From the NCBI GenBank assembly GCA_964106645.2, contig OZ067047.1: DNA of 64,000 nucleotides; one strand, given 5' to 3'. Position numbers and translations under genes: made by a program. Positions 1 through 64,000 of this stretch are shown one piece after another (the first letter of the stretch is position 1; each line of letters begins with the position of its first letter). The notes under the pieces are model-generated. The model was given only the letters and a program-made list of their open reading frames with translations, made no database searches and was not told the origin of the DNA. Origin of the DNA: Podarcis pityusensis. Lineage: Eukaryota.

Positions 1-1357
1 GAGTTATTTCTTGAATCATTTACAGCAGTGTTTATTTACATGGGCTTCCGTGGATGTTTTCTATTAGCCTTATATCTGCTTCTTCTGTTTTTGTTTAATC
101 ATCAAAAAGCAAGCTATGGAATCTCCCTCATCAGACAACCAAAGAATGTTGATCTCGACTGAAAGAGCAACATGCTTTATACACAGAGTAATAAGACATG
201 ATGCCAAAGCCTGTATACATATAAGAGAAAACTGTTATTAGCGGCCTGTTCAAATGCCTAAAATATATTGTGCTAACCTCAGTTCTCACAACCTATTATT
301 TCCACAGTAAGATAATAGGAATAAACGTTTATCAACATCCACACCTTGCTTTAAATAGAACAGCAGCTCAGAGAGGAGAATTAGGAATAGCAAGAATTGG
401 AAGACAGGCAAAATAATAAGTTTAACACAGAAATTTTCTATTTTTAAGAGTAAGTTTCCAATTACAATCTAGAGGCACATCAGTTGAACAAATTATCTGT
501 AGGTTAAAAGAAAACCCAAGCTTGAAATGACTGGCACCACACCTTAAAAGAGATGGATGTGAATCTTCCAAAGGGGTTTACCCATGAATTGAAAAATATT
601 ACAATATGGGCCAAACCTTACGAGCAGATGACATGTCCAGCCACTTACATAAACACATACATGTGCACACAAACCCTTGCTCTCTATGACTGTCAGTCTG
701 TCAATCACACAGCTAATCATCTGAGGATACTCAATCTCTCCTGTCTCAGAAATCTCCTCGGATGCATGGCAGTAATTGCCTTTTCCCATTAGCCCACAGT
801 GACAATGGCTGCCATAGCAACTGGCAATGATTTTAATAAATCCAATCTGCTTTTTCAAGGACAGCACGTGCATGCCAGCAGTGACAGCACTACAGATAGG
901 CTCTGTAAGGGGGAAGGGAAACCAACATCCACAGCAAGGTCAGAGGTTTAGCATTCAAAGGTGAGCAAAACAACTATGGAAAAGACAAATGCTTTCTTTT
1001 CTATACAGGGTACAGTGAGAGCAAATTATAAACATGTTCTATAAGACTCTGTTGTTTTTAAAATGTGTAGAGTAAGCGAGCAGCCTCTGTTTACAAAGAG
1101 GTATTGGACCCTACGAAGTCAATATATCATCCATACAACATTTGCATTCTTAAGTCATACTGAACCAGAGCAAATAGTACTTATTCAGTAAATACCAAGT
1201 GGATTTTTTAAAAACAAAAACAAAAAATTACTCAGCATTCAGACATGGGGCAGCATGAGGTACTATCTCAATCAAAGAGTCTGCAGTCATTTCATTGTAA
1301 TGCATGAAGAGACCGTAAGAGTTAACCCACTTTCAAATGCAGAAGAAGCACATAAAA

Positions 1358-1527
1358 CAGGGGTGCCCAAACTTTTTTCAAAGAGGGTCAGATTTGATGA
1401 AGTGAATATGCGTGAGGGCCGACCAAAGTTGTTGACCTTTTTTTAGGATTGAAGTTGTTGAGTTTTTTTATGATTTTACCCTATAATTGTTTAGGCCCCC
1501 AAAATGAATGGACTTTGGACATGCCTG
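1358..1527. mobile_element. Non-autonomous hAT-type MITE
   Basis: Ends CAGGGGTGCCCAAA.../...TTTGGACATGCCTG; perfect 8-bp TSD ACATAAAA. Confidence 0.85.
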
Positions 1528-2862
1528 ACATAAAAGATCTAGAGACACTTCTTCTGCCATCTCCCAAATAATGGAATGCGAAAACTTCTGTAAAAGAAAG
1601 TACGGTAGATATTAGCAAGATTTCTGAAAATGCCCTATGCACCAGTGCTACACCATTGTCATTTGCATGATCAATATCAAACTTTCTAACTTAGGACTGC
1701 ATTTTAAATACCCTATCAAGCCAGGCAATTTCCCTTGAAGTTAAACAGCAGGCTGTTTAAAATATCACTAACAACCTATGGTCACCCAAAGGTCTTCAAA
1801 TTGTTAACATCAGCAGTGGTGAACTAACATTAGCAAGACGGGAACACTCTGCTGTATGCTGAGTTTTACTGGAGATGCTGAATAACCAGAGCTTTGTATC
1901 ATACCAGCTATAATAGATAGTGCAATGTGACAGAGTAGTTTCTGCTATGATTTAAACCCAGTCTCAGAGTTAGGAAAAGGGGGAAGGAAAATTAGGTGAT
2001 GCCCAAACAAATAACAGAAAGACATACATGCAACTCTGCCTATCAGTCATGAGAACAAAAAAGGAACAAAACGGGGGGGTTGTAAAAAAACCCACTTGGG
2101 GTGCTCACGACCATGCAATCTGTTCAAAAGTTGGTGGTTCTTCTGTTTTAGCCACACAGCAGAAATAACATGATTGCTTCTGTTCCCCCAAATACAGTAT
2201 ACCTATGAGCCTCGAATACTTCAAATATAATCTAGTACCTTCTTAATGCAGACAGAGGGCAAGGTGCACAAGGACTGAAAAGAGAGTTAAATGCAACACC
2301 TACATGCACAACATTTTCACAGCACCATTACCACACCAGGCTGAGGCAGGTCAATGGACAGCTCATGGTGCCTGTCAGTATACATCTAAGCCTTGGCTTT
2401 CCCAAATACACAGCTTGCTCACTGAGGGTCTCTTATACTTTCTAGACCACAGATGGTAGGGTCAAGACAGCTACAGCTGGGTGGTATGAAAGAAGGATCC
2501 AGAGCAGCCCCTTTCTCCTCCTTCCTAGCTTTCAACCACATATCTGGCAGTTATACGGAACGTGACAGGGGCTTTGAAAAATCCAAAACAGGTTAGCCAA
2601 TTTTAGCTCAGAGATTCAATGCTGTCATTGAGAACAGAAAAATAAAATAAAAGATCAGCTTTATCTTTTAAGGTAATAACAACATAGTAGTTTTGCAACT
2701 GAATGACAAAAATTGAAGACACGCTACAGATATTAATGCATAGTCTCTGGTTCCACCATGTGTCACAAAGCTATCTATAAAGCCCACCTATTTGAGTTCT
2801 TATTTACATTTTCTCTCTTTCCTCTAATGGAGATCTAACTGAATCGAAGCCAAAAATATGTA

Positions 2863-3008
2863 CAGTCGTACCTTGGATCTCAAACGCCTTGGTTCCCGAA
2901 CAAATCGGCTCCCGAACGATTGAAACTCAGAAATGAGTGTTCTGGTTTTTGAACAATTTTTGGAAGCCGAATGTCCAGCATGGGTTCCAATTGGCTGCAG
3001 GAGCTTCC
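2863..3008. mobile_element. Tc1/mariner-type MITE fragment (CAGTCGTACCTTGG family)
   Basis: TA followed by the CAGTCGTACCTTGG terminus shared with the copy at 12191; other end not found. Confidence 0.6.
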
Positions 3009-5239
3009 AAAATGAGACATCTAAGGGGCAGGGAGAGGCTCAGCCAGCCTGGGATCCACTGGAGTCAGCTCCATAAATATCATTTGGTGGCACTGGGCCT
3101 GATCCAGAACCAACTGCTATACTAGCTCCCCAGTCAGCATAGCACAGAGCAGGGTTTAGCCTGCCCCCAGCTGGGATGAACTAAAGTGCTGTGGATGAAG
3201 CTATGGCTACACCATTCCATCATGCCGCTGACCCAGTCAGGGTTAGAAATTATCTGTAAACTACAAAGGGGAAAAGTCTGTTCAAAACTACTGTTTAAGA
3301 GGAAGGCATCTGCTTAGTGATCTAAGTCATCATTTTAAAAACCGTTCCTCATACAGAACACAATTCAGCAATTTCATTCGTAATTCCCTGTATGATCCTG
3401 AAACAACAGTTTTCATAAGGGAAGAAACAAACCACAGGAAATACTACATTAGTTTGCTTTGCAGAACTCTTTCAGACTTATAAGTCGATACAAAAAGCCA
3501 CTTCCTGGTTTGGAAGACTCAGAAGTAGTCGCGGCATTATGCCATGTCAAGATTTCCCTACCTTCCTGAAAAATTAATGTGAGGCAAAACATTAACGGAA
3601 GTTACGCATCTTGCTTCTTCAGTCTGTACCAATCGTTTTGCGTGGAACACACAAATAAGAACGCAGAACTTTTTTCAAAAGCAGATATCCTCCTACCCCA
3701 GACACAGTAACAGTAATTTTCTTTATGTGAAAAGAGAGAAGAGAGAGAAACGGCACACACAGAAAATGTTTGCATATTCTGCTCCTGACTACATCGTATC
3801 AGACTGAGGAGGGAAATATTTAAAAGCTACAAGCTAAGATACACTTTCAGTGTTTCCATCAGAAGTAGGAAGGGCTAAATGCAGAGACGCCCCACCCACC
3901 CCCTAACCACAACCACAGACACCAAATGATACGCCTGCCATCATAGTTACAGTCTCCGACTATCCCACATGATACTAAATAAAACCTAAGTGAGTCCTTG
4001 TTGGGTCAGCACTTCTGGGCATACTCCCTGATGGTAGTAATTACTCTATGTATCTGCAAATGCCTCCTAAAATAAGCAAATCCCTAAAAAAGCCTTTGCA
4101 TCCCTGACTTGCAGGAAGAGTTTCAGCTAAGTTCAGATCTCAGGACCTGAAAAGCCTCTAGGGAAAGATAAATTTGTTGATTTTACAGAGGGACATTACT
4201 TAAGGGCACTTATTTAGTCCACTTCTGTTGTAACACAGAAAGGAACCTGAGCATATACTGAAAAGAAAGCAAGTGGGTCCCATCCCAACTGCTCTTTTTC
4301 TGCTTTTTATAGCACAGCACTAAATAGCAGTTTTGTTATGCTCCAGACAAGCACCATAGGAAAAACCTGACACAGCCATAATGGGGAAAGGGAGGGGGGG
4401 TTAATCCACTAGGCTTTTAATTACCATCCCCAGAAGATACTTCTCTGATACGTCTTGCGCAATACATTAATTGCACTGAGAGGGAAAATATCAACAAACA
4501 ACCAGAATGTGCTCAAACGATTGGAATGGTACAAGTTCTATTATGTACATGACACCCAAGTAAAAAAAAAATTAAAAAAAAAAGTGCTCCCCCATCAGGC
4601 TAGATATGAAAATAGTTTCTAACAACCAGATTACATAAATAGCAATATCAACACTGATATAAATCTTCCCCAATGAAGACACCAAAGTTGTAAATGCTAT
4701 ATGCACCACTGGAGATATCCTAATATTACAGTTATTAAAAATGAATATGCCCAATTCTTAGGCCAATACACCATTCAAATGATCTACGTATAGAGGCATT
4801 TGTCACAATCCCCCCCCAAAAAAAAAACCCATTACACAAGCACCACATCCTAATGTGAGTGGTCCCTAAAGGTCTGGATAGATTTCAAAATGAGAACAAG
4901 CACCATGAAATATAGGCAACTGTCAGGTAAAGCCTGTGGGAACTTCTGCTGCAGCTGCATATAAATATTTAGCTGCACAGATAGAAATTTAGAGTATAAA
5001 GGCCTCTCCCTACATTTAAAATGAGAAAAGGGCTGTGTGGGGGACAGGTCCTCCACATACACACAGAAAAGTTTAGTTGTCTTGCTCTCAAATAACGTAA
5101 CTTGAATCTAAAACACCAAGAAAAACAAAAACTCAAATGTCTTCAACAGCAACTGTGCGCTGCCTTGAATTTAGAAGTGAGTGTACTAAAAATAGAAAAG
5201 GAGAAGAGAATGTGTTAAATCTCAAAATGCAACAAAGTA

Positions 5240-5484
5240 CAGTGGCACCTAGGGTTACAGACGCTTCAGGTTACATACGCTTCAGCTTACAGACTCCGCG
5301 AACCCAAAAATAGTACCTCAGGTTAAGAACTTTGCTTCAGGATGAGAACAGAAATTGTGCTCCGGCGGCGCGGCAGCAGCAGCAGCAAGCCCCATTAGCT
5401 AAAGTGGTGCTTCAGGTTAAGAACAATTTCAGGTTAAGAACAGACCTCCGGAACGAATTAAGTACTTAACCCGAGGTACCACTG
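5240..5484 (+). mobile_element. Tc1/mariner-type MITE (CAGTGGTACCTC family)
   Basis: TIRs CAGTGG(C)ACCT.../...AGGTACCACTG, TA flanks, two homologous copies elsewhere in the window. Confidence 0.88.
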
Positions 5485-6146
5485 TAGTTCTAATCCTTGG
5501 GCAGTGGCATTGTCTCATGACAACTGCACTTCAGAGTCACTTCAATGCAACTATAAAATGGAGCTCTCAAAAAACGCTCCATCGAAGTGGAACTAGTTGC
5601 CTCTAATTGGCCCACTCACTTCATTACTGGATGCTCTTCTTACCCCTTAGATGTAATCACTCAAAGGAGACCATTATGCATGCACATAAGGTGTAATAAT
5701 CTACTATCTGAATAAGCAAGACTTAAAGATTGCCAGAGTCATCACAAATACCTACTTATCAGCCTGTCACAAGTCAGGCGGCTCCTGATAACTTTTTAAA
5801 TCAACTAGACAAAAGCACAAACACTTTGACAAACAGGAATGGACAAAAACAACAACACTACAATTATAATTTGTCCAGCTCTTAGCATTATTATTGCTGT
5901 CAGACTTGTGCAACTCCACCATTATCAGCAACTATACCAATGATTATATTGCGGCTGATAATTGTGGAGGAGATGCATGATTGTATGAAAGTCCTGAGCA
6001 CAGCTTCAATTACTGGTGATGGGGGAAAGAGCAGTGAATGAAGTCTGAATTCAAACCCACAGATCACTCAGGCTGTTCTCTCAGGACAAAATGGAGATGT
6101 GAACAAGTATTTTTTTTGAGAGAGAGATTTTGTGAGTACAGAACAT

Positions 6147-6426
6147 CAGTGGCATAGCACGGATTGCCAGAGCCCGGGGCCATGCGGTGGGGGGAAGCAG
6201 GGAGGGAAACGCATGCATGGAGTACGCATGGACATTCAACTGCCTAATTGCATCCACATCACCCAAGAGATCGCATCTGGTTCACATGGAGAAGCCGTTT
6301 TCAATGGAGCCCAGCAATGGAAGAGCGCAGCTGTATTAACGCAACACCAGTGTTGAAATTTTGTGCACCTAACAATTTTGCAACAAGGGCAACCACCCCT
6401 GTGGCTCCCCACACACTACACCACTG
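6147..6426. mobile_element. Non-autonomous DNA transposon (hAT-like)
   Basis: TIRs CAGTGGCATAG/CTACACCACTG; 8-bp TSD CAGAACAT/CAGAACTT. Confidence 0.7.
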
Positions 6427-6524
6427 CAGAACTTAACAAAAGGCAGAAGACAGACAGAACTTACAGAAGAATGATAGGAAAACAGGCAAGTTGCTGCATT
6501 CTAGCAAAATGCTCATAAGGAAAT

Positions 6525-6547
6525 GGGTTAGGGTTAGGGTTAGGGTT
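6525..6547 (+). repeat. Short interstitial telomeric repeat (GGGTTA)3GGGTT
   Basis: Read directly from the sequence. Confidence 0.9.
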
Positions 6548-7225
6548 TTTTTAAAGAAAAACCATCATAGTGAATGGTTCATTTTAAACTTGAAAGTTTG
6601 TGCATGAAAACAGTATCAGTTAAAGCTTTAGTTGATTCAGAATCATTGTTGAGGACAAACTAATCAGTGGGGCTATAAGTTATAGTCATATATATTTGGA
6701 TTCTATGTTTTTAGTCTCTCCTAGGTTCTTATTACTGTAATATGGAGTGAAAAAATATTAAAAGATAGTCTTTCCTTCAAACAGTGGCTGACTTCCTTCA
6801 ATATCTCAAAAGGCACAAATACTAGAGTTTCTGTAAGATGCAAATGTATTTACATTTTATCAGTTAAATAACAGACTGAGCAACTAAAATTGCCTATTAA
6901 TTAGGCTGCTTTACAACACATAATTTCTTTTGTCCCACAGGTAATTAAGTGCAGCTTCCTTGTTCCTAATGTGGTATCATTTCTATTATAAGGCACTTGC
7001 CCAACACCACCTCATTCTCTTTGACCTCCTCTTCCTCAAGCTCTGTACCCTCCACTCTTCCTATTTTCTCAATACTTGCCAAAAAGCCCAAGTATTTTGA
7101 CTTTCCACTACCAAGGAGCAGGTTTAGATTATGCAAACATGGTTAATTTACACAATGTCTTATGCCGGCACATTTTAATACCCTTGGTACAAATTGAGTG
7201 TTTTCTCTCTCTATGGAGTATAAAT

Positions 7226-7317
7226 TAAGGTTACCAGATATTTTTCAATGAATCAGGGCACACTGATTTGTAAATCCAGGGACTGTCCCCGGGAAACGGG
7301 GACGTCTGGTAACCTTA
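7226..7317. mobile_element. 92-bp hAT-type mini-MITE
   Basis: Perfect 13-bp TIR TAAGGTTACCAGA/TCTGGTAACCTTA; perfect 8-bp TSD GTATAAAT. Confidence 0.85.
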
Positions 7318-8779
7318 GTATAAATGCAGCCCTGGTTTTATCGAGCCTCAGGATATCCAGCTCATATACTGAACAGAAAGCAGATATACAGTCTTCAGAA
7401 AACAGAAAATGAAAACATTTTTGTGAAAAAAACAAACGGTTTGCTCAGCAAACATTTTATTCAAGCACTGGAGATTTAATACTGAAAGCAGTGGTTATCA
7501 CCATACACTTCACAGAGAGAATAAAAATGCATATAACATGCAGGTTGTTCTTCATGGTACAATAAACACAGCATTGTGTAATAATAAAGATTTCAGGTCC
7601 ATGCCACATACAGATTCCTCATTTCACTAATGTAAGGGATCTCCTCACTACAGAGGCAAAATATTCCATTTTTTTATTGTATCATCATCATGTGAAAACT
7701 AAACTATACAGACAAGAGGCAAGCGAATTCAAAGAGGGCAGATCTATTCTGTAAAAAGGCATCATGTAACACTATGTCCCACTTCACTAGTCTTCCTGTA
7801 GTACAGTCAAATATCAATTTGACAATTTGATTAGGCTTCAGTGCACATATGGGGAAGAAACCAATCAGGTTCTTGCTCTCCAACATCTCTCAACCCCAGC
7901 CTAACTGCTGCCTATCGGCCACCTTTATTGTCCCTTCGAGCCCATTTTCCTTTCCCCCTCACTAGGCCTGGGTCCACAGACTCTAGGCAATGCATCTTCC
8001 ATTATCTGAAAGGAAAAAAGCTAGGACACATCAGTCACCACTAAGTATGCCTTGAGGTATACTAGACAAAGTCTGCTGCGTTCAGGAACAGGGCCTCTGC
8101 GCTTGGTTTAAGACTAAAAGCCCATCACCTGGGGATTATACGCTGTGTAAGTTTGTTGATGTTTAAAGTATCACAATACTCTTTGTTATCAGGAGTCACG
8201 AGTAAAAGCAACACAACTGGGGGGAATACAGGCAGGAGGCCCTGTAACTCTGTGCACAGGGCTGTAGTGTATCCTTAAGTTTAGGTGATTCTGGTACCAC
8301 TCATAATACTGGACATGGCAAGGCCCAAAATTCTTTCCCTTCGTAACCAGTGCCATTTAACCAACAATTGTGCTTTGAATTGGGAGCAGTGCACAAACTA
8401 TGAAAAGAACTCCAGTTTCTCATTTTCTTTTTAATCAAGAACAAGCCCTTCTTCACACAAGCAATTCTTTGAAAAGCTTTTGAGACTTATGAGGAAGTTA
8501 GAAAAGGAGGGCAGTTCAAGAGAGGGTGTTTATTTTGTTTGGTTTTTTTAAGCACTGAACTGATCAGTTCCCATGCGGCACAGCAGGTAGCAAGGCACAG
8601 CAGCAAGCTGTAGTAAGAAACCAAAAATGTAGCCAATGCTGTATTGTAAATGGAACCAAGTATAAACGGCAAATTCATACATTCCAATATGAACAGAAAA
8701 TACAGGGAACCCACAAAACCTTTGCAGACCTCTTGTGCATGCTAGGTGCAGGATTAGTGCTTAGTGCACAGACTCTTGG

Positions 8780-9105
8780 AATGATGCGTTCAGTGGTGAC
8801 TTCATTTCTGTGGAACCTTCTCCCCAGTGGATAAGTACTTGGCCACATCATTCTTTTCTTTCAGGGAACAGATGAAGACGCGCCTCCTGCAGCAGGCTTC
8901 TGGATGAGGGTATCAGTGACTTAAATAATTTAGGAAGAATTTGATGATCATGCTTGTTAGAAACTGTACCAATATAACTGTTTTCAACTTTTACATTTCA
9001 TGGATATAGTTAAGCATGCATTTTATGTTGTTTATTATGCTGTAAAACGCCCTGTAGTCTTTGGATAAAGGGTAGTATACAATTGGCTGAATAAATAAAC
9101 AAATA
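8780..9105 (+). mobile_element. Degenerate L2-like LINE 3' end
   Basis: Remnant of the LWN.LP-type ORF end, T-rich UTR, tgtaaaacgccctg...aataaataaa tail. Confidence 0.5.
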
Positions 9106-9173
9106 CATTTTTAAAAGAAACTGCTTCTCCAGAATGGGGTGGGGGGTGATGTAAGCGCACATGCATATGTGTA

Positions 9174-9415
9174 CTGTGGTACCTCGGGTTAAGAACTTAA
9201 TTCGTTCTGGAGGTCCGTTCTTAACCTGAAACTGTTCTTAACCTGAGGTACCACTTTAGCTAATGGGGCCTCCCACTGCCGCCGCGCCGCCACCACGCAA
9301 TTTCTGTTGTCATCCTGAAGCAAAGTTCTTAACCTGAGGTACTATTTTTGGGTTAGCAGAGTCTGTAACCTGAAGTGTCTATAACCTGAAGCGTCTGTAA
9401 CCCGAGGTACCACTA
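9174..9415 (-). mobile_element. Tc1/mariner-type MITE, same family as 5240-5484, opposite orientation
   Basis: Reverse-complement homology to 5240-5484; TA flanks. Confidence 0.88.
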
Positions 9416-10559
9416 TATTTCAGCACAACAGGCCCCCAGAGTGCTGAGAATATTATAATATGGCAACAATCCTGAAGACTGCACAGTCCTTCTGTGGCTC
9501 CCTGTCTCTGGTTGGTTTGGCATGCAAGAACACTGCTCTGCCCACAACAATTTGTACATGTGCACCAAAATCATTTTGCAAACTGTGGTGCTTTATCCAT
9601 GAATGCATATCAATCAATCTACCTGCACCTATGTGCATATACAGAGTTAGTGAAGTGACAATGCAAAACTAGATTATGCATGGATAGAATACCAGAGCAG
9701 CACTTCCACTATCCCTTGGGAAGAAAACAGCATTAGGATTACCATGTGGATGACTCTCTATGACTTCACCCAAACCTCCTCAGCGTAATCTGCCATTTAA
9801 CACAGCTTGAAAGAAACCACTTTCAATGGTCAGTCAATATGCTGCAGCTATTTCTTTCCCTGTTCATCCCTGGCTGCAAGAAATAAGTCCTGGATTCATA
9901 TAGCAGCCATGATCCGATTTGCTCCAATCCCAGCTCAAGCAGCTTTATACCACCCCACTAACAAGATCAGTACTGGCCAAACAGGGTTTATCCAGGCTGA
10001 TCAGAGATGGATTAGATAACGAAACCCTAACTGCCTAAAGCTGTCTGCCGCGGCAACGGATAAAGAATGAAACATATGAGATATATTGCACACTGCCTCT
10101 AAATTAGCCTCTTGCACCTAATTGTTGCTTTCAGAGTTCTGTTGTGACCCAAAAATTAAAGTATATAGTGTACTGCATAAACAACATTTGTATAGCAAAA
10201 TTTTTGTTGTTGTTTATCAGCCACCAAAATGTTGTGGTACTAGTCGAACAGAGGATAATAGGAATGACAACCCACTGTAACTTTTGTGATAAATATAGAC
10301 AAAGTCAGAAACCTATCACAGCATCTGTAGAGCATATGCATTCTTATTAACTACTGGTTTATATTTTTAAAATGCATCCCAAAAACGTTTGTCCACAAAA
10401 TAAGATCTTCAAGACAGCTAACCATCATAACAATTAAACACACTGTACAAATAACATCAAAAAATATCCGCAACAAAACCCCTTAATGGAAAACAAAATG
10501 CAGAGCAACCACTCGAGAAAACATCCTTTTGAGTAGCAGAGAAATACAGGGGTTGAAGC

Positions 10560-11014
10560 TAAATTTCATGGGGCAAAGTCATCCAGAATACAGGTGCCAT
10601 TAGCAAGAATCTCTACCACCACTTCACTTCTGTTGAGCCAGGACAGAAAGTAGGGCCTCCCCTGAGGACTGAAACATGTGGATGTGTACATATGGAAGAC
10701 AGCATATTTTAGATACTGCAGTCCCCATGATACCGAGGGGTTTGAAGACTAGCATGATCACTTTGGATTAGATGCAAAAAATATATTGAGGGATCCCGTG
10801 AAGATGGCACAATATGGGTGTTATGTGATCATAAACTCTGGCTCCTATGAGAAGCCAAACTACATTCCACATCAATTGAAGTTTCTGGATTCTTTTGGAA
10901 GGCATCCTTATAAATGATGTTACAGTAATCCAATCTTGATGTTATCAAGGTATTTATGGCTATGGTGAGGTCTGTATTCCCCAGGAAAGTGAGTTGTAAT
11001 AGATGGAGTTCCAC
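10560..11014 (-). mobile_element. Degenerate L2-like LINE ORF2 fragment
   Basis: Translation contains LITSRLDYCN, the L2-clade SRLDYCN motif. Confidence 0.65.
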
Positions 11015-11511
11015 TTTTTAGGTTGTAAGAAGCGTCTGATCAGGAGGAAACTGCAGTTGGTAGCGCACAATGAATGGGTTCTCTCTTACACACATTTATT
11101 TTTTGAAATTATTTGTACCATTACTGTTGTTCCATCTCTATGAACATAACATTACCAATGTCATAACTACTATGGCACATTAGTGAAGAGTTCGATTCTC
11201 CTTCTTTATTCCCATTCCCATACAACTGACTATAGCAGGTGATGGGGGAACAGTGGCTCCACTTGATTGTCCATGTATGCCTTTTACCCTCACAAAGCAA
11301 CTCATGTGGAGAAGAAATCAAGAGACAGAGAATCCGAACATAAAGAACTGAAAAGTATGCCCTTAAGAATAAACTGGAGAAATATGTCTGGACTAACTAA
11401 CACATAAGGTATTATTCTTAAGGCGAGCCGGAATGATGAGATAATACACAGCGCTTTCAAACCCATAAAATTTCTAAGACTCCTGAGCAGCAGGGTATGC
11501 CTTATAGCAAC

Positions 11512-11642
11512 AGTAGCCAATGTGGTGCCCTCCAGATGTTGTTGGACTACAATTCCCATCATCCCTAACCAATGACCATGCTGGCAATAGCAACTGAGTT
11601 AAAACTCCAGCAACATTTGGAACAAACCACCTTGGCTACCCC
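11512..11642. mobile_element. Old palindromic hAT-like MITE common in squamates
   Basis: gtagccaatgtggtgccctccagatgttg...gactacaattcccatc...caacatttgga...ttggctac; partial relatives at about 18897-18955 and 28190-28290. Confidence 0.55.
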
Positions 11643-12190
11643 GACTTACAGAATACTATTTCCAGCATGATACATCTCATAAACATGCCACTACATATGT
11701 TGGACATGCTTCTGGTTTCCTGAAAAGTAAGTTTTCATATGTTCAGTATTAAAAACTGTAAATCAAAATAAAAGTCATTTTCCCCTATGGATGCTAAAAT
11801 GTGTATTTTGTAATATTAAGACTCCTAAAATGTGATTAGGTAGGTCACAATCATGGACATATTTGCATACCTGTAAATATTATTTTTTTCCAGTATTGCA
11901 AGAAAACCTGGGCTACTGCGACATTTAAGGCCCAAGGGATATTCTATATATATTGGATGGGAGGCAAAGGAAAAGTTACATTAAAATAGTTGCCATAGGA
12001 TATTAGTTCCAATTTGAGAAATTTCAAATTCATTGCAAACTTAAGTCTCTTGCTACAATTTTCTTACAGTTTGCTAGAACTGTTCATGTTTTGCTTGCAT
12101 GAAACACATTGACACAACATGATGCTAAAGTCTCATTTGCACATGAAGTGTGAAAGGATTCTGTGTTAATTAAGCATTCTGTGTCTTATA

Positions 12191-12306
12191 CAGTCGTACC
12201 TTGGAAGTCGAACAGCCTAATTCTCAAACGTTTTGGCTCCCAAGCTCCAGTTTGGTTCCAGTTTTCGAACGTTTCGGAAGTCGAACGGACTTCCGGAACA
12301 GATTCC
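12191..12306. mobile_element. Tc1/mariner-type MITE fragment (CAGTCGTACCTTGG family)
   Basis: TA followed by the same terminus as the 2863 copy. Confidence 0.6.
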
Positions 12307-13319
12307 ACAATTATGTGGCTAATTGCATATCATGAGGTAACAGAGAATCACACAAAATGGGACAAATTCCAGAAGCTAAATGGAACATTAGTGTGCCTCA
12401 GCAAGAGAATGAACATCCACTTGGGGCCACCAACCAGAGTCATAGAGGCAATCAAGAGCTGTAGCAGAAAACATCAAATTGCAATGAATAAATCACACAG
12501 TTTTCAAAGAGTGGGAACACAGTCAGTGTCAGCAACAGAAAGGAGCATCAAGCACACAGTTACTTGTCCAAGCAGCACTCAGCAAAGTAATACATTTCTG
12601 TAAAGAATAGTTTCAGTTTAGAGTATTTTCCTAACTTGGCAGATCAGAAGGAAGTGTACACAGCAATTCTCTTTTTAAAACAATTTACCTCATAGTCTCT
12701 AAATAGTTTAAGCAAAACATGTGGCCAGAGAAGCAAATGCAATTCTTTTTTTAAATAAAGGTTTAAAAAGCTTCTAGAAACAAAGGGCACCAGCAAGAGA
12801 TAAAACGCTTTCTACCCTCCTCCAGATGCAATTTTCAAGTTTTCCCCTCTTAATTTACTAGATGCACCTCTATACAAACATTTTCATAATACAACTGCAA
12901 GTACAAGCTAAGTATCCCCAACAATTAGAATCACCCATACCCAAAAAGTAACCGAAAGATGTGCTTGTTTCTTCCATCTATGTATATTCAAGCATAAAGC
13001 TATCAATGGCTCATTAAGTCACTACGGTTATATACCATACTGGTCTAAATACAGGCCATATTTTTCCCAAAATCTGGTTTATATAAACCTGAATGCACCC
13101 TACAATTGTAGTCTCATAAGTAGAGAAGCCAGGAATTAATATGAGACCTTGGGAACTACACGGAACTTCAGTTCTTTTGCAAAGGATCACCCACCCTTCT
13201 CAAGAGGTAGCCCTGGCTGCCTGGTTAGTTATTCATTGTGAGACAAGTCTAGAGGCTGCATGTGTTCTTTCAGATTTTAAAGAGTACCATGTGGTGCTGG
13301 CAGAGAATTTAAGAGTGTT

Positions 13320-13324
<5 letters not shown>

Positions 13325-13358
<34 letters not shown>
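13325..13358. repeat. (TG)n microsatellite
   Basis: Read directly. Confidence 0.95.
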
Positions 13359-13360
<2 letters not shown>

Positions 13361-13439
13361 CTCTTTCCAAGAGATCTTGTTTTAGGGGGTGTGGCCTATA
13401 TTCAGGGACAATTTATTTTTGGTATTCCCTCCAGAATCA

Positions 13440-13596
13440 GAGGCCTCTGAATATTAGTTGCTGGAAAGCGCAAACAGGGAAGATGCTATTACACTTAGTT
13501 CCTGTTTGTGGGCTTCCCAAAGACATTTGAGTGGTCACTATTAGAACAGGATACTGGAATAGATGGGCATTTGGTCTGATCCAAGCGGTTGCTACT
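13440..13596 (+). mobile_element. CR1-like LINE 3' fragment
   Basis: ...ctggaatagatgggcatttggtctgatcc... CR1-type terminal motif. Confidence 0.5.
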
Positions 13597-14372
13597 GCAT
13601 AATGTAATCCAACACACAGTACACTAAGAACCCCTCTCAGCAGCATGAAGAAAAGAGATATCACAAATTATAAGTCAGTATTTGGATGAAGTGTTCTCTT
13701 AATTTATTAGATTGTCAATCTATATCACTTCATACTATGTCTGTTATTAAGAGTTTAGCGTGAACCATGAGTTTTTGGATTTGCTCATTGGGTGGTCTTC
13801 TCCCAGGCACTCTCTTTCAAAGTCAGTCTGGGATTTGGAATATAATCTGGCTCAGAGACTACTTGCTAGGCTAGAATGCAAGTTCTTTTTGCATACTAAA
13901 TGATTACCTATTAATACATGCTCGATATTCCTCATTCTCTCAATAACCAGCCGTATTTTTCCTATACATTAAAAAAGCCAAACATCAGTTTGTTTCCCAT
14001 CATCAGTGAAGGGAGTTTGCATCTACTTGCTTTCCCCAGGAACAAGTGAGGGGAGGCAACTGATAAGGAGACCACAACTAAGTTTCATTGCTAGGAAGTG
14101 AATCCTTCACTAAAGAGGTACTCTCTTTCCCTGCAATGTTACAGGTGCTGTCTAGGTAGCTATGATGAGAAACAACTGCACTTTTTCATATGCAGATTAG
14201 CTTACTAAGGATGGAGGAGTCTATCCTCACCTGCAGATTTAAATAGCAGACTGCAACCATTCTGAGCTAGCAAATCTGATTCTGAGGAAGGGCAACAGGA
14301 TGGCACCAAGTTCTACCAGAAAGTAAGTCCTCTGGCCCACCACCCGACACACAGCATGTTTTCTGGCAGGTA

Positions 14373-14614
14373 CAGTGGTACCTCAGGTTAAGTACTTAAT
14401 TCGTTCCAGAGGTCCGTTCTTAACCTGAAACAGTTCTTAACCTGAAGCACTACTTTAGCTAATGGGGCCTCCTGCTGCTGCCACACCGCCGGAGCACGAT
14501 TTCTGTTCTCATCCTCAAGCAAAGTGCTTAACCTGAAGCACTATTTCTGGGTTAACAGAGTCTGTAACCTGAAGCGTATGTAACCTGAAGCGTATGTAAC
14601 CTGAGGTACCACTG
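14373..14614 (-). mobile_element. Tc1/mariner-type MITE, third copy
   Basis: TIRs CAGTGGTACCTCAGGTTA/TAACCTGAGGTACCACTG. Confidence 0.88.
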
Positions 14615-16949
14615 CAGTTCTTGTGCTGGCCTTTGTGCAAACAACAGCTAGAGAATTTCAGCAGAAAGAGACAAAGAGCGACACCTTGCCACTCATTTCC
14701 ACAGAAATAAAATAGCTGAGATAGGCACAAATTAAGCTAGCATGTCCTCCTGTTGCCTAGATTATATTTTATCAATAGAAAACACCTCATTTTAAAGTTA
14801 ATAGTGCAATCCTAACTCCCAGATATAATAGCTGAGACAGGTTAGCTGGAGCTGGAAATAGGCTGCCATCCATGACTCGGGCTGCCATCAATGACGTAGT
14901 CCAGGGTACCTACTCATACTTGTTAAGGGAAAGCCCTGCTAGCAGAAGTTAAATCACCAGAAGTTACACCAGTGTAGAGGGCAGAAAAGGATTGCATTAA
15001 GGGGGAGAAGTGGGATAACCAAAGTTATGCTGCATGCTAACTCCATTCACTGATTCACAGAGCTCTACGAAACTCAGCAGCCGAAAATGTGGGTGTAATT
15101 AAATTCAGTGCACAGGAATCAATGGAAAGGCAGAAAATGAAAGTCTACACTGCACACGCACCCCCCCCCCCAAAAAAAAACCCTTACTACACACACCCTG
15201 GCCAGAAGCAGTTAGGATGCAAAGTAATTTACCCCCTGACAAATCTGCCTGGTTAGGATGACTCTGTAAGTCTATATTAGACCACTGTAATCAATGCTGA
15301 GCACTGGAGTACCCAATGAGTCTCATGGCTCAAATAGACAAAGGCCCAATGTGTCCCGTGGCTCAAATCAGGTACATTGGCGAAAGAAATGAAATGTGAA
15401 TGAATCTAGGGATTTAAACAGGAAGTTCTTTGTGTCCATTGAATTATAAAGATATTCTTTGCTTTCTAATAAATGAAAGAGTCCAAATCCTTAAACAAAT
15501 TGAGGGAGGGAAAACTGGTACAAGTATGCATTTGTAAAATGACATTTTAATAACTTTATACAAAATGTATTTGTACATTATATAGTTCATATTAGTTATA
15601 TCAAGGACGGCTGTGCGATATAGTACTATTCCTTCACCACCAGCTTGTTAATTTTATGTATCTGATTTCTCCTGTGTCACTTTAACTGTTCTCCATCTAC
15701 AACAGACATCAGTGCCTGCAATTCACAACCATTCATACTTTGGTAGCACCCCACTGCTAGTAATGCAAAAAAAGAACTCTACCAGCACACAACATTCATT
15801 TCTTCTCCCATGGACAGTCATGGAGAAACTCTGGTTGGTTGCAAGCATAGAACTGCCAGACTAGACTCTGAAATAAGGCTGCATATAAGCCTATTTCTAA
15901 AAGATGCCCTTTTCTTTAAGGACCACATTTTGTTCTACAGCAGTACAACTCCACAGATTAGAACAAAAGTCCCCCATCTCAGAGCATCATAGCTCAATAC
16001 AACTGTAAATGACTACTGCCAAAGTAGTAGACATTCCCTTATTTTTGAGGTTTCAGACTGACATCTCTAGTAGATTACCACAAAACTCAAGGTAATTGTT
16101 TCCTCCTCTATCACTGGATGGATGAATGAATGTCCCTGAAGTGAATAGTTAAGAAGCAGTGGAGTAACTTCATCTGCAGTCTGTATGTCACATCCAGGTT
16201 AGGGTGGCTATTCTTGGGGCAAGCTTGATCATATCTAAGTTGCATTTACACTTCAGCTGAGCGGTATACTAGTTTATCTGGGTGAGTGACAAGTGTGAGT
16301 GAAAGCTGTACAACATCTTGATGAACAAATGATTTTTTATGAAGAGTTTAAAACCTGACTACCATGCAGCTATCTTTGACAGCCCCAGAGTTAAAATAAA
16401 GTCCATACAGTGCAATCCTAGGCATGTGCATTTACTCCCAGGCAAACCTGAATTGGATTGCAACCTCAGATACAAGCAAAATATCCAGAGCCACTTCATA
16501 AAACTCTACAGTTCTTCCACAAAGCAACGAGAAGCCTAATAAACTTTCTTGTGGAACAGATCCAAATGAAAAGCTATTTGCCTCGAACTGCCGATATGGG
16601 TGCGATCAAAACAAAAAAACTTCGTCTCTTTCTAGGCCCTCCTCTCACTTTTTAAAACCGAAGACCAGCAATGCATACTCGTTTCCAAGTGTCAACCGTG
16701 ACGGTCTACACGTAGGTTGACAAGCCGTTCCCTTACAAAAAGGCTTGATGGTGATGATGTTGTTGTTGATGATGATGTTGCTGCTGTTACACTTGAGGCC
16801 ACCAAAAATATGCTTCCCCCAGCTGCCCTCCCAGACCAACCACGGAGCTGCAGGATACCCTGCCCACACCCCTGCTGGGCCCTCCACGTTTGCGAAAGCC
16901 CCTTAGCTTTCCTCCCCACCCTCCCACCTACCCCGCTATGCCTAGGATC

Positions 16950-18430
16950 CTAACACCGGCCCGACGGGGGGGGGGGGTCAACGGGGCCAGCATCCTCCCA
17001 AAGCGGCGCTCTTCCCCCAGACTCCTGTGGGGGCGAGGGACAGGATACCCTCCAGTCTCACGCGCAGAGACCCGTGCGCGCGCGCACAAACGCACCCGCA
17101 CCCGAGCGAGCGCGCCCCTCAAGGCCACAAGGGGGGGGGTGTAAGGCGGCCGTCTAGGGTGGCGCCACCGCCTCCTCCTCCTCCTTCCCCGCCGCCTTCC
17201 CTGCTAACCTGCATGCCTCCTCCGTCCGCCTCCGCCTCGGTCCGCAGCCTCTTACTGAGGCCGCTGTCGGCTCCGTCGCCTCCGGGCATGGGCTGCTCCA
17301 GTTCGGGTTCCCGCTTGATCCCTCGCGGGGCTGGGACGCCGGGCACGAGCTGCTGGTGCTGGGCGCCGCCGTCCGCCATCCGAGCCGGACCCCCGGCCGC
17401 CCAAGCGGGAAGCGCAGCCGTCCTCGCCCCCTCGAAAGAGCCCGGCAGCAGCAGCTGGAGCTGGAGCGGCGCTGCTGAAGGCCCAGCCAGCCCGGTCCGG
17501 CCAGGACCAGCGGGAGACGAGGAGTAGGGGAAGGGGGCGCGCGGGACCGGCGCCTCTCCGGAGCCCGCGAGCGGGAGACCGAGGCTGTGCCCAAAGAGCG
17601 CGGCGGCGGCGCCGACTCGGGCCCGCCGGGCAGCGCCGAAAAGAACCGAGCAAAGGGAAGGCGAGAGAGAAGGCGCACCGACGCGCGAAGCGGTGCTGGC
17701 GGCAGGCGCAGCAGCAAGAGCCGTCTCCGCCGGAGACGTAGATTGGGGAGAGAGGAGAAAGGAGAGGCCGAAGCCCCTCGGTAATTTTCGGAAACGCCGT
17801 ATGGGAGCGAGGACGCGACTCGGAGCGACCCCCTCCCCTTTCCTCCTCTCTCCCCCGCTCGGCAATCTTCGGGAATGGGATGAGGTGGGCGGGGCCACGG
17901 CTCTAAGAAAGGGCGGGGCCCGGGAGAGGTCCTGGAGGGCTCGGACGTTTGAAGGCCTCTTGGCTGGGCGGGAGAAGGGAGGGCTTTGCCTGAGGGAGTC
18001 GGTTTTCCCTCAGACCCGGAGGGAAGGGAGGAAAAGGGCCCCCCAGTAATAAACGCCAGGCGACGCTCGGCTTTCGGGTCGCCCCCAGGTGCTGAAGTGC
18101 CCGAGCTCGTTTCCTCTGCTCACGGAAACAGCCGTTTGTGGATTTATTCCCAGCTGCTTGACAAGGAGCCCCGCGCTAGGAAATTGTGTTAAACGAGCTG
18201 CCTCGTTTAGAAAGGCGGCCTTCCTTCTTTCCAGGCCCGCTGCTGCTGCTGCTGCCGCCGCCGCCGCCCCTGTTGAGGTTGGCGGCGGGGCTCTGTTTGA
18301 AAGAGAGGCTCTGTGTTTATTTCATCAGGGCTGAGGCCCGAGAGACGAAATAAATTACGCGCGACCCCAATGTAACGAAACCATAAAGCGAACCCGTCAG
18401 GATAAACACAAACAAACAGCGACTGAAAGG
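16950..18430. promoter_or_regulatory. CpG island / RBFOX2 promoter
   Basis: Very GC- and CpG-rich block; GC boxes GGGCGGGG at about 17887 and 17911; (GCT)n(GCC)n tract at about 18238-18267. Confidence 0.85.
17209..17379 (-). CDS. RBFOX2: RBFOX2 first coding exon (distal promoter, 57 aa); the rest of the gene lies left of the window
   Basis: MADGGAQHQQLVPGVPAPRGIKREPELEQPMPGGDGADSGLSKRLRTEAEADGGGMQ|GTTAGC resembles the recalled human RBFOX2 N-terminus (MAEGAQPHQ...RGMKRESELELPVPGAGGDGADPGLSKRPRTEEAAADGGGGMQ). It sits in a CpG island, downstream of MYH9 as in human. Confidence 0.9.
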
Positions 18431-18518
18431 CAAAGCAAACCGTCGCCCACTAAAAAAAAAAAAAAAAAGAAAGCACTTAAAACGCCTGTGAAAATAAGTC
18501 AGCTTTAACATGGCGCTT

Positions 18519-18574
18519 AAATATCAGCTCCTGTGGTTGTTCCACAAAATATCAGCTCCTGTGGTTGTTCCACA
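18519..18574. repeat. Perfect 28-bp tandem duplication
   Basis: (AAATATCAGCTCCTGTGGTTGTTCCACA)x2. Confidence 0.9.
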
Positions 18575-21500
18575 AATTGGGTGCCATCATGGAGAAAACA
18601 CTCCTGCAGCACCATGGAGTAAGTGTCCCCTAACTGGGGTGTGGATACAGGGGTGAGGAGCCCCAGGCCCACCCCTGTCCTCTATCCAGCCCTTGGTAAG
18701 ACTCTTCAGGCCACGTTGCTCACTGACTCTTGCTTTGTGCCATCCTTGTTGGTTTTGCCTAGCTGAAATTGACCCTTTCACTAGTGTGCGCCAAAACTTA
18801 GCCCAGTGTACAAAGGTAAGATTTACTTTAATTGCTCCAGCCGCTTCTGCCTCTGGCCCTGCCAAACGCTGGGATATGCCCCTACTCCTGGTTCAGGGGT
18901 GATGGGAATTGTAGTCCAAAAACAGTTGGGAGACCCAAGTTTGGAAATTCCTGCCCTAGGGAATGTGGCCCTTAGACTGAAAAACTCCCCCCACCCTGCA
19001 GTGAAGCTGCCTCCACAGATGCTAACGCACAGGCAAGCTGATACAGGAAAAGATGCTCCTTTGAGTATTTATTTAGATATAACAGTAGGTGCTTCCACAT
19101 ATTTTCTAAAAGGAGGCAGGGTTCCACTGCTGAAGTTTGCTGGCTTGGGAGTCATTAATCCTAAACCCAGATTTGTACAGACTAAGGCTGCAGTGCTTCC
19201 TAAACACTCTTAAACAAGGAGCTCAGTGGGATTTACTTACAAGCAGACATGATTAGGGTTGCACTTTGCATATGCCCAAAGACACTCCCACTATTATTTA
19301 TTTACAACTCCCCCCGCCCTTGTTTGCATTCCAACATTGGGAGGTAAGCCCAGGGGAAGACAATTCCACATGCACATAAAGAGCAAAAAGGAAGTGTGCA
19401 CCATGTTCAAAAATGGAGATCTGCTTGTGGTGAACCATGGTTGATAGAGGCCCTTGGGGAAATATTTGCCATTAGTTTCCCATTCTGGCATTATTGTAAT
19501 AGCAGCACAGAGTGGATGATGGATGGCAAGCAGCGGGCTTCTCATTCCAGGACTGCCTGTAGCCCTTTTCCTAAACAGCTTAGCTGTGCTGCCCCTCTAG
19601 CCATGCTGTCATATGCTGTGAAAGCTGAGCCTACTTCTCTCACCTTTGTCTCTTCTTACCTTCTCTCATTGCTTCTGCCTTTGTCCCGCTTCTCCTTCGC
19701 ATCACATTCCTGGACAGAGCTGACAAACTCTGCTTGCTCTTGAGATCTCTCGGTTGCCCTCACCTTGTCCAGATCTTGTCTCTGGGTTCATGTCCCTGGG
19801 TGCTCACGAACTATGGGCACAAGTTGCATGTGACTTGGATCTTATGCAACAACAGAATAACACCTGTGCAATAATTGCAGTAAAAGCATTGTCGGGGGGG
19901 GGGGGGAGCAAGTTTGACTCATGCTGCTTTTAAGTCTATGCCATTTGTCTTATCATTAATAGGTGAAAGTATAATCCTTACAGACAGATGCAACCTTGAA
20001 GAAAAACATGCCACATTACTTTTGCTGGATCTTTTTTTTTAAAAAAGGAAACATTTTGATATCTTTAAAATGCAGAAATTCAATAACATCTGTGCCAGGT
20101 ACAGTTAGAAAAGCACAATTCACAGTCACTATTGTAAGTTCTCCATTTTCCTGTCCCAAAGGTGTAATGGCAAATATAGTAACTGTCAAACAGCCTCCTT
20201 AACCTGGTGATTCCAGATGATTAATTTGTAGTAAACAACAAAATGGTCTGTTTTCAAATGGCTTAATTTTCCTCCAGTATCTTTTTTTTGTTTTTTTTTG
20301 TTAAAGTTCAGATTTTATGCGGAGTTTGATGAGCAACCACCATCGACATTTGTCTACTTCCTGAGTGGTTAGAGTCAGTTTGCAACCCCATGAGGTGCAT
20401 GAGTAATACAACTTGCCATATACAGCTTTGCTTGAAATTACATATCTTTGGCAATCACATTTAGCTTTGGCAGAATTTTTCTGTGTTCCTCATTATGCCA
20501 TCAGGCTTTGATGCCTGTACTCCCTGAGGCAGGAAATGTGTTGGCTGTGACCTTTTTCATTCAAACTGCCCATTCCACATATTTAATTATCAGTACTAGT
20601 TTTGCTGTGAAATATTAGGCAGACCGTTTGTCTTACAATGTGAATTTTTGAAGGTGTGAGCACTCAGAAGTGGCACCCAATTTACAGAGACTTTGGCCAG
20701 AGCACTTCAAAGCAGCACTAGACTGGTTTTTCAAGAATTATTTTTTTAAATTTTTTAAAAAACTAAATACCTCTTGATTGTAGAAAAAGACTAAAAGCTG
20801 TTTATTTAAATCAAAGTTGATATTTTTTTCTGTAGGAACCCAGGGTCTTGTTTTCCTTTTTCCAATTAAACATACGGTCAAGCAACATGTGATATGAACG
20901 CTTTCTGTAAAAAAACGCTTTCTAGCCATTTTCCTTTTGAAGAAAAAAGCAGCCTTGTGGCTCTGATCCAGAATGTGCTCTCAATCTAGATTGGGGCTTG
21001 TTCCAATTTACTGCTTGAAATCACCCACACAAAATTATTTGCACCACAAGGTGATCTTTTCTGCAGATTGCATGTTCAGTTGTAAACAGCAGTCATTGAA
21101 GACACAATTTTCAACAGAATTTTAAAAATTGGGGTTTAATGGCTATTGTGTAATACATTTTGTCAGTAGTATTCTAATTGAAGTGTATTTGATGGGGAAA
21201 TTATTCTGTCTGGTCAGGTAGAAGTTGGCTTAACTGTCTCTGGGAGACCTTAACTGACAGCTAAGGATGGGTTGGAGATAGAACTCTCATTATACCAAAG
21301 AAGGATAGAAAGTATCCATATTTTGATTGGTTACCACCACAGATTTAGAATTTTCAGTTAGATTGTGTGATTGGTTGGGGCTTGACTAAAGTCAGAAGAA
21401 GTGAATATTTGATGGAACTAGTCAGTCATGGTCAGTCCATGTTGTTTGGAGAGTGTCTGTTTGTTGTTGGTAGGTGTTTTTGGTAGAAAGACAGTAAGAG

Positions 21501-22651
21501 GATGTAAGACAGTAAGAGGAAGAAGACTGAGGAAGAAGAAAGAAGGCCTGAGATGAAGGCATAGTGGCTTGGTGACTAAAGACTTTTTGGGGTAGTGAAA
21601 TCACTTGGTTTAGGCTTAAGATGATGAAAAAAGAATATGTCCACAACACTCAAGGAGTGCTTGGCTCTGATTTCTGGTAGGAGAGCCAGAGGAAGATTCC
21701 AGGATTGTACAAATGGTTAAACAGAGGAAGTGACTGGCCCAAGGTTGTCTAGTGGCGTACCTGGCTGCAAGTCAGTATGTCAAGTCCAAAGTTCAAAGAC
21801 CAGGGGTCAAGCCACACAACCGAAGTCCAGCAGTCAGGATACAGTGCAGAGTCAAGCCCAAAGCACAGCCCTGTAGAGGTCCAGGAGCATCCCAGCCAAG
21901 GTCCACCAATATGGGCAGTTGAGCAGACACAGCGCCTCAGCTCTGTTTCCCTTTTGCACTTTGCCTGCTGATTGCAGCATCTGGGCTTGATAAGGAATGT
22001 GATCCTCACCTGCCCCAAGCCTAATCCAGATGAGAAATCACACACCTCATCCCATAGCTAGTGAACCACACTTGACCAGCCAGGGAGGTGGGCTGTGGCC
22101 ATTGCCTGGCCTCAGCCTCCTGGAGCATCCCTCCTGCTCTCTATACCTCAGATGCTGCAGCTGACATTTTAGTTGGTCCAAAAAACACCAGTGAGTAACC
22201 AAGTCTGGTCCAAATATGGAAAACAACATTATGTCTCAGGCCCACTTCTGTTTCCCATTCTATTGCTTCAACCAGCTCACTAGGTGTTTGCTGTCATGGT
22301 ATGCCTTCTCCCTTCTTCAGTGTGTCCCCTCTCTACTCCTTCCTTGCAAAATGTTTGTGCCTCTTCCATAGACACAATTTTTATAAGCACATCATGTTCA
22401 TGTGTGTGTGTGTAATCATTGGCACTGCAGTGGGACTCCAGCTCTTCTCCTTGGGGAGGGGGTTTCTAACCCCTGGGCTATGGGGTGACCTAGTTGTTGA
22501 TCTGAATGATCTTCATTCCTTCCCTTTTTGCTGTGGGTCTGCCAAAAATCTCTGTTTGATCTGTCAGGGGTATTTGTCTAAGAAGAACCTAGAAGCTTGT
22601 CCCTACAAGAGTCATTTGCTGCCATCCCCATCTCTGAGCCATGAAGTGAAA

Positions 22652-22652
<1 letters not shown>

Positions 22653-22689
<37 letters not shown>
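22653..22689. repeat. (TG)n microsatellite
   Basis: Read directly. Confidence 0.95.
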
Positions 22690-22698
<9 letters not shown>

Positions 22699-24160
22699 TA
22701 TAGTCATACAAGTCCATCCTTAGATACATGAATCTGAGGTTTAATTTACAAAAAAATAAAAATATCAGTTGCTTTACTACCTGCAATTTCAAAAGAGAAC
22801 CTAGCTAAAAGTTCAGTTCCATTTCTTTGCTGTATTTTCATATTTAAGTTCAGAGGCTTTCAGACTGTGGACTGCCAGTGGTCTATGGGTTTCATTCAGG
22901 TGGTTTATGGCATATACGTAAAAATATAATTAGAAGTCATAAAGCATCTAACACAGTGCATTACACTTGCTTACTACAACAGGCAGGGTGAGAGATGGGA
23001 GGACAGTCTGTACATATTAGGTGATGGATCCCCCCCCCCCCCCCGGTTTCTTGCTGCAGGGTTGTTGTTTTTCTAAATCCAATCCCATTCATTGGTATTT
23101 TGTTATTTTATGGTGTATTTATGAGCACATACCCAGTGTTGTTTTGGAATTCTAAGAAACAGATAAAGCCAGTGGTTATAAGCAGTGCAGTTTTGAAAGG
23201 TTCCCTCTGGCATCTTGCTTCATAATGGCATCTAGCTTCATAATGGCATCTAGCTGTATCCAAATATCGAAAACCTACTCCTTGATATCAGGAACCATCA
23301 TGCAAAATTTGGTTGCAATATCTTAAGATCCAGATGCATAGCAAACAAAAAACTTTTCAAAATACATACAATTTCTTTTTTATTAATGTTCATTGCTTTG
23401 GGAGTATTTAGACTGAAAAGTATTATATCAATAAATCAAAATAACTTCAAATCTATTTCCTTATCAGTAAGCATATATACCATGCAGATACACTTCTGAT
23501 GTTTGTACAAATTGTGACAAACCTGGGCTCTTTCATGTTTTACTACTACTACTATGGTAAAGATTATTAGCAAGATAAATACATCTTAAGCATTCTCAGA
23601 TGCTGTATGAATGGCCTCAAGCCTCAAACACTATGTCTTTGAAGCTGTTCTTTACCTAGCAGTAACCCCATTTTATGGCTACCCCAACATGAGCAACACC
23701 TGGTTCTCTTTCATACCATTTCTGGTTCCCCTCTCCGCACCCCCTAAAAAGACTTGTTAGTAGAGGTGCCCAAGAGCTCTACTTTTCTTTCTCAAAGGAT
23801 GAATAACGCAAACACTTAACTTTTCAGACATCGCAGTACCAAGTTAGGAATCCCTTCCCAGCTATTAAAATATGAGCCAAAGACTCTTCGTGGTTCCTTA
23901 GTGAGTCAGGCAACATTTTCTATGAGGACTTTCATGTTGCATTGCTCCCAAGTGCCAGACTTCGTTTATATGGTCCTGAATGACTGCTTGGAACATTTTT
24001 GTTTCTCTTGGCAATTTTCCTCATGACAGAATATGATATTCCTCTTTCTATGTTTGTAACCAGCCTAGGGAAATTTTAATGGGGCTCGGTAATAAAGATT
24101 TAGATTGGGACACCCTCCATCAGCCCAGCCAGCATGGAAAGTAATAAAAAATGAAGGGAG

Positions 24161-24547
24161 TGTTGTTGTTTAGTCGTGCCCGACTCTTCATGACCCCATG
24201 GACCAGAGCACACCAGGCATTCCTGTCTTTCACTGCCTCCAGCAGTTTGGTCAAACTCATGTTGGTAGCTTTGAGAACACTGTCCCACCATCTCGTCCTC
24301 TGTCATCACCTTCTCCTTGTGCCCTCAATCTTTCCCAACATCAGGGTCTTTTCCAGGGAGTCTTCTCTTCTCATGAGGTGGCCAAAGTATTGGAGCCTCA
24401 GCTTCAGGATCTGTCCTTCCAGTGAGCACTCAGGGCTGATTTCCTTCAGAAAGGTTTGATCTTCTTGCAGTCCATGGGACTCTCAAGAGTCTCCTCTAGC
24501 ACCATAATTCAAAAGCATCAATTCTTCGGCAATCAGCCTTCTTTATG
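24161..24547 (-). mobile_element. BovB (RTE) LINE 3' fragment
   Basis: Hallmark BovB blocks (gactcttcatgaccccatggac; atgaggtggccaaagtattggag; cttgcagtccatgggactctcaagagtct; aaagcatcaattcttcgg) with a (CAA)n tail. Confidence 0.85.
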
Positions 24548-24658
24548 ATGGGAGTAGTCCAACAAAATAGGCAGGACACATTGGCTACTTCTGCATTTCT
24601 CCTATTTGTCCGCTGTTAGTATGTGATCTGTTCCCCAACTATTATCAATAAAAGGTGC

Positions 24659-25043
24659 ATGAGGAATGGTTGAGGAATTGGGTATGTTTAAGCTGGTAAA
24701 GAGAAGACTGAGAGGAGATATAATAGGCATCTTCAAAAATCTAAAAGGCTGTCACATGGAAGCTTGTTTTCTCCTGCTCTGGAGGCCAGGATCCAAACCA
24801 ATAGATTCAATGTAAAAGAAAGGTGATTCCAATTACACATCAGAAGGAATAACTTTCTGACAGTAAGAGCTCTTCAACGATAGAACAGACTCCCACACTA
24901 AGTGGTGGGTTCTCCTTCCTTGGAGGTTTTTAAGCAGAGGTTGGATGGCCATCTGTCACATATGATCTAGTCGAGTCCTGTATTGCAGAGCATTGGACTA
25001 GATGACTCTCAGGGTTCCTTCCAACTCTACAGTTCTAGGATTC
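24659..25043 (+). mobile_element. CR1 LINE 3' end
   Basis: Degenerate ELGMFKL.KRRLRGD ORF2 end and terminal ...ttccaactctacagttctaggattc. Confidence 0.8.
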
Positions 25044-25458
25044 CAAGCAGGAGCTCAACCCAACTGCCCATTCGCTGTCAGCTGCCAAATACTAAAAATA
25101 TTCAGAGGCAGGACAAACTGGAGGGTGTTATAGACAAGGAAGAGGGATAAATCTTACAATGTTATCTCAGACCCCAAACTCACAAGATGGATGTAGAACC
25201 TTTGGAGATTAAAAGGCAAGAGTAAGCTGGTCTTCCATAGACATATGAAGGCAGCCCTGTTTTGGAAAGCTTTTAATGTCTGATGTTTTGTTTTGTTCCT
25301 TTATAGTTTGTTGGAAGCTGCCCATAGTGGCTGGGGTAAAAATAAATTTTCATCATCTTGATAGGCACACCTGAGAGCCTCTAATGCCAACATCTGTGCT
25401 CTTAGGTGCAGCTCTAAGATACTGCCCAGCTTAAGGCTCCTGATTATATAATTAACAT

Positions 25459-25709
25459 AGAAGAAGAAGTGTTTGGATTTGATATCTCACTTTATCACTA
25501 CCCTGAGGAGTCTTAAAGCAGCTCACAATCTCCTTTCCCTTCCTCCCCCCATAACAAACACTCTGCGAGGTGAGTGAGGCTGAGAGACTTCAGAGAACTG
25601 TGACTAGCCCAGGATCACCCAGCAGCTGCATGTGGAGGAGCGGGGAAGCGAACCCTGTTCACCAGATTACGAGTCCACCGCTCTTAACCACTACACCACA
25701 CTGGCTCTC
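25459..25709 (-). mobile_element. tRNA-derived squamate SINE (Squam3-like)
   Basis: Minus-strand head GAGAGCCAGTGTGGTGTAGTGGTTAAGAG (A box), GGTTCGCTTCC (B box), (TTC)n tail. Confidence 0.75.
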
Positions 25710-25990
25710 AGGAGGACTGAGAACTTATAAGTTTTTACTTATAAAGTCAAATAAATCCACAAATAAATGCAGAGATGTGGATGTGCCAGGGTGCAGAGAT
25801 GTGGATCTCCTAGGGTTCCAGGTGCTGACGCAGGTTCAGTTTCCTTGGAATGAAGGACAGCGGAGACCGTGGTGTCTTCAGGAGGCATGGTTTGATTTGC
25901 ACAAGTACAACCTGAGCAGAGCATCCGCGACCCAACAGATCTTGCTTCTCCATTAAGTCCTTTTATTCTGTTGCAGTGCCAGAGGAAGGG

Positions 25991-26045
25991 GGGGCGGAGG
26001 TCAGAGATTGGGGGCGGGGACACATGATTAAGTGGTGTACAAATT
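25991..26045 (+). promoter_or_regulatory. Candidate promoter of the plus-strand unit
   Basis: GGGGCGGAGG (25991-26000) and GGGGGCGGGG (26010-26019) Sp1-type boxes, a TATA-like TACAAAT at about 26038, then a CpG-enriched ~450 bp. Confidence 0.4.
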
Positions 26046-26325
26046 AACCCAACAATGCTTTGCAGCAGCCGTATCAGCGTTTCAACGAGCCAGTTGGATA
26101 TCGGGGACTCTGACGTTGTGTACTGGAGGACCCCAAGCTGAAAGAAAATCCTTGCTCCCCAGAGAGACGTCGGCTCGGACAGCCCCGAGCTTCAACTACG
26201 AAGCCTACAAGAGCGACTCCGACTGTAGCTTCCTTGGGGCAGAGACCTGCCTGCATGGCTGATGCCACACATTCTCGCTCCTCCTCCCAGCGCAACTGAA
26301 AGAGCTTCCCCCTCTTCCTCCGCAG

Positions 26326-27628
26326 TTTCCCAAAATTGGATCGGAGAGCTTGCTGACTTCCCACGAAGCTGGAGAAAGTGATAGTTTTTGGGACTCCCCT
26401 AAGGAGGCAGGTGGTGGACAGAGCGAGACCACGTTGTCTAGACCCCGAGACCGCGTCTGGATTTACTCAGTCCTGACTGGGTAGGTGGCAGCGGCCTAAG
26501 CGGTGATTGGCAGAAGGGGAGGGGGGCATATCAACCGCAGAATGGAACTGTTGTTTCAGTTATAGGTGCCTTGAGTTTTAATGTTTGGTTGTGTTTTTTA
26601 ATTCCTCGTCTTTTGCATCTTTCCCTTGCAGGTTCCAAATCTGTCCCCATTCAGCTCCCTCAGCAGCCTTTCCTCCCTGTCCTCTGTGTCCTCCCTTGAT
26701 TCGCTTTGGGACTCACTGAATGAGGTACGTAGCAGAGCAGGAGGGAACTCCTGCTGAGCTGCACAAGGGCAACCCTGAGGCTGGAGAGGGACCCATTCAG
26801 AGTCATGGGTCACAGTTATTTGTGCTCATGCATTTCTACTCAGATACAAGCCTGTGTCCTAAGTTTTGATTTCCTGGAAAGGCTTTTGTGCAAATTGCTC
26901 GTCTTTTGCATCTTTTCCTCGCAGGTGCCAAAAATTACCCCGTCCAGCTCCATCAGCTCCCTGAGTTCCCTGTCCTCCCTGGATTCGTTTTGGGACTCAT
27001 TGAATGAGGTAGGTAGCAGACAGAAGGGAAGCCCTGCTGAGCTGCACAAGGGCAACCCTGAGGCTGGGGAAGAGGAGGAGAAGCCAGCTTTCCGGCCAGG
27101 CCACCTTCTGGACCGGTTGTGAGCAAGGGGGCAGACAGGCATGGGGCTGCTAAGGGCAGGCTGTGCTTGCTGGCGCTCTCCTCATGGACCAGCCCCCCAT
27201 GGCGCCAGGGCTGTAGGGCTTCCCTGGCTAGCGACTCAGTGTGGGCAGGAGAGTCTGGCTTCTGAGTTCCTGTCTCATTCTGGGCTGCTCTCTTTCTCCT
27301 TTCTCCCCACCACCACTGCCACCACCTCTGGGGTCCTGTCTCTGCCAGAAGTCAGCCTCTGAATCCTTTGAAAAAGTGGCTGTCTCATTTTGGGCTGCTC
27401 TCTTTCTGCTCTCTCCCCACTACCACTGTGACCACCTCTGGGCTGGTTCCTCCATCCTGTCTGGGCCAACAGTCATCCTCTGAGGACGAAATATCCCATG
27501 ACAAAGTGACAGAGGAGGAGGGAAGCCCAGGCATGGAAGCCAGAGTGGCCAAAAGAGATCCAAACAGAAGAGTGCAGTTGGGAGCAGAGGATCTGTGCAA
27601 ACCTTTCGCTTTCTTTTTTTCCACTTAG
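26326..27628 (+). CDS. Putative uncharacterised Ser-rich repeat gene or pseudogene. Exons 26326-26406, 26632-26724, 26925-27008, 27473-27628; 5' end unresolved.
   Basis: Each exon has a CAG acceptor with pyrimidine-rich sequence upstream. The first three are 81/93/84 nt, phase 0-0, with donors GAG|gcaggt, GAG|gtacgt and GAG|gtaggt. The spliced frame stays open to TAG at 27626-27628. Confidence 0.5.
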
Positions 27629-27698
27629 AAAACTGGCTGTGAAGATAAAGATCCTATGGGTAGAAAAGCAGCTAGAGACCTTGCTTTTGAGCAGAAAG

Positions 27699-27700
<2 letters not shown>

Positions 27701-27742
<42 letters not shown>
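27701..27742. repeat. (GT)n microsatellite
   Basis: Read directly. Confidence 0.95.
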
Positions 27743-27745
<3 letters not shown>

Positions 27746-29662
27746 AATGGAAGCAGTTCCCTGCTCCCCCATGTAAACTCTAGAGAGGTGGATTCATTGG
27801 CACATTTGATGTCTGACAGGAATTGCCTACAATCAGGACACATTACAAGTTGAAAACAGTTCTGTTGCTTCAGCAGCACCACCAGTGGAAGTGAAATTGA
27901 CTGCTTTCTGACAAAGGATAGCAAAACTCCAGCACTATTCCCCATCTTCAATGAAGCCTGCCACAGTGAGACTATTTTGTTTGAAGGGAATGCCTACAGT
28001 ACCTTTCATATGTCTATAGCACTTTCTGCAGATTAATCACTGAATGGCTTAAGAGTTGAAACAGTGATGAGCAAGAATATTGGAACCCCATTCATTTGTC
28101 TGTGACATATCAAGTTAGAAACCAGATACCCTCGGTCTTACTTTTTCTTGGAGGGGGAATGGGAAGAACAGTGGACTGGTCCCCAGGGTGAATTTCTGGC
28201 CTACAACTTCCATCACACCAAGCCAGCACAGCTGATGGTCAGGGATAATGGGAGCTGCATCTAAAGGGACACAGGCTGCCCATCACTGTATTGTTCTTCC
28301 CATGAGTCTCTGGTCAGGAAAACCATGCGGTTAATAGTTGAATATTAGGACTGCTGGCTTTTCAGTCCCAGCTGGGCAGGCTCCTACTCCCTCTGTTATG
28401 AGGGCTAAGAGGCAGCCACTATATGAGTTTTGGGAAGACTGCTTGAAAGCGTTGGAAGACAGCCCCACAACATGGATCAGAATTATACATCTGCTCTGAG
28501 CATGCTCAGAACTACTCTCTTGAAAGCCAGACCTCATAAGCTTTTAGCATGTTCTGTTCAGTGGAGAAGAAATGAAGTTTCCTATTTTTAGCAGCTTTTT
28601 TTGTTCTGCTTAGCATTTGTTTTGTGACCTTGCTGGGGAGCAAGCTAGCAACAGTGGACACAGTATGAGTCTTTCTATTTTTTAATTAATCACTTTGTAT
28701 TTATTTTTGTGAATTGGATTGAGGAGAAATGGGTGAGTTGTGTATGCTGCAAGGATTTCCCTCCATTTACCCACAGAACACTGCAGCTTCTGCAGGGGAA
28801 TGAGGGAAGGGGAGCATAGGTTGATTTGCGGCATGTGCAGTCCCAGCTCATTTCCAGAAAAAGTGTGAGAATTTTCATCAGCACCAGTTCTGAAGATGTT
28901 GCTAAGCTCCCTTTCCCATAATAGCTGTAGCCACACAAGTGCTTACATTTTCAGCATACCTTCTATTCCCCTGCCTTAAGATTTTTACAGGAATTTAAGC
29001 AGTAAGCAGCATATTCCCTTCAAGGTTAACTGCTTTTGCTTGAATACTGCCTCCGATTCATCCTCAGCTAGGCTCATATAATCATACTAACCACATTAAA
29101 GTAGGTATCAAAGCTCTGATTCTTCACTGGTCTTCCTGCCACTTAACGACTCAATGTAGGCTACTCAGAAAAGCTGCCCAGTTAAAAGTAGATTATTATA
29201 TTGTAGGCCCCTTTTTAGAGTATCAGTTGAACAAGCCATCCAATACTAGTAGTATATCGTCTATAAAATGATCCAATTGGTACTTTAAAATGAAACTTCA
29301 CCCAACACCTAGTGTTGGATGAAGGGTACTGAAGCTATTGAATGCAACTGACAACGAACAGAATCAGTTTTACCGAACTATCAGGCTGCAAGTTGATCTA
29401 TGAAGCTACATCACTGGAATTTCAATTTCCCCTTTAGCCATCTGCTGGGGAAGTTTGAAGAACAGCACATTTTTACTGAAAGCTTGACATTCATCTCTTA
29501 CAGCAGAGCTACATATTCAGATTAATTACATGATACTTACTGTCTTACTGGAATTGTACCACTGTAAAATGCAGATAGGTTGCTGTATAATTAAATGCTT
29601 TCATATAAACTCCCTACACAAAGAAAACAGGCACAATGGACTGACAAGCTAGCCTTCTACAG

Positions 29663-29959
29663 CAGGGGTTGGCAAGGCTTTCCGGGCATGGGCCGGATCA
29701 CTCTGTGGAGATCCTCCGTGGGCCGGGCCGGTGCAGCGTGACACCAGAAATCGCTTCTGCGCATGCCCAGATGCCCAAAATCGCACCTGCGCAGAAGTGA
29801 TTTCCGGGGCTGTGGAAGAGAGTCCCCGCATCTTGCTGGTTTAGTGCAGCATGCGGGGACTCGCCGATCAGGCGGCTCGGTTCGGGGGCAGCTCATGGGC
29901 CAGTTAAACGGCCTTTGTGGGCTACTTCTGGTCCATGGGCCTTAGGTTGCCGACCCCTG
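29663..29959. mobile_element. hAT-type MITE, CpG-rich (young)
   Basis: TIRs CAGGGGTTGGCAA/TTGCCGACCCCTG; perfect 8-bp TSD TTCTACAG. Confidence 0.88.
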
Positions 29960-30289
29960 TTCTACAGGAAGGGTATAAAAATTGCTGAGTCATGCAGGAG
30001 ATTTGGGATTTTTGTACCTTCATGAAAAGAAAAGTCTGAAGATGGCTAGTATAACCCTGCAGTTATTTCATCAAGTTCACTCATTCCCTGCTCTCCAACA
30101 TAGCTCCATACCCAATAGACAGATCTCTGCTGATGACAGATGGTTTCCAAATAGTAATTTGGCACTGCAAAAAGTTTCTTATTAACAATATATATCCCCT
30201 ACTTCTTGTGCTAGGTTCTCTAGTGCTAGGCATTCAACAGGGCAGCTCCACAACATTCAGGCACATGGTACATAAGCATACACAGAAGA

Positions 30290-31568
30290 CTGCAGCACAT
30301 GGACAATCTTTATTGTTAGAGGAGCACCGGTAATCCATTACTGACTATAGTGGAGTCACCGCAGAGGCACATGCTAAGGCACTTATTGTATAAAAAAGTT
30401 TGCAGATTTATTTGTGACAGCAACCAGGACTGGAGGCTCTCACAGTGGAGAGCACTAACCATACAGTATAGGGTAATCTTATTTTAATTTGTCATTTGCT
30501 CATAAGTCTAAATGCAGCATATACAATATGGTTAAGTATACAGGTAAATCCAGCAACCAGTGTACAGTGTAGAAAAGTAAAGATTATCTATATAACCGCA
30601 GTCCCCATAGAAAGGCAGTGATAAAGACCTTTATTTTTCTTAATTACTTATAAACGAGAGATACAAAGGCCTTCAATGTATAATCTGTGCAGATTAAAAT
30701 GCTTTTTTCTTTTTTCTTTAATATACTCTTAGTCACTGTGCAGAATAACTAAACCCATCCCCGATTACAGAGCTGGATGCTTGGACATCACAATAAAGGA
30801 CTTTGTTCACACTCCATTCAAAACCCACTAGATACTGTCTGTTACCATTAAATATATTTGGTCCCGAATAGATTCTCCAGCAAGCACACAGGAAAAAACT
30901 TTGCTGCTTCCTTGGTCTGCCACTAACACACCTCTGAGACACAACGCAACACAGACACCATTGCACTTCAGATCTGTCCAGACATTAGCAAAAAGAGGGC
31001 CAACTTAAAACTCTCTTCTAGGAAAAACTTTCCAAGACTGTATGGTCTTTGAAGACATTTAGGAGTCATGTTGGGAACACTTGTTTTTCCTGTTCAACAT
31101 GACTCCCAAACTGGCTAAGTGAGTAGACCGAGGAGGTTGGAAATGTGAGGTCACTGAACATGATTGCCAAAAGCAAACAAGAGGAAGGGGACGGGACAAA
31201 TTCCCTGCATCTATCACAAACTCGTTATTGGAAGAAAATAGTTGATTTACAGCAACGAAAAGGAGTCACCCCACCCCCACCCCTCAAACTATGTAAATTC
31301 CCCAGCAGCCATGGCAAGGACAATGAATGCTACAGGCCTCTGTAGCTCCCAGACTCTGATTGGGCTGCAGACTCTTTGGCATTCAATACAAAAGAGCTTG
31401 GAAGCTGGGAGGGACAACACTAATGTCATGGCTCCAGATATTCAAGGGAACGTTTCAATAGATGTGCTCCACTTCCCCCGGCAGGTTTTAGAAGGGTTTG
31501 CAGAAGTCCACTGGACAAAGGGAGGGTGGGTCACTCCATCATGTGTGACCCGGATCCACAAGGCAGCT
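30290..31568 (-). other. MYH9: MYH9 3'UTR (3' end approximate)
   Basis: Follows the stop codon; minus-strand AATAAA at 30630-30635, 30407-30412 and 30309-30314. Confidence 0.7.
30309..30314 (-). terminator. Likely distal polyadenylation signal of MYH9
   Basis: AATAAA on the minus strand followed by a GT/T-rich stretch (gtcttctgtgtatgcttatgt). Confidence 0.55.
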
Positions 31569-63284
<31,716 letters not shown>

Positions 63285-64000
63285 CTGAAAGAAGAAAGAA
63301 AACAAGAACTCTTAGCCGACTACACATATTGTAAATGTGGGGTATACAGCTGCTATTCTAGATTTCTATATAAAACTCAGGCTCATTCTACAGAACAGCC
63401 AAGGAACTTGATAACGGGATACTCTTACAAGCATTAAGTGATTAATAAATTAGATGGATCTCAGTAGAGGACCAGGACCTAGGACATCTGCCGCCTCAGA
63501 TGCCACTTGTGGTGAAGGCAGGGAAAATATAATTTTAAATAGGCCACTTTGGCTTCTATTCATTTCCAGGTGCTACATAGCACAGGGTATTTAATGTCTA
63601 ATACCACACCATTATAGCTTCAGTTTCCTTTTAAAATAAATGTTTCAAATCATTCTTAAAAAGGATATTTTACACAGTAAACAGCTAAGTATATTTGATT
63701 TTTTTTTGTTTATGATTACTTTTATTGTTTATAACTACTTCATTATGTTTATGTAGTTATGTAATTTTTTATATATGTTGTAAGCTGCCTTGAGCATGGT
63801 TTTAAATTTGGAAAGGCAGCATACAAATAAAATGTTTGATATTGCTAACTATATCAGAGGCAATCAGGGTTTAGGATGACTCACGCATATAGTATTAATA
63901 TGAGTTTGTGGGTAATCTACTTGCCCCAAATACCCTTCAAATGCGGACAAGGTGAAGTTTGCATTCAGAACTACATCCAAGGCCAAACAGCTAAAACCAC

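What the first reader, a model, noticed from the sequence alone, without database searches (positions are those of the whole stretch)
25991..27628. Hidden plus-strand gene built from tandemly duplicated Ser-rich exons, between MYH9 and RBFOX2
Seen: three paralogous short exons, each with a polypyrimidine+CAG acceptor, a length divisible by 3, and a GAG|donor. They are 26326-26406 FPKIGSESLLTSHEAGESDSFWDSPKE, 26632-26724 VPNLSPFSSLSSLSSLSSVSSLDSLWDSLNE and 26925-27008 VPKITPSSSISSLSSLSSLDSFWDSLNE. A fourth acceptor (ccaacag|27473) continues in frame as SSSEDEISHDKVTEEEGSPGMEARVAKRDPNRRVQLGAEDLCKPFAFFFST*. Copies 2 and 3 also share flanking intron sequence, differ by a frame-preserving 9-nt indel, and show several synonymous differences (AGC/AGT, GAT TCG kept, CTG/TTG). 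The ORF track misses the joined product because it is split by introns. Inference: a lineage-specific gene (or recent pseudogene) that grew by exon duplication, convergent with MYH9 and divergent from RBFOX2. I do not recognise the protein.
Basis: partly seen in the sequence, partly recalled or inferred. Interest (0 to 1): 0.82.

Follow-up and report, generated by a model that had tools for sequence, protein, structure and literature searches.

The report
Transcribed relic of lizard orphan gene
Between the myosin gene MYH9 and RBFOX2 this wall lizard carries a transcribed, spliced but rearranged partial copy of a small gene family found only in lacertid lizards; in the one transcript form I could check it has no usable start codon, so it is more likely a pseudogene or non-coding RNA than a new protein gene.

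Summary
The exon-like units are real and are not chance. RNA contigs of close relatives show the GT..AG junction 26724|26925 on the + strand.

The four-exon model fails in two places:
Its Ser frame is out of phase with exon 2.
- The only exon 3 junction seen goes to 27429, not 27473.

Profile and word searches found relatives only in Lacertidae. These are RefSeq "uncharacterized" proteins of Podarcis muralis, P. raffonei and Zootoca vivipara. They are built from tandem exon modules: A (ending LLSPDW), B (SLDSLWDSLNE), then an acidic exon. The P. muralis copies lie beside NDUFA7, not here.

The window is 98.3% identical to P. lilfordi. It holds a DNA-level partial copy with homologous introns, in the order promoter piece, D-type relic, A tail, two B exons, one A/C-type exon head. 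In the first-exon isoform no ATG opens the Ser frame, and no RefSeq protein from this locus was found.

Verdict: a transcribed relic or lncRNA of a lineage-specific family (about 0.6). It may still code through an unseen 5' exon (about 0.25). I searched exon by exon and never joined the exons.

The parts
25953..26013 (+). GC-box promoter-like piece, homologous to the upstream region of the paralogues
   Evidence: 79-84% identical to L002 9451-9496 and to L003/L004 9076-9138. RNA contigs begin just downstream, at 26013-26067.
26013..26480 (+). First exon seen in RNA contigs (5' end approximate); the donor is ACTGG|GTAGGT at 26480|26481
   Evidence: Contigs 26013-26158, 26129-26479, 26221-26480 and 26347-26479 continue into exon 2. 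The joint 26480->26633 is explicit in run X13. All three frames carry stops. The only ATG-started ORFs are 7, 14 and 28 codons long.
26326..26406 (+).
   Evidence: Window 26280-26423 is 70% identical to L002 12585-12736, the D exon of P0003. tblastn of P0003/P0004 gives E about 1e-3. The donor position reads GC. RNA contigs run through both of its ends.
26440..26480 (+). Tail of an A-type exon (…RLDLLSPDW), in phase 0 with exon 2
   Evidence: Window 26440-26789 is 83-84% identical to the A tail, intron and B exon of L002. A 10-residue match to P0004 is exact. A stop lies 13 codons upstream, and no ATG follows it.
26632..26724 (+). B-type exon, copy 1 (31 codons, ends SLDSLWDSLNE)
   Evidence: Present without mismatch in RNA contigs, with a GT..AG joint to 26925. 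Homologous to the B exons of the paralogues.
26925..27008 (+). B-type exon, copy 2 (28 codons, ends SLDSFWDSLNE)
   Evidence: Joint 26724|26925 seen in runs X2 and X3. One contig ends exactly at 27008. Compared with copy 1 there are 6 synonymous and 7 conservative codon differences.
26557..27085 (+). Local tandem duplication, about 285 nt per unit, that doubled the B exon together with its flanking intron
27265..27442 (+). 110-nt tandem duplication inside the B-to-A intron. It copies the acceptor region, leaving a remnant acceptor at 27349|27350.
   Evidence: Family D2, 88% identical. Alignment to the paralogues.
27473..27628 (+). The first 54 nt are a conserved A/C-type exon head behind the conserved acceptor. 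The rest shows at most patchy residual similarity to the paralogues and ends at TAG 27626-27628.
   Evidence: Window 27380-27527 is 88% identical to L002 12367-12520. The 54-nt head matches 53/54. No database protein of 47-150 aa carries this peptide.
27429..27633 (+). Stretch joined directly to exon 3 in the one RNA contig that crosses this junction. In the Ser frame it starts with TGA.
   Evidence: Run X3 record 31, joint 27007/8->27428/9, with non-canonical ends in the window.

Best explanation
The locus is a transcribed, spliced and rearranged partial duplicate of a lacertid-specific orphan gene family.

The family's genes are built from tandem two-exon modules:
- A: acidic, ending LLSPDW.
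- B: Ser-Ser-Leu repeats ending SLDS[LF]WDSLNE.
- After the modules, an acidic C exon.
- Last, a D-type or an alternative terminal exon.

A DNA segment carrying introns was copied into the MYH9-RBFOX2 intergenic region. It now reads: promoter piece, D-type relic, A tail, B, B (a local 285-nt duplication), then one A/C-type exon head.

Shown: the inherited promoter-like piece is present and the inherited splice sites still work, so a low-level spliced + strand RNA is made.

Inferred: in Podarcis this RNA no longer encodes the family's protein. In the first-exon isoform the Ser frame has no ATG, and the D relic is out of phase. The locus is therefore a transcribed pseudogene or lncRNA. Its B exons still look coding because they were under protein-level constraint for much of their history.
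For: - Spliced + strand RNA: a GT..AG joint at 26724|26925 in two runs of two studies, and 26480->26632 in two species.
- Homology covers introns as well as exons, at 70-88% over 26280-27527. A promoter piece at 25953-26013 is also homologous.
- Family members are found only in Podarcis and Zootoca. The profile search of 1.84e9 representatives gave 3 hits, and the word search gave 8.
- The P. muralis copies lie beside NDUFA7 and 7tm_3 fragments on two other chromosomes.
- There is no ATG in the Ser frame, and stops occur in all frames of exon 1. The D relic is offset by 155 nt from the donor.
- The same layout is present in P. lilfordi, so this is not an assembly error.
- No RefSeq protein of P. 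muralis or P. raffonei carries the exon 2, 3 or 4 peptides. Only an ab initio P. lilfordi model that mixes frames does.
- Exons are no better conserved than introns between units.
- The contig isoform puts TGA directly after exon 3.
Against: - The most abundant contig (run X3 record 31, depth 35) has 654 nt of unplaced 5' sequence. That sequence could supply an in-frame ATG.
- Differences between exons 2 and 3 are 6 synonymous and 7 conservative in the Ser frame. The joint permutation p is about 1e-4 under a uniform-substitution null. Under a null that keeps the observed substitution types, no permutation of 5000 met both criteria, and each criterion alone gave p of 0.002-0.005; that run used a protein-guided alignment, which is biased towards the result. 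The other two frames have stops.
- The Ser-Ser-Leu repeats use mixed Ser codons across copies.
- The 54-nt exon 4 head matches the paralogues 53/54.
- Zootoca LOC118075333 shares VPKITP and …LLSPYW with this locus and is modelled as a 251-aa protein. An orthologue may therefore be coding.
- Only contigs were available, not raw reads, and they come from related species rather than the window's own.
Confidence: 0.6

Rival explanations
1. The locus is still a working protein-coding member of the family. An alternative 5' exon, not identified here, would supply an ATG in phase with exon 2. The product would be a small acidic, disordered protein carrying two SLDS[LF]WDSLNE motifs. It would end either right after exon 3 or in the A/C-type exon.
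For: - The unplaced 654-nt 5' part of the main contig in run X3.
- A codon-level pattern of constraint in the Ser frame only.
- Splice sites intact in both the window and P. lilfordi.
- The near-identical exon 4 head.
- A predicted 251-aa Zootoca protein that shares this locus's signatures.
Against: - No RefSeq protein of P. muralis or P. raffonei with these peptides was found, although their paralogues were.
- No homologue of the paralogues' N-terminal coding exons occurs in the window.
- Exons are not more conserved than introns.
- Three substitutions separate the window from P. lilfordi in the exon 4 frame. By position arithmetic two are at first codon positions.
- The constraint signal could date from before the ORF was lost.
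Confidence: 0.25
2. The whole family, the RefSeq models included, is non-coding. The Ser-rich frames would be open only because the exons are short and pyrimidine-rich, and the 9-nt indels would be microsatellite slippage.
For: - Pyrimidine-rich exons rarely contain stops.
- The indel falls in a period-9 repeat.
- pN/pS of the A exons among paralogues is 0.3-1.6.
- In L002 the introns are more alike than the exons.
- There is no Pfam match and the predicted structure has low confidence.
Against: - ORFs run through 4-6 exons in seven gene models from three species in two genera. The B motif is invariant.
- Four of five B exons have lengths divisible by 3.
- Ser codons switch between the AGY and TCN classes while the residue stays Ser.
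Confidence: 0.1
3. The unit is part of a high-copy transposon or an LTR-borne ORF, and the exon-like features are chance.
For: - Earlier notes on this genome mention LTR ORFs with acidic/Ser-rich and then Arg-rich layouts.
- The DNA just upstream (24165-25875) is high-copy repeat.
Against: - Contig depth over 26000-27650 is single to double digits, against 1e4-1e5 over the neighbouring repeats.
- There are only two copies of the unit in the window.
- The splice sites are used.
- The paralogues are intron-containing genes in segmental duplications with NDUFA7.
- A sequence look-up in the scan's notes found nothing.
Confidence: 0.03

Closest known systems
RefSeq 'uncharacterized protein' models: LOC144326097, LOC144329085, LOC144326050, LOC114588357 and LOC144329118 (Podarcis muralis), and LOC128405524 (P. 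raffonei)
   Same: They share the B-type exon (SLDSLWDSLNE), the A-type tail (LLSPDW) spliced to B in phase 0, and the D-type exon (…DTFWDS…). They also share homologous introns, acceptors and a promoter piece.
   Different: - Those genes lie beside NDUFA7 and 7tm_3 fragments on other chromosomes.
- They have an ATG, full A exons, and a C exon followed by a terminal exon (D-type in two models, an alternative exon in the others).
- The window copy has the D relic first and only the A tail. It has a doubled B exon, no C exon and no in-phase ATG.
Zootoca vivipara LOC118075333 (XP_034953136.1)
   Same: It shares VPKITP at the start of the B exon and …LLSPYW before it. Its N-terminal part shows weak co-linear similarity to frame 0 of the window's first exon. 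It is possibly the orthologue.
   Different: - It is modelled with an open 133-codon N-terminus. The window has five stops in that frame.
- Its genomic place could not be fetched.
- The exon 4 peptide shows no significant BLASTP match to it.
P. lilfordi CAI5786096.1, a hypothetical predicted protein at this very locus
   Same: It covers the same DNA. L001 is 98.3% identical to the window over 28 kb.
   Different: It is an ab initio patchwork. It uses a 28-nt first exon at window 20071-20098, reads exon 2 in the wrong frame and translates retained intron. It is not evidence for a protein.
Transcribed partial gene duplicates (duplicated pseudogenes expressed as lncRNA)
   Same: The copy is made at the DNA level and keeps its introns. 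The inherited promoter piece and splice sites are still used, while the ORF is lost.
   Different: The parent family is itself an uncharacterised, fast-evolving orphan, so the direction of copying and the loss of function are inferred, not shown.

Membership tests
Lacertid A-B module orphan family (the RefSeq LOC models listed under Closest known systems; no Pfam entry) | B-type exon encoding …SS.SSLSSLDS[LF]WDSLNE, with phase-0 ends | tested here: met
   A profile of the window's units retrieves P0002 (E 3e-6) and P0003 (E 1e-5) among 1.84e9 proteins.
Lacertid A-B module orphan family (the RefSeq LOC models listed under Closest known systems; no Pfam entry) | A-type exon ending LLSPDW, spliced to B | tested here: inconclusive
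   Only the last 41 nt of an A exon are present (26440-26480). Its donor is used and is in phase with B. The head of the A exon is missing at that position. A separate A/C-type head lies at 27473-27527.
Lacertid A-B module orphan family (the RefSeq LOC models listed under Closest known systems; no Pfam entry) | Acidic C exon followed by a D-type or alternative terminal exon | tested here: not met
   Only an acceptor remnant with about 14 nt of the C-type start survives, at 27350-27363. The D-type relic lies upstream of the B exons, not downstream.
Lacertid A-B module orphan family (the RefSeq LOC models listed under Closest known systems; no Pfam entry) | Continuous ORF from an ATG through the modules | tested here: not met
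   This was tested for the RNA-supported first-exon isoform only. Phase arithmetic on single-exon translations gives no in-phase ATG, and stops occur in all frames. The isoform with the unknown 5' part was not testable.
Transcribed pseudogene / lncRNA | Transcribed and spliced on the + strand | tested here: met
   GT..AG joints in contigs of two related species and three studies.
Transcribed pseudogene / lncRNA | No translated ORF | not testable with these tools
   No ribosome profiling or proteomics was available. There is only the absence of an ATG-started ORF in one isoform and the absence of RefSeq proteins.
Transposable element | High copy number and terminal repeats | tested here: not met
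   Depth is low compared with the adjacent repeats. The unit occurs twice in the window, and no flanking inverted or long direct repeats were found.
LIR-type or tryptophan-acidic short linear motif proteins | Binding of the W-x-x-L / acidic-W motif to ATG8 proteins or to kinesin light chain | not tested
   The resemblance of S-L-D-S-L-W-D-S-L to these motifs comes from memory only. AF2 gives a low-confidence short helix there.

The most novel reading that the evidence does not exclude
The MYH9-RBFOX2 copy, with Zootoca LOC118075333 as its orthologue, would be a working member of a lacertid-only family. The family's proteins would be acidic and disordered, assembled by amplification of exon modules. 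They would display repeated SLDS[LF]WDSLNE motifs as multivalent docking sites, and their exons would evolve faster than their introns.
Probability: 0.2. Interest if true: 0.55.

Novelty: new member of a known kind. Interest (0 to 1): 0.33.

Why it matters
For the scan, a claimed hidden gene turns out to be a copy of an automatically annotated family, and the proposed exon model has been corrected.

For biology, the interest lies more in the family than in this copy. It is an orphan gene family restricted to lacertid lizards, with no Pfam domain and no literature. It is built from tandem exon modules, has mixed-codon Ser-Ser-Leu repeats, and in one array its exons diverge faster than its introns. 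Such a family is a usable case for studying how young genes grow, spread by segmental duplication and decay. This locus would show the decay stage, in which the promoter piece and splice sites outlive the reading frame.

Tried and rejected
- Pfam on every exon peptide and on all family proteins: nothing above threshold.
- ESM Atlas on P0005: best score 0.77, no lead.
- Rfam on 18-32 kb: no hosted small RNA.
- Papers mentioning the LOC identifiers: none.
- Word search with the exon 4 ORF: no candidate.
- BLASTP of the exon 4 peptide against Zootoca P0002: no alignment. My eyeballed similarity is therefore withdrawn.
- Fetching the Zootoca locus: not on record.
- I first thought that the paralogue's start codon aligned with the F-W-D-S codons of unit 1, and that a frameshift linked the D relic to the A tail. 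One search showed that the ATG is not in the A exon, and one search placed it in a small upstream exon whose window counterpart reads GTG at 27241. Both ideas were dropped.
- The LTR-ORF lead from earlier notes: no link found.
- AF2 of P0005 with the family alignment: mean pLDDT 54, so no fold search was run.
- The P. lilfordi comparison is too close to test constraint: about 2% divergence over the locus, and 4 differences in the three exons.
- pN/pS of the A exons is inconclusive.
- Exons were never joined for any search or script. Phases were worked out from single-exon translations.
Later scripts read them from files.

Full report
**Context**

The window is from a Podarcis wall lizard. Positions 10000-37901 align to P. 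lilfordi chromosome record OX395135.1 (locus L001) at 98.3% identity over 28 kb.

On the minus strand lie myosin tail and head exons, from about 31.6 kb to the window's end. In L001 these belong to a 1960-residue product. Also on the minus strand is an RBFOX first exon in a CpG island at 17.1-17.9 kb. The L001 neighbour there carries RRM_1 and Fox-1_C.

**The observation**

- The translations and splice-site contexts are as stated.
- Units 2 and 3 are a local tandem duplication of about 285 nt that includes flanking intron.
- The core of the unit occurs exactly twice in the window; shuffles give none.

Three qualifications apply.
- The first unit's "donor" is GC, not GT.
- The 9-nt indel falls in a period-9 repeat, so slippage alone could preserve the frame.
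- Exon identity between units (81%) is no higher than that of the flanking intron (73% and 83%).

**RNA evidence**

One look-up of public runs and one laying of contigs were allowed. The four runs laid are Logan contigs of two close relatives. Organism A's DNA runs hold about 40% of the 31-mers, which I estimate to mean roughly 3% divergence. The runs are only guessed to be RNA. Contigs that skip 26725-26924 with GT..AG ends show spliced RNA from the + strand.

What the contigs support:
- The junction 26724|26925, in runs X2 and X3 from two studies.
- An exon end at 27008; one contig stops exactly there.
- A first exon running uninterrupted from about 26013-26067 to 26480. Its donor ACTGG|GTAGGT is joined to 26632. 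The joint is explicit in run X13. In runs X1 and X2 it follows from contig lengths.

What they do not support:
Contigs run through both.
- The junction 27008|27473. The one contig that crosses this point (run X3 record 31; 1037 nt, depth 35) joins 27007/8 to 27428/9. The window and P. lilfordi have no AG there, and the Ser frame would meet TGA at once.

Depth arithmetic shows that record 31 does not cover 26073-26480. Its 654-nt 5' part therefore lies somewhere I could not identify. Unspliced contigs also occur. Depths are low, from 3 to 35.

**Reading frames**

Phases come from single-exon translations.
- The frame in phase with exon 2 has a stop 13 codons before the 26480 donor, and no ATG follows it.
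- The frame of unit 1 leaves two bases at the donor. It therefore reads exon 2 in a frame that stops inside exon 2. It also has no ATG after its upstream stop.
- The only ATG-started ORFs in the first exon are 7, 14 and 28 codons long. The longest is frameshifted in P. lilfordi by a 1-nt indel.

In this isoform the Ser-rich peptide therefore has no AUG start.

**Relatives**

Pfam finds nothing.

A word search with the ORF around exon 3 found one protein, CAI5786096.1 of P. lilfordi, encoded at this very locus. Its sequence is an ab initio patchwork. It uses a 28-nt first exon at window 20071-20098, reads exon 2 in the wrong frame, translates retained intron and adds downstream pieces.

It gave three hits among 1.84 billion representatives. 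They were that model, XP_034953136.1 of Zootoca vivipara and XP_077778157.1 of Podarcis muralis. A second word search with these two added four more P. muralis models and one P. raffonei model, all named "uncharacterized protein".

None has a Pfam domain. The ESM Atlas gives no lead. No paper mentions them.

**Architecture of the family**

Mapping the proteins on their loci shows a modular build.
- Exon A has 33 acidic codons and ends in LLSPDW.
- Exon B starts VPSMSP, continues with Ser-Ser-Leu repeats and ends SLDSLWDSLNE.
- A and B alternate in tandem, with a period of about 665 nt in L002.
- After the modules comes an acidic exon C.
- The terminal exon is either D-type, carrying a second …DTFWDS… motif, or an alternative Pro- and Arg-rich exon.

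The fetched P. muralis copies lie beside NDUFA7 copies and 7tm_3 receptor fragments on two chromosomes. None lies near MYH9.

The proteins are acidic (pI 4.0-5.2) and rich in Ser. AlphaFold gives mean pLDDT 54, with short helices over the W motif, so they are mostly disordered.

**What the window holds**

blastn of the window against the paralogous loci shows homology that includes introns. This is therefore a DNA-level copy, not a retrocopy.

| Window | Homologous to | Identity |
|---|---|---|
| 25953-26013 | upstream GC-box region of the paralogues | 79-84% |
| 26280-26423 | D exon with its acceptor | 70% |
| 26440-26789 | A tail, intron, B exon, intron | 83-84% |
| 26893-27363 | B exon and the B-to-A intron | about 80% |
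| 27380-27527 | acceptor and head of an A/C-type exon | 88% |

- Exon 1 is a D-type relic.
- Exons 2 and 3 are B-type exons, doubled locally.
- Exon 4 begins as a family exon head behind the family's conserved acceptor at 27472|27473.

Clear homology ends at 27527. Beyond it the window has a 14-nt insertion, then about 20 nt of similar sequence. After that the open frame continues through DNA with only patchy similarity to the TAG at 27626.

Compared with the paralogues the order is scrambled, with D first. Most of one A exon and all of C are missing.

**Coding or not**

Signs of past or present protein-level constraint:
- Differences between exons 2 and 3 are 6 synonymous and 7 conservative in the Ser frame. 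The other two frames carry stops. The joint permutation p is about 1e-4 under a uniform-substitution null. A refined null gave no permutation of 5000 meeting both criteria, but its alignment was protein-guided and so is biased.
- The Ser-Ser-Leu repeats are written with mixed AGY and TCN Ser codons in different copies.
- Four of five B exons have lengths divisible by 3.
- The 54-nt head of exon 4 matches an unannotated element of the paralogues 53/54. This could reflect selection or a gene-conversion patch.

Signs against a working gene at this locus:
- There is no in-phase ATG in the first-exon isoform.
- The architecture is rearranged.
- Exons are no better conserved than introns.
- No RefSeq protein of P. 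muralis or P. raffonei carries these peptides, although their paralogues were found.

For the family as a whole, pN/pS of the A exons is 0.3-1.6. In one array the introns are 99-100% identical while the A exons are 90-95% identical. This fits fast evolution but does not prove selection.

The Zootoca model shares VPKITP and …LLSPYW with this locus. It also shows weak co-linear similarity to the window's first exon. It may be the orthologue and may be coding. Its DNA could not be fetched, and exon 4 shows no significant match to it.

**Verdict**

The most likely reading (about 0.6) is a transcribed, spliced relic or lncRNA derived from a lacertid-specific orphan family. The main rival (about 0.25) is a still-coding small protein that uses the unidentified 5' exon. 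A transposon origin is close to excluded.

The function of the family's proteins is unknown. The W motif resembles LIR or tryptophan-acidic docking motifs, but that resemblance is from memory and was not tested.

Noticed in passing
L002:10000-11990 (P. muralis OZ076973.1): Three tandem A-B exon modules, period about 665 nt. The A-to-B introns are 99-100% identical, while the A exons are 90-95% and the B exons 87-98% identical. The third B exon is frameshifted by a 7-nt length difference. Exons diverging faster than introns suggests diversifying selection or intron-biased gene conversion.
   Followed up: partly
window 27473-27526; L002:12468-12521; the equivalent in L003: A 54-nt exon head (SSSEDEISHDKVTEEEGS) matches 53/54 between this locus and an unannotated element lying between exons C and D of the paralogues. 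The B exons of the same loci differ by about a quarter of their bases.
   Followed up: partly
window 24165-25875: Repeat-rich block with contig depths of 1e4-1e5 in the transcriptome-like runs. Window 24165-24547 has four copies at about 92-93% identity in L002 (three full-length, one partial) and one in L003, so it is probably a SINE-like element.
   Followed up: no
window 27007/8 -> 27428/9: Non-canonical joint in one 1037-nt contig of a related species. The ends are GT..TG or GG..CT in the window and in P. lilfordi. The contig's 654-nt 5' part could not be placed.
   Followed up: partly
window 17119-17898 (-), CpG island 16000-18500: First exon of the long RBFOX isoform, in a GC-rich island (58.6% GC). 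An alanine-codon run lies on the + strand near 18250.
   Followed up: no
window 20071-20098: The P. lilfordi annotation starts its model of this locus with a 28-nt ATG mini-exon in AT-rich DNA 6 kb upstream. This looks like an ab initio artefact.
   Followed up: yes
L003/L004 (P. muralis OZ076963.1, 2.19-2.23 Mb) and L002: The block made of a 7tm_3 receptor fragment, a family gene and NDUFA7 is present on two chromosomes. On one of them the receptor-fragment-plus-gene part is tandemly doubled, which indicates segmental duplication that includes an NDUFA7 copy.
   Followed up: no
window 27701-27742 and 29485-30200: A (GT)21 microsatellite lies just downstream of the last exon piece. Contig depth rises sharply from about 29485, which probably marks the end of the myosin gene's 3' UTR. 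The + strand has no AATAAA or ATTAAA between 27400 and 29095.
   Followed up: partly
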